Source of the DNA: a virus
Lineage: Duplodnaviria > Caudoviricetes
Length of the DNA: 64,000 bases
Virus record (IMG/VR): IMGVR_UViG_3300047160_036126
Span: 13,575-77,574 of that record
Reading direction: 5' to 3' (one strand)
The notes under the pieces are model-generated. The model made no database searches. It was not told where the DNA came from and worked only from the letters and a program-made list of their open reading frames with translations. Both the position numbers and the translations under genes were made by a program. The stretch's first letter is position 1. Each line of letters starts with the position of its first letter. Below are positions 1 through 64,000 of this stretch, one piece after another.

Positions 1-151
1 TCGTTGCCTTGCGCTTGAGGGTGTTTTCGTAATCGGCTAGACGCCGTTGGGCTTCGGATAGATCGGCGGTGCGGAGCGAGACGCGACGCGGTTGTCCGTT
101 TTCCCGCGAGTAGGCGTAGTATTTTCCCCGGAAAAATGCGAGCCGCCACAT
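1..151 (-). CDS. int: Probable tyrosine integrase, N-terminal 50 aa only (runs off the left edge)
   Basis: Manual translation from ATG 151: MWRLAFFRGKYYAYSRENGQPRRVSLRTADLSEAQRRLADYENTLKRKAT, open to base 1. Resembles the arm-binding N-terminus (RxSLxTxDxxEA) of alphaproteobacterial phage integrases; catalytic domain not visible. Confidence 0.7.
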   Translation of the reverse strand, partial: MWRLAFFRGKYYAYSRENGQPRRVSLRTADLSEAQRRLADYENTLKRKAT

Positions 152-318
152 TCGACGAATTCCTGCATGGCCGTGGCGGCGATTCTTATCGGGCCGCGCG
201 GTAATCCGCCAAGCCTGAAATGCCGAAGTAGCCCGCGTTTGCAAAGCGCCCGCACGGTCGCCTCATGGCAATCAAGATGTTGGGCTGCAGTCTTCACGGT
301 GAAGGGCCGCTCGCTCAT
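37..318 (-). CDS. xis: Excisionase-like HTH protein (HTH_17/MerR-like)
   Basis: FTVKTAAQHLDCHEATVRALCKRGLLRHFRLGG...IRI; ATG 318 overlaps the upstream stop; adjacent to integrase. Confidence 0.8.
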   Translation of the reverse strand: MSERPFTVKTAAQHLDCHEATVRALCKRGLLRHFRLGGLPRGPIRIAATAMQEFVECGGSHFSGENTTPTRGKTDNRVASRSAPPIYPKPNGV

Positions 319-674
319 TTTCCGCCCCCGCCTGTTTGCTCGCGGCGCGGTGAAAAGGCAGGCCATTCCGGCCCGGTCATTCGGCGGCGTTGCGGGGGCC
401 AATCGGATGCGCCGGGAAGGGGCGCGGCTTGCGGTTGTGGCGGCTTTGTCTCGCGTGTCGGCTTGATCTGCGCGACGATTTCCTCGTTGGTGCGCAGATT
501 CGCGACAAACGCCTCGGCTTCTTCGCGTGTGGCGAAGTCACAGGTATGGCGTTGAGGCTGCTTGCGTTTAGGGCGTCTTCCTATCCAATTATGATGGCCG
601 GTGAAATCCCACCAATAGACGCGCCAAGGCAGGGATGGTTGAGGATCGAATGGGAGTTGGTGTGGCATAAGCAC
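315..674 (-). CDS. Hypothetical protein
   Basis: ATGA-coupled to xis; no recognised motif. Confidence 0.55.
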   Translation of the reverse strand: MLMPHQLPFDPQPSLPWRVYWWDFTGHHNWIGRRPKRKQPQRHTCDFATREEAEAFVANLRTNEEIVAQIKPTRETKPPQPQAAPLPGASDWPPQRRRMTGPEWPAFSPRREQTGGGGK

Positions 675-1152
675 CCGCTCCGCTCATAGACCAGCCGTTG
701 CGCGAAATGCGCCCGGCATCGGTCTTGCAGCGGCGGGCACCCCCCAGCCTCGGGCGTGGAAAATGGCTCTCCACGGAGAGCAGCCGATAGCGCGCTTTTA
801 GAGCGCCCTTGCGCGTCGTTGGCCTCCCGGCCCGGGCAGAGCGCTTCGGCTCAACGCCGTTTTTTCGGCGTGACGCCGAATAAGGTATCAACTTGGGATG
901 CGATTTTGCATGCGACAATCAGGCACAGCGCTTTTCGGCTGCCGCCGGTAAATCCCCGGCCCTATGGCGCGGAGGGCGATTTCCTGTTACTTCGCACAGG
1001 CGCTCCAAGCGTGCGAGGCCGGCTAAAGCTCAACGCCAGTTTCAGCGCTCCACAGATTGGTGATCGATTCGAGGTTCTGCACAAGATATAGATGCGGCAG
1101 CGAACATAATAAACCGCTGATTTTAAAGGGCGAAAGAGATGGGGTTGTGACC

Positions 1153-1256
1153 ATCCTATTTCAAGCCCATATTATGTGTGTGATCCGAACCCGGCCCATG
1201 TCGGTAAGTAGGATCGCACCGGGGAAGAGGCTTCGGCCTTTTCCCCCTTCTTTTGG
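1153..1256 (+). ncRNA. Candidate structured RNA convergent with the DUF3800 gene
   Basis: Stem GTGTGATCC(1178-1186)/GGATCGCAC(1211-1219); hairpin GGGGAAGAGGC-TTCG-GCCTTTTCCCC (1221-1246) followed by CTTCTTTT; G-U wobbles pair only on the + strand. Confidence 0.5.
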
Positions 1257-1262
1257 CGGCTT

Positions 1263-2033
1263 TCAGATTAGCACAATCCCCAGCGGATGGGTCCTGCTGG
1301 CCCGGATATTCAAGACAGGAGCGAGCCGGTCGAAATAATGTTGGGCGCCCTGCCTGCGAATGTAATTGTTTGGGGCGAACCGCTGTAAGAGAAAATACGC
1401 CACAGCATCGCACGCCTGAATCAAGTAGCTATATTTCGAGTCTCGTGAATTTGGATCTTCGATAATTTTATCGATCGGCATCATTCGGAAACCAGCGCCA
1501 TGGCCATAAAGCGCGACCGTGTGCGGGATAGGATTGTAAACCGCCATCTTCCGGATGAGCCTTTGCAGCTTCATACCCTCAGTGTCGTCGGTAATCACGA
1601 TGCCGTAATCCGTTCTGTGCGCGCCCGGAAAGTTGCCGTAATTCATTGTGTTTTCGAAGCGCTGAAATAGAACTTGCCATGCGTTGCTGAAGATATCGTA
1701 TGGCGGCGACCGATGACTTTTATCAACAATGACATTGGTGAAAGAAATAAAGTCGATCTTCGCCAGCTCGTCGAGGAAGTTGCGCAGTATCGCAAGTCGG
1801 ATATGCTTCGCCATGCCTGGAACGGGCGCATGGCGCACAAATTCGGCTGTGTGAATTTCTGTCCTCAGGGGCAACCCATACACCGCCCGAAGCGTCCTGC
1901 GAAATGCGATCAACCGCTGGATCAGCTCGCGCCATCGGCTTTCGTGCACAACGAGACTCGAAAGCGCAAAGTACCGGGTGGGAGACCTGACGAGCCCGCT
2001 GTCTCCGCTCTCGTCAACGTACATGAGATACAT
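1263..2033 (-). CDS. DUF3800 family protein (predicted RNase H-like fold)
   Basis: N-terminal YVDESGD..G and C-terminal IQACDAVAY motifs typical of DUF3800. Confidence 0.8.
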   Translation of the reverse strand: MYLMYVDESGDSGLVRSPTRYFALSSLVVHESRWRELIQRLIAFRRTLRAVYGLPLRTEIHTAEFVRHAPVPGMAKHIRLAILRNFLDELAKIDFISFTNVIVDKSHRSPPYDIFSNAWQVLFQRFENTMNYGNFPGAHRTDYGIVITDDTEGMKLQRLIRKMAVYNPIPHTVALYGHGAGFRMMPIDKIIEDPNSRDSKYSYLIQACDAVAYFLLQRFAPNNYIRRQGAQHYFDRLAPVLNIRASRTHPLGIVLI

Positions 2034-2077
2034 CGCGAGGGGCGGATGCTACAGCAGGCGCGTGCGCCGTACGGTTG

Positions 2078-2780
2078 TCACGCGGGAGTGTAGATGCCGC
2101 TCTCCGTGTTGTGCCGTCCAGCGGCATCGCCGATTTTTCGGTGAAATCGGAGGCATATGAAGTGAGTGGGTGCCTGATCGCATTTCGATCTGCCTTTGAA
2201 GAGTTGCATCCAAGGGCTGTTGCGCTGTTGCCGATCGCGCTCGGTTCGTTGCGTCCTTTGATCCTGGATGCGCGCTCGATTATTTCGGCGCCATTCTCTT
2301 AGAGCATTTTGTTGGCAAAGTATGCACTGCCTTGCAAAGTTGCCAGATTTTTGTTGAACTAGCCGGACATTGTCGTCCGTTAATGCATGACCCTTTGAGC
2401 AGTGTGTCTTGCGTGCATTATTGGCCATTATTGATTCCCCGCGCAGAACGTTTTCGGCCTGCGTTACCGGTTCGAGATGATAGGGATTTACACATAGAGT
2501 GAAGCGACATTTATGGTCGATCACAAGATCATCTGGAATTGGCCCAAATTCGAGTATGTAAGCTTCGCGGTGCATTCGAACCATTTTTGAGCATACATTC
2601 GCTACACCATAACCGGGGCTCGCTTTTGATAAGCCAAAATTTTGGCGAGCCCCGATCCAGATATGACAGCCCGTGTTTGGCTCAGGTATGGAGTATTTTT
2701 CGAGGCGCTCCTTTATGGAAACCTGGATGATTTCCCTTGTCGCATCTTGGAACAGAGTTTTTGCGTTTTTGGTTTTTCAT
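2078..2780 (-). pseudogene. HNH endonuclease (HNH_3 type) with an apparent +1 frameshift just after the start codon
   Basis: VIDHKCRFTLCVNPYHLEPVTQAEN. The frame stays open upstream of 2584 through PEPNTGCHIWIGAR (matching the paralog at 9861), but the coupled ATG at 2780 is one base out of frame in an A5 run. Confidence 0.7.
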
Positions 2781-3281
2781 TTAGGCTACACTATAGACGC
2801 CTCCATTGTTACCGATTTTCTGCTGCTTACGCAACAAAACAAGTGCATTTGATGCCGCGCTTGCCGCTGACTTATCGGTCCTCATACCCAGGGCTTCCAA
2901 AATTTGGCCCCGGTTCATTCCGTCAGGATGACGCTGTAAAAGATCGAGGATACGATTTGCGGTCTCGCCGCGCGGCCTGGTGAAGGCGCTGACACGTCCC
3001 CGCGTGCGAGCCGTAGTAGCGGCAGCGGGGGACGGGTCGAATTCGCCGTGCTGGATCGCCTGCAGGGCTTGCAGGGTGCGAACAGTTCGTTCGGCTGCCT
3101 CTAACTCCGTCCGCTTCGTTTCGACGATCTGGCGAGCTTCCGCGAGCTTGTCTTCGATGCCGCCGGCGAGCTGGTCGAGGAAGTCTTCAAGGGATAGGTC
3201 GGCTATCACTTTGCGGGCCTGGGCTGCGGCGGCCGCACCGTGTAACCGGCGAGGTTCTTCGGTTTGATGGTCTTCGGACAC
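2781..3281 (-). CDS. Hypothetical protein, coiled coil plus C-terminal winged-HTH-like domain
   Basis: NRILDLLQRHPDGMNRGQILEALG...ASNALVLLRKQQKI. Confidence 0.6.
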   Translation of the reverse strand: MSEDHQTEEPRRLHGAAAAAQARKVIADLSLEDFLDQLAGGIEDKLAEARQIVETKRTELEAAERTVRTLQALQAIQHGEFDPSPAAATTARTRGRVSAFTRPRGETANRILDLLQRHPDGMNRGQILEALGMRTDKSAASAASNALVLLRKQQKIGNNGGVYSVA

Positions 3282-3339
3282 AACCTTATCCTTTCGCTGA
3301 TGTGCCTTCAGCGAAAGGATGGGAAATCAGGTTATGGTG

Positions 3340-3900
3340 TCAAGAAGGCTGAAACTTTTCTATTTCGTTGCCCCATGTCGTCCAGCCCGGACGCGTGCAT
3401 CGTCCGAAAAGTTCACAGAAGGGCCCGTCCCATAATGCCTCGATATCCTCATACATTTGTTCTGGCTTGCGCGAGTGCTCCCGTACCGGCGCGACGATAA
3501 GATTGCGGACGTTGCGAACCCTCTGTTTCGGATGTCCGAGCGTGCCGAGCAACCAGAACTCTGCGGCGCTACGGTAGCAGTAGCCAGTTCCGAAAGCCCA
3601 TTTTTCTCCGGTGCTGGATTGCTTCGCCCATGCGCCGGCCGATTTGAAGGCGAACCCCCATGCCTTCATGGTATCGATCGCTTCGGGCAGGAGCGGAGAT
3701 GTCGCCCACATAATCAAAGCACAGTCCGGCCGCGCAAGCTGCGAAACCGGAAGGGCTTTGATCTCGGCAAGCGACATACATGTATAGTGCGAAACCGGAT
3801 TTTTCTTCTCGCCCTTCGCGCTGTAATTAGCGAAGCGCCACGGCGGATCGCAAAGGATGACGCCGTATCTTAGAGGAGTAAGGTTTTCAAACGGCCACAT
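3340..3900 (-). CDS. MT-A70 family N6-adenine methyltransferase (orphan)
   Basis: VILCDPPW catalytic motif, ALIMWAT, HSRKPE, ELFGR. Confidence 0.9.
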   Translation of the reverse strand: MWPFENLTPLRYGVILCDPPWRFANYSAKGEKKNPVSHYTCMSLAEIKALPVSQLARPDCALIMWATSPLLPEAIDTMKAWGFAFKSAGAWAKQSSTGEKWAFGTGYCYRSAAEFWLLGTLGHPKQRVRNVRNLIVAPVREHSRKPEQMYEDIEALWDGPFCELFGRCTRPGWTTWGNEIEKFQPS

Positions 3901-4150
3901 GGAGGGTGTCGGCCACCAGCTTCATGTAGCCGATGATATCGTGCCAGCTATCGTGAAACTCCGGGTCGCCATTTAGGATGCGAGCCGCTTTGTGGGCGAG
4001 CATTTCGAGGGCTTCACGCTTATCTGGCGTGAGTTTCGACCAATTGGGACTGTCGGCCATTGCCCGTTTGATGGCCTGAGAGATGCGCGCGTGTTCCTGA
4101 AAGGAGCCGTAACGCTTACCGCGTTCTTCTAGGGTTTGGGCGATGTCCAT
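3887..4150 (-). CDS. DUF6378-like phage protein
   Basis: LEERGKRYGSF...KAARILNGDP..DSWHDIIGY. Confidence 0.7.
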   Translation of the reverse strand: MDIAQTLEERGKRYGSFQEHARISQAIKRAMADSPNWSKLTPDKREALEMLAHKAARILNGDPEFHDSWHDIIGYMKLVADTLHVAV

Positions 4151-4161
4151 GGATCACCGCC

Positions 4162-4611
4162 TTATTCCTCGTCCTCTTCGTCGAGCGGCAACCCCGGTTC
4201 GTCCTTATCGATCTCCGGCTTACTACGGTGGCCGAGGTAAGGATTGATGTCGCTTAAAACGACGGTGACACTTCCACCTTGCGCTTCGACCAGGTCGTGG
4301 CGACCTTCGGCCATTTTGCTGCCCTTGAGCACGATCTTGAGGCCGTCTTTGACGACAACCTGTTCAAGCGTGCAGTGCATGGATTTGAAGCCGCGGCCGG
4401 CGACGATCTCGGCTGTTTTGCGTACGCATTCGGTCGCGGTAAATTCCGCGCTCGCCGCCACGTCCTTCTGCTGCGCCTCTTTCATACCCTTCCAGTCGGC
4501 GTGCTGCTTGAACATATTGAGGATGGCTTCGCGAAGATCGCCCACAAGTGTTGCGGCCTGGACGTCGATCTTTTCTTGGTCGGGTTTCTGCTGCGGTTTC
4601 TTCTTGGGCAT
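4162..4611 (-). CDS. Conserved hypothetical phage protein
   Basis: ATG 4611 preceded by an AGGGAG RBS; acidic C-terminus. Confidence 0.65.
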   Translation of the reverse strand: MPKKKPQQKPDQEKIDVQAATLVGDLREAILNMFKQHADWKGMKEAQQKDVAASAEFTATECVRKTAEIVAGRGFKSMHCTLEQVVVKDGLKIVLKGSKMAEGRHDLVEAQGGSVTVVLSDINPYLGHRSKPEIDKDEPGLPLDEEDEE

Positions 4612-4789
4612 CGTCTGCTCCCTGTTTTCTTGATTAGTTGAATTAAAATGCAGCGCCTGGTTCTGTAGCGTAAACGCTGAGCTTGCCTGCCTCGCTTCTA
4701 CGGCATCGTTATACACGACCGGCTATCGGACTCACGACCTGCTCTCATGCTGAACACAGGCGCTGCATCCATTCCCGTTAGGGAACTCC

Positions 4790-5152
4790 TTATGCCGGCT
4801 CCGGCTTACGATCTAGCATCTGAATGCTGCCATTGAATGGCCGCAGGACGATTTCGGTAGCGTTGTGCTTCACCCCATCCTTTTCGTATTGCCGATGCTC
4901 AAGGGCTCCGCGCAGGACAACGCGCGAACCTTTCTTGAGATGAGGGACGACGTGTTCAATCAGCGCGGCATTCCACAAGACAACCGGATGAAACTGCGAC
5001 CGAGTTTGTGTGGTACCAGCGTCGTTTTTCCATGTATCGGTTGTTGCGACCGAGAAGTTTGCGACTTGCTGGCCGCCTTGTAGCGAACGGACTTCGGGAT
5101 CGCGGGTGAGACGACCGAGTAAGGTGACTTCGTTAAGTGTTGCTTCAGGCAT
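4790..5152 (-). CDS. ssb: Single-stranded DNA-binding protein (OB fold only)
   Basis: LNEVTLLGRLTRDPEVR...FSVATTDTWK...KKGSRVVLRGALEHRQYE. Confidence 0.92.
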   Translation of the reverse strand: MPEATLNEVTLLGRLTRDPEVRSLQGGQQVANFSVATTDTWKNDAGTTQTRSQFHPVVLWNAALIEHVVPHLKKGSRVVLRGALEHRQYEKDGVKHNATEIVLRPFNGSIQMLDRKPEPA

Positions 5153-5232
5153 GGCACTTTCTCCCGTTGGTTTGTGGTTTAATGCACTGCACTTCGATCG
5201 GTTACGCCATTTCCTTTAAGGACGAAAGTTAA

Positions 5233-5667
5233 TCAATTATATCCTTCAAGGATCGCATTGATCTGGTCGGTTAATTCGTCTCGGTTGACGGTTGGCAGGA
5301 TGCGAGTAGTGATGATGTCGAGAACCCGATTGTAGAATTCTTCAAAAGATGTTTGCGACATGGCCGAGAAGCTAATCGATTTTGGCATGATGAATGGCAT
5401 GCCGTCTATCGTTGTTTTGGTTTCGAAGTATCCAGTCGCTACTTTAAGCGCGGATAACAAATCATAGGTGGTTGCATATTGCTGCTGGTGAGGGAACACT
5501 GCTTGCAGTAAAGCCCAGAGCTTACGATGATGCGCTGGATTGCGTGCTCTCCGCAGAGTCGCGGTTACAATCTCCCTATCATTGATGCTTTCGAGTCCTT
5601 CAAGACTGACGGGATCGGCCGCGGCGAGCTTCTGGCCTTCGCGCACAAGGAGCAGGTCGAGACTCAT
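5233..5667 (-). CDS. DUF1367/NinB-like recombination accessory protein
   Basis: RARNPAHHRKLWALL...PKSISFSAMSQTSFEEFY. Confidence 0.7.
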   Translation of the reverse strand: MSLDLLLVREGQKLAAADPVSLEGLESINDREIVTATLRRARNPAHHRKLWALLQAVFPHQQQYATTYDLLSALKVATGYFETKTTIDGMPFIMPKSISFSAMSQTSFEEFYNRVLDIITTRILPTVNRDELTDQINAILEGYN

Positions 5668-6302
5668 GCAGCCTCGCGATAGCCGAGCTTGGTGAGGCGC
5701 GCGAGCTTGTCCTGAAGCTTGGCGTTAAACTGCTTAAGCAGGGTCGCCATTTCGGACAGGTATGTTTCCTCGCGGCCGACACGGATGATTACCGGCGGTA
5801 GTTCCGGGTGATAGGAAACGAGGTCAACCCATTTGCGGCCGGTGACTAAAAGCTGGCCCTGTGTCTGGGGGCGATATTTTTGGTCGATCTTTTGGTCGAG
5901 CAGATATTGGATGTGGGTGTGCGGCGCGGGGCATTTCAGTTCGAGAAGGCCGTCAGCACCAATAATCCGGTCAGGGCTGCATCCCATTGTGCGTGCGTCG
6001 TCGGTGCAGAAGCCGACCGTCTTGGCTTCGACGCCCGTCTGCAATTCGTAAAAAGCTGCTGCGCTTGCCTCAAGCTCCTTACCGCGTTCCGTGTGTTCGT
6101 TGCCATTCCAATGATCCTCATCGATCTCGGCAATAGGTTTGCCGGTCATGATCTCCGCGATAAGCAGGTTGGCGTAAGCATCGGCCTGTTTAGATGGTCC
6201 GCCGGTAGGGCAGATGATTTTAGAGAATGCCGAAGCCGTCGGCAGACCAAGCCTCGCGGAATTCCATTCGTCGCTATATTGGGGGCAATCGACAGTTATC
6301 AC
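5664..6302 (-). CDS. YqaJ/lambda-exonuclease family recombinase nuclease
   Basis: EWNSARLGLPTAS, RGKELE, CSPDRII, LELKCP, QTQGQL. Confidence 0.9.
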   Translation of the reverse strand: MITVDCPQYSDEWNSARLGLPTASAFSKIICPTGGPSKQADAYANLLIAEIMTGKPIAEIDEDHWNGNEHTERGKELEASAAAFYELQTGVEAKTVGFCTDDARTMGCSPDRIIGADGLLELKCPAPHTHIQYLLDQKIDQKYRPQTQGQLLVTGRKWVDLVSYHPELPPVIIRVGREETYLSEMATLLKQFNAKLQDKLARLTKLGYREAA

Positions 6303-7087
6303 TGAGCCTTCGTCTTTCCAGCTTCTGATTTGAGTTTGTTTTCTTTATCTCTTTCCTTTTCCTTTGCTGCCAGCGCAACAGTGGCTTGCTTGTAGTTCTT
6401 GGCGGGAATATCGATTGCCTTTTCCACCTTCATATATTTCAGGAAATTTTGATGAACCTCTTCGCCTAAGGCCCGCGCTCGTTTATCGAGTTCGGCGGCC
6501 TGCTCTATGGTGATATTCCCGGTTTCGTGATTACCGTCCTTGTCGTCGCCCGTGCTGATATTCAGTAAGGCGCAGATTGCGACGCGCTTCGCATAGGTGA
6601 CGGACGATGAGGTCGCATGCGGAAGGGTCTTGTTGACCGTGCCGGCGATACCCGTCTTATCGAGCGGCATCGTGATCGTGGTTTCTTCTACATGGCCGCC
6701 TCGGTGCCAGAGTTCGGCCTTGACCGTGACGCTGGTGTCGGTCTGTGCGATAATCTTCGTGGCGGTGCCGAAGCCGTATTTTTCTAAAACCGGGTCGATC
6801 TCGACGTTAATGTCTTCCAGCGGGGCATATTTGGATTTGGTCTGAGTGTTTTCCTTGCGCCGCAATACCTTCGGCAAATGCGGCTTCATGAGAACGTAAT
6901 CTGCGGCAAAAGCCTGTTTCGCATTCCGGTTTAGAATGTGTTCTTGAAGCGACATAAGCTTTTCGAGCTTCGTAACATCGAAATTCGGATCGGTCGCCGC
7001 GCGTTCGATCATGTTCATGACTGCCGCACGTTCGTCCTGTGCGGCGGGCAATTGCTGTTGTTCTTCGATCTTCTGTACGGCGTTCAT
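6299..7087 (-). CDS. ERF family ssDNA-annealing protein
   Basis: SKYAPLEDI...SSVTYAKRVAICALLNISTGDDKDG. Confidence 0.85.
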   Translation of the reverse strand: MNAVQKIEEQQQLPAAQDERAAVMNMIERAATDPNFDVTKLEKLMSLQEHILNRNAKQAFAADYVLMKPHLPKVLRRKENTQTKSKYAPLEDINVEIDPVLEKYGFGTATKIIAQTDTSVTVKAELWHRGGHVEETTITMPLDKTGIAGTVNKTLPHATSSSVTYAKRVAICALLNISTGDDKDGNHETGNITIEQAAELDKRARALGEEVHQNFLKYMKVEKAIDIPAKNYKQATVALAAKEKERDKENKLKSEAGKTKAQ

Positions 7088-7114
7088 GGGTTTCTCCCTG
7101 TTGTTGGTTTGTTT

Positions 7115-7303
7115 TTAATCGTCGTGGTGTCGGCGTTCTCCGGCTATCAATTCCTGTTCGGCTTTCTCGGCGTCTGCGATGAGCGTATCGACCTTGCGCT
7201 CAAGGTCTTTGGATGTGAGCAAGTCGTTGCGGTCGCGGGTCTTGAAATACCGCTTCTGCGCGTCGCGCATAGCGCGAACATTGGTCATGAACGTGGTCGT
7301 CAT
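7115..7303 (-). CDS. Hypothetical protein
   Basis: Translationally coupled small ORF in the left operon. Confidence 0.6.
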   Translation of the reverse strand: MTTTFMTNVRAMRDAQKRYFKTRDRNDLLTSKDLERKVDTLIADAEKAEQELIAGERRHHDD

Positions 7304-7581
7304 TTCCGCACCTTCGCCTTGATGACGCGCGCAGCATCATCCATCCCCTTGCGGGTAAGCACCTTGCCTTGCATTGGCTGCAACGCGCGCTGTGCTTCCT
7401 CTATAGCGGCACTGGAAATCCGTGCTGCGTACTCGGCCTGCGTCACTCGCTGGATGTTCGCGCGACTCGCTTCCTTGATGGCGTCACTGCGATTACCGTA
7501 TTCCGTCAAAGCGGCAAGCCCGATAAACAAGATCGCCATTGCGACGAAGGAAAAGCCGATATTTTTTATCGCCCAATTCAT
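7300..7581 (-). CDS. Hypothetical membrane-anchored protein
   Basis: N-terminal hydrophobic helix; ATGA overlaps on both sides. Confidence 0.6.
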   Translation of the reverse strand: MNWAIKNIGFSFVAMAILFIGLAALTEYGNRSDAIKEASRANIQRVTQAEYAARISSAAIEEAQRALQPMQGKVLTRKGMDDAARVIKAKVRK

Positions 7582-7859
7582 TCACTCGCCTCCCTCACCA
7601 TCGTTTCAAGATCGCCGCCCCGGTGATACCAGTCGTTCACGGCGTCCATGATGCGCTCGTTGGCGCGGCTGAGCGGTGGAACGGATGGCATCCATCCGTC
7701 TGCGAAGCGTTGGTCATATTCGGCTTGCCCGGCCTCGTAGTCGAGAAATGCCTTGACGGCCTTCTTGTCATCTTTAGTGACTTCGCTGTGATAGTCCCAG
7801 TAAAGTCGTAAGACAGTGAGCTTGGCGCGCGCCAATTCTTTTTCAGAGCGGTGGATCAT
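7578..7859 (-). CDS. Hypothetical protein
   Basis: ATG 7859 overlaps the stop of the upstream ORF. Confidence 0.55.
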   Translation of the reverse strand: MIHRSEKELARAKLTVLRLYWDYHSEVTKDDKKAVKAFLDYEAGQAEYDQRFADGWMPSVPPLSRANERIMDAVNDWYHRGGDLETMVREASE

Positions 7860-8077
7860 TTCAGCACCTTTGCGTCTTTCAGCGCTTTTCGGCATTCGTG
7901 GCGGAAGACCTGGACCGATGTGAAGCGGCCAACGCCGTATATCTTTCGTGTGGCGCTCCGGCGCAACCATGCGCTGTTGTAAAACAAATAAATAAGAGTG
8001 CCCGCGATGATGAGAGCAAAGGCCGCATAGCCCCAAATTGGGAACGAGCAAAATCCTGCAAGATGTCCGTGGCACAT
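7856..8077 (-). CDS. Small membrane protein, first gene of left operon 1
   Basis: GGAG RBS; one transmembrane segment. Confidence 0.55.
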   Translation of the reverse strand: MCHGHLAGFCSFPIWGYAAFALIIAGTLIYLFYNSAWLRRSATRKIYGVGRFTSVQVFRHECRKALKDAKVLK

Positions 8078-8111
8078 GGGGGCTCCTTGTTATTGCTTTT
8101 GCTTGTGCCCA

Positions 8112-8139
8112 AAGTTAACCAAGAAAGGTTATTTGTCAA
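8112..8139 (-). promoter_or_regulatory. Leftward sigma70-type promoter with a palindromic operator in the spacer
   Basis: Minus strand TTGACA(8139-8134)-N16-TAACTT; operator TAACCA-AGAA-AGGTTA at 8116-8131. Confidence 0.55.
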
Positions 8140-8209
8140 TTAATATCCGCAGAAATCTGCGCAAGGAAATTTCGTTCTTGCGGTAGTAATAAAAAGCGTT
8201 TGATTTATT

Positions 8210-8225
8210 TAACCATTCCTGCTTA
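8210..8225. promoter_or_regulatory. Second copy of the operator, upstream of the rightward HTH gene
   Basis: TAACCA-TTCC-TGCTTA, one mismatch to TAACCA-N4-TGGTTA. Confidence 0.5.
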
Positions 8226-8236
8226 TAGATTAAGCT

Positions 8237-8518
8237 ATGAAGGACACTAAGTCTGCTACCCCCCTCGAAGCTGCAATCCGCAAGATAGGGATGAAGCCAT
8301 CGCGCTTGGCAAGATTGTTTGCAAAAAAGAAGAAAAGCAAGAGTTCGAATCCGGCGGCTCGCATACACGATTACTGCAAAGGTAACATATTCCCTGAATA
8401 TGATAACGCCGTGGTGCTGCATGGAATCGTAGTGGGCGCCGGCGGCCGTATTGAGTTGGAAGACATCATCGACCCTCCGCAGCGCAGGGAGAAAAAACGC
8501 AATGCTACTCCTCGCTGA
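8237..8518 (+). CDS. Cro/XRE-like HTH regulator
   Basis: PLEAAIRKIGMKPSRLARL...IHDYCKGNIFP; first gene of a divergent operon. Confidence 0.65.
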   Translation: MKDTKSATPLEAAIRKIGMKPSRLARLFAKKKKSKSSNPAARIHDYCKGNIFPEYDNAVVLHGIVVGAGGRIELEDIIDPPQRREKKRNATPR

Positions 8519-8789
8519 TATATTCAATCATCTCATTCATGAGTCCTGGTTCACTGCGGCGCTTATAGCCACCATCCTCGTGCTTGGCAGTCTTATTGCC
8601 GGATGGTCGATGCATGATGCTACGCTGGTGTCAAAATGCAAACAACTCGCTGCAGACCTGGAGCTGGCGCAAGGTCATAACCGTCACTGGCAGCGAAAGC
8701 TCAAAGAGGAAAAAAGCCGGCGCATGGCAATCATTGGGACCCGCGGTGCTTTTGTAACCAATGCCAAGCGAAAGCAAAAGAAGGGATGA
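8502..8789 (+). CDS. Membrane-anchored coiled-coil hypothetical protein
   Basis: Transmembrane segment followed by a coiled coil. Confidence 0.55.
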   Translation: MLLLADIFNHLIHESWFTAALIATILVLGSLIAGWSMHDATLVSKCKQLAADLELAQGHNRHWQRKLKEEKSRRMAIIGTRGAFVTNAKRKQKKG

Positions 8790-9026
8790 ATGCCCCGTGG
8801 CCTCAGCTATTCCGCTCGGCGCCGTCTGTACAAGGAACTATTCGCGCGCGACGGCAATCTGTGCTGGATCTGTGGTGAACCGATAAGCCGGAACAATCGA
8901 GGCAAAACCATGAGTCGCACTTTGGATCGCGTCATCCCCGGAAAACAGGGTGGAACCTATCGGCCGGACAATCTTCGACTCGCGCATAAGCTCTGCAATG
9001 AACTGCGGGGAGCATCGCCCGCATGA
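8790..9026 (+). CDS. Small HNH endonuclease-like protein
   Basis: CWICGE...TLDRVIP..QGG...DNLRLAHKLCN; catalytic DH appears as DR. Confidence 0.8.
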   Translation: MPRGLSYSARRRLYKELFARDGNLCWICGEPISRNNRGKTMSRTLDRVIPGKQGGTYRPDNLRLAHKLCNELRGASPA

Positions 9027-9232
9027 CACAGGACGGATTTCTCAAATCTCTCAGCGATAACAAGACCGCCGTAACCATTTATATTGTCAACGGTGTCAAA
9101 TTGATGGGCGTGATCGCGTGGCACGATCAATACACGATCGGCCTCTGCCGCGACGGCCGCACGCAGATGGTCTATAAACATGCAATCGCAACCGTGATGC
9201 CGAATGAACCGCCGCAAGTATCAGGACGCTGA
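9023..9232 (+). CDS. hfq: Hfq-like RNA chaperone (phage-encoded)
   Basis: QDGFL..., Sm1 VTIYIVNGVKLMGVI..HDQY, Sm2 QMVYKHAIATVMP. Confidence 0.92.
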   Translation: MTQDGFLKSLSDNKTAVTIYIVNGVKLMGVIAWHDQYTIGLCRDGRTQMVYKHAIATVMPNEPPQVSGR

Positions 9233-9333
9233 AGCCGATTTGCTTCTTTGGCGCATGCTTGGCTGTAATCTCCATGGCGAGCTGATAGAATGTTATGCTA
9301 GTATTACGGGATGGGATAACTCGGTAGCGACCA

Positions 9334-9846
9334 ATGCTGCTCACCGATCTGCTTTTGCTTCTTGCGATATTCATGGCAATTCGAGCGTGCCCGAAGAAAG
9401 GCCCCAAGCCGAAGAAAGAACGCCGCTGGCTTCGACGCAATAAGGCGCCACGCAAACGCGGTAGGTTTCACGCAGGACGCCCATCGCGATTTCCTCCCGA
9501 TTGGGCTTGGGCGCGCCAGCAGCAATATAATCGGATCATGCAAACTACCTCGGCGGAAGCCGCTGTATGCGCCGTCCTTCGGAATCTTGGCATACAATAC
9601 GAACGGGAACATATCGTAATGCGCCCAAATGGGCGGCCACTTTTTGTAGATGTGTGGGTGCCGTCGCTTCGGATTGGTATGGAACTGGACGGCTCTCACC
9701 ATCGAGACTGTCTAGACGTATATGATATTCCGCGTGATCAATGGATAGAAAAAGAAACAGGATTTAAAATTCTGCGCCAATGGAATAAATGGGCTACCGA
9801 TCCAGGATTGGAATATAGATTGAAATCCGTACTTAAATTGCTATAA
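9334..9846 (+). CDS. DUF559/Vsr-like PD-(D/E)xK endonuclease
   Basis: EAAVCAVL...YERE...FVDVWVPSLRIGMELDGSHH; start uncertain. Confidence 0.75.
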   Translation: MLLTDLLLLLAIFMAIRACPKKGPKPKKERRWLRRNKAPRKRGRFHAGRPSRFPPDWAWARQQQYNRIMQTTSAEAAVCAVLRNLGIQYEREHIVMRPNGRPLFVDVWVPSLRIGMELDGSHHRDCLDVYDIPRDQWIEKETGFKILRQWNKWATDPGLEYRLKSVLKLL

Positions 9847-9860
9847 ATGCGAAACGCCGG

Positions 9861-10556
9861 ATGCTTGAACATCGCGGCGTTTCTAAACCAATAACAGGGA
9901 TGGCTGCCATGGTTTCGTGCAGTGTAATATCACTACCAGATAATTTACAAAATAAGATTATGCCAGAACCAACGTCGGGTTGCTGGTTATGGATCGGGGC
10001 TAGAGATCCGAGAGGGTATGGCCGCAGGACGGCGCAGGATCATGGTGAGAGATTAGCACATAGAGCGGTGTACAAAATACTACGAGGGCCAATACCGCGC
10101 GGTCTATTTTTATGTCATACGTGTGACAATCCTCCTTGTGTAAATCCTTCGCATATGTTTGTCGGAACACAACTCGACAATATGAGGGACTGCTTTTCGA
10201 AAGGCCGAGGACAAGACTTGCGCGGAGAAGAAAAGTATTGTGCGGTGTTAACAGAGAAAGATGTGATTGAGATCCGCCTTTCTAAGGAAATAACTCGTGA
10301 TCTGGCAAAAAGGTATGGGGTAAATAAAGCGTCGATCACAAGTTGTCGGCTCGGAAATACATGGAAGCATCTTAACGAAAAGTATCCACCATTAAAATTT
10401 TTTGATATTCTGACGAATGAACAGAGATTTACGGCCTTTCACGATAAACGTCCTATTATGGAAATTGCGCGCGACTATGGAGTAGCCTACCAGAGTATTT
10501 GGCAGCTTAAGCGCAGGGGGCTTAAGCCTCGTGGTCGCCCGCCTAAACATCGATAG
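9861..10556 (+). CDS. HNH homing endonuclease (HNH_3) with C-terminal HTH repeats
   Basis: PEPTSGCWLWIGA, LCHTCDNPPCVNPSHMFVGTQLDN; start uncertain. Confidence 0.88.
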   Translation: MLEHRGVSKPITGMAAMVSCSVISLPDNLQNKIMPEPTSGCWLWIGARDPRGYGRRTAQDHGERLAHRAVYKILRGPIPRGLFLCHTCDNPPCVNPSHMFVGTQLDNMRDCFSKGRGQDLRGEEKYCAVLTEKDVIEIRLSKEITRDLAKRYGVNKASITSCRLGNTWKHLNEKYPPLKFFDILTNEQRFTAFHDKRPIMEIARDYGVAYQSIWQLKRRGLKPRGRPPKHR

Positions 10557-10669
10557 AGAACATCAGTAATGCTGAACCGCCTGTCGCCGCACCGGAAAGC
10601 CCCGACGTTCCCTTCGCCCAATCCTGAGCCTTCCTTGCGCCGCGCACAGGGGCTATAGGATGCGTCCTT

Positions 10670-10945
10670 ATGGCCTTCGAAGACGATGCACTGCGGCTCT
10701 TAAAACTGAATTCGGAGATTACCGAGCTGACCGTCAGGCTGTGGCTGCGGCTTGGGCGTATGACTGAAGAGGAGTGGGAAGCCGAGCGCCAGCGGCGATT
10801 GAGACGAATGAGGGTTGTTGAGCGAATGGAAAACGGAATAGTACTAAAAGGCGATGCCCCGATAATGGCCGATATGATCGATGAGGCTTTGCAGGCCAGG
10901 GAAAAATACAAACGAATGCTTGAAGGAGACCGCGATGCGCCGTGA
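10670..10945 (+). CDS. Hypothetical protein
   Basis: Helical ORF coupled to the next gene. Confidence 0.5.
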   Translation: MAFEDDALRLLKLNSEITELTVRLWLRLGRMTEEEWEAERQRRLRRMRVVERMENGIVLKGDAPIMADMIDEALQAREKYKRMLEGDRDAP

Positions 10946-11423
10946 TCCGGCCAGGGCCGTGAAGCTGCTCGACCTCATGTTGGAATTCTTTGGCGAGGAC
11001 GGTCACAGGTGGGCGCGCGGCTGGCATGATCCAAGGACAGGGGCCAGGTGCCTTGTGGGAGCAATGAACCATCTTCGGAGCCGCCACAGGATTTGTCGGG
11101 ATGGTGCTGGTCGGTATCTTGACGATGCGTTGCCCGCCCGGTGGCGCGGCTTAATAAAGTTCAATGATGAACACGAGGGCGGCTGGTTTGAAGTGCTGAT
11201 GGTTCTGGCAAAAGCGCGGCAACTCGCTTTATGCGAGCTTAGCGGCACACCGAAGCCAGTAAAGGCGCACCAGCCACGCCGTGAGGCGTCATTGAGGGCC
11301 CGAATAGACCTCTTGAGCCAAATCTATGAAGACCGCTGCTCGCCAAGGGTGCGCTGGATAACCAAGGATACCTATATCCTTTGCCCCAATGAGCCGGTCG
11401 AGGCGCTCCCAATGGCGGCCTAG
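10935..11423 (+). CDS. Hypothetical protein (DUF6197-like)
   Basis: GAAGGAG RBS before ATG 10935; RWARG...RCLVGAM motif. Confidence 0.55.
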   Translation: MRRDPARAVKLLDLMLEFFGEDGHRWARGWHDPRTGARCLVGAMNHLRSRHRICRDGAGRYLDDALPARWRGLIKFNDEHEGGWFEVLMVLAKARQLALCELSGTPKPVKAHQPRREASLRARIDLLSQIYEDRCSPRVRWITKDTYILCPNEPVEALPMAA

Positions 11424-11720
11424 CCGGGCTTTAACTGCTCTGCCAGCGCCCAAATGGCCTCGGCTATCGTCGGAGCCTGCGCACGTGCTAGCGGTTCATC
11501 CACGGCCTTCTGACGCAGATCGGTGGCCTCTGCAACGGTGATGCTGCCTGTGCGGCCCTGCAAGGCCTTCTGATAGCGTTCGTCGATGATCCTGGCGTAG
11601 GGCGCGGGATAGGCACGGGCGATGATCTCGCGCCCGGTTGCTATAAGTTCGATACGGGCAAGCTGGTGGCGGTCGATCAAGGCGCTTGAGCTGGGTTTCG
11701 GGGGTGGCTGGCTTTGGCAT
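11420..11720 (-). pseudogene. Hypothetical protein, probably split by a +1 frameshift
   Basis: MPKPATPETQLKRL (ATG 11720) reads on naturally into IDRHQLARIELI... in the adjacent frame near 11680. Confidence 0.4.
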
Positions 11721-11723
11721 GGA

Positions 11724-11927
11724 TCACCACGGGATGGGCCGTCCATCATCACCCCTACGCCACGGAATAACCCTGCCGTCCTTATCGAGCCTACGGGTGC
11801 CGTATTGTTCGAGGGGCAAGGATAGGTTTGAGTGGATTTCGCACAGCTTGTTTTCCGCTCGCATGGCGACTTCCCAGCCGCAGATGATACACTCGCGCTG
11901 GATATCTTGGTTTGCTGGGTTTGGCAT
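11724..11927 (-). CDS. Small Cys/His-containing hypothetical protein
   Basis: CIICG...CEIH. Confidence 0.5.
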   Translation of the reverse strand: MPNPANQDIQRECIICGWEVAMRAENKLCEIHSNLSLPLEQYGTRRLDKDGRVIPWRRGDDGRPIPW

Positions 11928-12043
11928 TCAGGCATCATACTAAAAAGCCGCGGATATGCACAACCCTGCCAGCGCGTTTTCTTTCATCAAGCGCAGTATC
12001 TGTTTTGCTCATCTTGGCTTCCCCTCATCGTCCACCAAATATG

Positions 12044-12280
12044 TCATTTAATCTGCTTAATTTCCTTCAGGATAGCCGCGAAGCCTTCGGCAGCCAGCCT
12101 TAGATCCATGGCCGAGCCGTAGGTGATGCAAAGCTTGTCGGGTTCGGCCCACGGCCCCTTGAGGCTTCCTTCGGAATTACTGCGCAACTCGCGCGTGCCG
12201 AGGGCCCGCTCCAAAACGTCGAACCTGGTGCTCAATTCGTTTTTCAGTCGCGCCGCGTGGTCTTTTCGGATGACGGGCAT
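12044..12280 (-). CDS. Hypothetical protein
   Basis: GGAGG-like RBS, in operon. Confidence 0.55.
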   Translation of the reverse strand: MPVIRKDHAARLKNELSTRFDVLERALGTRELRSNSEGSLKGPWAEPDKLCITYGSAMDLRLAAEGFAAILKEIKQIK

Positions 12281-12648
12281 AGAGCCTCCCTAAATTTTCT
12301 TGCGGCATAGCGCACATTGTGAGCGTAACGGCGCGCGCGGATGAGGTTGAAGGCGGTCCTTGGCCGTTTCTGGCGCCGGCGAAGCTCGCGCACCGTCATC
12401 GGCCTTTCGGGAATTGCCGCATGCCGCACGCGCGCGTTTGCCGCGTCGACGTCTTCTGGCATCTGGGCAGGGGCAATGCGCAATCCGGCAAGCTCGTGGC
12501 CGCGGACGATGGCCTCGTCGAGGTCTTCAAGGATGTCGATGCTCTTACCTGCGCGCACCTCATATTCTCCCGGCCGCATACTGAGGTGCACGCCCTTAAG
12601 GGCGAGGTCGCGTTGTGCGGCGGTGAAGCGCTCGGCGGCCGAGGTCAT
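12244..12648 (-). CDS. Hypothetical protein
   Basis: ATG 12648 overlaps the upstream TGA. Confidence 0.5.
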   Translation of the reverse strand: MTSAAERFTAAQRDLALKGVHLSMRPGEYEVRAGKSIDILEDLDEAIVRGHELAGLRIAPAQMPEDVDAANARVRHAAIPERPMTVRELRRRQKRPRTAFNLIRARRYAHNVRYAARKFREALCPSSEKTTRRD

Positions 12649-13019
12649 CCGGCAACCCCCGGCACGGCGAACAAGGCATTTCGACATGCCGTCCCGATAG
12701 ATCGCAGGACGGCCGGGGACGCTTTGCTGGCGGACAAGTAGCCTGATGCGTCGGACGTGGTGGAAGTCCCTTCTGCAGTATCGTCGGCGTGCAGGACGCC
12801 AGCGATGATCGTAGTGCTGCCGTTGTCGGATTTGGGATCGGGTATCCGGGTGGCACTGAAAACTATATCGACGTTGCCATTGCGGTCGGGCCTCTCGTCA
12901 CATTGCAAGCGCGCCGGAAGGCCATGCGCTCCCAGCTCTCCATGTTCTTCTTGGGCCAGCGCCTGAAAGCTGATTAAAGCCGCGGCAAATACGATTGCGA
13001 CCTGAGAAAGTTTATCCAC
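12645..13019 (-). CDS. Secreted hypothetical protein
   Basis: Signal peptide-like N-terminus ending ALA-Q; two Cys. Confidence 0.6.
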   Translation of the reverse strand: MDKLSQVAIVFAAALISFQALAQEEHGELGAHGLPARLQCDERPDRNGNVDIVFSATRIPDPKSDNGSTTIIAGVLHADDTAEGTSTTSDASGYLSASKASPAVLRSIGTACRNALFAVPGVAG

Positions 13020-13060
13020 TTATAGCTCCATTCTGCTATAGGGCGGGTTTAGTCATGCTG

Positions 13061-13351
13061 TCACCCTGCCGGACTTGCACCGGCTCGGCTCGCTACAGCG
13101 AACCGTCTTTCGACTTTGCGGTCTAGTCTCGTGATGACATGAGGGTGATTTCGCGGTGTCTGTTTGACTAATCTTCCACCTCTTCGCTCTCTGGCAGAGT
13201 TAATCAAATCTCTACATCTTTGACACGATTTGTAATCGCCTGCCCAGCCCGAACATCGTGAGCATCTGTTACCACCCATTTCTTTAGGCGCTTCCGTTTT
13301 CTTTTCAGGTGCAGGTAAGCTTTTTAAGTTTTGTCGATAGATGTGTGGCAT
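13061..13351 (-). CDS. Zn-finger hypothetical protein
   Basis: CSRCS...CQRC. Confidence 0.55.
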   Translation of the reverse strand: MPHIYRQNLKSLPAPEKKTEAPKEMGGNRCSRCSGWAGDYKSCQRCRDLINSARERRGGRLVKQTPRNHPHVITRLDRKVERRFAVASRAGASPAG

Positions 13352-13357
13352 TATCAG

Positions 13358-13579
13358 TTATTCTGCAAATTCCAAACAGTCGTAATGAAGCCGATCGTCC
13401 TGCTTCCTTCCAGGCCAGCGGACACGCACTATCTCGGATTTGCTCTGCGGTTGTCGATTGACTACTCCTATTTCCTCGCCCCAGAGCGATAACAATGGTC
13501 GTTGTTTGCGTCCTTGTGGCGACAGCCGAACCTTATCTCTGATCCTGAACGGGTTTTCGGTTTCTTGTTTGTCGGTCAC
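13358..13579 (-). CDS. Small hypothetical protein (SH3/KOW-like)
   Basis: GTG 13579 overlaps the upstream stop; FRIRDKVRL...GVV...VRVRW. Confidence 0.55.
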   Translation of the reverse strand: MTDKQETENPFRIRDKVRLSPQGRKQRPLLSLWGEEIGVVNRQPQSKSEIVRVRWPGRKQDDRLHYDCLEFAE

Positions 13580-13950
13580 GCCGCCTCCATCAATTCGCGC
13601 GCGCGGACTTTGCTCGACTCCGGCATCTCCCAGCATTCGCCCCAATGGGTTTTGATCTCGATGCCGAACGGCTTGAGTTTTTTGCGCATCTTGCAAATCC
13701 ATACGTCGAGGATCTTCTCACCCGGCGGCTCGTCGGCCTCGGTGCTGTACATTGCCGCAATGAAGGCTTCGACTCTTGGCGCCCGATTGTTAAGCAAAAC
13801 GTTGAACATTTCTGCTTCGCTGCGAGTGAGGTTGAAATAGGGCGGCGGCATATCCGCTCCCTTAAGAGCCTTCTTAAGCAGGCGGATCTCTTCACGCAGC
13901 GTCTCGTTCTCGACGTCAAGAACTTCTGCCCTCGCCTTCCAGTCGATCAT
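13576..13950 (-). CDS. Receiver-less CtrA-like OmpR winged-helix protein with an N-terminal coiled coil
   Basis: DEPPGEKILDVWICKMRKKL...IKTHWG closely matches CtrA DEPELKIIDVFICKLRKKL...IETVWG; no receiver domain. Confidence 0.82.
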   Translation of the reverse strand: MIDWKARAEVLDVENETLREEIRLLKKALKGADMPPPYFNLTRSEAEMFNVLLNNRAPRVEAFIAAMYSTEADEPPGEKILDVWICKMRKKLKPFGIEIKTHWGECWEMPESSKVRARELMEAA

Positions 13951-14774
13951 GCGGCCATCCTGTTACCGGCACGGACCCAGCCTTGGGCGACGGCTTTCCA
14001 CAATTGCATGCGGTGATCGACATCGGAATGGGCGGCGACTTGACGCCGCCATTGGTCGATCGATTTGCTGCGCACGACCGTGACGAGATCGGCGGCGGAA
14101 TGCGCCCAGCCGAATTTGGCGTCGAACAAGACGGCCGCACTGGCAAGGATTTCATGCACGACGACCGGCGCCCGCTTGGCAGATACCAGCACCTTTAAGG
14201 CCTTGGTCGCCTTTTCCTCACCCAGGCGCCCAACCAGGCGCACGATAGCGCCGGCGGCCATGGTATCTCCAACTTCCCATTCTGGCGCCTGAACCTTCGC
14301 AATGGTTACGCCGGCCGCCTGGGCAACCTTCCGGGTGAGAAGGGCCGCCTCATCGCCGGCGACGATTTTGGCATGGAAGATTTGAAGGGCGTTCATCGTG
14401 AGACGGTGGGTATTCTGCTCGATGAAGGCCCGCGCGCGCTGCTTCAATTCGGCAGCTTTCACCACCATCACCGGGATTTTGTCGATGTCGCCGCGGCTCG
14501 CGGCTGCAATAGCGGTGTGCTGTCCGTCTATCACGCATAGCTTGCCATCCGTACCCTCTGCACAGATCGGCGGCTTGATATGTAGCCAGTCAAAATTTTT
14601 GGCAATCTCGCGAATAAGCTTGATCGATCGCTTCGTGAGATCCCGCTGATATTCGCCTTCGATGAAAAGCTCTTTTGGGTCGATCCATTTGAAGGAAGGC
14701 TGTTCGGGGGAGACTGTTTCGAGCTTCAGGCTGGGAAGGGGGATCGGCTTAACGAGACGAAGCTTTGCTGACAT
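13947..14774 (-). CDS. ParB-like N-terminal domain protein (DUF6551-like)
   Basis: EYQRDL, CVIDGQHT. Confidence 0.7.
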   Translation of the reverse strand: MSAKLRLVKPIPLPSLKLETVSPEQPSFKWIDPKELFIEGEYQRDLTKRSIKLIREIAKNFDWLHIKPPICAEGTDGKLCVIDGQHTAIAAASRGDIDKIPVMVVKAAELKQRARAFIEQNTHRLTMNALQIFHAKIVAGDEAALLTRKVAQAAGVTIAKVQAPEWEVGDTMAAGAIVRLVGRLGEEKATKALKVLVSAKRAPVVVHEILASAAVLFDAKFGWAHSAADLVTVVRSKSIDQWRRQVAAHSDVDHRMQLWKAVAQGWVRAGNRMAA

Positions 14775-14794
14775 GCGCCCTCCCGGTTGTTGAT

Positions 14795-15016
14795 TTAGAG
14801 GGCTGTTCGGTCATGCCTGCACCGTTTGGGTTGTTTGTCGTCGGGTTGGAAAATCAACACGGAACCGTCAGACCGTTCCAGTCTAGCCTCCACGATAAGG
14901 CGGCCCGCCTGCTCGACGCAGGCATCGCAAATATAACAGGACGGTCCGGCGATAAAAAGAAACCGCTCGCTGGCGTAGGCGCCGCAGAATGAACAACTGA
15001 GATTCTTGTTGCTCAT
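14795..15016 (-). CDS. Stand-alone ClpX C4-type zinc-binding domain
   Basis: LSCSFCG...FIAGPSCYICDACVE versus ClpX LYCSFCG...LIAGP.V.IC.ECVE; no ATPase domain. Confidence 0.85.
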   Translation of the reverse strand: MSNKNLSCSFCGAYASERFLFIAGPSCYICDACVEQAGRLIVEARLERSDGSVLIFQPDDKQPKRCRHDRTAL

Positions 15017-15471
15017 GCTGCCGGCCTCTGGTCAGAAAGTTGCGGGAGCATCTTAGAATTTATAGCGCGGTCGAGGACAGTCTCGCCGGTTGGCAAAAGC
15101 ATTTGACCAAGGAACGCGCCCTCGAAACTTAGGATGCCACTCTCGATTGCCATCACCTGGCCCTTGATCCAATCGCGCAGGATCGAGTAAACGGCCTTTC
15201 CGCCAATGTCCAAGGCACGCTGCTCCCATTCGGCGCGGGAAGCGCGACGGCGATGACTATAAGGATTTTCTTTCAACCAAGCGGCTGCGTAACCCTTTGC
15301 AGAAGCGCGGACGCAGATCGGAATATTGCGGAAGGTGAATTGGACGATAAGTTCGCCCTTCTCGAAATCCTGCATATGACCAAAATTCTGGACGCCAAAG
15401 CGCTGCAAAATCCTTTGCACCTCGTCCATTGCTTTCGCGCCGGTAGTGGCATCCTGATACGGCAGGCTCAT
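15013..15471 (-). CDS. Conserved hypothetical phage protein
   Basis: ILRDWIKGQVMAIESGILSFEGAFL; coupled ORF. Confidence 0.65.
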   Translation of the reverse strand: MSLPYQDATTGAKAMDEVQRILQRFGVQNFGHMQDFEKGELIVQFTFRNIPICVRASAKGYAAAWLKENPYSHRRRASRAEWEQRALDIGGKAVYSILRDWIKGQVMAIESGILSFEGAFLGQMLLPTGETVLDRAINSKMLPQLSDQRPAA

Positions 15472-15641
15472 GCGCGCCTCTCTGCTGTGCGCTGTGGCTT
15501 GGTTCGCGAATTGTATGAGATCGGAAGATCAAGAATCTTTCGCTCTACAATCACGGACATGCTTAAGCCTGTCTCCTTGCGGATATGCTTAAGCCTAGGC
15601 AGAACTTTCTCTGATAAAAAGAATGTGTGATTTTTCTTCAT
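15468..15641 (-). CDS. Ribbon-helix-helix (CopG/Arc-like) regulator, not in the ORF track
   Basis: Manual translation MKKNHTFFLSEKVLPRLKHIRKETGLSMSVIVERKIL... (57 aa); strand-helix-G-helix pattern; ATGA-coupled to the next gene. Confidence 0.65.
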   Translation of the reverse strand: MKKNHTFFLSEKVLPRLKHIRKETGLSMSVIVERKILDLPISYNSRTKPQRTAERRA

Positions 15642-15654
15642 TGAGAGATTGTAT

Positions 15655-15678
15655 GAATAATAATTATTCAGTTGTCAA
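15655..15678 (-). promoter_or_regulatory. Leftward promoter 2 with a palindromic operator
   Basis: Palindrome GAATAAT-A-ATTATTC (15655-15669) beside minus-strand TTGACA (15678-15673). Confidence 0.45.
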
Positions 15679-16114
15679 TAAGCGGGTTCCTTGTTTGACG
15701 CGCCGCAGGCAAGTCAATAAAGGAGACGTTCCTCGTCTCGACGAGATTACGTGACCACGCAAAGCGGCGTGGTCAAACCCTGCAACCGCGGAGCGGCGCG
15801 CAGCCATGGGCGAGCGGGGTTGACCGCAATAGCCGTGCCGCGTGGTATTGAGCAATAATGTTTCGTTCCGTTGCCGATATAAATAAGCGATTATTATTTA
15901 AGCGTTGGACATGCTATATTTGGTCGCAGACAGGGCCGATTCTCGGTTTTGTCTATTCACCGCAAGGTGGGCGGGTTTGGGTGTTGCAACGCCTCGATCC
16001 TGCTCCTCGAAAGGGGATCGGCCCGCTACCTTCGCATCTTTCGAGGTCTCTCCTTTGGCTTTGTATTCAAAACGATTGCAAAAAAAATGGCCCCATTTGA
16101 GGTTCTGGGAAGAG

Positions 16115-16474
16115 ATGTACGCGCTTGGGTGGCGAACGGAAGTTGGTTATGGACCAGCTATATATCAAGAGGACATACCGTCGGCCGCGGGGGTTTATCT
16201 TTTTGGATTAATCGACATATCTTTCGGTAAACGGCTTAAGCCGGTTCGGGTGGCATACGTAGGAAAGTCGCGTAACTTGGCGCGCCGCCATATTGACCAT
16301 CCAATGCTCAGGTTTATTAGGCGAGATGTCGGCCTGTGGTGGTCCATAGACCTGTGGTTTAAGAGACTGGATGAGGGAGAAATTACTTCGGAAGAGATTC
16401 GGCTGATCCAGGCATTCAATCCGCCTTATAACATACAACACAGACTGCGCGGATTTCATGGACAGGCTATTTAG
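16115..16474 (+). CDS. GIY-YIG endonuclease
   Basis: GVYLF...AYVGKSRNLARR...E..LI..FNPPYN; start uncertain (ORF open from 15905). Confidence 0.8.
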   Translation: MYALGWRTEVGYGPAIYQEDIPSAAGVYLFGLIDISFGKRLKPVRVAYVGKSRNLARRHIDHPMLRFIRRDVGLWWSIDLWFKRLDEGEITSEEIRLIQAFNPPYNIQHRLRGFHGQAI

Positions 16475-17126
16475 GATTGATTTCTATCCGCAGGATTGGC
16501 TCGTCAAAACTGGGGGTCTCACGCCCGAACAGTGTGGTGTTTACATTCAGGTCGTTTCGCTGATTTATGCTTCGCGTGGTCCTGTTGAATTTGATCCCGC
16601 TCGTATATCGAGACTCGTCCAGGGCTGTACGGTGCGAAGGGCAAAACGAGTGTTAGATGAGTTAATTGCTTTAAAAAAGTTACATGTGTTTGAGGGATTT
16701 TTGAGCAATAATCGGTGCGAAATTGAGTTGAAAGTAAAGAAAAACCAATTGGAATCTAACCGAAAAGGTGGGGAAAATTCGGCAAAAAAGAGGTGGGGTG
16801 CTAATGAAAACAGAGGCATAGTTGTAAGTCACTTAGAAAGTGACTTAATAACCCCGTCCCCGTCCCCGTCCCCGTCCCCGTCCCCGAAAGAATACTTCTT
16901 TGAAGGTAAAATAATAAAGTTGACGGAAAAGGATTTTAATCAATGGCGATCGTCTTACCCGAACATTCGAGATTTGCGGGCTACGCTGCAGCGGCTTGAC
17001 GATGGTGCCGCGCGGAAATGGGGAAAGGGTTGGTGGCATCCGTGTTCTTCGACTTTGGCCAAAATTAACGCGGAAGAGAAAACAACAGCACGGGCGCCGC
17101 TGCACCCAGGGGCGATTACGATATGA
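16458..17126 (+). CDS. DUF1376/YdaU-family phage replication initiator
   Basis: FYPQDWL...LTPEQCGVY..., LSNNRCE; PSPSPSP linker; directly upstream of the helicase. Confidence 0.82.
   Translation: MDRLFRIDFYPQDWLVKTGGLTPEQCGVYIQVVSLIYASRGPVEFDPARISRLVQGCTVRRAKRVLDELIALKKLHVFEGFLSNNRCEIELKVKKNQLESNRKGGENSAKKRWGANENRGIVVSHLESDLITPSPSPSPSPSPKEYFFEGKIIKLTEKDFNQWRSSYPNIRDLRATLQRLDDGAARKWGKGWWHPCSSTLAKINAEEKTTARAPLHPGAITI
16825..16886. repeat. Inverted repeat plus (CCCCGT)5 tract inside the initiator gene; candidate lytic origin
   Basis: TAAGTCACTT-AGA-AAGTGACTTA (16825-16847); CCCCGT x5 (16852-16881). Confidence 0.5.
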
Positions 17127-18421
17127 AGGAAACGGATTCTTTGCCGGTTAATCACGATGTAGAGGTCGGCCTAATAGCCTGCGCAATGCTGGGGCCGAAG
17201 CTTTGGCACGAAATGGCATTCGTGGCACCAGATGATTTCGTCGATCCGTTCAATGGAAAACTTTGGGCGTTGATACGGGCGGCATATGAGCGGGGGGAAA
17301 GCCCCCAGGTGCAGGCGATAGGGGATGCGGCCGGCGGCACGACGGATGAACGTAAGCAGATTACGGATTGGCTTGTGAGTTGGATGTCTAGGACGATCAC
17401 GGTTTTGTCGGGTGTCGATTATGCGAAGATGGTTCATGATTATGCGGAGCGCCGAAAAATTATCGACTTGGCGAACAGGATTCAATTTGAGGCGGCCGAT
17501 GTGTCGGGCGCGCGGATTGCGGCGGATATCGCCGCCAAGGCCGTCAGCGAATTGACGAACATCGTTTGCCGTAAGCGCGAGACGTTGAGTGCATTTGAGG
17601 TGGGTATGCAGGTGGTAAATAATCTCGCAAAACCGATGGACTTTTGTTCTACGAAATTCCCGCGGCTTGACGGTGCGCTTGGCGGCGGATTATTTCAAAA
17701 CAAATTTTACGGCATCGGCGCCCGGATGAAATCCGGCAAAAGTCTCCTCATGTCGACGCTTGCTTACAACATGACGGTTATGGGGACCAGCCGGGTTTTA
17801 TATCTGTGCCTGGAAATGGGATATGAGGAAACGTTTCAGCGCCTTCTGGCGCGAAAGATGGGTTTTAATGCATCGGAATTTCTCGATCCGATTAAGCGGC
17901 TCGACAAGGGGTTCCGAGAGAACGCTCGCACAGCGGCCGCGACATTCAAGGATTGCGGGTTATTTTTCAAAGCGAGGCCACGGATCGATATTGACGATTT
18001 GAAATCGATCATCGCGCAGGAAGGTCTGCGGGGTCATGTGGACGGGATAATCATCGATTATTTGCAACTCGTTACTGGAAAAACAAAGTCGCAAACACTG
18101 GCTGACCATTACGATCATGTGGCGCAGACAATGGCCGAAGCCGTGAAGCGGTATCCGATTTGGATTCTGACTGCGGCGCAGCTTAATCAAGAGGGCAATA
18201 TCCGCGGTGGTGAAGGCTTATTGAACGCGTGCGATATGACTTTCGCCCTGCACAAAAAGGAATTTGCACCGGATTGGCAGGGGACGAGGGTTTGTGATGA
18301 AGCGTGGCTCGAAATGATGGCGAGCCGGTACACACAATACCGAAATATCGGTTCCGAGCAAAGTGCCGGTTACAGGATTGAAACACAGATTGGGCCGATG
18401 TTCTGCGAGCAACAGCTATGA
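17123..18421 (+). CDS. dnaB: DnaB-like replicative helicase
   Basis: Walker A GARMKSGKS, CLEMG, IIDYLQLV, AQLN. Confidence 0.88.
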   Translation: MKETDSLPVNHDVEVGLIACAMLGPKLWHEMAFVAPDDFVDPFNGKLWALIRAAYERGESPQVQAIGDAAGGTTDERKQITDWLVSWMSRTITVLSGVDYAKMVHDYAERRKIIDLANRIQFEAADVSGARIAADIAAKAVSELTNIVCRKRETLSAFEVGMQVVNNLAKPMDFCSTKFPRLDGALGGGLFQNKFYGIGARMKSGKSLLMSTLAYNMTVMGTSRVLYLCLEMGYEETFQRLLARKMGFNASEFLDPIKRLDKGFRENARTAAATFKDCGLFFKARPRIDIDDLKSIIAQEGLRGHVDGIIIDYLQLVTGKTKSQTLADHYDHVAQTMAEAVKRYPIWILTAAQLNQEGNIRGGEGLLNACDMTFALHKKEFAPDWQGTRVCDEAWLEMMASRYTQYRNIGSEQSAGYRIETQIGPMFCEQQL

Positions 18422-18553
18422 AAATCCCGATCCGTGGGTGGCGGCGGAAGCGCGGGACAGGTTCGAGATGTTGCTGGTGGTCTGAGGGAATTTCGGTTGA
18501 ATATGCGTGATCGGTTCGCATGCGGAACGATTGGAGATCACCCTATAAAGCCT

Positions 18554-18582
18554 TTGACATTAAAGATTTTTCGACTTAATCA
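18554..18582 (+). promoter_or_regulatory. Sigma70-like promoter for the operon containing sciP and gcrA
   Basis: TTGACA-N17-TAATCA; followed by a 9-bp GC hairpin at 18609-18639. Confidence 0.5.
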
Positions 18583-18644
18583 ATAATTGTTCGAGTCGCA
18601 TTGAACAGCGGCCCGGTTCGCGATAGCAGCCGGGCCGCATTCCA

Positions 18645-19088
18645 TTGAGGCCGCTCGTGCCGAAAAAGAAAAAACCTCAGCCGCAAAAATCAGAAACGGG
18701 ATTGGAAGTCAGCATTTGCTTGGCACTGGCGGTAATTTTTATTGCCGCGTTGCTTGTGCGGGGATGGATGGAAATCAACACGGTTGCTCAGCTTCGCGAT
18801 GACAACAAGGTTCTGACCGCTGCGAACCATCAATTGTGGGACGAAGTGGATAAGCTGAAAGCGGAGAAGGTTGAAACGTTGCCGGCCGCGGGTCCACAGC
18901 ATATTTTTCTGCATGATGACCCGCCGAAAGAGCGTTCGGCTGATAGCCTAAATCTGGCTGAAGCCGTGCGCCACGGCGACCACAGGCGCGACAACATCGA
19001 AACGGATAAAGCCGCGGTTCACGCGGAGGAGGCACGCACGCCGGACGACGCCGGAGAGGAAGGCCAATGCCCGGTGTGCTCGAAATAA
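18645..19088 (+). CDS. Membrane-anchored coiled-coil hypothetical protein
   Basis: Single transmembrane segment then coiled coil; start uncertain. Confidence 0.5.
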   Translation: MRPLVPKKKKPQPQKSETGLEVSICLALAVIFIAALLVRGWMEINTVAQLRDDNKVLTAANHQLWDEVDKLKAEKVETLPAAGPQHIFLHDDPPKERSADSLNLAEAVRHGDHRRDNIETDKAAVHAEEARTPDDAGEEGQCPVCSK

Positions 19089-19267
19089 CCCGTTTCACTC
19101 CGCGCCGGAAGGCCGAGCTGGTTCATGCAATCGCGACCGGCGCGGTTAGCGATTACGAGGTGATGCAGCGGTATTCGATGTCTCCGCAGGAACTGCTCGA
19201 TCTCAAGCGTCTCGCACCGCAAGGGCGAAAGGCGCTGCGCGTGACGAAGCGAACGGTTTCCGCATGA
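19067..19267 (+). CDS. sciP: SciP-like (DUF1153) CtrA-inhibitor homolog
   Basis: RFTPRRKAELVHAIATGAVS..EV.QRYSMSPQEL...G..ALRVT matches the SciP pattern RW..RRKA.VV.AV..G..S..EA..RY.LS.EE....G..GLR.T. Confidence 0.8.
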   Translation: MPGVLEITRFTPRRKAELVHAIATGAVSDYEVMQRYSMSPQELLDLKRLAPQGRKALRVTKRTVSA

Positions 19268-19713
19268 TGAATTTAACCCCAGAGCAACTGCAAGAAATGT
19301 ACGTCGGCCAAAACAAGTCGATGAACGAGATCGCGCGGATAAGCGGCATGCCCAAGGGCACAATCGTGAGTCGGTTGCGCAGGTTGCGGCTGAGGGGGTT
19401 GATCGGGTTCAAAGCTCGCGGGCCGGCGAAAGTATTACACAGGCCGCGAAAACCTGTTGCCGATAAGCCGAAACCAGTGCCCGTAGTGGTACAGCCCAAA
19501 ATTGAGATGCCCATTCCAGTGGCGCCGGTGAGCCTCCTGAAGGTCAACGACAGGCTTTGCCGGTATCCGCTGGATTATAAGATCGACGGGTTTTCGGCAT
19601 GCTGTGGCGGGGAGGTGGTGGCGGGGACGCCCTATTGCGCGGATCATGCTGGTATTTGCTTTATTGTGAAGCCGCGGGTGCCGCCGCGAGGTCATCGGGC
19701 GATCGGGGAGTGA
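19264..19713 (+). CDS. gcrA: GcrA-like cell-cycle regulator
   Basis: N-terminal HTH (SMNEIAR...TIVSRLRRL); C-terminal SLL..NDRLCRYP...CG...GTPYCADH. Confidence 0.85.
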   Translation: MMNLTPEQLQEMYVGQNKSMNEIARISGMPKGTIVSRLRRLRLRGLIGFKARGPAKVLHRPRKPVADKPKPVPVVVQPKIEMPIPVAPVSLLKVNDRLCRYPLDYKIDGFSACCGGEVVAGTPYCADHAGICFIVKPRVPPRGHRAIGE

Positions 19714-19940
19714 GTTATACGCCGTCTTTCGAAATCTGGTATGATCGCAGTCTGTGTATTTCTTACCGATTTCGGATTTTCCGCGATGGCTTCTGTAGCA
19801 TAAGATTTGTAACGGCCAAGGAAGCGCGGTTTTTTCTCAGGTATTGGTACGGGGTCACGGGTGCTCCAGAATTCGGCTTTCCGTCTTAAAATATTGTTGC
19901 GCGCGCTGGACATTTGCAGCAATACTCGCAGTAATTAGGC

Positions 19941-20585
19941 ATGCGCGCGGCTACACCTTTGGTAAAACAAACGGAATTACCGGCTTTTCTGGTCGAGCGG
20001 CGTGCGGTCGCGCGCAAAAAGGAGCGCAAGATTTCGGCGCCGCGTCCTATCGGCGACGTCGGCACCGCGGAAATGAAACGACAGCAAAAGGTGACGCTGG
20101 AAGTGCGTGAACGGTCATCGACCGGGCATGCGACGATGATGGGCGCGCGTGTGGAATCGCAGTTTCCGATTGATCGGTATAAGGCGCGCAAAGAGCTCGA
20201 TCCGGCGAATGCCTGGAGGAATTTGATGCTGTGGCAGGCGGCTGAGCGGCTGCGCGAGGATTTCCAGGCTTCAGGCCTAGCGCCGAAATTGTGCGGAAGT
20301 TTCGAGCCGCGGGTGACGGGCGGACGTCAGACGTTCGAGGCGGATCATCAGGTCGACGCTCTCAGGCGCTACAAGAAAGCGATGGATGCTGTGGCGGTGA
20401 CGCTGCGGTCTGTGGTGTTCTATGTGTGCATCGCTGGTGAGGCTGCGAACGAGTGGGCGCGGCGGAACGGAGAAATACCGCAAGCGGGCCTGCCGATATT
20501 GCGCTTGGGCCTCGCGGAGCTTGCGCACCACTACGGTTATGCGAAAATTCCAGTGACAGACAAGACGTCGCTCGCTGGAGAATAA
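19941..20585 (+). CDS. Putative late-gene regulator (DUF6456-like, Q-position gene)
   Basis: QAAERLREDF..., VVFYVCI.G..., LRLGLAELAHHYG; last early gene before the packaging genes. Confidence 0.55.
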   Translation: MRAATPLVKQTELPAFLVERRAVARKKERKISAPRPIGDVGTAEMKRQQKVTLEVRERSSTGHATMMGARVESQFPIDRYKARKELDPANAWRNLMLWQAAERLREDFQASGLAPKLCGSFEPRVTGGRQTFEADHQVDALRRYKKAMDAVAVTLRSVVFYVCIAGEAANEWARRNGEIPQAGLPILRLGLAELAHHYGYAKIPVTDKTSLAGE

Positions 20586-20644
20586 TCGGTGTGAGTGTCT
20601 CACCAAGGCTCAGGAGATTGCCGTCGCCCTACGAGGTGGCATCG

Positions 20645-21193
20645 ATGCTGTTCTCGGGCGCTGCACTCGCAGTTAGCATTTTTAGCTGCAGCATCAGCAA
20701 GGATAGTTACTCTGTGAGCAGGGAGGCGGAAGATGCTCAGAAAGAGAACGTCCTCATTGTGTGCGTAAATGCTCTGCCTTATCCAAAATTTATAAGCACA
20801 ACAATTCGTAACACACTGGATTCCCTTAAGGCGGGGTGGACCGCTCGAATTACGAATAATAGCCGGAGTGCAGTTAATATCGGGTCGTTGTTTGTTGATA
20901 TCACTAAGACGAAGCCGGATTCTCCCGGATCTCGTACGAACGTATCGGTGAGTTATTCAGCGGATAAATATGGTGCTCAATATTCGCTCAACGACGCAGC
21001 GATTTACATAGAACCAGAAAAAAGTATTACGGTTGGCTTCGATGAGGCTATTAGCGTATCGCCTAGTGAGGTAGAAGGTTATGATTCGCCGATGGCCGGA
21101 GACCCTCTAGAGCCGTTAGCATTGGCAGTAATCACGCTTACGGCTGAGACTAGCCGGGGCAAACGTTTCTCGGCGCGTTGTGGAACTTACTGA
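20645..21193 (+). CDS. Membrane-anchored or lipoprotein hypothetical (moron-like)
   Basis: MLFSGAALAVSIFSC N-terminus; lower GC. Confidence 0.5.
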   Translation: MLFSGAALAVSIFSCSISKDSYSVSREAEDAQKENVLIVCVNALPYPKFISTTIRNTLDSLKAGWTARITNNSRSAVNIGSLFVDITKTKPDSPGSRTNVSVSYSADKYGAQYSLNDAAIYIEPEKSITVGFDEAISVSPSEVEGYDSPMAGDPLEPLALAVITLTAETSRGKRFSARCGTY

Positions 21194-21212
21194 GGCTTTT
21201 CGTGGATTCATA

Positions 21213-21304
21213 TTGACGCAGCATCATCCTGAATGATATAAATATCGCATGCTGAATTAGTGTCAGCGAAATTCGCCGCCACCTTTTGGGTTGCGGCGTT
21301 TTTT
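21213..21304 (+). promoter_or_regulatory. Candidate late promoter followed closely by an intrinsic terminator
   Basis: TTGACG(21213)-N18-TATAAA; hairpin CGCCGCCACC-TTTT-GGGTTGCGGCG plus T6 at 21274-21304. Confidence 0.5.
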
Positions 21305-21424
21305 GTGCGTTTTCATTGGGCCGTAGCCGGATAGTCGGTGAACCCCGGCATTCAGCGGTGTTCTTAACCTGGGATGCTGAGCTGATGGGCAGGCTGGGAA
21401 GACAGCCAGAACAGCCGAGGTAGA

Positions 21425-21598
21425 ATGTCGATCAATATCAAGAAATCGCATCGTGGGAGGCTGCATAAAGCATTGGGTGTTCCGTTGGGCAAGAAATTGA
21501 CAATGGCCGAAATTCAGAGAGCGGAGCATAGCAGAAGCGCGAGCGTTCGACGCGAGGCGAATTTTGCCGCTGCAGCAAGGCATTGGAAACACAAGTAA
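21425..21598 (+). CDS. Small basic phage protein, not in the ORF track
   Basis: MSINIKKSHRGRLHKALGVPLGKKL...ANFAAAARHWKHK; GAGG RBS. Confidence 0.65.
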   Translation: MSINIKKSHRGRLHKALGVPLGKKLTMAEIQRAEHSRSASVRREANFAAAARHWKHK

Positions 21599-21616
21599 CT
21601 TTGATTCAGTTCGATC

Positions 21617-21922
21617 ATGCCATTTGAAAAAGGAAAATCAGGTAATCCGGGTGGCCGCAATAAGGAACATGAGCGGCTGAAAAAGCTCGCGCTGAGCTAT
21701 TGTCCGGCTGCGATCAAGAGATTGGGCGAGTTGATCGCATCGAAGGATGCGCGCACAGCCGTTGCAGCGTCGAGCGCGATTTTGGATCGCGGTCTTGGCA
21801 AACCAGCGCAGGCGTTGGAGCACAGCGGTATGATCGCGACGACGCACGAAGAATATTTAAAACAGCTTGATGCAGGGAATGACGCCGACGGAGAAGGAGA
21901 TCCGGCTTCGGTTGCGGGATGA
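21617..21922 (+). CDS. terS: Terminase small subunit
   Basis: MPFEKGKSGNPGGR; AASSAILDRGLGKP. Confidence 0.8.
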   Translation: MPFEKGKSGNPGGRNKEHERLKKLALSYCPAAIKRLGELIASKDARTAVAASSAILDRGLGKPAQALEHSGMIATTHEEYLKQLDAGNDADGEGDPASVAG

Positions 21923-23309
21923 TTTCGAATATTACGCCCCGAGATGCCTGAAAATACGGACGAAGAGCGGTGCAATCGAACCGCTTAGGTTAAACGGCGC
22001 CCAGAATTTCTTTCACGATAAACTTGAAGACCAGAAGCACCGGACCGGGAAGGTTCGCGCCCTGGCGCTGAAAGGGCGACAACAGGGCGTATCGACTTAC
22101 ACCGAAGGGCGGTTTTTCCATCGGGTTACAAACCGGCGGGGGACACGGGCATTCATCCTCACGCACATGGATGACGCCACCAATAACATCTTCGGGATGG
22201 CGAAGCGGTTTTACGACTATTGCCCGGCGGTAGTAAGGCCGATGCTGGCGGCTTCAAACGCCAAGGAGCTGGTCTTTAATCGCCTGGACAGCGGCTACAA
22301 GGTCGGGACTGCGGGCAGCAAGGGAACAGGCCGCGGCGAGACGCTGCAACTGTTCCACGGGTCTGAGGTGGCCTACTGGCCCAATGCTGATACGCATGTC
22401 GCCGGTGCGCTGCAGGCGGTACCGGACGAGCCCGGCACTGAGATCATATTAGAAAGCACGTCGGCGGGGCGCCAAGGCCTGTTTTACGAGATGTGCGTGG
22501 CCGCAATGCGGGGAGAGGGTGAGTACATCCTCGTCTTCATGCCGTGGTTCTGGCAGCGAGAATATCGGAAACCGGTCGGAGTGAATTTCGAGCTCACGCG
22601 TGACGAAGCGGCGTATCAAGAGGCTTACAAGCTCGATCTCGATCAAATCGCCTGGCGCAGGGCGAAGATCACGGAATTGAATGGCGTCCACAATTTCAGG
22701 CGGGAATATCCCGCGACGCCGGAAGAGGCCTTTGAGGCGGAAGTGCCGGGGGCGCTGTGGAAACGGGAGCAAATCGACAAGTTGCGGGTAGCGAAAGCGC
22801 CCGACCTTAAGCGTGTCGTCGTAGCGCTGGATCCTTCAGGGGGGGATAAATCGCGCAATGATGAAGTGGGGTTGGTCGGCGCCGGAGCTGATGGACAGAA
22901 GCACGGGTATGTGCTGGCCGATGAATCAGGCCGCTACAGCCCGGATGCATGGGGCCGAAAGGCGGTTGCGCTTTATCACCTGCTGAAGGCCGATCGGATC
23001 GTCGCCGAAGCGAATTTCGGCGGCCAGATGGTCGAGCACGTCATTCGTACGATCGACCCGAACGTTCCGGTGAAGCTGGTGCACGCCTCGCGCGGCAAGC
23101 AGGCGCGCGCGGAGCCGGTAGCTGCGCTTTACGAGCAGGACCGCATGCACCATGCGGGCATGTTCATCGGGCTCGAAGACGAAATGGTCACCTGGGTCCC
23201 CCTGACGTCGACAGACAGTCCGAACCGGGTCGATGCGCTAGTCTGGGCTGCAACGGAGCTTTTAATAGACGGGCCGGGCACTGCGAACGTGGCGCCGCTG
23301 AGGCTGTAA
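21879..23309 (+). CDS. terL: Terminase large subunit
   Basis: LKGRQQGVST Walker A, FHGSE, ILEST, VALDPSG nuclease motif, NRVDALVW. Confidence 0.95.
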   Translation: MTPTEKEIRLRLRDDFEYYAPRCLKIRTKSGAIEPLRLNGAQNFFHDKLEDQKHRTGKVRALALKGRQQGVSTYTEGRFFHRVTNRRGTRAFILTHMDDATNNIFGMAKRFYDYCPAVVRPMLAASNAKELVFNRLDSGYKVGTAGSKGTGRGETLQLFHGSEVAYWPNADTHVAGALQAVPDEPGTEIILESTSAGRQGLFYEMCVAAMRGEGEYILVFMPWFWQREYRKPVGVNFELTRDEAAYQEAYKLDLDQIAWRRAKITELNGVHNFRREYPATPEEAFEAEVPGALWKREQIDKLRVAKAPDLKRVVVALDPSGGDKSRNDEVGLVGAGADGQKHGYVLADESGRYSPDAWGRKAVALYHLLKADRIVAEANFGGQMVEHVIRTIDPNVPVKLVHASRGKQARAEPVAALYEQDRMHHAGMFIGLEDEMVTWVPLTSTDSPNRVDALVWAATELLIDGPGTANVAPLRL

Positions 23310-23346
23310 CGACAATGCAAAATAACTGGACAGGGAGAAATGCAAC

Positions 23347-23898
23347 ATGACCGCTACGGAGAGTGAATTTTTTGGCAACGGCACCGCATCCTTTGGATTG
23401 GAGGGTAATCTCACAGCCCAAGCCAGTGCTGGCGTAAACCCGGCCGCGACTGGTGCGGATAAAGTTTTGGCGGTTTACTCGTTGCCGGCAAATTCGCTGG
23501 ACCAGGCAGGGCGGGCGGTCGCGATAAGCGCGTCGGGGTCGTACGGTTCAAACACCAACACGAAAGAAGTGAAAATTATTGTCGGTGCAGCGGCGGCCGT
23601 TGTTGGATCGACTATCGGTTCGGGCGGCACAACCATTGCCGACAGTGGCGCCGTTACGACCAATGGGACAGGCTGGCAGCTCAGCGCCAACATCTTGAAA
23701 TACGGCGCCGCTGGCTCCAACACGCAGATCGGTTCGCATACTGGCGCACAGAATGGCAGTGCTGGCGGCGCTTTGTTGGCGCCCTCGGCGTTGACGTTGG
23801 CCGAGAATCTCCCGATTCTTATTGCGGTCGTCGGTAATGCGACGACGGCAACAACGGATATCGCGCTCAATGCGTTCACGGTGAAGGCCGCGAATTAA
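23347..23898 (+). CDS. Gly/Ala/Thr-rich hypothetical protein, possibly a virion decoration protein
   Basis: GGGAG RBS; between terL and portal. Confidence 0.6.
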   Translation: MTATESEFFGNGTASFGLEGNLTAQASAGVNPAATGADKVLAVYSLPANSLDQAGRAVAISASGSYGSNTNTKEVKIIVGAAAAVVGSTIGSGGTTIADSGAVTTNGTGWQLSANILKYGAAGSNTQIGSHTGAQNGSAGGALLAPSALTLAENLPILIAVVGNATTATTDIALNAFTVKAAN

Positions 23899-23901
23899 CG
23901 A

Positions 23902-25296
23902 ATGGTTTCGGCTGTTCGCCAAACATCGGCGGCCGTTGATGAGATGGCCGAGAATTGGCCGCTGATCGATGCCTTGATGGGCGGCACGAAGGCAATGCGG
24001 GCCGCAGGTAAGGCGTACTTGCCCCAATGGCCGGCAGAAGATGCTGAGAGTTACCGGGCGCGGTTGGCGACGGCGACGCTGTTCCCGGCATATGAGCGGA
24101 CGGTCGCTGTCATGACCGGCAAGCCTTTCTCGAAGCAGGTGACGCTTGGCGAGGACGTGCCGCTGCGCCTGAAGGATTGGTCTGAGAATATCGATTTGCA
24201 GGGGCGCAGTTTGCATGCGTTCGCCGCCGATCTCTGCGTGGAGGCGCTGGCGCACGGTTTCGGCGGAATTCTGGTCGATACGCCGCCGAAGGCCAATGAA
24301 GTCAGGACGGTCGCAGACGAGCAGAAAGCAGGGATCCGGCCGTATTTCGTGCACGTCGCTCATGACGCGATTTTGGGGTGGCAGACGCAGCGGGTTGGCG
24401 GAAGCATCCAGCTCTCGCAATTGAGAATTCTCGAAAGCATCGAGGAGCCGGACGGGCCGTTCAAAACGAAGAAGGTCGAACAGGTACGGGTGCTGGAACC
24501 CGGCAGGTGGGCGATCTGGCGCAAGGCTAAAGGGGACGACGCGGATAGCTGGGCAGAGTTCGAAAGCGGGGTCTCGTCGATCGACGATGTGATTCCTTTC
24601 GTGCCGATCTACGGCAAACGGAAGGATTTCATGGCCGGCGTGCCGCCAATGCTTGAGCTCGCGCATGCGAACGTTGAGCACTGGCAGAGCAAGTCAGACC
24701 AGCAGACGATTTTACATATCGCGCGTGTGCCGGTGATGTTCGCAAAGGACATAGGCACAGCGCCGCTGGAAGTGGGCGCCGGCGCGCTGATTAAGGCATC
24801 GTCGAAAGACGCCGATCTGAAATACGTCGAGCATTCGGGCAAGGCGATTGAGGCCGGGCGAGTATCGCTACTCGATCTCGAGGACCGCATGCGTCAGACG
24901 GGCGCCGAGCTGCTCGTTATTAAGCCGGGCAATACGACCGAAGTGCAGACGATCGCCGACAACGAACAAAGCATGTGCGATCTGCAGCGCATCATGCAGA
25001 CATTGGAAAACGGGCTCGACCAGGCGCTGGGTTTCATGGCGCGGTATGCCGGGGAAAAAACCGGCGGCCATGTGACGGTTTACCGGGATTTCGGCGCGGC
25101 GACGCTGGCGGAGGCCTCGGCGCAGCTCTTATTCGAGATGCGCGGAGATGGGTCTCTTAGTCACGCTACTCTGCTTGCGGAAATGAAGCGCCGTGGTATT
25201 CTGAGTCCTGATATAGATGTTGATGCGGAAATAGTTGAAGCGAATAAAGAATTGGCTTCACGCGAACCACAAAGGAAAGAAAACATTAACATTTAA
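23902..25296 (+). CDS. Portal protein (DUF4055 family)
   Basis: LMGGTKAMRAAG..YLP, Y.ARL..ATLFP, HWQS.SDQ..ILH. Confidence 0.88.
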   Translation: MVSAVRQTSAAVDEMAENWPLIDALMGGTKAMRAAGKAYLPQWPAEDAESYRARLATATLFPAYERTVAVMTGKPFSKQVTLGEDVPLRLKDWSENIDLQGRSLHAFAADLCVEALAHGFGGILVDTPPKANEVRTVADEQKAGIRPYFVHVAHDAILGWQTQRVGGSIQLSQLRILESIEEPDGPFKTKKVEQVRVLEPGRWAIWRKAKGDDADSWAEFESGVSSIDDVIPFVPIYGKRKDFMAGVPPMLELAHANVEHWQSKSDQQTILHIARVPVMFAKDIGTAPLEVGAGALIKASSKDADLKYVEHSGKAIEAGRVSLLDLEDRMRQTGAELLVIKPGNTTEVQTIADNEQSMCDLQRIMQTLENGLDQALGFMARYAGEKTGGHVTVYRDFGAATLAEASAQLLFEMRGDGSLSHATLLAEMKRRGILSPDIDVDAEIVEANKELASREPQRKENINI

Positions 25297-25365
25297 ACAC
25301 AACGAAGCCCCAGACGCTTTGTCGAGCGCTGAGGCTTCTAACCAAAACGAACAGGGAGGTTCGAA

Positions 25366-25965
25366 ATGGCTGTTTTATTCAAATCATGTATTGTGGCTGA
25401 TTGCAATGGTAACGCTCATCCGGAAGCGAGAGGAACGCGCGGGTGGTGCAGGAAGCATTACACACGTTGGCAAAAGTTTGGGTCAACCGATTTGCCGGCG
25501 AATGCAAATGGTAAGTGTCAGAAATGGCTTTTAGAACACGCTGGATACGATAAAGCTGAGTGCTTGATTTGGCCATTTGCTCGCGGGCCCGAAGGATACG
25601 GCAGGGTTCAATTTCGCAAGAAAATAACAGCGGCGCATCGAGCTATCTGTATTTTGGCTCATGGAGAGCCTAGCTTGAGGTCGTTGCATGCAGCGCATTC
25701 ATGTGGAAATGGATATGACGGATGCGTTAATCCGTCCCATTTGCGGTGGGCAAGTAAAAAGGAAAATGAAGCCGATAAGCTTATTCACAATAAGCATAAT
25801 CGGGGACAGCGTCATGGGGCGGCTAAGCTAACTGAGAAGGATGTGAGGGAAATAAGGGCGTTACGTGGTGTCCTGACTCAGATAGAAATTGCGCATATTT
25901 ATGGGATTAGCCCTGCATATGTTTGCGGCTTGCAAGCATTTCGTACGTGGGCGTGGGTAAAATAG
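25366..25965 (+). CDS. HNH homing endonuclease
   Basis: CLIWPF, HSCGNG..GCVNPSHLRWAS..EN; preceded by a GAAGCC...GGCTTC hairpin. Confidence 0.88.
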   Translation: MAVLFKSCIVADCNGNAHPEARGTRGWCRKHYTRWQKFGSTDLPANANGKCQKWLLEHAGYDKAECLIWPFARGPEGYGRVQFRKKITAAHRAICILAHGEPSLRSLHAAHSCGNGYDGCVNPSHLRWASKKENEADKLIHNKHNRGQRHGAAKLTEKDVREIRALRGVLTQIEIAHIYGISPAYVCGLQAFRTWAWVK

Positions 25966-26063
25966 TTGGTTCTGCAAGTTTAAGCCGCAGCGCGGATGCG
26001 AAGCGGCGGCCAAGGGATCGGATGATCCCAGTGACAGCCGGATGGCTGAGGAAGTGAGTGCCG

Positions 26064-26840
26064 ATGAAGTTGAAGCTTGATGACGCGGGCCATGTTGTCG
26101 TTCAGGACAATAAGCCTGTTTATGTTGACGACAATAACCGTGAAATAGCCTTCGATTATCCTTCGACTTTGGCGACGATTTCGAGGCTGAACGGCGAGTC
26201 GAAGACTCACCGCGAAGCCAAGGAAGCGGCGGAAGGAAAACTGAGAGCGTTCGAAGGGATTGACGATCCTGAGAAGGCACGGAAGGCTCTTGAGACGGTC
26301 AAGAACCTGGACGACAAGCGACTGGTGGATGCCGGCGAGGTCGAGAGGATCAAGGCCGAGGCGAAATCTGCTTTCGATGAGCAGCTTAAAGCCCTGGAGA
26401 AAAAGCATAAGCCGGTCGAGGCGGAACGCGACAGCTTGCGGAGCGAGCTGAAGCAGGAACGCATCGGCATGGCGTTTGGCCGGTCGAAATATATCGGCGA
26501 GAAACTCGCAATTCCTGTCGATCTCGTGCAAGCGCGGTTCGGCAGCAATTTCGATATCGAGGACGGCAAGATTGTGGCGAAAGACGCTGCGGGAAACCGC
26601 GTCTATAGCCTCGCCAAGCCGGGTGAGATCGCTGAGTTCGACGAAGCACTGGAAATCCTCGTCAGCCATTATCCCAATCGGGACAACATCCTGAAGGGGT
26701 CTGGAGGATCGGGCGGCGGTGCTGGCGGTTCCGGCGGCGGCAACAGCGGCAAGAAGCAGATGACGCGCGCGCAGTTCGACGCGCTCAGTGCGGCTGACCG
26801 CATGGCTGCGATGAAGGCAGGAACTGCGATTAGCGATTAG
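26064..26840 (+). CDS. Capsid scaffolding protein (DUF6651-like)
   Basis: MKLKLD..G.VVVQD.KPVY, NGESK.HRE, AEFDEALE.LV..YP. Confidence 0.8.
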   Translation: MKLKLDDAGHVVVQDNKPVYVDDNNREIAFDYPSTLATISRLNGESKTHREAKEAAEGKLRAFEGIDDPEKARKALETVKNLDDKRLVDAGEVERIKAEAKSAFDEQLKALEKKHKPVEAERDSLRSELKQERIGMAFGRSKYIGEKLAIPVDLVQARFGSNFDIEDGKIVAKDAAGNRVYSLAKPGEIAEFDEALEILVSHYPNRDNILKGSGGSGGGAGGSGGGNSGKKQMTRAQFDALSAADRMAAMKAGTAISD

Positions 26841-27466
26841 GGTTGTCGCGGCCAGACGCAGTACTCTTTGAGCCAGCCCCATGCGTGCCCAGCTTTTATG
26901 TGGGCGATGTGGCTTGGCGAAACGCCGAATTTTTTCGCAATGTCCATTTGCCGTTGGTTTTGAGAGAAATGGCGGATGGTGAGTATGTCGTTTTCGGTAA
27001 GTCTCGATGACCCTTGGTTAGTGCCGCGATTTGAGGTGCCGTGAAGAATTTTGTCAGCATGGTTGCGAGCGCTGGTGGCCCAATAAAGATGTTTTGGCGA
27101 AAAACAACCTTTATTTCCGTTTCCACAAGTGTGTGCGGCTTCATGTTGAGGTGAAGGCGGTTCGCCATGTGCAGCTATGCATATCAGGCGAGAGGCGGTT
27201 GTCAGGTGGTAAGTCTCAGGATGGTGAACGCGCCCATATCCGTCTTTGCCGATGTGAAAAGGCCAAATCAGGCATTGATCTCCAGAGTAGTTTTTATTTG
27301 CTTCGATACAATCAAGTGCCGGTGAGGGAATTGGTCTCGTTTTGAGGGGATCGCCGGTTCGTTTGAAACGCTGGTAATGCATGGAGCAATATCCGAGCTT
27401 GCCGTTCATTGACCTGTGAGAATTTCGTGCGCAGCCTTCCGCTGTGCATTGCTTGAATTGTTGCAT
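26837..27466 (-). CDS. HNH homing endonuclease, antisense to the late operon
   Basis: CLIWPF, AHTCGNG.KGCFSPKHLYWATSARN; paralog of 25366. Confidence 0.88.
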   Translation of the reverse strand: MQQFKQCTAEGCARNSHRSMNGKLGYCSMHYQRFKRTGDPLKTRPIPSPALDCIEANKNYSGDQCLIWPFHIGKDGYGRVHHPETYHLTTASRLICIAAHGEPPSPQHEAAHTCGNGNKGCFSPKHLYWATSARNHADKILHGTSNRGTNQGSSRLTENDILTIRHFSQNQRQMDIAKKFGVSPSHIAHIKAGHAWGWLKEYCVWPRQP

Positions 27467-27614
27467 ATAAGATTCCCTTGTTGTTTAAGGCGGTTTACAT
27501 AGGTTATTCCGCAATACAATGAGGTAGTCAAGTCCGAAACCTGGATGGGGATCGGAGTTTGGTCGCTTGCGGCCTTTTGTTCTGATCGTAACCTTAACCA
27601 GATGGAGAAGTACT

Positions 27615-28784
27615 TTGGCTAACACTTTGAGCAACCTTATACCCACGATCTATGAAGCGCTGGACGTCGTCTCGCGCGAGATGATCGGTTTCATTCCGGC
27701 CGTTTCGAGGGATAGTTCCGCAGAGCGCGCCGCGCTCAACGAGACGATCCTGGTGCCGGTCACGCAGGCGCAGACCGCACAAGACGTGACGCCCGCCGTG
27801 ACGCCGCCGGATACTGGCGACCAGACGGTCGGTAACGTGTCGATGACCATCCAGAAATCGAAGATGGTGCCGATCCGCTGGAACGGCGAACAGCAGAAGG
27901 GCTTCAAGAGCACGGGAACTTATGAGCGTGTGCTGCGCGAGCAGTTTGCGCAGGGTTTCCGCACGCTGGCCAATCTGGTTGAGACGGATTTGTTCAACGC
28001 GGCTTATCAGACCGCGTCGCGGGCCTATGGCACGGCTGCGACCACGCCGTTTGCGACGGCTGGCGATCTTTCGGATAGCGCAAACGTCCGCAAGCTGCTG
28101 GACGACAACGGTTGCCCGCAGACTGACTTACATCTGGTGTTGGGCTCGGCTGCGGTCGCTAATTTGCGCGGCAAGCAAACGATCCTTCTGAAAGCCAATG
28201 AAGAAGGCAGCAATGCTTTCCGTCGTACGGGCCAGATTGCCGATGTGCCGCTTGACGGGTTCATGCTGCACAACAGCAACTCGATCAAGCAGGTAACGAA
28301 GGGCGGCGGCTCGTCCTATGTGACCTCCGGTGACTCGCCTCCGGGAACGACCTCGATTGCGCTTGTGACGGGTTCTGGGACCGTGCTTGCCGGGGACGTC
28401 GTCACCTTCGCGGCGGACAGCAACAACAAGTTCGTTGTGAACACCGGCGTTACGGCCCCGGGCACTATTGTGCTGGGCGCTCCCGGTACCATCGTGGACG
28501 TGCCGACGGCGAACGCTATGACGATCGGCAACAGCTATACGCCGAACGTTGCGTTCACACGGTCTGCGATCCAGCTCATCACTCGTGCGCCGGCGATGCC
28601 GGAAGGCCCGAACGGCGAGTCTATGGACCTGGCCGAAGACGTGTTGATGGTCGAGGATCCTGTGTCGGGCATCGTCTTCGAAGTCTCCATGTATAAACAG
28701 TTCCGCCAGATGGCATATTATGTTGCCCTTGCTTGGGGAGCGAATGCCATTAAGCCCAATCATATCGCAACGCTTATGGGATAA
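27615..28784 (+). CDS. Major capsid protein (P22 coat-like)
   Basis: TTG start after GGAG; ANTL..LIPTIYEALDVVSRE..GFIP; ends AWGANAIKPNHIATLMG. Confidence 0.88.
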   Translation: MANTLSNLIPTIYEALDVVSREMIGFIPAVSRDSSAERAALNETILVPVTQAQTAQDVTPAVTPPDTGDQTVGNVSMTIQKSKMVPIRWNGEQQKGFKSTGTYERVLREQFAQGFRTLANLVETDLFNAAYQTASRAYGTAATTPFATAGDLSDSANVRKLLDDNGCPQTDLHLVLGSAAVANLRGKQTILLKANEEGSNAFRRTGQIADVPLDGFMLHNSNSIKQVTKGGGSSYVTSGDSPPGTTSIALVTGSGTVLAGDVVTFAADSNNKFVVNTGVTAPGTIVLGAPGTIVDVPTANAMTIGNSYTPNVAFTRSAIQLITRAPAMPEGPNGESMDLAEDVLMVEDPVSGIVFEVSMYKQFRQMAYYVALAWGANAIKPNHIATLMG

Positions 28785-28860
28785 TACTTGCAGTGTTGTC
28801 GGTTAGTATTTGACGGTGTAAGAAGAGTGGCCGTGGACGGTATGCCCTGCGGCCACTTTT

Positions 28861-28940
28861 AAGCCCCAAACGCGGAGGAAGCGATGCCGAGGAAAGACCG
28901 GAACGTCGAAGAAGAGGAAGCCCCAAACGCGGAGGAAGCG
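28861..28940 (+). repeat. 23-bp direct repeat
   Basis: AAGCCCCAAACGCGGAGGAAGCG at 28861-28883 and 28918-28940. Confidence 0.9.
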
Positions 28941-29075
28941 GATGAGGGCTCGTCTGAGGCGGCGGCGGATGATCCGCATGCTGGCCTCGTGAAAATGAAG
29001 CGGGATGACAAGGTCATCCACGCGCATCCAACGGCTGTTGCCGAGCATATCAAGAACGGCTGGAAGCACGCCTGA
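28884..29075 (+). CDS. Small virion-associated protein
   Basis: LVKMKRDD..IHAHPTAVAEH..NGWK. Confidence 0.6.
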   Translation: MPRKDRNVEEEEAPNAEEADEGSSEAAADDPHAGLVKMKRDDKVIHAHPTAVAEHIKNGWKHA

Positions 29076-29094
29076 TTTCTGGAAGGCGTAAACA

Positions 29095-29487
29095 ATGGCC
29101 CTGACGGCACAAAATATCGTCGATGTTCGTCGATATTGCGGCTATAGCGTGAGCGGGGATACGACTTCATTTCCGGCACGGGAATTCGTTTATACGGACC
29201 GCAGCTTGCTGGGCATGTCGATTGAGTACCGGCTCGCGCATCTACAGCCTGAAGAAGAAAACAGGATAACAGGATTTTTCCTGCCTAATCTCGCCGCACG
29301 CGAGCAGGAAATTCAGGACGCGTCCTGTAATCTCGATACCGATCAGGCCGCCGTGTGGCGCCGCAACCGCAGCGAGGTAGGTGATCGGCGGGATTTATTC
29401 ACGGCGCTGCGTATCGAGCTTTGCGACTTTTTGGGTTTCGCGCCGGGGCCGGGTATCACGCGGGCGACGAGGCTCGTGAGGGCGTAA
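29095..29487 (+). CDS. Head-tail adaptor/head completion protein
   Basis: DVRRYCGY...E.RL..L..EEE...NLDTD.AAVW.RN; position after the capsid gene. Confidence 0.7.
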   Translation: MALTAQNIVDVRRYCGYSVSGDTTSFPAREFVYTDRSLLGMSIEYRLAHLQPEEENRITGFFLPNLAAREQEIQDASCNLDTDQAAVWRRNRSEVGDRRDLFTALRIELCDFLGFAPGPGITRATRLVRA

Positions 29488-29705
29488 TGAAACTCAAGGC
29501 GCGCGTGAAATCGCTTCTGGAAGTGCCGGAAGTGGTGCGGGCCTTTTATTGCGTTCAGGGCAGTGAATTCGTGCTGCAGGTCGACGGCATGGTGGCTAAG
29601 GACCGGCTCGATGAGATGCGGAATTCGAATATCGCGCTGAGGCGCCAGATTGAACAGATGGGCGGCAAGCCATGCTCTGCCCTCGGGTATTTTAACGGAG
29701 CTTAG
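29487..29705 (+). CDS. Hypothetical protein resembling a scaffold N-terminal fragment
   Basis: LKARVKSLLEVPE..RAFY...FVLQVDG. Confidence 0.45.
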   Translation: MKLKARVKSLLEVPEVVRAFYCVQGSEFVLQVDGMVAKDRLDEMRNSNIALRRQIEQMGGKPCSALGYFNGA

Positions 29706-29709
29706 GCCG

Positions 29710-30564
29710 ATGCACAGCAGTCAGGCCCGCATTCAGGAACGGGTCTGGCGGGGATACGGGCAAGCTGCGCTGAGGCTGGGCTCGATCTACAGGTTTTACA
29801 GGGTTGGCGGCCACACGCTTGCGCGGCCGAAATACGACACGGGCAAGAAATACGACCGGCGTCTACGGTATGATTCTGGCATCAGCTACAAATCCAATGT
29901 CGGGGATTTCGACACGGCCGGCGTGCGGTTTGACGAAGGCGGCTCTTGGGATGAGCCAGACGACCCGGACGCAGTAAGCCAGACGCAATACGATAGTCCC
30001 GGTGCGATCTGGGACAGCGGAGTAGCGTTCGACCAGCCCGGCAATCTAATCGCAGAGCTTTACGTCTCCCTCAATGCCGAGGACATGAAATACGGCCGGC
30101 CAAACAAATACGGTAAGGCCACATGGTACGCGCTCGTCGATGCCAAGGATTTGCAGTCCGGAGATTATTTTATTGGGCAGCAAGGGACGTTTTTCATCGC
30201 GGCGATGCAGCCGCTGCTGCCGATCTTGGCCGTGGAGTGCAATCGCATCGTTAATATCTTCGAGCCTCTGGTGCAAACCGGTACCGGCGCCGTCGGCTAT
30301 GGCGGCACGACCGGCGACAATATGAAGGAAAAGGCCGATCGCCGTCCGTGCAGTATTTTGCAAGGCACGAAAGGCGAGAGAAGCGAAGGTAATTTGCCGG
30401 GAGATACGCGCAGTCCGTGGTGGACGGTCTTGCTGCCGGATTCAGGGATCATCATCGAAGCCGACGACATTCTGATCGACGATCTGGGTCATCGTTACGT
30501 GGTTTCGTCGGCGGAGCACACGGATCTTGGGTACAGGTTGAGCTGCATGGAAGCGTTGCCATGA
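29710..30564 (+). CDS. Head closure/neck protein with an aromatic-Asp repeat insertion
   Basis: VWRGYGQAALRLG...; YGKATWYAL.D; position. Confidence 0.65.
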   Translation: MHSSQARIQERVWRGYGQAALRLGSIYRFYRVGGHTLARPKYDTGKKYDRRLRYDSGISYKSNVGDFDTAGVRFDEGGSWDEPDDPDAVSQTQYDSPGAIWDSGVAFDQPGNLIAELYVSLNAEDMKYGRPNKYGKATWYALVDAKDLQSGDYFIGQQGTFFIAAMQPLLPILAVECNRIVNIFEPLVQTGTGAVGYGGTTGDNMKEKADRRPCSILQGTKGERSEGNLPGDTRSPWWTVLLPDSGIIIEADDILIDDLGHRYVVSSAEHTDLGYRLSCMEALP

Positions 30565-30684
30565 TGCGTGGGCGAAAGCGCACGCGGGCAGTGATTGCGC
30601 TGTTTCGGTTCGTGGCGGCCTATTGTGAGAGAGATGAGCGGCAGGCGCTGAAACTGCTGATGCGCGCTTTTGCGGAGAGGCAGG

Positions 30685-31722
30685 ATGGCCGACATCGGGG
30701 ACGTGCTCAACGTGCTGGTGCAGGAATGCGCGCGCGCAGTGTATCCGCCGCTCCCTGATTGGGACGTGGATGGCGAAACCTGGGATAGCGGCGAGAAATA
30801 CGACCGGGATATCGATCAGGTGCTACTCGCGGCGCAGGCGCAGTACGACGCCGGTCTTTATTGGGACGCCCCGAACAAGCAATGGGACGTGCCGGGCAAG
30901 GTAAGTGTTTCTGGCACCGATGTGGTGATTTACGCGGGCTGGCCGGCTTCCGACAACCTGGCAAAGGATCTAGCGAACAAGAAAAGCCACATCACGGTTT
31001 TTCCAAGGCAGGATGAGCGCAACACGACGCGCTATCCTGAAAATGAATATGTGACGCTCGATCCAGTGCCGACGCTGCAACTGTCGGTTCGGTATCTGGC
31101 GGGCGGCGCAACGGTGTTCGACGCGAACGGCGCGCTCTGGGATGCGGTTCGCGAATATTGGGATGTAAGCGGTGCCGTGACGGTGGTTACGGTCGGCGGC
31201 CGCGTTTCGGTGCCCCAGAACGTGGCGCTGCGGGTTAATGGGAAATTTTACGTCTATCCGGTTCAGAAAGGCGACACGCTTCAATCGGTCGCCGCGGCCC
31301 TTGCGGGGCTCGTCGGTGCCGATATTCCGGGTACCGCGGCATCGGGGCAGGATATTGCGATAGGGCCGTCAGGCAGGCTCCAGGCCGCCCGTGTGGGCGG
31401 TTTCGGGACCGTGGCGCGCGAGGTGCGCCGGCAGGAGCGGGTGATTCAGATTACGGTCTGGACGCCGACGCCGGGGCTGCGCGACGTGCTCGGCGCGGCG
31501 GTGGATGCGGCTCTTGCGGAGAAACGGTTTATTCGCATGCCGGATGGTTTCGGCGCGCGGCTGATTTACAAGAATTCGCCGGTGACGGACATGTTGGAAA
31601 AAGAAGCGCTTTACCGGCGCGATCTGAATTACACCGTCGAATACGGCACCACGATTTCAAAACAGGTCGCGCAGGTGATCGCGCCTTTTGCGAACGTCAA
31701 CGATTTCACCATCACAGCCTGA
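30685..31722 (+). CDS. Tail terminator/completion protein with aromatic-Asp repeat insertions
   Basis: MADI.DV..., RRQERVIQITVW.PTP, YRRDLNY.VEY. Confidence 0.65.
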   Translation: MADIGDVLNVLVQECARAVYPPLPDWDVDGETWDSGEKYDRDIDQVLLAAQAQYDAGLYWDAPNKQWDVPGKVSVSGTDVVIYAGWPASDNLAKDLANKKSHITVFPRQDERNTTRYPENEYVTLDPVPTLQLSVRYLAGGATVFDANGALWDAVREYWDVSGAVTVVTVGGRVSVPQNVALRVNGKFYVYPVQKGDTLQSVAAALAGLVGADIPGTAASGQDIAIGPSGRLQAARVGGFGTVAREVRRQERVIQITVWTPTPGLRDVLGAAVDAALAEKRFIRMPDGFGARLIYKNSPVTDMLEKEALYRRDLNYTVEYGTTISKQVAQVIAPFANVNDFTITA

Positions 31723-31731
31723 GAGGATTTC

Positions 31732-31863
31732 ATGCACCTTACCGTAATCGAGCCGTTTGGCGATTTTCAGCGGGGCGACAAGATAAAAGAGCCTGAAAAG
31801 GTGGATGAGATCCTGAAAGGCGATAATTCCCGTCATGTGGTGAAGACGGCAGACGCCGAATAA
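31732..31863 (+). CDS. Small protein upstream of the sheath gene, not in the ORF track
   Basis: MHLTVIEPFGDFQRGDKIKE... (43 aa); GAGGA RBS. Confidence 0.55.
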   Translation: MHLTVIEPFGDFQRGDKIKEPEKVDEILKGDNSRHVVKTADAE

Positions 31864-31888
31864 TTCCTCTTAATCCAGCGGAGACAGT

Positions 31889-33439
31889 ATGCCCATTTAT
31901 AATCTCGGCGCGCTGAATACGGCGGCGCTCACGGCTCCTGACGTCTATATTCAGAAAGTCACGCCGCAGACACGGTTCATCAACGGCGTGCCGACGGATA
32001 TTCTGGGCCTGGTCGGTGCGGGTTCGTGGGGACCGGTCAATAGTCCGGTTCTGGCGGTGGGCGACACCTTCGGGCCGGTGACCTTCCGCAAATACGATCT
32101 CGCGACCGCAATTTTGATCTCCTCGCAGGTCGGCGCCAATAACGTGCGCGCGGTGCGGGTGACGGACGGCACGGATGCGGCTGCGACGGCGACGTTGCTT
32201 GACGGCAGCTCTGCGACCGGAGCCACCCTGACGGCTTACTACACGGGTGTGGTCGGCAACACGCTTTCTGCAATCGTTGGCTCCGGCACCAAGGCCAGCA
32301 CCACGAAGGTGACGATCAACCGTCCGGGCTATGCCTCTGAAGTCTATGATAATATTTCGGGTTCCGGCGCCACGCTTTGGGCCAATATCGTCTCGGCGAT
32401 TAATAGCGGCCAAACGGGCCTTCGTCCACCATCGCAGCTTTGCGTGGCGACGGTCGGATCTTCGACGGCGGCACCGGCCAGCGGTTCGCGGTCGTTTTCC
32501 GGCGGCGCCGACGGCGCGGGTAGTGTTTCGGATTCGACGGTTGTCGGTGCGGATGCAACTTTGCCGTCTTCGAGGACGGGCATGTACGCGCTTCGCGGGT
32601 CTGGCGTGCAGGTCGCAAATCTGATCGATCTTACGGACAACACCCAATGGTCGAATATCGCGACTTTCGCCGATAGCGAAGGTGTTTACATTCCTCTGCC
32701 GGGAGCTTCCGGCCAGAATTACAGCACCGTATCGAGCAATTTAAGTTCGGCTGGCGTCGATACGCCTTCGGTCAAGCCTTTAGTCGGCGATTGGGTCTAT
32801 TGGCAGGACACGGTCAATGGTGTGTTGCGGCTTATGTCGCCGGCGACGTTCTGCGCCGCGGAAATCGCCGCGCTAGCTCCTCACCTCTCTACGCTCAACA
32901 AGCAGTTGCCGGCGGTCGTCGGCACGCAGCGCAACTCCCAAAACCAGCCCTATACCACGGCGGAAATCGGCGCGATTGCGCAGGCGCGTCTCGACGTGGT
33001 CGCCAATCCGTGCCCCGGTGGCCCCTATTACGGCTTCAGGACGGGGCGCAACGGGTCGAGCGATCCCACGCGCAACGGCGACAATTACACGCGCATGACG
33101 AATTTCCTTGCCCTCACCTTTGCGGGTGCATTCGGCTTTGCAATCGGCCAGCCGCAGACGGTGAGCCTGCGCCGGCAGGTCAAAGCGGCGTTCGACTCGT
33201 TCCTTTGGAACCTGGCCGATCCGACGCGCTCCGGCGGCCCAATGATCGGCGATGTGAACGGCGGTCCGCCGTTCTCGGTCGAGATCGACAAGAACAATAA
33301 TCCGGATGCGCGCGTGGCTCTCGGCTACATGCAGGCCGACGTGCAGGTGAAATATCTGAGCATCGTTTGGTTTTTTCTCGTCAACCTCGAAGGCGGCCAG
33401 ACGGTTTCGGTGCGCCTTGTCGGTCAGCAAGCCGCCTAA
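31889..33439 (+). CDS. Tail sheath protein
   Basis: PDVYI..., GSWGPVNSP, GDNYTRMTNFLA, V.YLSIV.FF.VN.EGGQTV. Confidence 0.92.
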   Translation: MPIYNLGALNTAALTAPDVYIQKVTPQTRFINGVPTDILGLVGAGSWGPVNSPVLAVGDTFGPVTFRKYDLATAILISSQVGANNVRAVRVTDGTDAAATATLLDGSSATGATLTAYYTGVVGNTLSAIVGSGTKASTTKVTINRPGYASEVYDNISGSGATLWANIVSAINSGQTGLRPPSQLCVATVGSSTAAPASGSRSFSGGADGAGSVSDSTVVGADATLPSSRTGMYALRGSGVQVANLIDLTDNTQWSNIATFADSEGVYIPLPGASGQNYSTVSSNLSSAGVDTPSVKPLVGDWVYWQDTVNGVLRLMSPATFCAAEIAALAPHLSTLNKQLPAVVGTQRNSQNQPYTTAEIGAIAQARLDVVANPCPGGPYYGFRTGRNGSSDPTRNGDNYTRMTNFLALTFAGAFGFAIGQPQTVSLRRQVKAAFDSFLWNLADPTRSGGPMIGDVNGGPPFSVEIDKNNNPDARVALGYMQADVQVKYLSIVWFFLVNLEGGQTVSVRLVGQQAA

Positions 33440-33453
33440 CCCCGGAGCCATAA

Positions 33454-33885
33454 ATGCCAGTGAATAATTTTACCATCGGCCGCGACGTAGCGCTCGTTAT
33501 TCAGACGCCGAACGGGCAGTTGAACGTGCCGGGGATCACGGATTTCACGGCAGATCCCATTGTCGCTGAGCTTAAATCGAAGCCGCTGAGCGGTATTCCG
33601 CAATACGGCTATATCCCGGATGGCTGGTCGATTTCGGTCAAGATCGACCGCATGGACGCGACGGTCGACAATTTCTGGGCCCAGTTTGAGGCCGCCTATT
33701 ACGCGGGCGGCAACCAGGTCGGGGGCACGATCTTCGAGACGATCCGCGAGCAGGACGGCAGCGTGAGCCAGTGGCGCTATACCGGTGTCGTGCTCAAGCT
33801 TGCCAAGGCTGGCGATTTCTCTGGCGACAAGAAGGTCGAGCAGACGCTCACCGGCATGGCTTCCCAGAAGATTCGTGTGAGCTAG
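33454..33885 (+). CDS. Tail tube protein
   Basis: Size and position after the sheath gene; PDGWS. Confidence 0.8.
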   Translation: MPVNNFTIGRDVALVIQTPNGQLNVPGITDFTADPIVAELKSKPLSGIPQYGYIPDGWSISVKIDRMDATVDNFWAQFEAAYYAGGNQVGGTIFETIREQDGSVSQWRYTGVVLKLAKAGDFSGDKKVEQTLTGMASQKIRVS

Positions 33886-33893
33886 GAGAGGTC

Positions 33894-34253
33894 ATGGGTG
33901 AGACGCCAGGCCAGGAGATTGCAAAACCTCGAACGATCACGGTTACTGACAGTCGAGGCCGCAAGATCGAAGTGCGCAAGGTTAAGACGCTGGACCGCAT
34001 GCGGCTTCTGGAGCTGGTTGGGCCTGAATTGTCGGCCAATGACAGGTATGTCGGCCTTGCAGCATTGGCTTATGGCGTGATTTCGATAGATGGCGATGCC
34101 GTGCCGCGACCGGCTTCGAAGCTTGCACTTGAAGCGCTTCTCGATCGTCTCGACGACGATGGTTTTAATGCCGTCGCGCAAGGAATTGTCGAGAATTTTT
34201 ATGAAACTGACAAGACGCCAGATCAAATAAAGGACGCAATAAAAAACGGGTAG
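33894..34253 (+). CDS. Tail assembly chaperone (G)
   Basis: TDSRGRKIEVRK; position between tube and tape measure. Confidence 0.8.
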   Translation: MGETPGQEIAKPRTITVTDSRGRKIEVRKVKTLDRMRLLELVGPELSANDRYVGLAALAYGVISIDGDAVPRPASKLALEALLDRLDDDGFNAVAQGIVENFYETDKTPDQIKDAIKNG

Positions 34254-34423
34254 AGCATCCCGATTTGCGGGCCTGTCTTTGGCTTGTCAAAAATGGGGTG
34301 CCTTTCGACGTTGCTTTCAGTCTCGATGAAGGTGAAAGGCTGGCCTACGCGATCATTTTCGGAGAGTTCGAAGGAAACGCCTGGGATTGGCGGCGGATGC
34401 GGTGGCAGGATCGGCAGCCATGA
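33894..34423 (+). CDS. Tail assembly chaperone GT, -1 programmed frameshift product
   Basis: Slippery A AAA AAC at 34241-34247 in X XXY YYZ phase; the -1 frame has no start codon of its own and reads RVEHPDLRACLWLVKNGVPFDVAFSL... to TGA 34423. Confidence 0.8.
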
Positions 34424-34890
34424 GGGAATTCACCGGCTTTCTGGCGTTCGCCGAGCATCTGATCACGTTGGGTGTGAAGGAGAAGATTTTGCAGCATGGG
34501 TGCCTCGAAGAGGCGTGCGTGCAGATCGAACACCGGGCCAAAGAAAAATTCGGCGAATATCAGGAGCAGGCGGGCCCGTTTGAGGCCTGGGCACCTCTGA
34601 GTCCGGCGACGATCGAGGATCGCATAGCGAAAGGCTATACGCCGGACGATCCACTACTGCGCAGCGGCGCAACGCGGGATTCGATCGAGCATAAAATTAT
34701 CGGCAATGAAGGTCATGTTGGCTCGGACAGCGATATTTTGCTCTGGCTGGAGCTGGGCACCTCGAAGATGCCGCCGCGCAGCACATTAGGCGGGGCAGCA
34801 TTCGAGCTGGAACCGAAAATCAGGGAAGAGATCGGGATTGAATACGCCGCCTTCCTGTCGGGAGGAAAAACAAAGGTGCCAATCAAATGA
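34420..34890 (+). CDS. Virion morphogenesis protein (HK97 gp10-like)
   Basis: WAPLSPATI.DR...PLLRSG..RDSI, ELGTSKMPPRS. Confidence 0.7.
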   Translation: MREFTGFLAFAEHLITLGVKEKILQHGCLEEACVQIEHRAKEKFGEYQEQAGPFEAWAPLSPATIEDRIAKGYTPDDPLLRSGATRDSIEHKIIGNEGHVGSDSDILLWLELGTSKMPPRSTLGGAAFELEPKIREEIGIEYAAFLSGGKTKVPIK

Positions 34891-36416
34891 CGGACGCATA
34901 CAAAATCGGCGTATCCGTCGTCCTTACGAACCTGATTGGGACCGAACTTACCCGCATCGCCAAGGAATTCGAGGTTGCCGATAAATCGGCGGCGGGATTT
35001 AGCGTTGCGCTCGGCGCCGTGGCGGTTGCGGTCGCTGGCGTGACGGCCGCGATGGTGGCGGGAATTAACGAGGCAAGGAAATTCCAGGTCGAGGTGGCGA
35101 AATTCGCTCTCTTTGGCATGAGCGACAAGACAAACCGCGACGCGCAGTCCTTTGCCGAGAACATGAAGGTGATTGGCACGAGCGCCACGGAGGCCATGCG
35201 TCTCGTCAACGAGGCCCAAGGTGTGTTCCGGGAATCTGGCCTTTCGGAAGACCAGGCGCTGCGCGGCGCGAAGATGTCGGCGCCGCTGCTGGCGAAGATC
35301 GATTTCATCAGCAAGGCCCTCGACGAGGCGAGTGCATCGAAGATGCACGGCTCGGCACAGGCCATGCTGCGCTTCATCGACATGCAGGGCGGTTTGAACG
35401 ATCCGGAACGGTTCAATCAGATCGCGAATGCCGGCTTTAAGGCAATCCGGTCGTCGGGGGGGAACATCGATTGGGAGCAGTACCGGCAGTTTCGCGCACG
35501 GGGCGCATCGGCCGCGGCGAACCTTTCGGATGCGGCCTTGTTCGGCGAATTCGAGCCGATAATTCAGGAATTGAAGGGAAGCACGGCAGGTTTCGCGCTG
35601 CGGACGGCCTATAACCGGATGAACGGAATTATCCGGCTGCCCAATCAGGCGGCGCACGAGCTGGTGAAGATCGGTGCGTGGGATCAGAGTCAAATCGAGT
35701 GGAATTCGCTGGGCGGCATCAAGCGGTTCAAGGGAAATCCGCTGGTTGAAGCAGATTTGTTCGCAAAAGACCCCGTGGCTTATTACGAGAAATACATCCT
35801 TCCGTTTTACGAAAAGAACCATCTCACGCAGGAACAGCGGACGCGGGAAAATGCGCTGCTGTTCGGAAGCACCGGCGGCAATCTCTTTTCAATCATCGAG
35901 CGCCAGGGCGGCGCAATTCACCGATCGGCCGATGCATGGAACAAGGCGCTCGGCATTGACGCATCAGTGGATGTGGCGAAGAAGACCGTGGACGGCCAGC
36001 TCGTCAATCTGACGGCCGAGTGGGCTACGCTGATGAAAAATATCGGTACAGACTTGCTTCCCGCGGTCAATAGCGGGCTGCAAATTCTGTCCGGCATACT
36101 GAAGGCGATAAACGATAATTGGCAGAAAATCGGCAACACGTTGTCGTTTATCGGCAAGGGGTTGCACGGCGGCGACTTTGGGGCCTGGGCCGCAAATGGC
36201 GCGCTGGATTTGCTCGGTGTAGGTTCCGCAGCGCCGCCGCCCAAGCAACAGTCCTTCACGCTGAATAACGTGACCAAGCTTGACGGGCGTGTCTTGGCTG
36301 ACAGTACGACGAAATATCAGGTCGAGGGATTGGCGAAGATGCCTTCGACGGGCAACGATTATGACTTGCGCGCCACGCCTTACATGCCGGGCTATGGAGC
36401 CCTTGGCAGTTACTGA
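34887..36416 (+). CDS. Tape measure protein (short, 509 aa)
   Basis: Ala-rich helical protein in the tape-measure position. Confidence 0.7.
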   Translation: MTDAYKIGVSVVLTNLIGTELTRIAKEFEVADKSAAGFSVALGAVAVAVAGVTAAMVAGINEARKFQVEVAKFALFGMSDKTNRDAQSFAENMKVIGTSATEAMRLVNEAQGVFRESGLSEDQALRGAKMSAPLLAKIDFISKALDEASASKMHGSAQAMLRFIDMQGGLNDPERFNQIANAGFKAIRSSGGNIDWEQYRQFRARGASAAANLSDAALFGEFEPIIQELKGSTAGFALRTAYNRMNGIIRLPNQAAHELVKIGAWDQSQIEWNSLGGIKRFKGNPLVEADLFAKDPVAYYEKYILPFYEKNHLTQEQRTRENALLFGSTGGNLFSIIERQGGAIHRSADAWNKALGIDASVDVAKKTVDGQLVNLTAEWATLMKNIGTDLLPAVNSGLQILSGILKAINDNWQKIGNTLSFIGKGLHGGDFGAWAANGALDLLGVGSAAPPPKQQSFTLNNVTKLDGRVLADSTTKYQVEGLAKMPSTGNDYDLRATPYMPGYGALGSY

Positions 36417-37183
36417 TGCCTGTGCTCTTGACGCTGGGGCCGCTGCTTTTCAGCGACTTCGAGGTGCCGGATAGCATTAATTTCGGCGGCGAGCAAATGC
36501 TTGTCGTGCGCAAGCTGGTAGGCGGTGATCGCGTGATCGACGCGATGGGCCGGGACGATGACGATATTCGCTGGTCCGGGCGCTTTCGGGGCGACCAGGC
36601 CGAGACGCGCGCAGCGCTGGCGGATTCGCTGCGGGTCGACGGTCAACCGATAACCTTGGCGTGGTCGAGCCGGCGGTATCTAGTCGTCGTAAGGGATTTC
36701 AAGGCGCAGTTTCAGCAGCCGTTCGAAATTCCTTATTCGATTGTCTGCACGGTGCTGCAGGATCTGAGCGTCCCGATCGCATCGCTAGCCGGCGATATAA
36801 ACGCTGCAATAAATTCGGATGTGACGGGTGCCGGAGTTCTGGGCACCGGCCTCAGCATGGCGGATGTGTCGGCAGGCCTGGCGGGTGTCTCGGCCGCCGT
36901 GGGCATAGTGAACAATTTCCCTGGCGCTCCGGTTTCGCAGCTTATTCAGGTGCAGACTGCATTGTCGGTCGCACAATCGGCGGTGACGGGCAGGCTGAAT
37001 TCGCTGAACGGCGTGGTGGCGAACGCAGGGAGCGTGGCGGGGGTAGTGGGCGGCCTGGGTCCGCAATCGATCGCGGCGTCTCTATCGGGTCAGGCGACGG
37101 CGTTTCAGCAATTGGGTCAGCTTTATCAAATTCAGGCGTTGCTCGGCCGGACGTCCGTGAATGTGGCAAATGCCGGGAGTTAG
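36416..37183 (+). CDS. Tail/baseplate initiator-type protein
   Basis: LTLG...F..FEVP..I.FGG.Q.L...L.GG.RVIDAMG. Confidence 0.6.
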   Translation: MPVLLTLGPLLFSDFEVPDSINFGGEQMLVVRKLVGGDRVIDAMGRDDDDIRWSGRFRGDQAETRAALADSLRVDGQPITLAWSSRRYLVVVRDFKAQFQQPFEIPYSIVCTVLQDLSVPIASLAGDINAAINSDVTGAGVLGTGLSMADVSAGLAGVSAAVGIVNNFPGAPVSQLIQVQTALSVAQSAVTGRLNSLNGVVANAGSVAGVVGGLGPQSIAASLSGQATAFQQLGQLYQIQALLGRTSVNVANAGS

Positions 37184-37194
37184 GCGGGTGAGCC

Positions 37195-37380
37195 GTGAAA
37201 ACAATTACTGTAACCGGTGGTGATCTTTATCATATTGCGCTCGATCAGCTAAACGATGCGACGCAATGGAATCGCATCGCCCAGCTTAACGATCTCCTCG
37301 ATCCCGTACTCTCGGGCGTCACAACCCTCAAAATCCCTTCCATCAATGCGCAGGCCGGCGGCGGCGTGCTCGTGCTTTAA
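37195..37380 (+). CDS. Tail X / LysM-like small baseplate protein
   Basis: GGDLYHIA...L.DATQW.RIA.LN.L.DP. Confidence 0.7.
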   Translation: MKTITVTGGDLYHIALDQLNDATQWNRIAQLNDLLDPVLSGVTTLKIPSINAQAGGGVLVL

Positions 37381-38490
37381 ATGGCCATCTCCGATCTTCA
37401 GGGCCAAGGCAGTCGCCTCCGGAGGCCGTATGGCAGCATTTTCGTCAATCAGAGCGACATTCTGACGGGCTGGACGGAATTCGAGGTCACGAACGCAAGT
37501 CATTTTGCTTCCGACACGTTCCGGATTGCAGCATCCATTGCGCGGTTGCCGCCAGATCTTGGCATTGCGTATTGGGGGGATTCGGTCGATGACGAGCTCG
37601 AAATTTTCGCGGGCTTCAAGGACGAATCAGGCGTCTCGACGCAAAAGAATTCGCTGATTTACGGCCAGGTTGATGAAGTCGAAATTGATCTCGTCAGGCA
37701 GACGCTTACACTGTCGGGCCGCGATCTGTCGGCGCGGTTTCTGGACGTCAAGACCGCCGAGCATTTTCAGGACCAGAAGGCGAGCGACATAGCGGTCAAG
37801 CTGGCCGCGCGCCATGGCATGAAGGCGTCGGTGGAACCGACGAAGCAGCGGGTCGGCGGCTATTACGAATATTACCACACAAGGATGACGAAGGATCAAT
37901 CCGAGTGGGACCTGCTCATGTTTCTGGCCGAGCAGGAAGGCTACGATCTTTGGGTTTCCGGGCAGACGCTTAATTTTCAGCCGCCGGTACCGGACACGGC
38001 CGATCCCTATTTGCTGCTATGGTCTGATTTGGGCCAGGGCAACCGCGTCGCGAATTTCGAAAGCCTGAAACTGCATCGCAGCGAGACGCTCGCGAAAGAC
38101 GTGATCGTGCGAGTGCAGAGCTGGAACCAAGCGCAGGAAACGGTCATCACGGCCGAAAATCACCGCAATCAGGCAAACAAAAGCCAGAGGGTGGGAGGAA
38201 CGGCGCAGGTCTATACCTTCTATCCGCCGAATTTGACGAAGGATCAGGCGGACAAATGGGCAGCGGCCAAAGCCGAGGACATCACGAAACATGAGCGGGT
38301 GATTGCTGGCACATTGCCGGCCGACAATCTGCTCAATAACCGGTCGCTCATAAAGCTCGTGGGCACGGGCACGAGCTGGGATCAGCTTTACAATCTCGAT
38401 AGCGTCACAAGGCGCATGTCGGTGACGGAAGGCTATTCGATGGAATTCCGCGCCAAGAACCATTCGACACAGAGCACAATACTGCTATGA
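37381..38490 (+). CDS. Baseplate hub (late control D / Mu gp44-like)
   Basis: LTLSGRDLS..F.D, SEWDLL.FLA..EG; position. Confidence 0.75.
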   Translation: MAISDLQGQGSRLRRPYGSIFVNQSDILTGWTEFEVTNASHFASDTFRIAASIARLPPDLGIAYWGDSVDDELEIFAGFKDESGVSTQKNSLIYGQVDEVEIDLVRQTLTLSGRDLSARFLDVKTAEHFQDQKASDIAVKLAARHGMKASVEPTKQRVGGYYEYYHTRMTKDQSEWDLLMFLAEQEGYDLWVSGQTLNFQPPVPDTADPYLLLWSDLGQGNRVANFESLKLHRSETLAKDVIVRVQSWNQAQETVITAENHRNQANKSQRVGGTAQVYTFYPPNLTKDQADKWAAAKAEDITKHERVIAGTLPADNLLNNRSLIKLVGTGTSWDQLYNLDSVTRRMSVTEGYSMEFRAKNHSTQSTILL

Positions 38491-39041
38491 GCTGGATGGG
38501 GCGCCTTCGCAATCAGATGCGGCAGGAAGCGCAGCGCGCGGTGTCTCAGGTGACATTGCCGCGGATGGGCATAGTCACGAATTACGATCCTGACCGCTAC
38601 GCCGCGCGCGTGAAGTTGCAGCCGGAAGGGATAATGACCGGCTATTTACCGGTGACGACAATATGGGTCGGTAACGGCTGGGGCTTCTACGCGCCGCCGT
38701 CGATCGGCGACGTTGTCGAGGTGCATTTCCAGCAAGGCGGCAAGGAAGCTGGATTTATCGTCAATCGCTTCTATAGCGCGAAAACGCAGCCACTGTCGGT
38801 TCAATCAGGTGAGTTTTGGGTGGTGCATAAGGCTGGCCCATACCTGAAATTCATGAATAACCAGAAGGTTACTCTTCATAGTGGGGCTGAAATCGACGTG
38901 GGCAATCTGGGCGGAACGCTGCACAAGCTTATCACGGATGCGTTCGTTCCGCTGTTCAACAACCACACCCATGCGGGCAGTCCGATACCGGATCAGCAAA
39001 TCACGGCCGCGCATCAGACACAAATCCTGAAGGCGAATTAA
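38487..39041 (+). CDS. Baseplate spike (gpV-like)
   Basis: NYDP..Y.ARV.LQP, P.IGD.V.V; C-terminal HTH iron-binding motif NNHTH. Confidence 0.85.
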   Translation: MSWMGRLRNQMRQEAQRAVSQVTLPRMGIVTNYDPDRYAARVKLQPEGIMTGYLPVTTIWVGNGWGFYAPPSIGDVVEVHFQQGGKEAGFIVNRFYSAKTQPLSVQSGEFWVVHKAGPYLKFMNNQKVTLHSGAEIDVGNLGGTLHKLITDAFVPLFNNHTHAGSPIPDQQITAAHQTQILKAN

Positions 39042-39042
39042 C

Positions 39043-39420
39043 ATGGAAGTCTGGCACGCGTTCGGGGGTGATCTTGTGGCGAGCGCGAACGGCGATTTGC
39101 TCACTGCGGATAGCGTGGACGCGAGCGGCCAGCGCGTGTTGCGTCGCCTCTTGACGAACCAGAAGGATTACATCTGGCAGCCGGATTATGGGGCAGGCCT
39201 ACCGGCAAAGATCGGCGATCCTTTCGACGTCGCAACGATCGATAGCATCGTAACGGGGCAGATGTATCTGGAAGAATCAGTTGTGCGCGATCCGCCGCCG
39301 GATATCGGGGTGGCGTCATTTCCTAATGGGATGTTCGTAGACATCAAATACACGGAAGCCGATTCCGGCCAGCCGGTGGTGCTCAATTTGCCGGTGACGG
39401 CGCAAGGTGCAAATGGCTAG
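39043..39420 (+). CDS. Baseplate wedge subunit (gp25/W-like)
   Basis: QRVLRRLLTN..DYIWQPDYGAGL. Confidence 0.75.
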   Translation: MEVWHAFGGDLVASANGDLLTADSVDASGQRVLRRLLTNQKDYIWQPDYGAGLPAKIGDPFDVATIDSIVTGQMYLEESVVRDPPPDIGVASFPNGMFVDIKYTEADSGQPVVLNLPVTAQGANG

Positions 39421-40537
39421 TCTGGCGACATTGGCTTTCTCAGACCTGGTCCGCAACATGGTCGCGGCGATCCAGGCGAAATCGACGGCTCTCTTGAATT
39501 TCACCGTCGGCTCTGTACTGCGCGCGATCATAGAGGCAATCGCCGGCATGACGCTGTGGCTGCAGGGCCTCATCGTCTATGTGCTTACGCTCACGCGGTT
39601 CAATACAAGCAAGGGCGCCGACGCGGATAGCTGGGCGGCTGATTTCGGTTTCGCGCGTCTGGCGGCCGTCGCAGCGACGGGCAATGTCACGTTCACGCGC
39701 TTTACGACGACGACGCAATCGATTGTGCCGTTTGGCACGCAGTTGCAGAGTGCGGACAGCACGCAGAATTTTACCGTGGTCACCGACCCCAGCAACCCGG
39801 CCTATAACGCCGGTTTGGGGGGCTATGTAATTTCGATCGGCACGGCAACGCTTACGGTCGGCGTGATGGCGAACGCGGCCGGCTCTGCTGGCAATGTGTT
39901 GGCGAATACGATCACCTCGATGGGCCAGGGTATTCCGGGTGTCGATACGGTCACGAATGCATCGGCGTTCACGAACGGCCTGGATGCCGAGGTCGACACC
40001 TCGTTCTATGCGCGTTTTGTTCTGTTTATTGCTTCGCTCGCAAAGGCGACAAAGACGGCCATTCAGGCGGCGATTGCCAATGTACAGCAGGGGCTGCAGG
40101 AAACGATCACGGAGAATTACGACTACAGCAGCGCCTATGATCCAGGCTCATTCTATGTAGTCGTTTCAGACGGCGATTCCGCGCCGTCATCGGACCTTTT
40201 AAACACGGTCGGCACGGCCATCGATAACACACGCGCGCTGGGCATTCGGTTCGCGGTTTTTGCGCCGGTCTTCGTGAATGCCAATGTGAACATGACGATT
40301 ACCTCGGCGGCCGGGCTCGATCATCCGACGGTTGTGGGCAATGTCGGGCTGGCGGTTACGAATTTCCTTAATACTTTGCCGCTCGGCGCTGGACTGCCGT
40401 ACACGCAGCTTGCGGCGGTTGCGTATGGCGTGGCCGGGGTGGTCAACGTCACGGCTGTGACGCTGAACAGTGGCACCAGCGATATCGCGGCCAATGCGCA
40501 GAATCAGGTGATCGCCGGCACGGTTACGATTAGTTAG
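39413..40537 (+). CDS. Baseplate J-like protein
   Basis: GSVLRAIIEA, A.G.DAD.W..DFG..R, AATG.V.F, NG.DAE.D. Confidence 0.88.
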   Translation: MASLATLAFSDLVRNMVAAIQAKSTALLNFTVGSVLRAIIEAIAGMTLWLQGLIVYVLTLTRFNTSKGADADSWAADFGFARLAAVAATGNVTFTRFTTTTQSIVPFGTQLQSADSTQNFTVVTDPSNPAYNAGLGGYVISIGTATLTVGVMANAAGSAGNVLANTITSMGQGIPGVDTVTNASAFTNGLDAEVDTSFYARFVLFIASLAKATKTAIQAAIANVQQGLQETITENYDYSSAYDPGSFYVVVSDGDSAPSSDLLNTVGTAIDNTRALGIRFAVFAPVFVNANVNMTITSAAGLDHPTVVGNVGLAVTNFLNTLPLGAGLPYTQLAAVAYGVAGVVNVTAVTLNSGTSDIAANAQNQVIAGTVTIS

Positions 40538-40545
40538 GACATTGG

Positions 40546-41214
40546 ATGGCGACGGGTGATGCGCAGGACATTCTTGGGCGCATTAAAGCGCTTCTGCCGC
40601 GCCGCTGGTTTCCCGACAGCACGCCGGTGCTGGATGCGCTTCTTTCAGGCCCGGCTTGGGCTTTGGCGCTGGTTTATTCACTGATCCAGTATGCGAAGGA
40701 CCAAACGCGGATTGGCACAGCGACGGACGGTTTTCTCGACTTGATTTCATACGATTATTTCGGCACTGCGCTGCCGCGGCGGCATAGTGAGCTGGACGCG
40801 CCGTTCCGCGCGCGCATTCTGGCTACTCTACTGAGGCCGAAGGCGACCAGGCCGGGCATGATCGCGTCGCTGGTGAATTTGACCGGCCGCACGCCGATCA
40901 TTTTCGAGCCGTGGCGGGTTGCTGATACCGGTGCCTGGGGTGGAACTGTTGGCGGGTTTGCATGGAACACGGCAGGCGCATGGGGATCGCTGCGGCTTAA
41001 CGCGCAGGCTTTCATCACGGCCTATCGGCCGGGCTCTTCGGGTATTCCTAACGTGGCTGGCTGGAATTCGACTTATGCAGGGTGGGGAGCGCCATATCTG
41101 TCGTTGTGTTCGCTAAGCCAAATTCAGGGCGCGGTAACCGATGCTGATATTTACGCGACCGTTGACTCTGTGAAGGCGGCTGGAACGACGATGTGGACAA
41201 GGCTGTCCGATTAG
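40546..41214 (+). CDS. Baseplate wedge protein (tail I-like)
   Basis: RIGTATDGFLDLI..DYFG; G/W-rich C-terminus. Confidence 0.7.
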   Translation: MATGDAQDILGRIKALLPRRWFPDSTPVLDALLSGPAWALALVYSLIQYAKDQTRIGTATDGFLDLISYDYFGTALPRRHSELDAPFRARILATLLRPKATRPGMIASLVNLTGRTPIIFEPWRVADTGAWGGTVGGFAWNTAGAWGSLRLNAQAFITAYRPGSSGIPNVAGWNSTYAGWGAPYLSLCSLSQIQGAVTDADIYATVDSVKAAGTTMWTRLSD

Positions 41215-41298
41215 AATTAACAGAAACGAAGTGGACAATTTGCCGCAATAGGATTAAATAATCGACACCTCCGGGGGAGGGCGAAACCCGGAGCGTGC

Positions 41299-42732
41299 AT
41301 GGATCGAAAGATTGCCTATACAGGCGAAATCGCCCTCGTAGACGATTTTCTCAACACGCAGCGCTTTATTATGACCGCGCTTGGGATGGCCTTGCAGGCT
41401 ATTCTTGGCACGGGAACGGTGGTCGATGGGTTAAACTGCACGCCGAACTCGCCGGCGGATCTGCATGTTATCGTCGCCGCCGGATCGATCTACGCTCTCG
41501 AAAACCTCGACAGCACGGCTTATGGCGATCTTTCATCCGATACAGCGCACCAGATCGTCAAGCAGGGCATCGTTCTCGATAACACGACGCTCAGTTGCCC
41601 GGCTCCGCCGACAACCGGCCAGTCGATCAATTATCTCATCCAGGCCGCATACCAGGACGTCGATACTGACTCGACGGTCCTTCCTTATTTCAACTCCTCC
41701 AATCCCGCGGTTGCTTATAACGGCCCCAGCAATACTGGTGTTTCACAGAACACGACCCGTAAAGGGCAATGCACAATCAGCGTGAAGGCCGGGACGGCCG
41801 CGACGACCGGCACGCAGACGACGCCGGCGGCGGATGCGGGATTTACAGGATTGTGGGTTGTGACGGTCGCGAACGGCGCGACCACGATCACTTCCGGCAA
41901 TATCACCAAAGCCAGCGCCGCTCCGTTCATCAATTACAAGCTTCCGCAGCTCGCGCCGGCGGTGGTGAGCCGCACGGCACTGACAGGAAACACGACCTAT
42001 TATGTGACGCCTTCGGGCAACGATAGCACGGGCGATGGAACGTCAGGCAGCCCGTGGCAGACGATTCAGCATGCCGTGAATGTTATCGCGAGCACGATTG
42101 ATCTGGCCGGTTACACGGTGACGATCAAACTCAATGCGACGGGGAGCTACTCGGGAGTAAATGTCAAAGGGCCATGGGTAGGCGGTCCTTATAACGCCGT
42201 TACGATTGTGGGAGATACTGGGACTTCCTCCAATACGGTCATAACCGGCGGCGTCAATTGCAATGATGGCGGGATCGCAATCTCGAATCTTCAGGTGCAA
42301 AATTCGAGTGGCGACGCAATCGGGCTTGATGCGGACGCGCAAATCGATATCGGCAGTGCGATTGTCTTCGGCACGACAACGGGCAGCCATGTCGATGTGA
42401 AGAATGGCTCGATAGCGACCTTGCAACATAATTATAATGTTACCGGCGGCGCCGCGGTCGATCATTTCGCGGTTGGGCCGGCCGGCACGATCAATGCCGG
42501 CAGCATCACGGCGACGGGCAGCTCAAGCCTTACCTTTGGCACATACGCCAATGCGAGCAATTGTGGCGTGCTTTATGCTCCGAGCTATGCATGGTCGGGT
42601 TTCTCGGGCGTAACGGCTGTGCAGTACGGCGTCCAATTAAATGGGGTGATTAATATCAACGGCGCAACAGCGGCCGGGTATTTCCCTGGCGGAAGCAGTG
42701 GATCAACAGCAACCGGCGGTGAGATCGGCTAA
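41299..42732 (+). CDS. Tail fibre/spike protein
   Basis: MDRKIAY.GEI.L..DFLN attachment domain; YYV..SGND..GDG, PW.TIQHA; predicted beta-helical C-terminus. Confidence 0.8.
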   Translation: MDRKIAYTGEIALVDDFLNTQRFIMTALGMALQAILGTGTVVDGLNCTPNSPADLHVIVAAGSIYALENLDSTAYGDLSSDTAHQIVKQGIVLDNTTLSCPAPPTTGQSINYLIQAAYQDVDTDSTVLPYFNSSNPAVAYNGPSNTGVSQNTTRKGQCTISVKAGTAATTGTQTTPAADAGFTGLWVVTVANGATTITSGNITKASAAPFINYKLPQLAPAVVSRTALTGNTTYYVTPSGNDSTGDGTSGSPWQTIQHAVNVIASTIDLAGYTVTIKLNATGSYSGVNVKGPWVGGPYNAVTIVGDTGTSSNTVITGGVNCNDGGIAISNLQVQNSSGDAIGLDADAQIDIGSAIVFGTTTGSHVDVKNGSIATLQHNYNVTGGAAVDHFAVGPAGTINAGSITATGSSSLTFGTYANASNCGVLYAPSYAWSGFSGVTAVQYGVQLNGVININGATAAGYFPGGSSGSTATGGEIG

Positions 42733-42744
42733 GGGAGAAAGAAA

Positions 42745-43224
42745 ATGCCTTTGGATAAACATCACAAGATCAATTACGCAATCGGGCTGGTCGCGCTCGC
42801 GGGATCGCTGCATGCGGCAAGCGTTGCGCATAAGCCGGTCGACGTGACGATTGCTCCCCCCGCCCAGGAACAAAAAGTCGGTCGTCATGAATGGGCGCCG
42901 CTGGGCGGCGATATGACCGTGAAGCTCGGTGATGCGTTGCAGGGGATGAAGCCGGGCAAGGTCACGATCTATTGCGCGAACCTTCATTGCAAGCGGCTGG
43001 CGACCGATCTGGATGATGCTTTTCAGGTTGGGCAATGGGATTCGCAATTCGAGGACCGCGCGGTCGATAGCGAAGAGGACGACGGTCTGTTTGTCGGGCC
43101 GCCGGGCGCTGAAGCCGAGCATCTGGCCGATGTGATCGAGGAAACCACAGGGCTTAAAGCCGAAGTCGTGCCGATCGACGGCATCGACGGGCTCGGGGTG
43201 ATTATCGGAAAGAAAGGGAAGTGA
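42745..43224 (+). CDS. Secreted hypothetical protein
   Basis: Signal peptide-like N-terminus. Confidence 0.6.
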   Translation: MPLDKHHKINYAIGLVALAGSLHAASVAHKPVDVTIAPPAQEQKVGRHEWAPLGGDMTVKLGDALQGMKPGKVTIYCANLHCKRLATDLDDAFQVGQWDSQFEDRAVDSEEDDGLFVGPPGAEAEHLADVIEETTGLKAEVVPIDGIDGLGVIIGKKGK

Positions 43225-43225
43225 G

Positions 43226-44632
43226 ATGAAAAGAATTAATCGCTTCGGGGCTGCATTCCTCTTTCTGCTGGCCGTGTTTCTGAGCCAGGCAAGCTGGGCC
43301 ACGACTCCGACGGTCGATCCAACGGTGCCGGCGCAGAACTCGCCGCTTTCGTCCGCGACGATGCGCGCGCAGTTTCAGAAAATCTATAACGATCTCGTTA
43401 CCGCATTCAACGGTGCGATCTCGGCGATCACAGGGGATGTGACAGGATCAGTATCGAGCGGGACCATCAATCTTGCGCTCAATAACACTGCGACCGCCCG
43501 CGGCGATCTGGGGCTTGGCGCAACGTCGTCGGTCACCTTCGGCGCCCTTACTGTCAACGGCATCGCAGTGGCTAACCTGAATTCCGCTGCGCTGCCGACG
43601 GCGCAAACCGGTACGGTGCGGCAAGGCGGCAACGCCAATGGAACCGTGGCCCGCGATGAACTGGATGCTTTCGGTGCAGCCGCTCATTATACGGCTGTGC
43701 GTTGGGACGGTACGAACGCTTCGCCGACAACACTGCAATCGGGCGATTTAATCGGGAGCTTTAACGGTTTCGGCTACAACGGCACAGCCGTTGTGGGGCC
43801 GCAGGCATCGCTTCAGCTTTTCGCAAATCAGAATTGGAGTGTGGGCGCGAACGGGAGCTATGTGACGATTTCGACGACGCCGAACGGTTCGGCAACTATG
43901 GCTGAAGTGTTCCGTTTCAATGCCGATGGAGGCATGACGACACCAAGCGTTACGGGTGGCGACAAGGGTGCCGGCACGCTTAACGCAGCCGGATTGTACG
44001 TGAACAACGTAGCGGTTCTGACGGGGCTTGTGAACCTGGCGAGCGGCGTCACAGGAAACCTGCCGGTGTCAAATCTCAATAGCGGCACGAGCGCAAGTTC
44101 GAGCACGTACTGGCGCGGTGACGGGACATGGGCGGCCGTGCCCGCTGGCGGCGTTGCGATGGTTACGCCAGCTTCGTATTACACGAGTGACACGGCCGGA
44201 AATTTGTTTCCCGCTGTCTATTCAGGTGGCGGCGGCAATGCCGCCCCGCATGACGCGGGATGGGGGGTTGTGGCCTCTCTCGCGGCAAGTCCCGTTCTTG
44301 AAATGCGCTTTCAGATGCCGCCGTCAATTCCGTCAAGCGGCACATTCAAGCTGGTCTCCTATTGCCTTGCGAACGCGTCAAGCGGAGTTATGAAATATAC
44401 GCCGTCCGATGCGAATGTGGCGGCCGGCTCATCGCCCTCGGCAGCAACTCTCACGGGGGATACGCAAGTGAGCCAAACGTGGTCTGCTGCCGATGTGTAT
44501 GTGGTGAACAAGACAACTTTAAGCGCGACTCCCACGGCGGACGGGGTTTCGGTTGTCGCGGTCACGTTTAATGCTTCTGGCTGGACTTTAGCGGCGAGCC
44601 CGGTTTGCCGGTGGGTCGAGCTATGGGAGTAA
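43226..44632 (+). CDS. Fibre-like protein with an N-terminal signal peptide
   Basis: MKRINRFGAAFLFLLAVFLSQASWA; TVDPT.P...S.T.R motif; YWRGDGTW. Confidence 0.65.
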   Translation: MKRINRFGAAFLFLLAVFLSQASWATTPTVDPTVPAQNSPLSSATMRAQFQKIYNDLVTAFNGAISAITGDVTGSVSSGTINLALNNTATARGDLGLGATSSVTFGALTVNGIAVANLNSAALPTAQTGTVRQGGNANGTVARDELDAFGAAAHYTAVRWDGTNASPTTLQSGDLIGSFNGFGYNGTAVVGPQASLQLFANQNWSVGANGSYVTISTTPNGSATMAEVFRFNADGGMTTPSVTGGDKGAGTLNAAGLYVNNVAVLTGLVNLASGVTGNLPVSNLNSGTSASSSTYWRGDGTWAAVPAGGVAMVTPASYYTSDTAGNLFPAVYSGGGGNAAPHDAGWGVVASLAASPVLEMRFQMPPSIPSSGTFKLVSYCLANASSGVMKYTPSDANVAAGSSPSAATLTGDTQVSQTWSAADVYVVNKTTLSATPTADGVSVVAVTFNASGWTLAASPVCRWVELWE

Positions 44633-45396
44633 GACGCACACTTCTAGCCGCCTTCCTCACCCTCGCGCTTTTGATTGCGCCTAATTGTTATGCCGCGCGC
44701 GGGTTTGACACGTTAGGTAGCAGTACGACGGATCAAATCACAACCAGCTACACAACAGGAGTATCAACCACATACTCACTTTCAATGTGGGTATGGATAA
44801 AAAGCACCGGCAATAACGGTTTTGGCTATTTCTTTACTCAAGGCGGAGGTTTCCCGCAGAGTACAAATGCCTTCATGAATATGGGTAATAGTACGACTAC
44901 GGTAGGCTTCGGCCAGGTTTTTTCTACGACAAGTGGGTCATGGACTTTTTCATCTGCTCCGTTTGGCGCGTGGCAGAATATTGTCATAACCTATGATAAC
45001 TCATCGACATCGAACAACCCGACGGTTTATGTTAATGGCTCATCCGTGTCCGTTACTCGTTCAACTGCTCCCGTAGGAACAGCAACGAGAACCGCGCACT
45101 CAATGGCGATCGGTAATAGCGCGGATTCCAGCCATAACGCCTTCGACGGCAAGATTGCGGAATTCGGATGGTGGAATGGAGCAATATTAACCGCTAACGA
45201 AGCTAAGTCACTTGCTAATGGAGTATCGCCTTTAAAGATTCGGAACGCGCAATTGTCTCTTTATCTTCCTCTATATGGTTTGTCCTCTAGCGAACCTGAC
45301 TGGGGGCCATCGCATAGCACGCAAACTGTTACGGGAACGGCATTTGCTAATAATCCGCCTACAAGCGGGTTTCCTCTACTAGATTACGTTCGATAA
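44623..45396 (+). CDS. LamG/concanavalin A-like protein with a signal peptide
   Basis: SLSMWVWI, WQNIVITYD, VYVNG, FDGKIAEF..WN..LT..E. Confidence 0.8.
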   Translation: MGVRRTLLAAFLTLALLIAPNCYAARGFDTLGSSTTDQITTSYTTGVSTTYSLSMWVWIKSTGNNGFGYFFTQGGGFPQSTNAFMNMGNSTTTVGFGQVFSTTSGSWTFSSAPFGAWQNIVITYDNSSTSNNPTVYVNGSSVSVTRSTAPVGTATRTAHSMAIGNSADSSHNAFDGKIAEFGWWNGAILTANEAKSLANGVSPLKIRNAQLSLYLPLYGLSSSEPDWGPSHSTQTVTGTAFANNPPTSGFPLLDYVR

Positions 45397-46929
45397 GTGG
45401 CGATGAGGGTTCTTGCGTTCATCGCCTTGTTGTTTCTCTCCGCGTCTGCATGTGCTGTTCCCCTGCGCGGGGGTGTGGCGAATTTAGGAAACATTGGGAA
45501 CAGCGATTTCGTCGCGAAAACAATCTTTCAGCGCGCGGCCGGGGGCACTTCTAAAACGGTGAGTTTCTCGGGCACCTGGGCCGGGACCACGCCATCAAGC
45601 GTTGAAGTGCAGGTTTTAAATTCTTCAAGTTTGTCGGTCGCTCAAGGTTGGACGGCTTTAAGTTCTCTTTCGACGACAGGCGGAAGCTATTCGGGAAATC
45701 TGAGCGTGCCACAAGGCGGCTGGTATTTTTGGCAGTCGCGCGGCAAAGACAGCTCGGGGAATGTTCTCTATACGAGCGCGGTCACGGGCAACAAATTCGG
45801 CGTCGGGATATTGGTGTCATGTATTGGCCAATCCAATATGTGGAATTCGTTTTTATTCACTTCGGGTTCGCCGCCGACTCCGAGTGACTTAACGGTTCAA
45901 TATCAGGGCACTTTCAACGTGGGCGGCGGCTTTAACAGTTACCTTATTCCGCCAACATTGGATGCGGTTACTGGCGATGGAGCGATCACGCTTGCGAACA
46001 AATTACAGGCGGGTTTTAACCTTCCGATTGCGCTAGTTTCTTATGCCATTCCCAACACCGGGCTTGAAGCAAATATTTCGGGCAGTCTCGGATATTGGTT
46101 AAATCTTGCCACGAATCAGCCGTACACGAATTTCATAGCTGGGCTGGCAACAATCGGCGGCGATTCCGAAATCCTGCTTTGGACGCAGGGCGAGAACGAT
46201 GCGCAGGCAGGCGTTCTAGGTCCGGCATATGAATCGGATTTAACGACTATATATTCAAGATTTCAGTCCTCAATTGGTAGATCGACATCAAATTTAAAGT
46301 TCTTTGGCACACAAACGGGGGTATGTACTTCGTGCGGATCGACATTTACGAATATTAGAGCAGCGCAAGAAGATTGGTTTAATAATACAACCGGCGCGAT
46401 TTTTACAGCGTCGGCTATCGATATACCCGTATCGGACGCGAATATTCACTACACTGTAGCCGGTATGGTGAGAATGGCTCTGCGCGATGCGCAGACAATA
46501 CTGTACGCCTATGGACTCGCCGCGTATCCCTCTAAGGGGCCAGTTATTGCATCGGCCTCTAGGGTGGCTGGTTCGGCCGTCGTAAAAGTTGCCGTCACGC
46601 CAGGCGCGGGAACGCGGCTTCAGGATACCTCGGGGAGCACAGCGGGAACAGGTTTAAGCGGATGGGTTGTAAAAGTAAACGGAACGACGGCGACGATATC
46701 TAGCACCGCAATTGTAGAACCGGCTGAAGTCGATCTTACTTTAAACTCTGTTCCCGCAAATGGCTCTACGGTTACGCTTACTTATCTTGCTGGAAATAAT
46801 CCCATCAATAACGATACTCAAAGTATTGTGTACGACAATACGTCACCTCAAGGCGATACGATAGGGTTGCCGCTCCTTCCTACGGTAGGCGCGGCGCTGG
46901 ATGGTGTTATTCCTGTAACTCAAATGTGA
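45397..46929 (+). CDS. SASA-type SGNH carbohydrate (sialate O-acetyl) esterase with a signal peptide
   Basis: GQSN, WTQGENDA, D.NIHY blocks. Confidence 0.8.
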   Translation: MAMRVLAFIALLFLSASACAVPLRGGVANLGNIGNSDFVAKTIFQRAAGGTSKTVSFSGTWAGTTPSSVEVQVLNSSSLSVAQGWTALSSLSTTGGSYSGNLSVPQGGWYFWQSRGKDSSGNVLYTSAVTGNKFGVGILVSCIGQSNMWNSFLFTSGSPPTPSDLTVQYQGTFNVGGGFNSYLIPPTLDAVTGDGAITLANKLQAGFNLPIALVSYAIPNTGLEANISGSLGYWLNLATNQPYTNFIAGLATIGGDSEILLWTQGENDAQAGVLGPAYESDLTTIYSRFQSSIGRSTSNLKFFGTQTGVCTSCGSTFTNIRAAQEDWFNNTTGAIFTASAIDIPVSDANIHYTVAGMVRMALRDAQTILYAYGLAAYPSKGPVIASASRVAGSAVVKVAVTPGAGTRLQDTSGSTAGTGLSGWVVKVNGTTATISSTAIVEPAEVDLTLNSVPANGSTVTLTYLAGNNPINNDTQSIVYDNTSPQGDTIGLPLLPTVGAALDGVIPVTQM

Positions 46930-46939
46930 AGATGCTCGA

Positions 46940-48082
46940 ATGAAGAAAGCGCTTTTCCTTGCGGTACTGGTTTGGTTGCTGCCGTTTCACGTGTTGGCTT
47001 TGACGTCAACAATTGATCCGACGCAGCCGGAATATGACTCCGACGTCGACTCGGATACAATCCGCAATCTGGCGCAGCATGCCTATAGCGACATCAACAA
47101 TATCTATAACATCATCGGGACCGGCGGAATTTCTCTCGTAGGCGTTCCGGCAAATTCGATTTTATGGAATAGCAACGGATCGATAGCTGGTTTCCTTCCG
47201 AGCGGCGATTGTACGTTTAGCCCTTCTCAGGGCACGGTTATTTGTTCGACCGTTCAGGGTCTAAACCCATTCAATGCTAGCAATATCACAAGCGGGGTGT
47301 TAAACCCAAACCAGCTTCCACTCCCCACTTCAAATACTGTTGGCGCGATTAAGAGCTCATCGGCGCCGGCGCATAACTACGCTACTGGCGTGAACACTTC
47401 AGGGGTAATCACTTACGCTCAACCTGCCGCTGCGGACGTAACTGGGCTCGCGCCTTCCGCTACGACTGACACAACAAATGGATCGAACATTTCGAGTGGA
47501 ACAGTCGGCACGGCCAGGTTGCCGTCTGCATCTATTTTGACCGCTCTGTTGAATGTTTTCACAAGCAGTTTACAGGGTCTTGTGCCAGCTTCGGGCGGGG
47601 GTACGACGAATTATCTCCGTGCCGATGGAAGCTGGGCGTCGCCACCTGGCGGCGGCAGTGGAACCGTAAATTTGGGTTCGGCGAACCAATTGGGCTATTA
47701 TGCTTCTAGCGGAACCACAATCTCGCCCGCGACGGTGGGGAATACGTTGGCTATTGTCGGCGGCACGATTAACGGCACTCAGCCAGCCGATCGCATTGTC
47801 ACAGGTACGAGCGACACGATCACATCGGCTGATTGTGGCAAGATCATCGTTTACAACAATAGTTCTGCGGTGTCGGTCGGAATAGCGGCGGCATCTACAA
47901 CCGGCCTCACGCAAGGCTGCGCGTTCGGCATAAATAATAAAGGCGCAGGCACAGTTACTTTTACGCCTACGACGAGCACGATCGATGGGAGTTCGTCAAT
48001 GGCTGTTAATCAAAATAAGGGTTGCTGGGTGCGAAGTGACTCAACGAATTATCAAAAAGATTATGGCGCCTGTAACCTGTAG
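46940..48082 (+). CDS. Fibre-like protein with an N-terminal signal peptide, paralog of 43226
   Basis: MKKALFLAVLVWLLPFHVLA; TIDPTQP...S.TIR; YLRADGSW. Confidence 0.65.
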   Translation: MKKALFLAVLVWLLPFHVLALTSTIDPTQPEYDSDVDSDTIRNLAQHAYSDINNIYNIIGTGGISLVGVPANSILWNSNGSIAGFLPSGDCTFSPSQGTVICSTVQGLNPFNASNITSGVLNPNQLPLPTSNTVGAIKSSSAPAHNYATGVNTSGVITYAQPAAADVTGLAPSATTDTTNGSNISSGTVGTARLPSASILTALLNVFTSSLQGLVPASGGGTTNYLRADGSWASPPGGGSGTVNLGSANQLGYYASSGTTISPATVGNTLAIVGGTINGTQPADRIVTGTSDTITSADCGKIIVYNNSSAVSVGIAAASTTGLTQGCAFGINNKGAGTVTFTPTTSTIDGSSSMAVNQNKGCWVRSDSTNYQKDYGACNL

Positions 48083-48095
48083 ATTTGGAACTAAT

Positions 48096-48242
48096 ATGGA
48101 TGAAATAGTTTCGTGTGTCCGATGCGGAAAGGTTATAGCTCAAGATAAAGCGCATTATTCCACGCCATATTGTGATTGTCTCGCGGGCTGCGACCACCCT
48201 TTATGCGATAGGAGTTTAACAGATGTGGAGAAAGTGTTTTGA
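48096..48242 (+). CDS. Small Cys-rich protein
   Basis: CVRC...CDC..C.H..C. Confidence 0.4.
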   Translation: MDEIVSCVRCGKVIAQDKAHYSTPYCDCLAGCDHPLCDRSLTDVEKVF

Positions 48243-48318
48243 TGGTAGGTGACTTACAACCCTTAATAGTGTAAGATTAGGATGTCGCAGGCTTAAACCA
48301 AAGCAAAGGGGGCGAAAC

Positions 48319-48768
48319 ATGGACGGCGATCAGGGAGCATTAAACAAATTTGAGCATGGCGAGTGGTCTGCCGGCTTTCATGATCTGAAAGTTAGTCTCG
48401 ATAAGTTGTTGGGCCGCGCTGAAAACGACGCTCAAACACTTTTCACGCTTGGCCTCAAAACCTTAACAAACGATCTTAAAACGCCCCTCGGTCAGGCTGC
48501 GGCAACGGCTATTGGAACTGCATTAGCTGATGGCGTGGCAGGAAAGACGGTGGCGCAGATTGGCGCCGACGTGTTGCCGTCACTTGAAAGTAGCGTTGTT
48601 GCCGACGCGAAAGCAGCCGGCCAGGATGCGGAAAATGTCGTCTTGAACACCGCGCGCGTGATGTTGCTCGGTTCGCAGGCACAAGCGGCGGCACCCCCTA
48701 CTCCGTCGGCTGCATCTACAGGTGCGGCGGGTTCTGGCGGCGCTGAACCACCTCCGGCAGCGGTTTAA
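48319..48768 (+). CDS. Hypothetical protein, lysis region
   Basis: Strong RBS; Ala-rich. Confidence 0.6.
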   Translation: MDGDQGALNKFEHGEWSAGFHDLKVSLDKLLGRAENDAQTLFTLGLKTLTNDLKTPLGQAAATAIGTALADGVAGKTVAQIGADVLPSLESSVVADAKAAGQDAENVVLNTARVMLLGSQAQAAAPPTPSAASTGAAGSGGAEPPPAAV

Positions 48769-48770
48769 CC

Positions 48771-49085
48771 ATGCAGCTTCCGTCAGCTAGTAATAGTGCC
48801 GGCACGCTCGCCGGAACGGTTGTCGGTGGCATTATCGCGGCGTCGGTGCCGACAATGCCTTGGGCGATTGCAGCGGCGGCGGCTGTTGGTATGACGCCGC
48901 TTGGTTTCGCCGGCGGGTTGGCCGTCGTTGCCACAGCGGCCGTCAATTATGCTGTGACACATTGGGCAGAGGCGGCGAACCTCAACGACAAGCTGAAGGA
49001 CTGGTGGCCCCTGCTGCATCCGCAACAGAGCTTTCCACAAGATCCGCAGCCGTCTGCGAACGTGAGCAATATTAATAAATCTTAG
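48771..49085 (+). CDS. Holin candidate
   Basis: Two to three hydrophobic segments; upstream of the endolysin. Confidence 0.45.
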   Translation: MQLPSASNSAGTLAGTVVGGIIAASVPTMPWAIAAAAAVGMTPLGFAGGLAVVATAAVNYAVTHWAEAANLNDKLKDWWPLLHPQQSFPQDPQPSANVSNINKS

Positions 49086-49093
49086 TATCGGTC

Positions 49094-49495
49094 ATGGCTG
49101 ACACAACTGTGGTTTCTCCCTTGGTACCTGGTACATCCGATTTCGGGCTTGGTGTGATTGCTGAGCGTGTCGCCGGGCTGCAAACGGGCCTCAAAAAGGT
49201 TGAGGATATTCAGCGCGATTCTTTCATGATGATTAAGGAAATGCGTGATCAGCACACAACGATTATCGAAAAACATGGGCGGCTTGAGGAACGTGTCAAG
49301 GCGACTGAGGATGTCGTTGATGAACACGATAAGGCATTAAATAAAAAGGCAGATAAAGAATCTTTAAGCTCACTTAATGAAGCTGTCGAAGATTTAAAAA
49401 TAAGCAAAGCCAAGGTAATCGGAATTGCGGTCGCGGTGAGCACAATTGTCGGCGTGGCCGTTGCGTTGTTGCCGGTCATTTTTAAAGTGCATTGA
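49094..49495 (+). CDS. Coiled-coil protein with a C-terminal transmembrane segment (lysis-associated)
   Basis: Long coiled coil plus VIGIAVAVSTIVGVAVALL. Confidence 0.55.
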   Translation: MADTTVVSPLVPGTSDFGLGVIAERVAGLQTGLKKVEDIQRDSFMMIKEMRDQHTTIIEKHGRLEERVKATEDVVDEHDKALNKKADKESLSSLNEAVEDLKISKAKVIGIAVAVSTIVGVAVALLPVIFKVH

Positions 49496-49560
49496 CCTGT
49501 TGCGCAATATTATTGCGTTGTCATCTTCCGGTTGTATAAATAGTTTGTAAATATGATATA

Positions 49561-49788
49561 GTGCCGCGCGTCAGTAATGACGGGAGCGGCATGCAAACTC
49601 GCACTCTCATTCTTGGTTCCGTGTTTACAGCACTCATCCTTGCTGCGCCTATCTATGGGCCGTTGGTGGGGAAAATATTCATAGATCGTGTTTCAGCCGC
49701 ACTCGACGCGCGATTAAAGCCAGGTATCAGCATCGATGCGCCTCCTCCTCTCCCCTCCACCGAAAAACAGCCTATAGGTGACGAATGA
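49561..49788 (+). CDS. Small membrane protein
   Basis: One transmembrane segment, Pro-rich tail. Confidence 0.45.
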   Translation: MPRVSNDGSGMQTRTLILGSVFTALILAAPIYGPLVGKIFIDRVSAALDARLKPGISIDAPPPLPSTEKQPIGDE

Positions 49789-49955
49789 ACAATGAAGAAC
49801 GGCCGGTAAGGCCCGCAGAACATGGCCGCGTTCAAACAGTGGCTACATCGGATGGACGGATAGTTACGGTGAATGAGGACGGGCTCGGGGGCTTGCACGT
49901 TGCCGCCTTTAAGCCTGGGAAGAATGAGCCGTACAAAAGAGCGGATTTGTCGTGA
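49785..49955 (+). CDS. Hypothetical protein (56 aa), not in the ORF track
   Basis: ATGA/GTGA overlaps on both sides. Confidence 0.5.
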   Translation: MNNEERPVRPAEHGRVQTVATSDGRIVTVNEDGLGGLHVAAFKPGKNEPYKRADLS

Positions 49956-50137
49956 GCGACCCTTTCCAGGAGGGGCATGCTGCACAGCGCCGGAAGCAAG
50001 CCGATGAAGCGGCGAAGCGCGAAGTCACCGCACAGCAAGACCGGATAAAATCTGTTACGGCGTCGCATAATGCGCGGCGCGCGGCGGCCGCGGCACCATA
50101 CAAAGGCTATCCTTGGCCGGAGCCTTTTTATCGATGA
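49952..50137 (+). CDS. Hypothetical protein
   Basis: Coupled small ORF. Confidence 0.5.
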   Translation: MSDPFQEGHAAQRRKQADEAAKREVTAQQDRIKSVTASHNARRAAAAAPYKGYPWPEPFYR

Positions 50138-50325
50138 AATCGGGCTTCTTCAGACCTGTTGTCGAAGCCCTTAAAGCCGCTGGCTATGAGTTTCAGCGCG
50201 TGCGTGCCAATCATCACATTTTCAGGGCGCCACAACGGCCTTTAATCAGTGTGCCGGCGAAGCTCGATGATCGCAATCTTGTGCAAAATATCCTTCGGCG
50301 TGCGGGGGCAACCTTTGACAGATGA
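50134..50325 (+). CDS. hicA: HicA-family (dsRBD-fold) protein
   Basis: LKAAGYEFQRVRANHHIFR...ISVP...NLVQNILRRAG. Confidence 0.7.
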   Translation: MKSGFFRPVVEALKAAGYEFQRVRANHHIFRAPQRPLISVPAKLDDRNLVQNILRRAGATFDR

Positions 50326-50533
50326 GGATCAAATCGCGGCATTTGTCGCAGTGGGTCGAGTTACTCGGCTGCCGACTGCGCACGCCGTCGCGAGCCAGCA
50401 TGCAAGGGCGATTTCAGAATTTGATAAAGCCGCGCACGAAGTAGCCATTCAAACACGCAAGCGCGACCAGGTCATGCGGTTTGCAAAAACATCGGCGCAG
50501 CGCCGCCGTATGATGGCGGCGGGGCCGCGATGA
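50315..50533 (+). CDS. Hypothetical protein
   Basis: TTG start; QIAAFVAVGRVTRLPT. Confidence 0.45.
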   Translation: MTDEDQIAAFVAVGRVTRLPTAHAVASQHARAISEFDKAAHEVAIQTRKRDQVMRFAKTSAQRRRMMAAGPR

Positions 50534-50973
50534 GCGGTTCGCGCGATCCGGCCGATTTAGACCCCAGTCTTCAACAGCTCGCTCAGCAATTCCTCGAGCA
50601 ATGCGCGGCGGCGGGCATCGAAGCTCTTTTGACGGTCACATACAGATCAGCGGAGGAACAGGATGTCGAATACGCAAAGGGTCGAACTGAACCGGGCCCT
50701 CGGACGACTAATGCCCAGGGAGGCCAAAGTCCGCATAATTGCGTTCTGCCCGATGGCACGCCGGCGGCTCTCGCTTTCGATTTTGCGCTATTCGCTGATG
50801 ACGGGAAGCGCCTTGACTGGGACGGTGACGATCAGCGGTGGCAGACGGCGATAAAAATTGGGGAAGGCCTCGGCCTAATATCAGGCGCGACGTTTCCGGG
50901 GCATCTTTGCGACCGGGATCATCTTGAGCTTAAGGGGTGGAATTCACCCGAGCAAACTCCCCAAAATACCTAA
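50530..50973 (+). CDS. Endolysin, peptidase M15 (L-Ala-D-Glu peptidase-like)
   Basis: TYRS.EEQ...YAKGRT, TNAQGGQSPHN, AFD, DRDHLE. Confidence 0.9.
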   Translation: MSGSRDPADLDPSLQQLAQQFLEQCAAAGIEALLTVTYRSAEEQDVEYAKGRTEPGPRTTNAQGGQSPHNCVLPDGTPAALAFDFALFADDGKRLDWDGDDQRWQTAIKIGEGLGLISGATFPGHLCDRDHLELKGWNSPEQTPQNT

Positions 50974-51481
50974 TAGCAGCGTCATTGTAGGCTTTAGCAG
51001 CTTCGATTTCGTCGCTAAAGAGGCCTAAATAGATCGGGCTGTTGTCGATTTGTATTCTCGCATCCCATTTATTAGCCGATGCATTCCAGCGAACGCCTTT
51101 ATATTTGGATGAGCAATTCGCGCGCTTGAATGCGTTTTGTAAATTTTGCCCGCAGGTTGCCCATCTTAGATTGCTTTTGCAGTTGTTGAGCCCGTCCCCA
51201 TCCTTATGATCGATAAGTGTGCCAGGCTCAGCATTAAGTACAAGACGGTGCATTTTCAAGGAAGCGCGTTTTTTTCGTGGATTATATAATCTTCCGTTAT
51301 GAAATTTTCTAGTTTCGGACTGACCAATGTTTATATTGGTAATGGCATAAAATGCGTCTCTGCGCTTGTCGTGGTGTACATGCCAATTTAATCTGTTAAG
51401 CCGACCAAAATCATCTTCGTCTACGATAGCGAACTTGCCTTGCGTGAGCGGTATTAGTCTCGTATTGGATGAGATAGTCAT
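50930..51481 (-). CDS. HNH-AP2 homing endonuclease
   Basis: LTQGKFAIVDEDD, IDHKDGDGLNNCKSNLR, SSKYKGV, YLGLF..E.EAAKAYN. Confidence 0.9.
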   Translation of the reverse strand: MTISSNTRLIPLTQGKFAIVDEDDFGRLNRLNWHVHHDKRRDAFYAITNINIGQSETRKFHNGRLYNPRKKRASLKMHRLVLNAEPGTLIDHKDGDGLNNCKSNLRWATCGQNLQNAFKRANCSSKYKGVRWNASANKWDARIQIDNSPIYLGLFSDEIEAAKAYNDAAIRYFGEFARVNSTP

Positions 51482-51708
51482 GGCGCGATTAACCCGCGTT
51501 CGTGATTAGAGCCGGTGTGCTTCCCCACGAAGCCATCGGCTTGAGTTTATTTACAGCAATACTTAGAGAAGTTCAATTGCTAACGGTGATTCGAGAGATT
51601 GCGCTAAACTTCGGCAAAACGTTCTAAACTTCATTCCGCGACGAAAGAGCGCATTTAAAAAGCGATAAAGGATTCTTGCTTTTCGGAAAAATCCGTAGGC
51701 TTGACGGC

Positions 51709-52519
51709 ATGAAACCGCTGTGGTGGTGGCCCGTAGTCGATGCCCTGATTTTCAGATACCAGCTTTTGCGAATCTATTTTTACGAGATTATCGCACTGCC
51801 TTGGCGGGCAATCCTCATCCTCACGGTTCTGGCAGGCATAGGCTATGGAACCGCGTGGGCAATCAATCAGGTGCCAGATGCTACAACCGCAAGCGGCGGA
51901 CGCCCTACAGTGGCAGGGAAACACATACCAGGCCGGCCAATGGGGCTACAGCGCAACCTGGCTGCACCGCGACTGGCTAATCAACGGCGATAGCCTGCCA
52001 TGGCAGGCATGGTATTTCTCGAAGGTGCCGCCGCATGCCGCCGCCCCGGTCTATAGGCGCATATTAAACGGCCACTGGGCGCAAATCCTAGAAATCCACG
52101 GGGAATGGATGCTGGCGTCAATCATCCCATGGCCTGCCTTCGTCGCGGAGATGCACCAGGCCCGTTATAGGATGAGGCGGTATTATGTGGCCTATCGGGG
52201 AGAGTGCATAGGTGCCCTGGTCTGCCTGCTCATGGCCCTGGCTGGCTTCTGGATAGGGCTGCTAGGGATGCCCTTTACCGTTGTCGGCCTGCCGCTGATG
52301 GGCATGTTCCTGCGCCATGCGTTTCAGAATGGCATGGCCCTGCGAAAGATTACCGTTGTCGATCCTGGGCCTTACATGCCTCCGCTTCCTCCGCCAACGC
52401 CTGATCCTATCGCACTGCCTTTCGGAACTTCCGAATTCGTGGAGGACACCGACGAAGCCGTAAGGGAAATGGGCAAGTCGTCGTTCCATCTCCCGGCGCA
52501 GCCGCCTTGGCATAAATAA
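51709..52519 (+). pseudogene. Membrane protein upstream of T4CP; two overlapping frames suggest a +1 frameshift near 51.88 kb
   Basis: Hydrophobic N-terminal part in one frame (51709-51993) and the remainder with TM helices in the next frame (to 52519). Confidence 0.4.
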
Positions 52520-52565
52520 CACCACAGGCACTATCCCATAGCCGTTTAAAGGGAGTAAGGCGAAG

Positions 52566-53906
52566 TTGGATGACATTTGGGGTACTTCGGGCGGCGTTTA
52601 TTTAGGCTACGGCTGCACCAATCTTGAAGGGCCGCCAGAAAACATGAGTCGAAAGCCAGTCCAATATGTTGGGGACAGGCATCTAATTACGGTCGGGCCG
52701 TCAGGTGTCGGCAAGTCACGCAAGGCCCTGACGCCGGTGCTTTTGTCATGCCCGCATTGGAGCATGATCGTAATCGATCCCTCGGCGGAGCTTGCGCGCG
52801 CCACGGCGGCGCACCGGGCGAAATATGGCGAGGTCTATTTCCTCAATGCCTATGGCGTGCAGGGCTTCCAGCGCGGCAGCCACAACCCGATGTTGGCTCT
52901 CAACCCCGAAAGCGAGCTATTCGTTGACGACGCCTATGGGCTGTCGGAAGCGATCATCACGCCCAACCCCCAAGCCCGCGAACCGCACTGGCCGCTCTCG
53001 GCGCAAGACCTGACGACCGCCAGCACGATGTACAACCGGCTGAAGTTCGGGGACATCGGCTCGTTCAACGATGTTCGCAAAGACCTGACGAAGACCGCCG
53101 CCGCGTTCCGCGAGACAATCAAGCATATGCGGGAGGTCGCCATTGCGAAGGATTGGGAAGTCCTAGAACACAAGGCCAATCGGTTTCTTGATATAAAGCC
53201 CGACGACAAGGAACTGCATTCGATCCTATCGACGGCGCAGACGGAAACCAGGTGGCTCGATAGTCCGCCTATTCAACGAAGCCTTGAAAAGGGCTTTATA
53301 GATTTTGCTTCGTTTAAACAATCCCCGAAAACGGTTTACATAATTCTTCCGGCCAAGCGCATTGTGACACAAGCGGCATGGATGAAATTGGTGCTTACTT
53401 CGGCCTTGCAGGAATTAATCGGAGATGAACGGAAACCGAAGGTTCCTGTTCTTGTTGCAATGGACGAAGCCTTTCAGATTAATTTCCCGGCACCGTTGCC
53501 GGTACTCGTCCGCTATGCACCTTTAGCGCGTAAATACGGGGTGAAATTCTGGACGTTCTTCCAAGATATTTATCAATTAGAAATGTGCTTCGGCAATCCC
53601 GGTTGGAAAAGTTTTGTCGCCAATACTGGCGTACAGCAATTCTTTGCTCCGACCGATATGGACACAGCCGAGTTCATTTCGAGACGCGCAGGCACTACGG
53701 CAAAGGCAATTCCAAACAGCAGCTATAGCGCCGATTTGAGTACCGGCCTGCGTAGCGGCTCGGCTGATGCAAGCTTTGCCTGGGCCGAATTTCCGGTCTT
53801 TCGGCCCAATGACATAATCAATATGGATCAAACGCTTGTGTTTTGCCACAAGCTGAAAAAGACGTTGATTGCCTTTCTTCCCGATCCATCGGAGATGAAA
53901 GGCTGA
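52566..53906 (+). CDS. virD4: Type IV coupling protein (VirD4/TraG family)
   Basis: HLITVGPSGVGKS Walker A, VIDPSAEL, AMDEA Walker B, QDIYQL. Confidence 0.85.
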   Translation: MDDIWGTSGGVYLGYGCTNLEGPPENMSRKPVQYVGDRHLITVGPSGVGKSRKALTPVLLSCPHWSMIVIDPSAELARATAAHRAKYGEVYFLNAYGVQGFQRGSHNPMLALNPESELFVDDAYGLSEAIITPNPQAREPHWPLSAQDLTTASTMYNRLKFGDIGSFNDVRKDLTKTAAAFRETIKHMREVAIAKDWEVLEHKANRFLDIKPDDKELHSILSTAQTETRWLDSPPIQRSLEKGFIDFASFKQSPKTVYIILPAKRIVTQAAWMKLVLTSALQELIGDERKPKVPVLVAMDEAFQINFPAPLPVLVRYAPLARKYGVKFWTFFQDIYQLEMCFGNPGWKSFVANTGVQQFFAPTDMDTAEFISRRAGTTAKAIPNSSYSADLSTGLRSGSADASFAWAEFPVFRPNDIINMDQTLVFCHKLKKTLIAFLPDPSEMKG

Positions 53907-54024
53907 ATGGATGTTTTGGTTTCGCGTGCGTCTATTTTTAGAGGGTGTTTATGACCATACTGTGTTGCCGGTGATAGTTCTTTGCCAAGAGATAAGTGAT
54001 CGCCGCAAAGCAAAGAAGAACAAA

Positions 54025-54468
54025 TCAAGGATGCCGCGCCCGTGACTTCTTTTGCTGCCGCCGGGTTTGTTGACGTTCGTAGATATCGCGGACGGCCTGT
54101 TGCGCGAGCATGGCAATCTCAGCCTTGCGTTGATCTTTGATTGCCCGAAGCGCAGCGGCCCGTTCAACCGGGTTCTTGATTTTCATCGCCTCTTTCATTC
54201 TAGCGTCGTATCGTGATAGTACAGCGATCTTAGCCGCCGCGATTGCAGCCTTGAGTTCCCCCGAAATCGGCGGATCGGGCATTTCTTTCGTCCAGCCGAG
54301 TTCATTGCGGCACAGCGTCCATAAAAGCGGGAAGTGAGGCAAACGCGATAGGCGTTCCTGGCGCTTCTTGGCTCCTCTCGTTTGATGGACGGCAGCGATT
54401 GAGCGGAATTCGCGTTGCGACCGGCTTTTGCCCTTTTTCGGCTTGCCGTGGCATTTGGGCGAGGCCAC
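54025..54468 (-). CDS. Basic helical hypothetical protein downstream of the relaxase
   Basis: Starts 4 nt after the relaxase stop. Confidence 0.45.
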   Translation of the reverse strand: MASPKCHGKPKKGKSRSQREFRSIAAVHQTRGAKKRQERLSRLPHFPLLWTLCRNELGWTKEMPDPPISGELKAAIAAAKIAVLSRYDARMKEAMKIKNPVERAAALRAIKDQRKAEIAMLAQQAVRDIYERQQTRRQQKKSRARHP

Positions 54469-54472
54469 GGCC

Positions 54473-56326
54473 CTAAAGAGAGTTACCCCCGTAACGCTCT
54501 CGGTCGCGGCTGCTGTATTGCTCTACCTCTCGGTCGCTTTGGGCGTTCTCGCGCAAGACGCGCTCCATTTTGGCGTCGGTGACTTCCTGTTCCTGGCCGC
54601 GCCCCGCCGAAGGTGCGGGCGTCTCGCGTCCCTGATGACGGGCCTGCAACTCGGTTTCCTGCTGGCGCTGGGATTGCTCGCGCTGTTGGGTCTGTTGCTG
54701 TTGGCGCTGTTCGGAGAACTGGTCGCGGTTCTGCTCGATGAAGTTGTCGCGCTGCTTTCTGAGTTCCGCCGCGTCGAAGGCGTAGTTGTCCGCGTCTGCG
54801 CGTGTACGCATCGTCTCTTCGGCATTGCGAGAGCCGGAGATGCAAAAGGATGTTTCCGAGCATTCGTATTCGGTGCGGGCCATATAGTCTTTTTCCTGAA
54901 TTTTGTAGCGGAATTCCATATCTTCCCGCTTGATCGGGTCTTGCTCGGCTTGAATTTCACGGTGCAGCCGGTATTGATCCTGCTTGAACATATGGTTTTC
55001 TATTTCGGCTATGCGGCCTTTGGAAACCATCCAATCGGTGATGTCATAGCGGCCTGACGATACAGCGAGGCTATAGCGAAGATTGGCGTCAACGATCTCG
55101 CCGCCCTGAACCTGTTGGTCGTATTGTTGCTGGTGTGAGGTTTTCTTGCGCTCAGCCTCTTCGGCTTCTGCGTAGGATTCCTTTTGCTGCTGCCTTGCCG
55201 CGTCCTCCGCCTTTCCGCGCCAGCGGTCGAAATCACGCTGGCTCTCGATCTGACGATATTCTTCAAGTTTGCGGTGGACATCGGCGGCTTCTTCCCAGCC
55301 TTCCTTGAGCTGTTTGCCACGGTTCTGGACGCGCTGCTTTTCCTCTTCCTCGTTCAAACGATTTTGGTGGTCCTCGGGATGAAGCGGGACATGCGCGCGA
55401 ATCTCATCCTCGCCAACTGGCCGCCAGCCTTGGTTTTGCTCGCGCTTGTGGTTGCTGTCGTCCACGATCTCTTGAACGGTCGGCATCTCTTCGGCTTTCT
55501 TCTGCTGAAGTTGCTGGATTTGGGAAGTCACTTTGTCGATAGCCACGGCGTACTTCTCGGCCTCGGCCTTGTCGGCCAGTTCGCGTTCTTCGTTACGCGC
55601 GCGGATTTCCCGGTTTTCATCGCCGGTCGGCGTGGGGACACCCTGTAGCTCGGCCTGGTTCTGCTTGTTGCCAAGATGCTTGGTCGGCTCGCGGTCAATG
55701 CCCTGTTCGGCGTAGCTGAGATGAGACCAGCGGTCGGGCAATCCGGCTTTTTCAAAACCTTCGTTGATCTTCTCGGCAATCGTTGCCCGCATCCATTCCG
55801 TTTCGGACGCCTGCTCGGCAAAGGCCGTGAGGTAGCGGATTTTCTTATCGGCAAAACCGTCGGGGCCTACCTCTTTCATATTGTTAACAAGGTGGCCGTG
55901 CCAGTTGTCCTTGTTGCCGTGTTGGGTCGGTTCGTGAAGGGAATAGGCGGCCATATATCCGTAGCGGTCGCAGAAGGCGTGCGCGATGCTTTTTACGATC
56001 TCGAAATTCTGTTCGGGTGTGAGTTTGCCGGATAGGGCGAAATTCCAGTGCTGGGCAAGGCGGGCATTGATGCGGCTGTCGTCCGTCTGTACCGCGTTCC
56101 AGGTTTCGGCAAGCCGGTCGAGGTCGAGGAATTGTTCGGGCGCTTCGGCGCGCGCTGCCATGCCGTAGTCCCAGACGTCGCCTTTGTGATTGCGGCGGCA
56201 AGTTTCGCCTGTCTCTTCATTGTACAGATTTTCGCCGGTAATATAGGCGACGGCTCCAACGGCGGATTTTCCTTTTCCGCGACTGACAGGTTTGACGTTG
56301 GCGTGATACTGGCTTGGCGTGGCCAT
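54473..56326 (-). CDS. mobA: MobA/MobL (MOBQ) relaxase
   Basis: YHANVKPVSRGKGKSAVGAVAYITG (catalytic Tyr), SLHEP...NWHGHLV, HLSYAEQGIDREPTKHLG. Confidence 0.92.
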   Translation of the reverse strand: MATPSQYHANVKPVSRGKGKSAVGAVAYITGENLYNEETGETCRRNHKGDVWDYGMAARAEAPEQFLDLDRLAETWNAVQTDDSRINARLAQHWNFALSGKLTPEQNFEIVKSIAHAFCDRYGYMAAYSLHEPTQHGNKDNWHGHLVNNMKEVGPDGFADKKIRYLTAFAEQASETEWMRATIAEKINEGFEKAGLPDRWSHLSYAEQGIDREPTKHLGNKQNQAELQGVPTPTGDENREIRARNEERELADKAEAEKYAVAIDKVTSQIQQLQQKKAEEMPTVQEIVDDSNHKREQNQGWRPVGEDEIRAHVPLHPEDHQNRLNEEEEKQRVQNRGKQLKEGWEEAADVHRKLEEYRQIESQRDFDRWRGKAEDAARQQQKESYAEAEEAERKKTSHQQQYDQQVQGGEIVDANLRYSLAVSSGRYDITDWMVSKGRIAEIENHMFKQDQYRLHREIQAEQDPIKREDMEFRYKIQEKDYMARTEYECSETSFCISGSRNAEETMRTRADADNYAFDAAELRKQRDNFIEQNRDQFSEQRQQQQTQQREQSQRQQETELQARHQGRETPAPSAGRGQEQEVTDAKMERVLRENAQSDREVEQYSSRDRERYGGNSL

Positions 56327-56343
56327 TTCGGCCTATTTTGGTG

Positions 56344-56385
56344 GCGATTTCGGAGAAATCGCGTTAAGTGCGCTGCGCACCCTTC
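56344..56385 (+). other. oriT: Origin of transfer (MOBQ-type oriT)
   Basis: Perfect IR GCGATTTC-GGA-GAAATCGC (56344-56362) followed by TAAGTGCGC (56365-56373), the RSF1010-family core; lies between the divergent relaxase and accessory genes. Confidence 0.8.
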
Positions 56386-56482
56386 CCCCGATATAATACC
56401 CTTTCCCGCACCATTTCCGGCCTGCTATAATTTGCGCGGTGGGAAACTATCACACCCTACCGGCAGACCAAAGGCTTTCCTG

Positions 56483-56857
56483 ATGGCATCCTTACTCGAT
56501 GAAGAGCAAAAGCTGAGACAACGGGAGAAGGCCAGAATTGACGAAGCATGGCAGGCCAAGGCTAAAGCCAATCAGGCCAAGGCCAAGCTCACGGCTCTCA
56601 AACGGCAAATTACAGCTACGCGCAAGGGATTTATCATAGAAGCGTGGTACGAGGGATTGACCAAGGGGGAGCTAAAGCCGAATGAGCTTGATGCCCTCAA
56701 ATCCGTCCTAAGACGTCATATGATAAAGCTTGAGAAGCGCCCCGATTGGGAGAAGCGGGTCAAGGACAATTGGGCTGTGTTGGACGATATTCTAGCAGAT
56801 AGTCCGAGTGTCCAGCCACCGGAGGAATTGGAAGATGCATGGAGAGAAACCGCTTAA
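56483..56857 (+). CDS. Relaxosome accessory protein candidate (MobC/TraC-like)
   Basis: Coiled-coil protein divergent from the relaxase across oriT. Confidence 0.5.
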   Translation: MASLLDEEQKLRQREKARIDEAWQAKAKANQAKAKLTALKRQITATRKGFIIEAWYEGLTKGELKPNELDALKSVLRRHMIKLEKRPDWEKRVKDNWAVLDDILADSPSVQPPEELEDAWRETA

Positions 56858-56904
56858 GCGCCCGTGCAGCGCAAGCAGGTTAGTCCGAGAGTCCGGAGGT
56901 CGCT

Positions 56905-57177
56905 ATGCCGGTCTTGCCGTTCAAAATCCTGACACCTAACACCTATGATCCCGGTGAATGGGAAGCGGTCTTAACCTGGGCATTGCCTCGCAAGCCGTCC
57001 GTTGAATTTGTGGATAGATTGACGCGATGCACTTTGGAATATCTCGATTGTTTTTCTCGCCGTATGCCAGATGAGCGATTGAGGCAGGAAAGGATTGATT
57101 ACCTGATAACCCTTGCGTCTGTTCGCTTAAAACAACTTACAAGAATGAGACGGGATGCAGAGAGGATAATGAAATGA
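56905..57177 (+). CDS. Hypothetical protein
   Basis: GGAGG RBS. Confidence 0.55.
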   Translation: MPVLPFKILTPNTYDPGEWEAVLTWALPRKPSVEFVDRLTRCTLEYLDCFSRRMPDERLRQERIDYLITLASVRLKQLTRMRRDAERIMK

Positions 57178-57578
57178 GCGACCGCGAGACTGACGAAAAC
57201 CGGATTGCCGATCTTGCCCGCGCTCATGACCTAATATTTAGGCGCAAGGGTAGCTCCTATGTGTTCAAGGACTTCACGGCCCACGGTTACAGGCAGGCTC
57301 TTGGCTATGTTGAAGGCTTTGCCGCCGCCGCGAATGATGCTGTGGCCCTGAAATCCGAAATGCCCGGAAAAACTGTATATCGGCTGATCGTTGCAGAAGA
57401 CCCTTACGACATAAAAGTCTATGAGGCGATTTACGGTATGAGCCAAACGGAAGCGGTAGATCACCTTATCGAGAAAAGTTGCTGGCGGGACGATATGCCC
57501 AAATTCGTCGGCGGAAAAGGAACGCCACAAGATAGGCTGACGGCGCTCCGGGCAGCTTTCAAGGCTCAGCTAGGGTAA
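57174..57578 (+). CDS. Hypothetical protein
   Basis: ATGA-coupled. Confidence 0.55.
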   Translation: MSDRETDENRIADLARAHDLIFRRKGSSYVFKDFTAHGYRQALGYVEGFAAAANDAVALKSEMPGKTVYRLIVAEDPYDIKVYEAIYGMSQTEAVDHLIEKSCWRDDMPKFVGGKGTPQDRLTALRAAFKAQLG

Positions 57579-58051
57579 ATTCCCCGGATGCGGTGCCAGA
57601 GACGGGTGAGGCGCTTGGGCTCCTCTCTTGACTGGACGTGATGCGGTGCTTGCCATCGAAATCCATTAGGTCGCCAACTTGGGTCTTCATAATTGCCGGG
57701 TTCGGCCATGCGTTTTATGAGATATTGGACTTGTGAATTTTCTTCCGGGGAAACCCAAGCCTTCGGTCCTAGCTGGTAATAAAGCCCTAGAACATTTAAG
57801 CGCCATTCGGTCTGCACGATCCGCATTTGAGCCATGCGAAGTTTGCGGCGTTGCTCGTCTTCCGGTTCCCGTTCTTCCTTGAAGCCGTAGCGTTCACCCT
57901 GAAGGGCATCGCCATAGACCTGCGCAAAATGGCGCGACCATGAATGGATTTCGGCCAGCAATTCCACGCTGGCGTCAAGCGGGATCGGAAGCGCGACTGC
58001 GTTCCATACGTCCTGTTCCATAGCTTCGAAGGTTAGCTTCTTCTCGGTCAT
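57566..58051 (-). CDS. Hypothetical protein
   Basis: Last gene of the ardC operon. Confidence 0.55.
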   Translation of the reverse strand: MTEKKLTFEAMEQDVWNAVALPIPLDASVELLAEIHSWSRHFAQVYGDALQGERYGFKEEREPEDEQRRKLRMAQMRIVQTEWRLNVLGLYYQLGPKAWVSPEENSQVQYLIKRMAEPGNYEDPSWRPNGFRWQAPHHVQSREEPKRLTRLWHRIRGIYPS

Positions 58052-58380
58052 TCGATCCTCTTCAAAGCCTCTACCGCCGCCGCGTGGGCAAGATCAATGT
58101 CCGACCAATCGACATGCTCGCCGTGCGCCTCGCCGTTGTCGTAGGCCATGACCAGCAACCGGCAGGCGTTGACTAACTGGTCAAAAGCGTTGACTGCGCG
58201 GACGATGAGGGCGGCGTTGGCCAGATTTTCGGGGTGTGGTTCGTTCGGTTTGGTAGGTTGTCGGCCACTCGGTAATGCTGCGATAGCCGACGAGTTGGCG
58301 ATGATATAGATATATTGTTCTGTCTCCATGAGAGACCATGGGCTAGGTGTCGTCTCGCGGATTGTGTCGGTGTCAGTCAT
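58048..58380 (-). CDS. Phage-type small protein (TPxPW...ANA.LI family)
   Basis: TTPSPW...ANAALIVRAVN. Confidence 0.6.
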   Translation of the reverse strand: MTDTDTIRETTPSPWSLMETEQYIYIIANSSAIAALPSGRQPTKPNEPHPENLANAALIVRAVNAFDQLVNACRLLVMAYDNGEAHGEHVDWSDIDLAHAAAVEALKRIE

Positions 58381-58685
58381 GGCTCGCCTTTCTGCCCCTC
58401 GGCCTTAGCAACGATGGCGCGCGCTTTTTCGAGGCGTTCTGTCTGGGTTTTGCCAAACTGATGGGTAGAGCGGAACGCTTCAAGAATGCGTGTCACGCCC
58501 TTTAAGGCGTCCAGCAATTCCGGCGCAGCGGCGATAAGCCGTGCATTTGCCGTTGTTTCAGATTTTATTTCCCCGTTGCCATTCGAAAGCTGGCCGCAAA
58601 TCCATGCCGTTGGCGACATAATGCAAAGCTGTCCGGTTACTGGAGCTTTTTCTATCTGCCATGGTCCGGGTGTGTGCCTGCTCAT
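58377..58685 (-). CDS. Phage-type small protein (HTPGPW...ANARLIAAAPELL family)
   Basis: HTPGPW, ANARLIAAAPELLDAL. Confidence 0.7.
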   Translation of the reverse strand: MSRHTPGPWQIEKAPVTGQLCIMSPTAWICGQLSNGNGEIKSETTANARLIAAAPELLDALKGVTRILEAFRSTHQFGKTQTERLEKARAIVAKAEGQKGEP

Positions 58686-59548
58686 GGGGTAGGCTCCTGC
58701 CCTTCCAGCCGTGGAGCCGGTCGCGCTGGCTGACTGCCCTCAAGTATGAAATCGGTCGCCGCTTGGGCCTTTGAAAAAACCGTGATGACAATGCGTTTGT
58801 CCTCGCGCATCGCCTCAACCCAGTTGTTGAGATATTTGGCCGTCTCGGCGCGCGGCTCTGGAACAACGCCAGCCTGAGCGGCGGTCAAGGCCGCCGAAGT
58901 TTCAGCGATTAATTCCTCAAAGGCATAGGCCCGGTCGCCAAATCGTTGTCCGAGCTCGCGGTTAAGCCGCGTCGGATGCGCAGTCCAGTGCGCGAGTTCG
59001 TGCAAGACAGTGCTGTAAAATCCTTCCTGCGAAAGGAATTGCTCGGCCTTTGGCATGATGATCCGGTCTTGGCTCGGTATATAAGCCGCACGGTCGCCGC
59101 CATAGGAGATGTCTGCGCCGGTTGCGGTGATGATCCGGTCACATTCGGCATGGCGTTCAATTGGTGTGCGGTTCTTGGTCGGGATAATCGGCGCGTCGTC
59201 GCATTGCGCGATGTTGAAAACGGCATAGGTGCGAGCCATTAGGATTTGGCGTTCGTCGTCCGCTTCTCGGTCTTTGACGGTCAGTGGCTTCCAAAAGAAA
59301 ATACGGGTGGCCTTCTCGCCTTTGCGGACTTGGGCGCCAAGCTCTGCCCATTGCCGATAGGTTCCCCAAACCTGAGAAGAATATCCGGCAACCCCAAGGA
59401 TCGGGATGTTGATCCCGCGATAGCTGCGCTTCGTGATGATGTTCTTTGCGATGCCGTCGCCAAGCCACGGCCTGCGCCAATCGCTGCCGTTTTCGAGCAT
59501 GAGTTTAAGTATTTTGTCGGTGATTTCCTGTGCGAGGTCTGCTTTCAC
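58682..59548 (-). CDS. ardC: ArdC ssDNA-binding antirestriction protein
   Basis: WRRPW, YRGIN..IL, WGTYRQW..LGAQVRKGEK, VFNIAQ, HELAHWT, YAFEELIAE. Confidence 0.93.
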   Translation of the reverse strand: MKADLAQEITDKILKLMLENGSDWRRPWLGDGIAKNIITKRSYRGINIPILGVAGYSSQVWGTYRQWAELGAQVRKGEKATRIFFWKPLTVKDREADDERQILMARTYAVFNIAQCDDAPIIPTKNRTPIERHAECDRIITATGADISYGGDRAAYIPSQDRIIMPKAEQFLSQEGFYSTVLHELAHWTAHPTRLNRELGQRFGDRAYAFEELIAETSAALTAAQAGVVPEPRAETAKYLNNWVEAMREDKRIVITVFSKAQAATDFILEGSQPARPAPRLEGQEPTP

Positions 59549-59583
59549 TGGTCAACGCGTCTCTCCCTTCTTCTTGCTCTTGG

Positions 59584-60102
59584 CTAACTATCAATCGAAA
59601 GATCGTTGAGACAGGCGAATTCCCCCTGTTCTTTTAATGCTGCATCATTATATGCCTTGGCAGCTTCAATTTCAGTGTCGAAATAGCCGAGATATCGTTG
59701 CTTCTTGTTGAATTTTATTCGCGCAATCCATTTTTCGTAGTTTTTATCTTTATAGACGCCTTTGTATTTGCTGGTTTTCGTGACGAAGATGCGGTTCATA
59801 TTATTTTGTGAATAGGTTGCTGGCCGCAGATTGGATTTACGATTGTCTAATCCGTTCCGATTCCTATGATCGGCGAATCTTCCCTTCCCAAGCTTCAATA
59901 TAAATCTGTGCATGGGCTGGCGGGTATTGGCATGTAGAGCATACTCTGTGAACGAGCGGGGTTTTATATATCTGCGATGATGCCAACGGTGCTGGTTGAC
60001 GCGCTCGTAATCTTCTTCATCAATAATCGCCCATTTCCCCTTCGATAAATAAATCATAACAGGGTCTTTGGGATGCCATTCATTATTTGATATAGTCGTC
60101 AC
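59584..60102 (-). CDS. HNH-AP2 homing endonuclease, paralog of 50930
   Basis: LSKGKWAIIDEED, DHRNRNGLDNRKSNLR, SKYKGV, YLGYF..E.EAAKAYN. Confidence 0.9.
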   Translation of the reverse strand: MTTISNNEWHPKDPVMIYLSKGKWAIIDEEDYERVNQHRWHHRRYIKPRSFTEYALHANTRQPMHRFILKLGKGRFADHRNRNGLDNRKSNLRPATYSQNNMNRIFVTKTSKYKGVYKDKNYEKWIARIKFNKKQRYLGYFDTEIEAAKAYNDAALKEQGEFACLNDLSIDS

Positions 60103-60147
60103 GTCTCCTCTGTTCTGCCCTTCGCGGGCTCGTTGGTCTTCGCTGAC

Positions 60148-60354
60148 TTAAATCACCGCCGCCAGTTCCGCCTCATACCTCTCATTCCCTTCGCGGAAGC
60201 GGTCGGGATCGTGGGTTTTCAACATATCAAGTGCCTCGTCTGCGGTGTGGCGCATCCGAATGAGGGCGTCGAAGGCGTCCTCAATCGACAGTTGGCCGTC
60301 GCTCCATTCGTCAAGGATGGTTTCGAGTTCGAGCATGTACTGATCCTCGGTCAT
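60148..60354 (-). CDS. Hypothetical protein
   Basis: Coupled ORF. Confidence 0.55.
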   Translation of the reverse strand: MTEDQYMLELETILDEWSDGQLSIEDAFDALIRMRHTADEALDMLKTHDPDRFREGNERYEAELAAVI

Positions 60355-60659
60355 GCGGCCCCCAGTTGCTCGTAGATCGCCCGCGCCTGCTCGGCGGTGG
60401 TGACCCGGTTATCAGGATCGCAGAACGCCGCATTCTCGATGTGGAACCGCTCGGCGGCGTGCAATTGCGGGATGAGTCCGGCGAGTTGGTCATCCTCGCA
60501 ACCGCCGCTTACTTCCATGACGCGGCTCTTGCGAAACTCGGCCTTGCGTTCAAGGTGATAGCGGTTGGTGAAATATCCGCGCCAATTTTCGCCCATATCC
60601 ACGATTTGATAATGCCGGGTTTCAGCGACGATGTTTTCCATAGGACGGCTCCCTGTCAT
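60351..60659 (-). CDS. Hypothetical protein, first gene of the ardC operon
   Basis: Start ATG 60659 or 60641 (GGGAG RBS). Confidence 0.55.
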   Translation of the reverse strand: MTGSRPMENIVAETRHYQIVDMGENWRGYFTNRYHLERKAEFRKSRVMEVSGGCEDDQLAGLIPQLHAAERFHIENAAFCDPDNRVTTAEQARAIYEQLGAA

Positions 60660-60672
60660 TGAATAGTAAAAG

Positions 60673-60688
60673 TAACCAGTAATGGTTA
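60673..60688. promoter_or_regulatory. Operator TAACCA-N4-TGGTTA upstream of the ardC operon
   Basis: TAACCA-GTAA-TGGTTA, perfect palindrome. Confidence 0.6.
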
Positions 60689-60791
60689 TGACCTGAATTG
60701 ACGGATATTGGAAGAAAAAAGTGCTACTTGGCGCGCAATAAACTTGCGAATTTCGAGTTGTTGGAATCCAGCTATTTTGTTACTATAGGGA

Positions 60792-61259
60792 ATGTTTAAA
60801 CTTACGGGAAAACGTTGCTTTTGGTGCGATATACCTCTTGTTTTGGCCATCAAGGATTTCCCCGCCAACCTGCCACTCCCGAACAGCCAGACGAAAGACC
60901 ACCTCGTTCCGAAAGCGAGGCGGGGCAGAAAGAAGGTGGCTTGCTGTTATGAGTGCAACCAACTCAAGGGCGGCATGGACCCTTTTGTGTTCCGGTCCCA
61001 ACATCGGCCCCATGTGTCCGAACGAAAAATCCGGGATGCTTTGGCTGGGCAAATCCCAATAGAGAATCAACGCCAACGTAAAGAAGCGCGTAGGCGAATC
61101 CGCCGACAAAAAGAGAATATTATGAGCAGCACGATAGTCGGTTATATTTCGACAAGGCACGTTCTTACGCGCCGAAATCCTTTTGCGCGCGATATGCGCG
61201 TGAAGCTGATCGCGGAGCGTGTGAAATTTTGTCGTGAAACTCCTATCGAGCGGTGCTAA
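60792..61259 (+). CDS. HNH endonuclease
   Basis: CFWC...TKDHLVP...ACCYECNQLKG. Confidence 0.85.
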   Translation: MFKLTGKRCFWCDIPLVLAIKDFPANLPLPNSQTKDHLVPKARRGRKKVACCYECNQLKGGMDPFVFRSQHRPHVSERKIRDALAGQIPIENQRQRKEARRRIRRQKENIMSSTIVGYISTRHVLTRRNPFARDMRVKLIAERVKFCRETPIERC

Positions 61260-61348
61260 TTTACTTGCGGATGCCCCGGCGTCCTTCCCCTGCCGCAATG
61301 AAATGCTCAGGTGCCGGGGTGACGGCTTAATGCCTTCGGGCGGCTATC

Positions 61349-61513
61349 TCAATCGTCTGCGTTGATGTCGTAAGTTGTTCCTTCTTCGTCTGTCACCTCA
61401 AAGTGATCGGCGCGGTTGGAAGGATCAAGCTGAATGCGCCGGGCTTGGCGAGCAGCTTGCTCCGGCGTTTCAGCCTCGATCTCTATTGTCCACGTCACTG
61501 TATATTCAGGCAT
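61349..61513 (-). CDS. Small acidic protein, not in the ORF track
   Basis: MPEYTVTWTIEIEAETPEQAARQA... (54 aa); GGGGAG RBS. Confidence 0.6.
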   Translation of the reverse strand: MPEYTVTWTIEIEAETPEQAARQARRIQLDPSNRADHFEVTDEEGTTYDINADD

Positions 61514-61526
61514 GGAACTCCCCCGA

Positions 61527-63299
61527 CTAAGCCGGAGTGCGGAGCAGTGCCGGAAGCCAGCCGGTTGTTTTCAGCTTCCGCTCGGCGAGTGCCGTGAGTT
61601 CGGATTTCTTGAGGCCAACCGGGGCGGATGCCGGGTCTTTCGGGCATTGTTCTTTCAGCGCCGCCGTGATCTGCGCGGCGGATACCCGGCTGAAATAATT
61701 CTCCGCTGTCGGTTGCCACCATTCGGCCATGTCGAGCTTGAGCGCTTCGGCAAGGTCGGCGTGGTCGTCACTGTCCGGCTGCACGGTGGTCGTATCGACC
61801 GTGTGACCGGCGCAGAGGGCGAGAATGCCAAGCAGCGTCTTTTGATCCTGCTTTGTCAGCCAGCCCCACAGCTTGTCCACGTCCTTCGGCATGCCCTTGC
61901 GCACGGCTTTCGTCGTCGCCTCAAGCTGCTTGTGGGCCTTGGTGCTTTCGAAGCCTTCGGGGAGATAGGCAACGCTTGCGTTGATCTTGAGCGAGCCGGA
62001 AGTGCGGCCATAGATCACATCCACGGCGAGCGAATGCACCACGGCGACAAGCGCCACCTTCGGGTTTTCGGCGAGCATCGCCTGTAGCGCTGCCGTCCGG
62101 TGCGCCGTGAGATTTTGCACCAAGGCGGCGGATAGGTGGGCTTCGTCGTCCTTGTCGGTCTTTTTGCCCTTTGACTTTTTGGCCTCCGTTTTCCGCTCGG
62201 CCTTCATATCCTCCGGGCTGACAAGGCCGCGATGGAGTTCGGCCTTTCCATTGTGGGCGATTGTGATAACCACGCCCGATTTTGCCATGTCGTCGGCGGA
62301 AAAGCTCGCCTCGGTCTTGATTTCCGCCAGCCGTTCCTGGATATGGTCATAGCGGTCTTGTGCGTTCTCGTCCTCGCCGTCCAGTGCCTCTTGCTCCTCA
62401 ATGAGCTTATCGGCTTCCGTGCGCGCCTCTTTCGAAAGAGTTGGTGTGAGCTTGCGGAATTTCTGTTGCTCGCTGTATCCAAAGTCCGGTTTGATCTCTA
62501 CCCACTTCCAGCCCTTGGCGCGAAGATCGGCGGCGATTTGTTCAAGCTTGGCTTGCGCGAGTTCATTTAAAAGTACAGGATCGGCAAAATAACCTTGGTC
62601 GTCGGCATCAAAGAGGTCGCGCACGACTTCGCCGCCCGCTTCCTTATAGGCGTCCGTGCCAACGAATAGAGCGAGTTTGTTGCGCCGCGCGTCGATATAC
62701 TTTTCAAGCAGCGCGTCGCGGATCGTGTCGGCGTCTTCGTAATCCCGGCATGCCTTCCATACTTTTTCCTGTTGCTTGTGATCGTCGCTCACGGTGAATG
62801 CCATGAGCATTTCGAGCGTCATGTCACCGGCGCGGTACGCCTTTATGAGCTTCGGGCTGACGACCGCCAGCTTGAGGCGTTGTTCGACCACTTTGGGCGT
62901 CACGCCGAATTTCGCGGCGATGGTGTCGTTCCCCTGCCCATCGTCGGCCAGCCTCTTGAACGCCTCGAACTGGTCGGCGGGGTGCATGGCCGCGCGCATC
63001 TCGTTCTCGGCGAGGCTGATTTCGTGATCGTCTTGGCCGTTGAGTACGTGCGCGGGAATACCGGATTCCAAATCGGCGGGCAGGCGCTTCTCCTTGGCGA
63101 GAAGTTTGAGCGCTGCGAGACGCCGCATACCGGCGACGACTTCGAATTTGTCGTCCTGCTCGCGCACTTGAAGATTTTGAAGGAGGCCGAGTGCCGCGAT
63201 GTTGTCGGCCAGTTCCTTGATGCCTTCGTTGGTGTGAGTTTTGCGGACGTTCGCGGCGGATGGGATTAGTTTATCGAGAGCGATATTCTGTATTTGCAT
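61527..63299 (-). CDS. ParB/RepB/Spo0J-family protein of the plasmid leading-region type
   Basis: NVRKT, GLLQNLQV, EVVAGMRRLAAL, SLAENEMR..MHPADQF. Confidence 0.88.
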   Translation of the reverse strand: MQIQNIALDKLIPSAANVRKTHTNEGIKELADNIAALGLLQNLQVREQDDKFEVVAGMRRLAALKLLAKEKRLPADLESGIPAHVLNGQDDHEISLAENEMRAAMHPADQFEAFKRLADDGQGNDTIAAKFGVTPKVVEQRLKLAVVSPKLIKAYRAGDMTLEMLMAFTVSDDHKQQEKVWKACRDYEDADTIRDALLEKYIDARRNKLALFVGTDAYKEAGGEVVRDLFDADDQGYFADPVLLNELAQAKLEQIAADLRAKGWKWVEIKPDFGYSEQQKFRKLTPTLSKEARTEADKLIEEQEALDGEDENAQDRYDHIQERLAEIKTEASFSADDMAKSGVVITIAHNGKAELHRGLVSPEDMKAERKTEAKKSKGKKTDKDDEAHLSAALVQNLTAHRTAALQAMLAENPKVALVAVVHSLAVDVIYGRTSGSLKINASVAYLPEGFESTKAHKQLEATTKAVRKGMPKDVDKLWGWLTKQDQKTLLGILALCAGHTVDTTTVQPDSDDHADLAEALKLDMAEWWQPTAENYFSRVSAAQITAALKEQCPKDPASAPVGLKKSELTALAERKLKTTGWLPALLRTPA

Positions 63300-63310
63300 G
63301 GCGAAATCTC

Positions 63311-63370
63311 CCCTTTGGCAGATTGTGAGAAAATAACCATCTTTGGTTACTCCTTGTTATTGCCAAAGGG
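63311..63370. promoter_or_regulatory. Nested inverted repeats with a central operator upstream of the parB-like gene
   Basis: CCCTTTGGCA(63311-63320)/TGCCAAAGGG(63361-63370) flanking TAACCA-TCTT-TGGTTA (63334-63349). Confidence 0.6.
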
Positions 63371-63415
63371 AATCAAAATCCGCGAAGTATTATTGCTTTG
63401 TTTATTGGGTATTGC

Positions 63416-64000
63416 TTATGGCGCTGTCCTTAACTGCTCGAAAGTGGGACAATCGGGCATAAAGCTCCAAAACACTTCAAAGGATGAGACTTCTGACGAC
63501 GCCCAGACAAAGGGTAATAGGCTCTCCATGTCAGGGAGCACGTCAATCTGGCCGGTCGGCACATTCCTAATCTGAAGATCGGCAAGCTCCAAATCATAAG
63601 GCATCGGCATGAGAGGTTCTTTGAGCTGGACGATAATTTCCCGGCCTCTGTCCTCAATGGAAACCGGCAATGGCGGCGCGGGATCTATATCCTTCTTGGT
63701 GAAAGTGAACGTTAGGTGCTTACCCTGATGGTCGGGGTCAAATGTTGAGACAGTCTTCTGAATAGTTACGCGTACATTTTTAACCGGCCACACCCCTGTA
63801 TTCCTAAGCCGAATTTGAAAGATGACGTTCCTCTTATCTGGGCACCCGTATGCATATCCGTGCACAACGAACGCGGCCGCTTTTAGTTGCTGTACCCGGA
63901 CTTCGTTTTGAAACCAGTAGTAATTGAGGAATGGGCTGGCGAGCGAAATGACCAACGCCGCCGTGGAAATCGCGAGCGTTAGTCTCTCGTGTCGCGTCAT
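63416..64000 (-). CDS. Membrane-anchored hypothetical protein (start at the window edge)
   Basis: N-terminal transmembrane segment LTLAISTAALVISLASPFL. Confidence 0.55.
   Translation of the reverse strand: MTRHERLTLAISTAALVISLASPFLNYYWFQNEVRVQQLKAAAFVVHGYAYGCPDKRNVIFQIRLRNTGVWPVKNVRVTIQKTVSTFDPDHQGKHLTFTFTKKDIDPAPPLPVSIEDRGREIIVQLKEPLMPMPYDLELADLQIRNVPTGQIDVLPDMESLLPFVWASSEVSSFEVFWSFMPDCPTFEQLRTAP

Follow-up and report, generated by a model that had tools for sequence, protein, structure and literature searches.

The DNA analysed here, referred to as the window, is a stretch of 64,000 nucleotides taken from a provirus record of IMG/VR (77.6 kb), of which it covers bases 13575-77574. An intact open reading frame on its plus strand, at positions 9023-9232, encodes an Hfq of 69 amino acids. 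The gene belongs to the rightward operon of a temperate phage with an alphaproteobacterial-type host. Its surroundings are listed below; all positions refer to the window, except those of the integrase, which are given in G000.

G000 12763-13818: tyrosine integrase, at the left end
Leftward operon: DUF3800 gene, YqaJ exonuclease, ERF recombinase
8076-8236: divergent control region of 160 bp, after which the rightward operon with hfq begins
8116-8131 and 8210-8225: TAACCA-N4-TGGTTA-like half-palindromes seen in the sequence of the control region
8200-8229, plus strand: candidate promoter TTGATT-N18-TATAGA, read by eye and under the threshold of the promoter scanner
From 8237, plus strand: rightward operon, in the order 93-aa protein, 112-aa protein, HNH, hfq, DUF559-like, HNH_3-like, DUF6197
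8237-8518, plus strand: opening gene of the rightward operon; its 93-aa product has no Pfam or PHROG match
8790-9026, plus strand: HNH endonuclease gene (Pfam HNH, E 4.4e-7; PHROG HNH families)
9007-9012, plus strand: Shine-Dalgarno-like GGGGAG, read from the sequence, 10 nt upstream of the hfq ATG
9023-9232, plus strand: hfq, 69 aa; its Sm core is minimal, extended by 2 residues at the N-terminus and by a non-acidic tail of 9 residues
9334-9846, plus strand: DUF559 endonuclease-like gene (Pfam, PHROGs)
9861-10556, plus strand: HNH_3 homing-endonuclease-like gene (Pfam, PHROGs)
17123, 21867 and 23902: DnaB, large terminase and portal, followed by tail genes
Beyond 51 kb: MOBQ relaxase and coupling-protein kit

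The TGA stop of the HNH gene overlaps the start codon of hfq (ATGA at 9023-9026), which suggests that hfq is translationally coupled to the HNH gene upstream. A promoter scan returned no promoter-like site immediately 5' of hfq. Given this result and the ATGA overlap, hfq is most simply co-transcribed with the early rightward operon; operon position, taken alone, would make it an early gene. The candidate promoter of the operon ends 7 nt upstream of the ATG of the first rightward gene, a distance that suggests a leaderless or near-leaderless early mRNA. The half-palindrome TAACCA-N4-TGCTTA lies within the spacer of this promoter (window 8200-8239).

Three endonuclease-type genes (HNH, DUF559, and HNH_3 with a homing-endonuclease C-terminal part) flank hfq within 1.8 kb, and the region 8790-10556 has the appearance of a landing pad for selfish genes. 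In the DUF559 and HNH_3 genes, GC3 drops to 0.40-0.47. The GC content of hfq is 0.52 and its GC3 0.63; both values are similar to those of the neighbouring phage genes, and hfq is therefore not a fresh capture by composition. An open reading frame at 9204-9443 overlaps the 3' end of hfq in another frame, and coding is ambiguous between 9233 and 9540. The DUF559 frame, which opens at 9334, has a hydrophobic, basic N-terminus, and its domain match starts only at residue 70.

The housekeeping neighbourhood of chromosomal hfq genes (miaA-hfq-hflX or the alphaproteobacterial equivalent) is absent around the phage gene. The genes of the left flank are of mobile-element type only, and no tRNA was found at the integrase end. 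Searches of plasmid and phage DNA returned no close record for the provirus, and no related phages were found via the ERF recombinase.

Family membership and predicted fold

The reading frame matched Pfam PF17209 with an E-value of 1.9e-24 (85.5 bits, cut-off 27) and passed the NCBIfam equivalog TIGR02383 (79.7 bits, cut-off 61.7). With the stricter NF001602 profile it scored 83.2 bits, under the cut-off of 95; a canonical alphaproteobacterial neighbour (P0013) scored 123.9. The closest solved relative by sequence was the Hfq of Caulobacter crescentus (6GWK; phmmer E 1.5e-20). An AlphaFold2 model, calculated from a 47-sequence alignment, had a mean pLDDT of 93. The predicted structure has the Sm layout, with an N-terminal helix (residues 3-12) followed by five strands. 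In a Foldseek search of this model against the PDB, the best 50 matches were all Hfq, with 6GWK at the top (TM 0.90, rmsd 0.8 A, 55% identity).

Judged by profile scores and predicted fold, the assignment of the product to the Hfq family is secure. An earlier note, written from the sequence, had described a clear phage-encoded Hfq with the motifs NGVKL and YKHAI. Both motifs are present (residues 23-27 and 51-55) and, together with the profile scores and the match to 6GWK, they bear this description out; the gene indeed sits within a prophage, between its recombination and replication modules.

Rim residues, RNA-binding faces and tail

Residues were mapped by alignment, with phage position n equal to Caulobacter n+7 and E. 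coli n+5. The rim segment was defined by alignment to 6GWK and E. coli Hfq and compared in a survey of the 208 nearest single-domain Hfqs, composed of 128 cluster representatives and 80 sequences from species genomes. The positions discussed are the following.

9053-9064, plus strand: codons of the rim segment S11-D12-N13-K14
S11: Caulobacter R18, E. coli R16
D12: Caulobacter K19, E. coli R17
N13: Caulobacter S20, E. coli E18
K14: Caulobacter K21, E. coli R19
9122-9124, plus strand: codon of H34, at the position of E. coli F39
9146-9148, plus strand: codon of C42, at the rim's distal side; Caulobacter R49, E. coli K47
R43: Caulobacter R50

At the rim, alphaproteobacteria carry R-K-x-K, E. coli R-R-E-R and the phage S-D-N-K. 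The rim of Caulobacter Hfq is formed by R18, K19, K21, R49 and R50, and the acidic DADD tip of the protein docks on it (PMC6561178). In the phage protein (S11, D12, K14, C42, R43) two of the five positions are still basic; among the three that are lost, one has given way to an acid. It is the matchmaker activity, and not membership of the fold family, that a basic rim defines. The survey showed how unusual the pattern is. Position 16 in E. coli numbering is Arg in 204 of the 208 nearest Hfqs and Ser in the phage; at least two of the four rim positions are basic in 202/208, whereas the phage has one basic residue; and Asp at position 17 occurs in one other protein of the 208. The position of E. 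coli K47 (Caulobacter R49), Cys in the phage, is Arg or Lys in 127 of the 128 alphaproteobacterial-type representatives. Phe occupies the F39 position in 203 of the 208; His, as in the phage, occurs in only two others, both of them rim-poor.

Two basic residues are new. K8 stands at the position of E. coli N13, where 126 of the 128 relatives have N, and R46 lies in the beta3-beta4 loop (Caulobacter H53), where the relatives have H or Q. With these gains the basic surface, as read from the alignment, is re-drawn and not simply neutralised. Helix geometry places D12 one turn from K8, with which it may pair and which it may thereby neutralise.

The tail of the phage protein, NEPPQVSGR, has E62 as its sole acidic residue, and a basic C-terminal Arg takes the place of the acidic tip. 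The acidic, rim-docking C-terminal tip (DADD in Caulobacter, DSEETE in E. coli) is thus absent; such tips compete with RNA for the Hfq rim (PMC6561178).

The proximal uridine pocket is intact (Q3, Q36, Y37, Y51, K52, H53, plus A54-I55), and Q8, D9, Q41, Y42, Y55, K56 and H57 in E. coli numbering are unchanged. The distal A-R-N face is also present (Y20, N23, G24, V25, K26, Q48, T57), with its main residues, Y25, N28, G29, V30, K31, Q52 and T61 in E. coli numbering, unchanged. Compared to columns conserved in more than 80% of the 128 alphaproteobacterial-type representatives, the phage protein departs at ten positions (E. coli numbering): N13K, L26I, Q33M, T37A, F39H, N41Q, F42Y, L45G, L53M and S60A. 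Three of these changes, L26I, Q33M and S60A, affect the distal face at positions that are invariant in the 128 relatives, and L45G alters a core position; with these four changes, binding specificity or stability may differ. Since the substitutions at conserved sites spare the proximal pocket, they speak for selection, not decay. At the beta4/beta5 interface, only L53M and S60A set the phage protein apart from alphaproteobacterial Hfq, and this near-identity is suggestive of homohexamer formation, though only suggestive.

The earlier note had stated that the basic rim patch is missing, that the loss lies in the rim segment SLSDNK, and that the residues of the proximal face (QD, YKH, HDQY) and distal face are kept. 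The arginine patch is gone (S-D-N-K) and the statement stands, with the correction that K14 is retained and K8 and R46 are newly basic. The helix segment was correctly located, although it does not contain the entire loss: the residue equivalent to E. coli K47 and Caulobacter R49 has become Cys as well. On the faces, the pocket with QD and YKH is unaltered, as proposed, and the distal face is almost complete; HDQY has to be struck from the list of retained residues, because the phage has His at the position of E. coli F39.

The Hfqs of Caulobacter and other alphaproteobacteria share with the phage protein the Sm fold, W38, the RDG loop, YKHAI, TVMP and both pockets. Compared to Caulobacter Hfq, the phage protein has S, D and C in place of R18, K19 and R49 and His in place of the Phe equivalent to E. 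coli F39, and it lacks both the basic N-terminal extension and the acidic DADD tip. Unlike the alphaproteobacterial chromosomal gene, phage hfq is not beside hflX.

Relatives, origin and other element-borne Hfqs

Close relatives were not found. A word-indexed search of 5.8 billion clusters returned the phage Hfq's own cluster alone. In a HMMER search against 1.84 billion cluster representatives, the own cluster matched with 99% identity, and all others were at most 60% identical. The 90% cluster to which the protein belongs holds two sequences on about seven contigs. A peptide-pattern search of IMG/VR gave seven loci with 38-50% identity and no close relative, a WHD-specific DNA pattern in IMG/VR gave chance matches in a phosphoesterase only, and identities in the species-genome scan did not exceed 55%. 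The phage Hfq is a rim-less, phage-borne version of a well-known family and a near-singleton in current databases.

An Hfq match was present in 352 of 401 sampled alphaproteobacterial species genomes (a tally that takes in the unpublished genomes G241 and G041, on which nothing else in the analysis depends), and the best was 60% identical to the phage protein. Given this frequency, the phage host very probably also encodes a canonical Hfq. Two Hfq matches were found in four genomes among those listed in the 401-genome sample. Two of the four cases are single tandem proteins, and one is a Firmicutes-type copy on a small contig, which is likely contamination. The remaining case is a 4.7-Mb alphaproteobacterial genome (G368), whose second Hfq is encoded on contig 3 (48.8 kb; L146:8775-9011) next to mnmA, MFS and HlyD genes, an ordinary chromosomal setting with no obvious mobile element. 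This second copy has the rim TDHH, F39H, H57R (FKRAIS) and the motif HDNYT. A metagenomic Hfq (P0100) has the rim AENH and the motif HHDIYT.

Comparison with host Hfq was made against the alphaproteobacterial representatives, using trees built on a core of about 65 columns. The phage Hfq nests among alphaproteobacterial-type sequences on a long terminal branch (0.95 changes per site; the median is 0.048). It forms a clade with the second copy of G368 and P0100 (UFboot 86, SH-aLRT 91). After the rim, F39 and neighbouring columns were removed, a quick free search placed the phage Hfq elsewhere; the tree constrained to unite the three proteins scored better by 8.2 units of log-likelihood, and the clade was not rejected (p-AU 0.73). 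The three proteins have rim loss, F39H and Y-T in common. They differ in that the G368 copy and P0100 are 36-49% identical to the phage protein and, as far as seen, are not phage-borne. The origin of phage hfq may lie in a lineage of rim-less Hfq paralogues that is old and rare, a reading based on few columns and for which long-branch attraction is possible. We rejected a recent copy of a host hfq as the source: the branch is long, identity is 60% or less, and the composition is phage-like.

A profile made from the three rim-less proteins retrieved mainly tandem Hfqs from Sphingomonadales and not the rim-less subfamily that was sought. These tandem proteins contain two domains, in some cases three (P0002-P0033 and others, P0161-P0280); their sources name Sphingomonadales, with the genera Novosphingobium, Erythrobacter and Sphingobium. 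Domain 1 keeps RKxK, and domain 2 is without the rim patch and often has K31 changed to M. Judging from these sequences, nature has rings in which rim-plus and rim-less Sm modules are combined.

Further weak rims were seen among single-domain Hfqs of the alphaproteobacterial type: KDEK with F39H in P0098/P0157 (a cluster of 10, on up to 33 contigs), QKNE in P0065, and STNK with LLCRDG in P0012, which lies on a 2.9-Mb contig.

In the search for other element-borne Hfqs, PHROGs contained a weak match only (E 9e-4), and the seven Hfq matches in INPHARED resemble host DNA or are unverified records. One of these, MT835489.1 (L106, 63 kb, "UNVERIFIED: Bacteriophage sp."), was rejected as a precedent for a phage Hfq: its gene order is mutL-miaA-hfq, typical of a Firmicutes chromosome, and at least the hfq-bearing part of the record looks bacterial. 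A profile scan of IMG/VR found 14 Hfq loci. Some of these (L093, L094) belong to host flanking DNA: the gene order is miaA-hfq-hflX, and the rims are canonical. The genuinely element-borne Hfqs are rim-poor (QECR, AENE, RDDQ), with one case of RKEK. The QECR rim is that of a family of IMG/VR contigs with a GC content of 0.58 (L097:4980-5192; also L006-L009, L096, L098 and L099). Their 70-aa Hfq has Y25 changed to T, and its gene, flanked on one side by that of a DUF3797 protein and on the other by that of a VapE-type primase/helicase of 801 aa, is part of a phage or satellite replication module. The other rims belong to low-GC (0.30-0.34) integrative elements: AENE in L095:4974-5261, which also has H57 changed to N, RDDQ in L100:4980-5258, and RKEK in L091:4959-5213. 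In L095 and L100, hfq follows a P4-type integrase (Arm-DNA-binding domain) at a distance of one or two genes; the L091 integrase is assumed to be of the same type from the similar layout. Plasmid-borne Hfq-like genes were present in 268 records, 198 of them from Bacillus. These plasmid and IMG/VR element Hfqs differ from the phage protein in identity (about 50% at most), lineage and gene context. Searches of the literature yielded no publication describing an Hfq homologue encoded by a phage.

Possible roles of the phage Hfq

Hfq is the central hub of small-RNA regulation in proteobacteria, and phages are among its users. In T4, the host Hfq hexamer is bound to gp14 and serves as a second gate for the genome; the contacts involve K31, Q33, T49, S65 and R19 (PMC12929587). 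The exploitation of host Hfq for Qbeta replication is noted in PMC4963395, and host Hfq is also exploited through phage sRNAs and anti-sRNAs.

The closest functional parallel is a laboratory mutant. E. coli Hfq R16A/R17A/R19D assembles into hexamers, and its binding of sRNAs, A18 and U-rich RNA is about equal to that of the wild type; it shows no annealing and no strand exchange (PMC3753642). Like this mutant, the phage protein has lost arginines 16 and 17 with both faces intact; it differs in being natural, in having Lys at position 19, in the addition of K8 and R46, and in its changes at F39 and K47. The annealing rate increases with the number of rim arginines (PMC10628458). Gram-positive Hfqs (Staphylococcus) have few rim arginines, a weakly basic rim and low annealing activity, according to a passage in PMC10628458 that cites Zheng et al. 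2016. In their low-GC hosts, such weak-rim proteins are the only Hfq on the chromosome, whereas the phage Hfq is an extra copy of the alphaproteobacterial type.

We tentatively favour, at somewhat less than an even chance, a minimal early ring that binds RNA but anneals it poorly, and that would act as a holder of RNA or a competitor for it, not as a matchmaker. The repressor-controlled rightward (early) operon of this temperate alphaproteobacterial phage would produce the minimal Hfq ring. Because both faces are kept, the ring should still bind U-tails and A-rich sites: the retained proximal pocket and most of the distal face would engage the 3' U-tails of sRNAs and A-rich sites in mRNAs. With its rim dismantled (E. 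coli R16 to S, R17 to D, K47 to C, F39 to H) and without an acidic tip, it would form stable but passive RNA complexes, by analogy with R16A/R17A/R19D. In this way the phage Hfq could titrate host sRNAs and mRNAs, drawing them from host Hfq, could poison host rings by co-assembly, or could shield phage RNAs. A counterpoint is that K14, K8 and R46 could rebuild a basic surface, and annealing may persist.

This counterpoint is the core of an alternative in which the protein is a dedicated chaperone of phage RNA, with a rebuilt basic surface (K8, K14, R43, R46), annealing retained and specificity changed. The gain of K8 and R46 at positions otherwise occupied by N (126/128) and H or Q speaks for it, as do the intact proximal pocket and a plausible small RNA in the prophage (about 1182-1256) that ends in a terminator stem of 11 bp and a U-rich tail. 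Candidate ligands would be this terminator-bearing RNA by the DUF3800 gene and antisense RNAs of the switch. Against retained annealing stands the finding that even the R16K mutant only partly supports the annealing of long RNAs in E. coli (PMC3753642); D12, moreover, may neutralise K8, if the helix geometry is read correctly. We regard a dedicated chaperone as doubtful, although it deserves serious attention. The earlier note had offered mixed hexamers that sequester host sRNAs, or chaperoning of a phage RNA such as the one near 1.2 kb. All of these are plausible, in that they fit the behaviour of the rim mutant (PMC3753642), and mixed rings with host Hfq are made plausible by the near-identical beta4/beta5 interface and the natural rim-plus/rim-less tandems. 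A natural dominant-negative "anti-Hfq" appears unlikely: its subunits, with ring interfaces intact and the arginine rim missing, would co-assemble with host Hfq or compete against it as homo-hexamers and so halt sRNA regulation early in infection or induction.

Two further explanations dispense with riboregulation. As a ring partner, the protein might plug the head-tail connector transiently or assist in its assembly, for which the use of the host Hfq hexamer as a transient neck plug by T4 (PMC12929587) is a precedent, or it might be a partner in replication, of Rho or of the degradosome. The gene's place in the early region, 12 kb off the terminase, remote from the genes for neck and tail and not adjoining DnaB (17123), fits none of this well; the T4-contact residues Q33 and R19 are M and K in the phage protein, and the RNA-binding pockets are its most conserved part. 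We consider a ring partner decidedly improbable. Least credible, with very little probability in our estimate, is a drifting passenger without a role, picked up with the surrounding homing-endonuclease-like genes. The long terminal branch (0.95 changes per site, where the median is 0.048), the three endonuclease-type selfish genes on its flanks and the failure to find a related phage with this hfq are what one would expect of such a passenger. It would, however, hardly have kept an open frame, high family scores, a confident model and phage-like composition, nor would Q8, D9, Y55, K56, H57, Y25, G29, K31, Q52 and T61 have been retained while the rim changed.

The phage protein is a natural variant close to a laboratory mutant able to bind RNA but not to anneal it. 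Provided that it is active, it would offer a ready-made probe to separate the holding of RNA from its matching, and it could represent a new phage route to silence or rewire host riboregulation. Interest is tempered by its near-singleton status and by the weak-rim Hfqs that already exist in Gram-positive bacteria. Should the anti-Hfq reading be true, the protein would be an RNA-level take-over device in a phage that has, in addition, reduced look-alikes of cell-cycle regulators of the host.

The putative small-RNA locus occupies positions 1147-1256 on the plus strand. No Rfam family matched the window at the gathering threshold, nor bases 1-12,000 at E-values up to 1. The locus begins with a promoter-like GTGACC-17-TATTAT (1147-1175). 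At its 3' end, an 11-bp G+C-rich hairpin (1221-1246) is followed by a CTTCTTTT tail, and the terminator with CUUCUUUU spans 1221-1256. Terminators with a U-rich tail are the type of 3' end that is bound by the proximal faces of Hfq, and the small RNA is therefore a possible ligand of the phage protein. It is convergent with the DUF3800 gene (1263-2033, minus strand).

Follow-up and report, generated by a model that had tools for sequence, protein, structure and literature searches.

An alphaproteobacterial provirus carries four genes related to host cell-cycle regulators that were probably acquired separately

In the 64,000-nucleotide stretch of viral DNA analysed here (the window), four genes related to the cell-cycle or proteolysis regulators CtrA, ClpX, SciP and GcrA were probably acquired and kept independently and do not represent a co-inherited circuit, each preserving only one domain of a host regulator or being distantly paralogous to one. 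The first-pass annotation had assigned these domains to four open reading frames and treated them as one system. The frames and their domains were confirmed by profile scores and by family-profile and PDB matches, but a single system recognisable by co-occurrence was not found among related phages.

Organization of the provirus

The window originates from an IMG/VR provirus record with a CheckV completeness of 100, and terminase, portal, major head, tail sheath and tape-measure genes are all encoded in it. It is a complete temperate myovirus-type provirus, and the host group of the phage is the alphaproteobacteria. The early operons are divergent, with the CtrA-like and ClpX-ribbon genes on the minus strand and the SciP-like and GcrA-like genes on the plus strand, flanking positions 15642-15904, which agrees with the two oppositely oriented operons described at first. 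The features are as follows:

3340..3900, minus strand: MT-A70 adenine methyltransferase (Pfam 96.5 bits; phrog_359)
9023..9232, plus strand: phage-encoded Hfq, 69 aa (Pfam Hfq 85.5 bits)
13576..13950, minus strand: zipper-CtrA, CtrA-type DNA-binding protein lacking a receiver domain, OmpR/PhoB winged helix, 124 aa
13947..14774, minus strand: ParB-fold DUF6551 protein, 275 aa (Pfam DUF6551 41.9 bits; phrog_1033, ParB-like)
14795..15016, minus strand: ClpX zinc-ribbon-only protein, 73 aa (zf-C4_ClpX 45.4 bits, cut-off 27)
15013..15471, minus strand: early protein, 152 aa, phrog_17260 (function unknown); its stop shares 4 nt with the start of the ClpX-ribbon gene
15468..15641, minus strand: 57-aa protein leading the leftward operon, weak ribbon-helix-helix/Arc-like match (RHH_1 16.5 bits, under cut-off; phrog_3180, Arc-like repressor, E 2e-4)
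15642..15904, no strand: intergenic, separating the divergent early operons as judged from gene orientation; promoters presumed
16458..17126, plus strand: DUF1376 primosomal-type replication protein (Pfam 31.1 bits; phrog_9327, E 4.5e-22)
17123..18421, plus strand: DnaB-type replicative helicase (DnaB_C 67.6 bits; phrog_19, E 3e-47)
19067..19267, plus strand: SciP-like DUF1153 helix-turn-helix protein, 66 aa (DUF1153 39.8 bits, cut-off 23.5)
19264..19713, plus strand: GcrA-like protein, 149 aa, N-terminal helix-turn-helix and GcrA C-terminal region (Pfam GcrA 33.3 bits, cut-off 26.9)
19941..20585, plus strand: DUF6456 (GafA-type) protein, encoded ahead of the late genes (Pfam 56.8 bits)
21867..23309, plus strand: large terminase, at which the late region starts (phrog_979, phrog_38)

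A consensus promoter scan of the intergenic region 15642..15904 gave nothing better than shuffled sequence. The Hfq gene reported earlier at 9023 was verified. The methyltransferase at 3340-3900 is not of the CcrM type (beta-class N6_N4_Mtase), since the match is to MT-A70, a different family. The DUF6456 protein is a candidate late-gene activator, DUF6456 being the annotation carried by GafA homologues (PMC9638019).

The CtrA-type protein and its ParB-fold partner

The start of the zipper-CtrA gene overlaps the stop of the upstream ParB-fold gene by 4 nt. In the AlphaFold model (pLDDT 82.8), a single long helix (4-30) is followed by the winged helix, and this N-terminal helix is predicted from the model to be a coiled coil in place of the receiver domain. 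The receiver domain with its phospho-acceptor Asp is absent from the 124-aa protein, and the match to the CtrA equivalog NF045991 (25.6 bits, cut-off 350) covers profile positions 150-217 only.

With the single sequence, Trans_reg_C remained below its cut-off (21.7 versus 26.2 bits), and the family assignment passed only through a profile built from 41 family members (A1), which matched OmpR/PhoB DNA-binding domains in the PDB with E about 1e-6. The same domains ranked on top in a Foldseek search with the model (rmsd about 2 A). When A1 was run against the chromosomes of five host genomes, true CtrA ranked best in 5/5 (55-58 bits), whereas the other OmpR-family proteins, among about 30-50 candidates per genome, reached at most 37 bits, indicating that the proposed CtrA likeness is specific and not generic.

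The family comprises 48 proteins, many of them named CtrA by JGI, and is found mainly in Hyphomicrobiales genomes. In an alignment with five CtrA sequences, T168/T170, a determinant of CtrA promoter class (PMC6847485), are lost from the family, a shorter Ala-Pro-Arg type stretch replacing Thr-x-Thr. An Ala-Ala C-terminus is present in 11/41 family members and in one of the five extracted host CtrAs.

The ParB-fold DUF6551 gene is the sole conserved neighbour of zipper-CtrA: it lies directly 5' of it, in the same orientation, in 19 of the 25 genome loci and 48 of the 80 viral loci. The ParB/zipper-CtrA cassette of Mu-like relatives comes after gemA, the position at which the middle-operon activator of Mu sits.

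The ClpX zinc-ribbon-only protein

All four Cys of the C4 zinc ribbon are retained in the 73-aa protein and the AAA+ ATPase body is missing, the ClpX equivalog NF003745 matching at positions 3-48 only (30.4 bits, cut-off 359). The nearest relative found is a copy in the provirus L087 (identical to record L170), with 46% identity. Ribbon-only frames of up to 150 aa accounted for 45 of 86 frames in 82 loci, 80 of which came from the ribbon scan; exact peptide patterns were used in this survey and in that of the SciP-like gene, so that divergent copies are missed in the counts. The phages with such proteins range from 33 to 69% GC and belong to many taxa, indicating that the ribbon-only protein is not an alphaproteobacterial cell-cycle device. 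In the 80 ribbon loci, a CtrA-like gene was present in one, GcrA-like genes in six and SciP-like genes in none. Two further phages carry a ClpX ribbon and a GcrA-like gene no more than about 1.5 kb apart, separated in one of them by a gene for DnaA domain IV only.

The SciP-like and GcrA-like genes

The SciP-like gene overlaps the GcrA-like gene by 4 nt and, judging from this overlap, is apparently translationally coupled to it; such coupling to a GcrA-like gene was seen in none of the six IMG/VR loci found. The top NCBIfam match of the protein was the CtrA inhibitor SciP (NF051866, 38.2 bits, cut-off 100), spanning positions 30-85 of 90 and thus less than the full length. Just 16 relatives reached E<=1e-3 in a search of 1.84 billion representatives. 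Exactly one DUF1153 protein, SciP itself, was encoded in each of the five host genomes. We know of no solved SciP-CtrA complex.

The C-terminal part of the GcrA-like protein aligned to residues 6-69 of the solved GcrA chain 5yix_B (E 0.008), which we take to be the sigma-70-interacting domain, and the Cys-x-x-Pro and Pro-Tyr-Cys-x-x-His positions are kept. The equivalog NF050816 gave 20.5 bits against a cut-off of 280, and no close relative was found in INPHARED or IMG/VR. GcrA-family genes number 1-4 in each of the five host genomes.

It is improbable that the four proteins share only folds with the host regulators, as ordinary phage regulators using a winged helix, helix-turn-helix or zinc ribbon and having no functional link to them. 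The very low scores of the host equivalog models and the Trans_reg_C score below cut-off for the single sequence are in line with this reading, whereas it is opposed by the preference of A1 for CtrA, by about 20 bits in all five genomes, by the retained GcrA C-terminal Cys/Pro motif and by a ClpX ribbon well over its cut-off. The zf-C4_ClpX, DUF1153 and GcrA models all passed, as expected from the original assignment.

Co-occurrence of the four genes in related phages

Co-occurrence was analysed in 50 IMG/VR records bearing the CtrA-like gene, a sample made up of zipper-CtrA carriers and thus without zipper-CtrA-free alphaproteobacterial proviruses as a baseline. Zf-C4_ClpX was present in 1/50, GcrA in 10/50 (8 over cut-off) and DUF1153 in 0/50, with DUF6456 over cut-off in 2/50 and GapR-like genes in 11/50. 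GcrA-like and GapR-like genes thus each occur in about 20% of zipper-CtrA phages, and both were present in two records versus 2.2 expected under independence. The closest relatives, L027 and L028, whose terminases are about 78% identical, share the terminase, ParB-like, zipper-CtrA and GafA-like genes with the window, and the ClpX ribbon, GcrA-like and DUF1153 genes are all missing from both. Their cassette is reversed relative to the terminase gene compared with the window, indicating modular shuffling. The above-chance co-occurrence of a co-inherited cell-cycle mimic set, which the first-pass annotation had itself named as a check, was thus seen neither in the 50 zipper-CtrA records nor in the 80 ClpX-ribbon loci. 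Related phages carry the four genes singly and in no fixed combination, and therefore the genes look like separately acquired accessory genes.

Joint action of the four genes on the host CtrA/SciP/GcrA/ClpXP oscillator, either fixing the host in a single cell-cycle state or tying lysis and lysogeny to it, is accordingly unlikely. In its favour, each of the four domains was confirmed, the recognition helix of CtrA is almost intact (11/14 residues, read by eye), DUF1153 means SciP alone in the five host genomes, and phage links to the cell-cycle circuit are already published in the form of GcrA homologues (phiCbK-like phages), CcrM analogues (Sinorhizobium phages) and CtrA sites (PMC9437464, PMC3556154). 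Against it stand the lack of conserved co-occurrence, with three of the four genes missing from the closest relatives, the use of ribbon-only proteins by phages of many taxa, the distance of the SciP-like and GcrA-like proteins from those of the host, the loss of T168/T170 and a methyltransferase that is not CcrM-type.

In provirus L087, the ClpX ribbon, GcrA N-domain and CtrA-type genes stand in a row on one strand, so three of the four genes are again neighbours, which speaks for joint action and leaves room for a loose mix-and-match toolkit. Strict independence also makes the presence of all four in one phage improbable, given the rarity of ClpX-ribbon-only and SciP-like genes. There is a small chance that alphaproteobacterial phages share a variable toolkit of domain-only host-regulator derivatives, and that the phage in the window uses its four together with the GafA-type activator to decouple from or lock the host CtrA/ClpXP cycle, as an ancestor-like phage version of the gene-transfer-agent circuit. 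Among its items would be the CtrA DNA-binding domain, ClpX ribbon, GcrA N- or C-domain, DnaA domain IV, SciP-like helix-turn-helix and GapR. The examples seen are mostly in Hyphomicrobiales-type proviruses.

Late-gene control

In the Rhodobacter gene transfer agent (RcGTA), unphosphorylated CtrA is required for gafA transcription, and CtrA is degraded by ClpXP (PMC9638019). A phage counterpart of this CtrA, GafA and structural-gene logic was considered, in which a phosphorylation-independent CtrA-type factor, a GcrA-type sigma-70 cofactor and a GafA-type activator would switch on the late genes as a private cascade, with the ClpX ribbon tuning turnover. It is consistent with the RcGTA precedent, with the DUF6456/GafA-type gene lying just 5' of the terminase gene in the window, L027 and L028, with the placement of the cassette, in Mu-like relatives, at the Mu middle-operon activator position and with the Ala-Ala ends of some family members and one host CtrA. 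However, DUF6456 was over cut-off in only two of the zipper-CtrA records, and transcription of the cassette in the window heads away from the late genes. TTAA-N7-TTAA boxes were absent from the window (0.38 expected), a count on phage DNA only and silent on host targets; in 1.8 Mb of related loci six were found versus 3.2 expected, an excess that is not clear, and none adjoined the cassette. Taken together, we regard this cascade as doubtful.

Proposed roles and significance

Under independent acquisition, zipper-CtrA would be a phage transcription factor that dimerises through its coiled coil, reads CtrA-type DNA sites without CckA-ChpT phosphorylation and acts with its translationally coupled, nucleotide-binding ParB-fold partner. 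The ClpX-ribbon protein may compete for adaptors or substrates docking on the ClpX N-domain, presumably a device of phages from many bacterial groups, and might shield replication or regulatory proteins of the phage just as readily as it might stabilise CtrA. The GcrA-like protein, whose gene lies between the replication genes and the GafA-type activator gene, may serve as a sigma-70 cofactor at phage middle or late promoters, and the SciP-like protein is probably a small helix-turn-helix regulator. If the host cell cycle is affected at all, this would then be the sum of separate actions and not the output of a single system.

No published description of a phage-borne receiver-less CtrA, ClpX-ribbon-only protein or SciP-like gene was found. 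All these genes are conveniently available for testing in one phage, and they are short and can be produced singly or combined in model alphaproteobacteria. The negative co-occurrence result itself matters: since the genes are not a unit, anyone claiming a shadow cell-cycle circuit would have to show it by genetics, and lists of genes would not suffice. Further study is most likely to pay off for the conserved ParB-fold/zipper-CtrA pair.

Comparison with known systems

Compared with the RcGTA circuit (CtrA, GafA, ClpXP; PMC9638019), the versions in the window are all phage-encoded and cut down, and their combination is not conserved among relatives; like that circuit, the phage combines a factor of the CtrA type with a ClpX-derived protein and has a DUF6456/GafA-type gene ahead of its late genes. 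With CtrA (NF045991), zipper-CtrA shares the OmpR/PhoB winged-helix DNA-binding domain, CtrA being the closest host match, and most of the recognition-helix stretch (11/14 residues, read by eye from the alignment); it differs in its ~28% identity across the aligned domain and in the coupling of its gene to a ParB-fold gene. The ClpX-ribbon protein has the C4 zinc ribbon of the ClpX N-terminal zinc-binding domain (PF06689; host ribbons 75.9 bits, phage ribbon 45.4), but unlike host ClpX it stands alone without the AAA+ unfoldase and bears a short tail in common with the L087 copy.

The SciP-like protein aligns with SciP (NF051866; DUF1153) over the helix-turn-helix core and is without the N-terminal ~28 residues, host SciP scoring 137-142 bits on Pfam DUF1153 versus 39.8 for the phage protein. 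The GcrA-like protein is highly divergent from GcrA (PF07750; 5yix), yet it passes the Pfam cut-off with an alignable C-terminal motif, and GcrA homologues are likewise phage-borne in phiCbK-like phages (PMC3556154).

Gene content of the early region

The window covers bases 13575-77574 of an IMG/VR provirus record of 77.6 kb, complete by CheckV estimate. Since large terminase, portal, major head protein, tail sheath and tape-measure genes are encoded in the window (GC about 55%), it represents a temperate myovirus-type phage. A near DNA match to the window was not found in INPHARED, nor was a close relative among cultured phages in the INPHARED DNA and protein searches. No tRNA genes were found in the window, and a promoter/terminator consensus scan of it performed no better than on shuffled sequence.

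The first-pass annotation had proposed a joint cell-cycle mimic circuit of four genes, encoding CtrA-like, ClpX-ribbon, SciP-like and GcrA-like proteins, in two oppositely oriented operons. The four open reading frames and their families were confirmed, as were the divergent early operons, which flank 15642-15904 and each hold one pair of these genes.

Features of the window (coordinates, strand, description; in brackets, Pfam score and cut-off, then NCBIfam equivalog score against its cut-off)
3340-3900, minus: MT-A70 methyltransferase, by family match
8790-9026, plus: HNH-like ORF, recognized by eye only, abutting the Hfq gene
9023-9232, plus: Hfq (85.5 bits)
9334-9846, plus: DUF559 gene
9861-10556, plus: HNH-type endonuclease, confirmed
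13576-13950, minus: CtrA-like protein, 124 aa (Trans_reg_C 21.7 bits, below the cut-off of 26.2; CtrA 25.6 against 350)
13947-14774, minus: ParB-fold DUF6551 protein
14795-15016, minus: ClpX ribbon, a zf-C4_ClpX domain without AAA+ body, 73 aa (45.4 bits, cut-off 27; ClpX 30 against 359)
19067-19267, plus: SciP-like protein, 66 aa (DUF1153 39.8 bits, cut-off 23.5; SciP 38 against 100)
19264-19713, plus: GcrA-like protein, 149 aa (GcrA 33.3 bits, cut-off 26.9; GcrA 20.5 against 280)
19941-20585, plus: DUF6456 (GafA-type) gene, lying shortly before the late genes
25366-25965, plus: HNH-type endonuclease, confirmed

The closest NCBIfam curated models were ClpX, SciP, GcrA and CtrA. By these scores, the four proteins are cut-down or distant relatives of the host regulators rather than orthologues. 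The GcrA-like protein aligned through its C-terminal part with the solved GcrA chain 5yix_B, with the Cys/Pro motif kept. Three 4-nt overlaps within the operons (unknown gene/ClpX ribbon, ParB-like/CtrA-like and SciP-like/GcrA-like) suggest translational coupling. Single-query searches of genome and viral contigs with the GcrA-like, ClpX-ribbon and DnaB proteins recovered no close relatives; in INPHARED, the GcrA-like protein had no tblastn match and the ClpX ribbon matched three unannotated fragments only. Word-indexed protein searches with the ClpX ribbon and the DUF1153 protein returned the queries alone.

The annotation of Hfq at 9023 was also correct. The adenine methyltransferase at 3340, listed as an orphan enzyme, belongs to MT-A70 and not to the CcrM family, and a CcrM-like role was therefore rejected. 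HNH-type and DUF559 genes are dispersed over the early and head regions.

Origin of the receiver-less CtrA-like protein

The family of the CtrA-like protein (zipper-CtrA) comprised 48 matches, mostly of about 120-140 aa, and CtrA was a frequent name for its members in the JGI pipeline. The profile of its 41-member alignment (A1) was searched against five host genomes, in which true CtrA was identified separately by NF045991 (>420 bits). In all five, the best match after prophage copies was true CtrA, at 55-58 bits, while the remaining OmpR-family regulators reached at most 37 bits. The profile matched OmpR/PhoB DNA-binding domains in PDB, and the AlphaFold model (pLDDT 82.8), a long N-terminal helix (residues 4-30) followed by a winged helix, gave the same domains as top Foldseek matches. 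In an alignment with five CtrA sequences, 11 of 14 positions of the recognition-helix stretch were identical by eye. Together, this ranking of host CtrA, the structural matches, the model and the recognition helix indicate that zipper-CtrA is a receiver-less, probably constitutively dimeric DNA-binding protein derived from CtrA. T168/T170, the determinant of CtrA promoter choice (PMC6847485), is not conserved in the same alignment.

An Ala-Ala C-terminus was observed in 11 of the 41 A1 proteins, including that of the window, and in one of the five extracted host CtrAs. This ending resembles the degron for ClpXP at the C-terminus of CtrA in Caulobacter, and the likeness may be chance.

Distribution of the four genes

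Whole-record Pfam searches were performed on 50 viral records with a CtrA-like gene. zf-C4_ClpX was found in 1 record, GcrA in 10 (8 over the cut-off), DUF1153 in none and a GapR-like (DUF2312-type) gene in 11, the record of the window not among them. GcrA and GapR occurred together in 2 records, where independence would predict 2.2. In the two closest relatives of the window, L027 and L028, the terminase was 78-79% identical and the CtrA-like protein 73% (L027) and 64% (L028) identical; ParB-like, CtrA-like and DUF6456 genes were common to all three and DUF1376 was also present in L028, and no ClpX-ribbon, GcrA-like or SciP-like gene was found in either relative.

Surveys were also centred on the other genes. 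Within 10 kb of 80 viral ClpX ribbons, home-made HMMs detected GcrA-like genes in 6 loci and a CtrA-like gene in 1, but no SciP-like genes. The SciP-like protein had 16 relatives only (E<=1e-3) among 1.84 billion representatives; a pattern scan with a narrower alignment (A5) gave 6 viral loci, in none of which a GcrA-like gene was coupled to the SciP-like gene, the nearest lying 9 kb off. In hosts, zf-C4_ClpX was confined to ClpX itself and one additional stand-alone copy in 25 genomes; among five genomes, DUF1153 was single-copy, as SciP, and GcrA-family genes numbered 1-4 per genome.

The four genes are therefore not a conserved unit, and co-occurrence does not support their reading as an integrated, conserved mimic set. 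The baselines are crude, and a weak statistical association among the genes may exist. Each gene by itself is real and unusual, and few phages would gather them as this one does.

The ParB-fold/zipper-CtrA cassette and its DNA sites

Neighbours of A1 matches were counted from tblastn and HMM matches rather than gene calls, the loci being high in GC, in 25 loci of named, mostly Hyphomicrobiales genomes and 80 from IMG/VR. The ParB-fold DUF6551 gene lay directly upstream of the CtrA-like gene on the same strand in 19/25 genome loci and 48/80 viral loci. This cassette has the orientation of the terminase gene in L027 and L028 and is inverted in the window. In other prophages its neighbours include GemA and DUF3164 (Mu-like), GapR-like, NusG-like and CI-type genes. 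Phage DUF6551 fusions are reported to bind CTP or ATP (2025 preprint, 10.1101/2025.10.10.680097).

An MT-A70 methyltransferase gene was observed 0.7-2.5 kb downstream of the cassette in 4/25 genome loci and 13/80 viral loci, a set that includes L005, L007, L017, L018, L030, L035 and L036; a similar gene sits 10 kb from the cassette in the window, in a different operon. In L007, a GapR-like gene adjoins the ParB-like gene immediately upstream.

Most likely, zipper-CtrA would read CtrA-type sites without a phosphorelay, jointly with its ParB-fold partner. TTAA-N7-TTAA boxes were absent from the window (0 against 0.38 expected) and showed no clear excess in related loci totalling 1.8 Mb (6, with 3.2 expected), none of them adjoining the cassette. 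The idea of CtrA boxes in the phage was accordingly rejected; zipper-CtrA may instead target half-sites, sites of altered sequence or promoters of the host.

The window holds 100 copies of the CcrM site GANTC where about 279 would be expected, a 2.8-fold depletion of the kind usually seen when the host has CcrM. Intergenic DNA, 7.6% of the total, is twofold enriched and carries 15 of the 100 sites; these include 18593, ahead of the SciP-like/GcrA-like operon, and two sites ahead of the late genes, 21205 and 21603. This pattern does not show use of the sites by the GcrA-like protein.

Possible control of the late genes

The SciP-like/GcrA-like pair is located downstream of the DnaB gene and upstream of the DUF6456 gene, which precedes the terminase genes in L027 and L028 as well. 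GafA, which directly activates the gene transfer agent of Rhodobacter, is a member of the DUF6456 family; in that system gafA transcription requires unphosphorylated CtrA, and CtrA is degraded by ClpXP (PMC9638019). By analogy with this logic, and given the position of the DUF6456 gene near the late genes, a private late cascade run by the phage, from the CtrA-type to the GafA-type protein, would be an attractive rival reading; however, DUF6456 accompanies the CtrA-like gene in the closest kin only. With DUF6456 over the cut-off in just 2 of the 50 records with a CtrA-like gene, a family-wide cascade was rejected.

Spread and likely role of the ClpX ribbon

From an IMG/VR scan, 80 of 140 ClpX-ribbon loci were kept. 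Together with L082 and L087, these 82 loci held 86 frames, 45 of them of 150 aa or less, and the contigs with short frames ranged from 33 to 69% GC, indicating a general phage device that is not bound to alphaproteobacteria. Adaptors such as SspB in E. coli and CpdR in Caulobacter dock on the isolated ClpX N-domain, as do certain substrates, among them lambda O and MuA; a free ribbon would thus be expected to compete for these adaptors and substrates. Its wide taxonomic spread favours a general role, such as protection of phage proteins, over a CtrA-specific one.

Partial sets in other phages and comparison with known systems

Other phages carry different partial sets. In L087 (same record as L170; GC 69%), 9203-10558 holds a four-gene run on one strand: first a ClpX ribbon with 46% identity to that of the window, then an unknown 155-aa ORF, a GcrA N-domain-only protein (64 aa) and a CtrA-type protein (227 aa), followed by a cytosine (C5) methyltransferase. 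L148 (9956-13458) encodes, in one run and in this order, a ClpX ribbon, a DnaA-domain-IV-only protein (Bac_DnaA_C, 76 bits), a GcrA-like protein and a helicase; with the DnaA-domain-IV gene, a host regulator of replication is again represented by a single domain. In L161, two GcrA-like genes and a ClpX-ribbon gene stand just ahead of a replicative AAA protein, and in L180 (9959-10556) two tandem ClpX-ribbon genes are flanked by a 544-aa gene and a Mu-type portal gene. These loci and the cassette neighbours indicate that early regions of these phages often gather domain-only versions of host regulators in varying combinations, as would be expected of a mix-and-match toolkit more than of a fixed circuit.

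In the literature outside subscription journals, no account was found of a receiver-less CtrA, a stand-alone ClpX ribbon or a SciP-like gene carried by a phage. Earlier publications describe GcrA homologues of phiCbK-like phages and of prophages in Sinorhizobium, CcrM analogues encoded by phages, and phage genomes with sites for host CtrA (PMC3556154, PMC12429752, PMC9437464).

Follow-up and report, generated by a model that had tools for sequence, protein, structure and literature searches.

The stretch of DNA analysed here, referred to as the window, is 64 kb long and corresponds to bases 13575–77574 of a 77,574-bp IMG/VR provirus record. On its minus strand, it carries a gene for a 124-aa protein of four parts, namely a leucine zipper of four heptads, a short proline linker, a winged helix of the OmpR/PhoB type and a C-terminal helix. 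The product is called the zipper-wHTH protein below. The features of the locus are listed here with the evidence for each.

13576..13950, minus strand: zipper plus CtrA-type winged-helix gene, a 124-aa ORF with an ATG start (homolog family; AF2 pLDDT 82.8)
13864..13941, minus strand: leucine zipper, residues 4–29 (heptad conservation, g–e′ covariation, weak zipper matches, AF2 helix 4–30)
13831..13863, minus strand: linker, residues 30–40, with a conserved Pro36 (82%) (column statistics; no regular structure in the AF2 model)
13627..13830, minus strand: winged helix of the OmpR/PhoB type, residues 41–108, placed by sequence in the CtrA clade; the N-terminal four-strand sheet is absent
13666..13719, minus strand: recognition helix alpha3, residues 78–95, with the core KILDVWICKMRKKL at residues 79–92 (lowest-entropy columns)
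13582..13620, minus strand: extra C-terminal helix, residues 111–123, with a conserved SK-x-RAREL motif (AF2 and conservation)
13947..13950, minus strand: ATGA, shared between the ParB-like stop codon and the zipper-wHTH start codon (read from the sequence)
13947..14774, minus strand: DUF6551 gene with a predicted ParB/KorB fold, 275 aa, with an invariant DGQH motif (Pfam, PHROG, AF2, Foldseek)
14795..15641, minus strand: genes for an Arc-like protein (57 aa), a phrog_17260 protein (152 aa) and a protein consisting of a ClpX zinc finger only (73 aa), upstream in the same leftward early operon

The first gene of this leftward early operon lies near 15641. The gene order is Arc-like, phrog_17260 PHROG protein, ClpX zinc finger, ParB-like DUF6551, zipper-wHTH and several unknowns, and beyond the unknowns the same operon encodes Erf, an exonuclease, NinB, SSB, an MT-A70 methyltransferase and an HNH endonuclease. 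A tyrosine integrase is encoded just left of the window, and the phage is a temperate phage (prophage) of an alphaproteobacterium. A stop/start overlap of the ATGA type usually means translational coupling, and the overlap found here thus implies that the ParB-like and zipper-wHTH genes are translationally coupled. The zipper-wHTH protein matched the PHROG family phrog_31800, which is labelled 'transcriptional regulator'. SciP-family, GcrA-like and ClpX-zinc-finger genes were also carried by the same phage.

Zipper and CtrA-type winged helix

Pfam Trans_reg_C (PF00486) matched residues 40–104 with 21.7 bits, which was below the gathering score of 26.2, and the domain was carried by 14 of the 48 close homologs. 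Residues 6–28 gave a weak match to Pfam bZIP_1. A profile built from an alignment of 41 homologs (profile A1) matched the OmpR/PhoB DNA-binding domains in the PDB (E 7e-7) and, weakly, the leucine zipper of VBP over positions 3–33. The single-sequence PDB search returned a kinase as its sole match, which was put down to chance.

The single-chain AF2 model (pLDDT 82.8) consisted of a long helix (residues 4–30), an unstructured linker, three helices (43–54, 60–68, and 78–95), two strands forming the wing (100–102 and 106–108), and a last helix at 111–123, which has no counterpart in CtrA. In this model, the three-helix core plus beta-hairpin wing of the OmpR/PhoB winged helix is present, and Foldseek superposed 74 columns on the DNA-binding domains of ArlR, CssR, SaeR, PhoB, and ToxR at ~2 Å rmsd. 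The N-terminal four-stranded beta-sheet platform was missing, as there was no strand before alpha1 in the AF2 model, and the last-strand motif x-L-T was the sole remnant of the OmpR-type N-terminal sheet. A receiver domain (PF00072) was found neither in the protein nor in the six frames of the whole 77.6-kb record.

The heptad segment WKARAEVLDVENETLREEIRLLKKAL (residues 4–29) placed W4, L11, L18, and L25 at the d positions and A8, N15, I22, and L29 at the a positions. Among 181 family members, Leu occupied d positions 11, 18, and 25 in 85, 93, and 96%, respectively, and the a positions were held by Asn15 (77%), Val or Ile at 22 (76%) and Leu or Ile at 29 (78%). A central Asn of this kind is a well-known hallmark of parallel dimers that pair in register. 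The g–e′ pairs were of opposite charge in 87 sequences and of the same charge in 2 at residues 7–12, with corresponding counts of 148 and 2 at residues 14–19 and of 127 and 3 at residues 21–26. At 21/26 the charges were swapped, being R–E in 99 sequences and E–K/R in 28 (Fisher's test 2e-25, shared ancestry ignored). Since residues five positions from each other are not in contact along a single helix, the charge pairing points to contacts between two parallel helices. The initial annotation had described an N-terminal heptad coiled coil of ~25 aa and proposed a constitutive dimer. The coiled coil was confirmed by the d-Leu, a-Asn, and g–e′ signature and by the AF2 helix 4–30, and from this signature over 181 members we infer, soundly in our opinion, that the protein would dimerize through a parallel leucine zipper independently of phosphorylation.

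The segment resembles the bZIP protein GCN4 in its four heptads, in Leu at d, in the central Asn at a and in the complementary g–e′ charges. However, no basic region continues from the zipper in the phage protein, where a separate C-terminal winged helix would read the DNA, and the resemblance is an analogy that does not imply homology. Natural tandem two-copy proteins (e.g., P0142) were considered as single-chain dimers and were rejected, as the second zipper was absent.

The same annotation had called the gene product a CtrA look-alike without a receiver, with a recognition helix nearly the same as that of CtrA. Both descriptions held, given the real 124-aa ORF, the absence of PF00072 and the CtrA-specific phmmer ranking reported below. 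The CtrA comparators were five CtrA genes from Hyphomicrobiales genomes that carry relatives, all above the NCBIfam cut-off. The peptide KILDVWICKMRKKL at residues 79–92 was identical to CtrA KIIDVFICKLRKKL at 11 of 14 positions, and the three differences (I/L, F/W, and L/M) were conservative. The sequence EPELKIIDVFICKLRKKL was common to all five CtrAs, and the zipper-wHTH protein has PPGEKILDVWICKMRKKL.

Residues 37–124 were compared by phmmer with a panel of 32 OmpR-family regulators, comprising the five CtrAs and 27 others. The five CtrAs came first (21.6–23.4 bits, E ~1e-6), and all 27 non-CtrA paralogs stayed below 10 bits. The identity of the DNA-binding domain was 32–33% to CtrA vs. 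15–29% to the other OmpR-family regulators. In a quick IQ-TREE search on 86 columns, 41 family members and the five CtrAs fell on one side of a branch (SH-aLRT 94) and the 27 other domains, paralogs mostly of one genome, on the opposite side. When profile A1 was run at E ≤ 1e-12 against a random sample of 301 alphaproteobacterial genomes, a tally that takes in the unpublished G049 and G249 without any conclusion depending on these two by themselves, 210 genomes were matched with one match each. These matches covered profile positions ~38–118 only and lay in frames of ~240 aa, which was CtrA-like; the one that was checked (G003) fell in the known CtrA locus, and no other OmpR paralog in the 301 genomes reached this threshold. 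By sequence, the winged helix is specifically CtrA-like.

The best NCBIfam match was CtrA (NF045991) with 25.6 bits, over profile positions 150–217 of 224 only, and the equivalog cut-off of 350 bits was far from reached. Because it scores so far below this cut-off and has no receiver, the zipper-wHTH protein is not CtrA proper. The least variable columns in the alignment of the 181 members were those of the recognition helix and of the wing, and the family majority residue was that of CtrA at 12 of 14 positions in the recognition-helix core. The pre-helix loop DEP-x-x-K and the wing I-x-T-x-W-G-x-G-Y were kept from CtrA. The F-to-W change was located at residue 84, a likely base-contact position that is variable within the family. 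Residues T168 and T170 of CtrA, which have been linked to promoter-class choice (bioRxiv 10.1101/739516), were not retained. The PDB contained no CtrA–DNA structure, the receiver domain alone having been solved (4qpj).

CtrA and the phage protein are thus alike in the recognition helix, the preceding DEP loop and the wing, and in the domain tree CtrA and the family are sisters. They differ in that CtrA has a receiver domain, Asp51 and the N-terminal beta-sheet platform, which the phage protein lacks, whereas the zipper, the C-terminal helix, the phage location and the coupling to a ParB-like gene are all features that CtrA lacks.

A word-indexed search recovered 48 close homologs of 119–140 aa, which were mostly metagenomic and were often labelled 'CtrA' by the automatic annotation of JGI. 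The exhaustive profile search returned 9170 cluster representatives at E ≤ 1e-3, 3166 at 1e-10 and 87 at 1e-30. Almost all of the best 150 clusters were 115–145 aa in length and matched from end to end; fused longer forms were not found at E ≤ 1e-8, which is weak evidence. The genome matches were Alphaproteobacteria in 23 of 25 cases, and 20 of these were Hyphomicrobiales. True family members were present in one to three of the 301 random alphaproteobacterial genomes, a sporadic distribution that fits prophage carriage. A second subfamily (~114 aa) carried an N-terminal C-P-x-C-G-Q motif and kept beta-strand remnants. Some members of this CxxC subfamily had a recognition helix identical to that of CtrA.

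The ParB-like partner and the search for DNA targets

The 275-aa product of the overlapping gene matched Pfam DUF6551 with 41.9 bits and was ParB-like according to PHROG. Its AF2 model (pLDDT 93.6) gave Foldseek matches to ParB, Noc, and KorB (E 2e-5 to 1e-3), among them the KorB–KorA co-complex 8qa9, and aligned over 220–270 columns to ParB constructs, including their helix-turn-helix region. The Box II equivalent was an invariant D-G-Q-H followed by T, without the canonical Arg of GxxR. Phage DUF6551 proteins have been found to bind CTP or ATP in vitro (bioRxiv 10.1101/2025.10.10.680097).

In at least 54 of 104 related loci, the gene directly upstream of the wHTH gene encoded a homolog of the ParB-like protein (35–62% identical). 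No other neighbour in the window was conserved among these 104 loci, and the Arc-like, phrog_17260 and ClpX-zinc-finger genes were not conserved beside the pair. In the CxxC subfamily, the ParB-like gene was located directly downstream (~10 loci). Being upstream in one subfamily and downstream in the other, the pairing survives a reversal of gene order. The ParB-like partner is the strongest functional clue at this locus, and it had been overlooked in the initial annotation.

In plasmid RK2, KorA is a small dimeric repressor that binds operators, and KorB is a ParB-family, CTP-dependent clamp. The phage locus is similar in that a small DNA binder, here predicted to be dimeric, shares one operon with a ParB-fold nucleotide-binding protein. 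However, KorA has a plain HTH, whereas the phage protein combines an OmpR-type winged helix with a zipper, and there is no sequence relationship between them. By analogy, the zipper-wHTH protein may cooperate with its partner as KorA does with KorB.

The usual sites of OmpR-family regulators are direct repeats occupied head to tail, and a zipper dimer, being symmetric, would prefer inverted repeats. As TTAA is its own reverse complement, it fits inverted as well as direct repeats; the extended CtrA half-site does not. It had been suggested that the dimer could occupy CtrA boxes, including those at the chromosomal origin, or phage operators. The searches of phage DNA did not bear out CtrA boxes as targets there. 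There was no perfect TTAA-N7-TTAA in the 64-kb window, and sites with one mismatch were below expectation (7 vs. 13.6 expected). The 1.04 Mb surveyed around 105 relatives contained 4 sites with the N7 spacing, which was no commoner than N5 or N8, and near the gene in relatives TTAAC was not favoured over other TTAAN, with no TTAACCAT bias. As for the origin, its control by CtrA is, to our knowledge, a feature of Caulobacter that is not general in Hyphomicrobiales.

A palindrome put forward in the same context, TAACCA-N4-TGGTTA, was over-represented in this phage, with 4 sites vs. 0.9 expected (positions 8116, 8210, 60673, and 63334, in AT-rich gaps). None of four related virus records contained it, among them a complete provirus that encodes a version 73% identical to the zipper-wHTH protein. 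The palindrome therefore does not travel with the zipper-wHTH protein; it was rejected as the site of this protein and is, most likely, that of a different regulator. When crude intergenic regions were searched for 5-mer dyads without bias, only GC-rich, codon-like patterns were recovered. Nothing further emerged from the repeated k-mers or the 6-mer palindromes of the window, and scans for local repeats, promoters and terminators around the gene were uninformative.

Relatives in cultured phages and receiver-less regulators

Receiver-less phage homologs of CtrA have already been noted in roseophages (Hynes et al., 2016, PMC5026251; Fogg, 2019, PMC6363796). In roseophage RDJLphi1, an ORF resembling part of CtrA was described between the gafA and rcc01866 homologs (Hynes et al., 2016, PMC5026251). 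The set of receiver-less roseophage 'phage CtrA' proteins considered here comprised those of RDJLphi1, phi2, and RDJL3. The roseophage homologs shared 34% identity with the zipper-wHTH protein over residues 12–118 and kept the same recognition helix. The BFVD entry of RDJLphi2 is named 'Transcriptional regulator CtrA'.

The matches in cultured phages were RDJL3, the RcD-cluster phages of R. capsulatus and vB_PmaS-R3, whose hosts are all Rhodobacterales. In RDJL3, RcSalem, and vB_PmaS-R3, Trans_reg_C was fused to a DUF6456 (GafA-type) piece, and the fusions of RDJL3 and vB_PmaS-R3 contained a further C-terminal HTH. The Rhodobacterales phage versions adjoin gafA and rcc01866 homologs, and there was no ParB-like gene within 6 kb of them. 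What they share with the zipper-wHTH protein is a phage-encoded CtrA-type DNA-binding domain without a receiver. They differ in their DUF6456 fusions and in the lack of a ParB-like neighbour within 6 kb, and zippers have not been described for them, whereas the present locus combines a zipper with a DUF6551 partner. The literature search turned up no publication that deals with the zipper form, with its coupling to a ParB-like gene or with any function.

ToxR, CadC and the SARP/AfsR-type regulators are likewise OmpR/PhoB winged-helix proteins that lack a phospho-receiver, and they assemble via another module; ToxR was among the Foldseek fold matches of the zipper-wHTH protein. These regulators have membrane plus periplasmic domains or BTAD domains, and we know of none with a leucine zipper and of none in the CtrA clade. 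The zipper architecture is new among receiver-less OmpR-type regulators and among the 'phage CtrA' proteins noted so far, and the general idea has published precedent.

Proposed function and alternative readings

We consider it fairly probable that the zipper-wHTH protein is an early phage regulator, in the form of a constitutive zipper dimer of CtrA-type heads that would recognize TTAA-type half-sites with no need of the host phosphorelay and would act with its partner in the manner of KorA and KorB. Its expression would be early, as part of the leftward operon of a prophage with an integrase, and translationally coupled to that of a nucleotide-binding protein of the ParB/KorB fold. A GCN4-like parallel zipper (residues 4–29) would pair two copies without phosphorylation, and a 10-residue proline linker would connect each zipper strand to a winged helix. 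The dimer could then read CtrA-type TTAA-like half-sites whatever the state of the host CckA–ChpT relay, and would serve as an early regulator of the phage together with the ParB-like partner, as KorA does with KorB on RK2.

This reading is supported by the CtrA-specific kinship, the conserved recognition helix and wing, the zipper signature and the lack of a receiver. It is also supported by the pairing with the ParB-like gene, the ParB/Noc/KorB fold of the partner, the NTP binding of DUF6551 proteins and the early-operon setting. Several points count against it: CtrA boxes were not enriched and the dyad search was empty; a symmetric dimer favours inverted repeats, as opposed to the direct repeats of the OmpR family; T168 and T170 of CtrA were not retained; and the kinship and the covariation come from a quick 86-column tree with paralogs taken largely from one genome and from a P-value that ignores phylogeny.

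CtrA is the central regulator of the cell cycle, motility and GTAs in Alphaproteobacteria. The proteins described here form a large uncharacterised phage family in which the DNA-reading head of CtrA is kept and the phospho-switch is replaced by a leucine zipper. Phages may thereby have a means to recognize CtrA-type sites, or to compete for them, that does not depend on the host relay. For a branch of the ParB fold that is still unstudied, the pairing supplies a candidate partner and a KorA/KorB-like logic. The zipper-wHTH protein is small, looks soluble and has a defined predicted site. If it does dimerize, select such sites and affect the CtrA regulon, this would bear on the entry of GTA genes into that regulon, a question posed in Hynes (2016) and Fogg (2019).

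Two alternatives concern the DNA that is bound, i.e., that of the host or that of the phage, and the confidence placed in each overlaps with that in the early-regulator reading. A host-directed role is possible, though doubtful. Here, the constitutive dimer would sit on host CtrA boxes, either as a surrogate that turns on the CtrA regulon without CckA–ChpT input or as a competitor that blocks CtrA there, and the cell cycle, motility, receptors or GTA genes would be reprogrammed for the benefit of the phage. The recognition helix is near-invariant and equals that of CtrA across very divergent phages and three N-terminal architectures, which argues for a fixed, host-like site over co-evolving phage operators. 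Cognate sites were not found on phage DNA, either in the window or around the 105 relatives. The near-restriction of the genome matches to Alphaproteobacteria (23 of 25), the Rhodobacterales hosts of the cultured phages and the presence of SciP-family, GcrA-like and ClpX-zinc-finger genes on the same phage are in line with such a role, and several phages of Alphaproteobacteria are already known to be under the control of host CtrA (PMC9437464; PMC10589892).

However, the restriction to Alphaproteobacteria is equally expected from simple domain capture from the host, and the constant ParB-like partner would not be explained by mimicry alone. The GcrA-like gene was found in only 4 of 30 related phage records, so that a conserved 'cell-cycle mimic set' was ruled out. 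It is unlikely, in our estimate, that the protein works together with its ParB-like partner as a phosphorylation-independent surrogate or blocker of CtrA on host CtrA boxes and overrides the cell-cycle and motility programme. If this were true, the family would be a module by which viruses widely take over a master regulator.

A purely phage-internal regulator, in which an inherited CtrA-like scaffold would bind a phage operator unrelated to CtrA boxes (e.g., a late promoter), also seems improbable. The extreme conservation of the recognition helix, in phages whose other genes are 35–40% identical, is unlike that of immunity-type regulators, and no repeated candidate operator was common to the relatives. 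Such a role would nevertheless agree with the location in an early operon, as for many small phage regulators, with the 'transcriptional regulator' label of phrog_31800, with the absence of CtrA boxes nearby and with the variation within the family at residue 84, where the F-to-W change affects a likely base contact.

Even less probable is that the zipper-wHTH protein is not a transcription factor at all and serves as a DNA-targeting adaptor for the ParB-like NTPase, marking a site for loading, spreading, silencing, partition or DNA processing by the DUF6551 protein. The partner aligns to ParB constructs that comprise a helix-turn-helix region of their own, and an adaptor would perhaps be needless; its Box II equivalent, DGQHT, is without the canonical Arg. 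In addition, the Rhodobacterales phage versions exist without a ParB-like gene within 6 kb. The adaptor reading would, on the other hand, account for a pairing that outlasts the reversal of gene order between the subfamilies, for the ATGA overlap of the two genes, for the KorB–KorA co-complex 8qa9 among the best structural matches of the partner and for the NTP binding by DUF6551 proteins.

A functionless decayed fragment of a captured ctrA gene, as the presence of only the C-terminal half of CtrA and the Pfam score below the threshold might suggest, is effectively refuted by the conservation of the family, since the frame is intact, the start is coupled, the fold is predicted with confidence by AF2, and thousands of full-length homologs of 115–145 aa conserve the zipper, the head and the C-terminal helix.

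Related receiver-less CtrA-type regulators

The zipper-wHTH gene, which encodes the leucine-zipper protein with a CtrA-type winged helix, was present as a tandem pair behind a single ParB-like gene in the related loci L015, L020, L076, L079, L081, L083, L092, L093, L096, L100, and L105, and heterodimers of these paralogs are possible. A second subfamily of receiver-less CtrA heads (~114 aa) was found at about positions 4900-5250 of loci L110, L116, L117, L119-L121, L126, and L128. Its members carry a C-P-x-C-G-Q motif at the N-terminus, where the other subfamily has the zipper; the recognition helix shows up to full identity with that of CtrA, and a ParB-like gene lies immediately downstream.

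Homologs also existed in cultured phages of Rhodobacterales (locus coordinates):
L059 5740-6579: RDJL3
L060 5731-6336: RcSalem gp58
L061 5656-6456: vB_PmaS-R3 gp25

In all three, a DUF6456 piece is fused to Trans_reg_C, so that GafA-type and CtrA-type modules are within a single protein; the RDJL3 and vB_PmaS-R3 fusions contain an additional sigma-r4-like HTH.

Palindromes and candidate operators

The palindrome TAACCA-N4-TGGTTA, which the initial annotation named as a sequence for binding tests, occurred four times in the window versus 0.9 expected. Two of the four copies were perfect, and all were located in AT-rich gaps:
8116-8131 and 8210-8225: copies adjoining a 93-aa ORF (8237-8518)
60673-60688: copy upstream of the minus-strand gene 60351-60659
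63334-63349: copy upstream of the minus-strand gene 61527-63299 (ParB_N, 590 aa)

The palindrome was not found in four related virus records, and it is probably the operator of another regulator rather than of the zipper-wHTH protein. A 17-mer containing the palindrome GCTTAAGC provides two candidate operators:
15554-15570: first copy
15580-15596: second copy

These copies are 26 bp apart, close to the divergent early control region and within a predicted Arc-like ORF.

Other regulatory and small genes

Three small consecutive regulator genes follow the DnaB helicase gene:
19067-20585, plus strand: DUF1153/SciP-family protein (66 aa, 39.8 bits); GcrA-like protein (149 aa, 33.3 bits, above the cut-off); DUF6456 (GafA/GafY-type) protein (214 aa, 56.8 bits)

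Of 30 related virus records, only 4 carried a GcrA-like gene. Three further features were small or bore repeats:
9023-9232, plus strand: phage-encoded Hfq (69 aa; Pfam Hfq, 85.5 bits)
14795-15016, minus strand: 73-aa protein consisting of a ClpX C4 zinc finger and nothing else (45.4 bits)
16852-16880, plus strand: hexanucleotide repeat, in which a 6-nt unit recurs five or six times in tandem

The zinc-finger gene, two genes upstream of the zipper-wHTH gene, was not kept next to the zipper-wHTH/ParB-like pair in the relatives; its product could interfere with the binding of substrates or adaptors to ClpX. The hfq gene sits in a plus-strand island within the leftward arm, adjoining HNH endonuclease genes. 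The hexanucleotide repeat encodes an SPSPSPSPSP linker within a DUF1376 replication-type protein.

Relaxase and ParB_N genes at the right end

The right end of the "provirus" carries a relaxase gene and the ParB_N gene mentioned above:
54473-56326, minus strand: MobA/MobL relaxase (102.5 bits)
61527-63299, minus strand: the 590-aa ParB_N protein

A second mobilisable element may be included in the record; alternatively, the phage itself may resemble a plasmid in some features.
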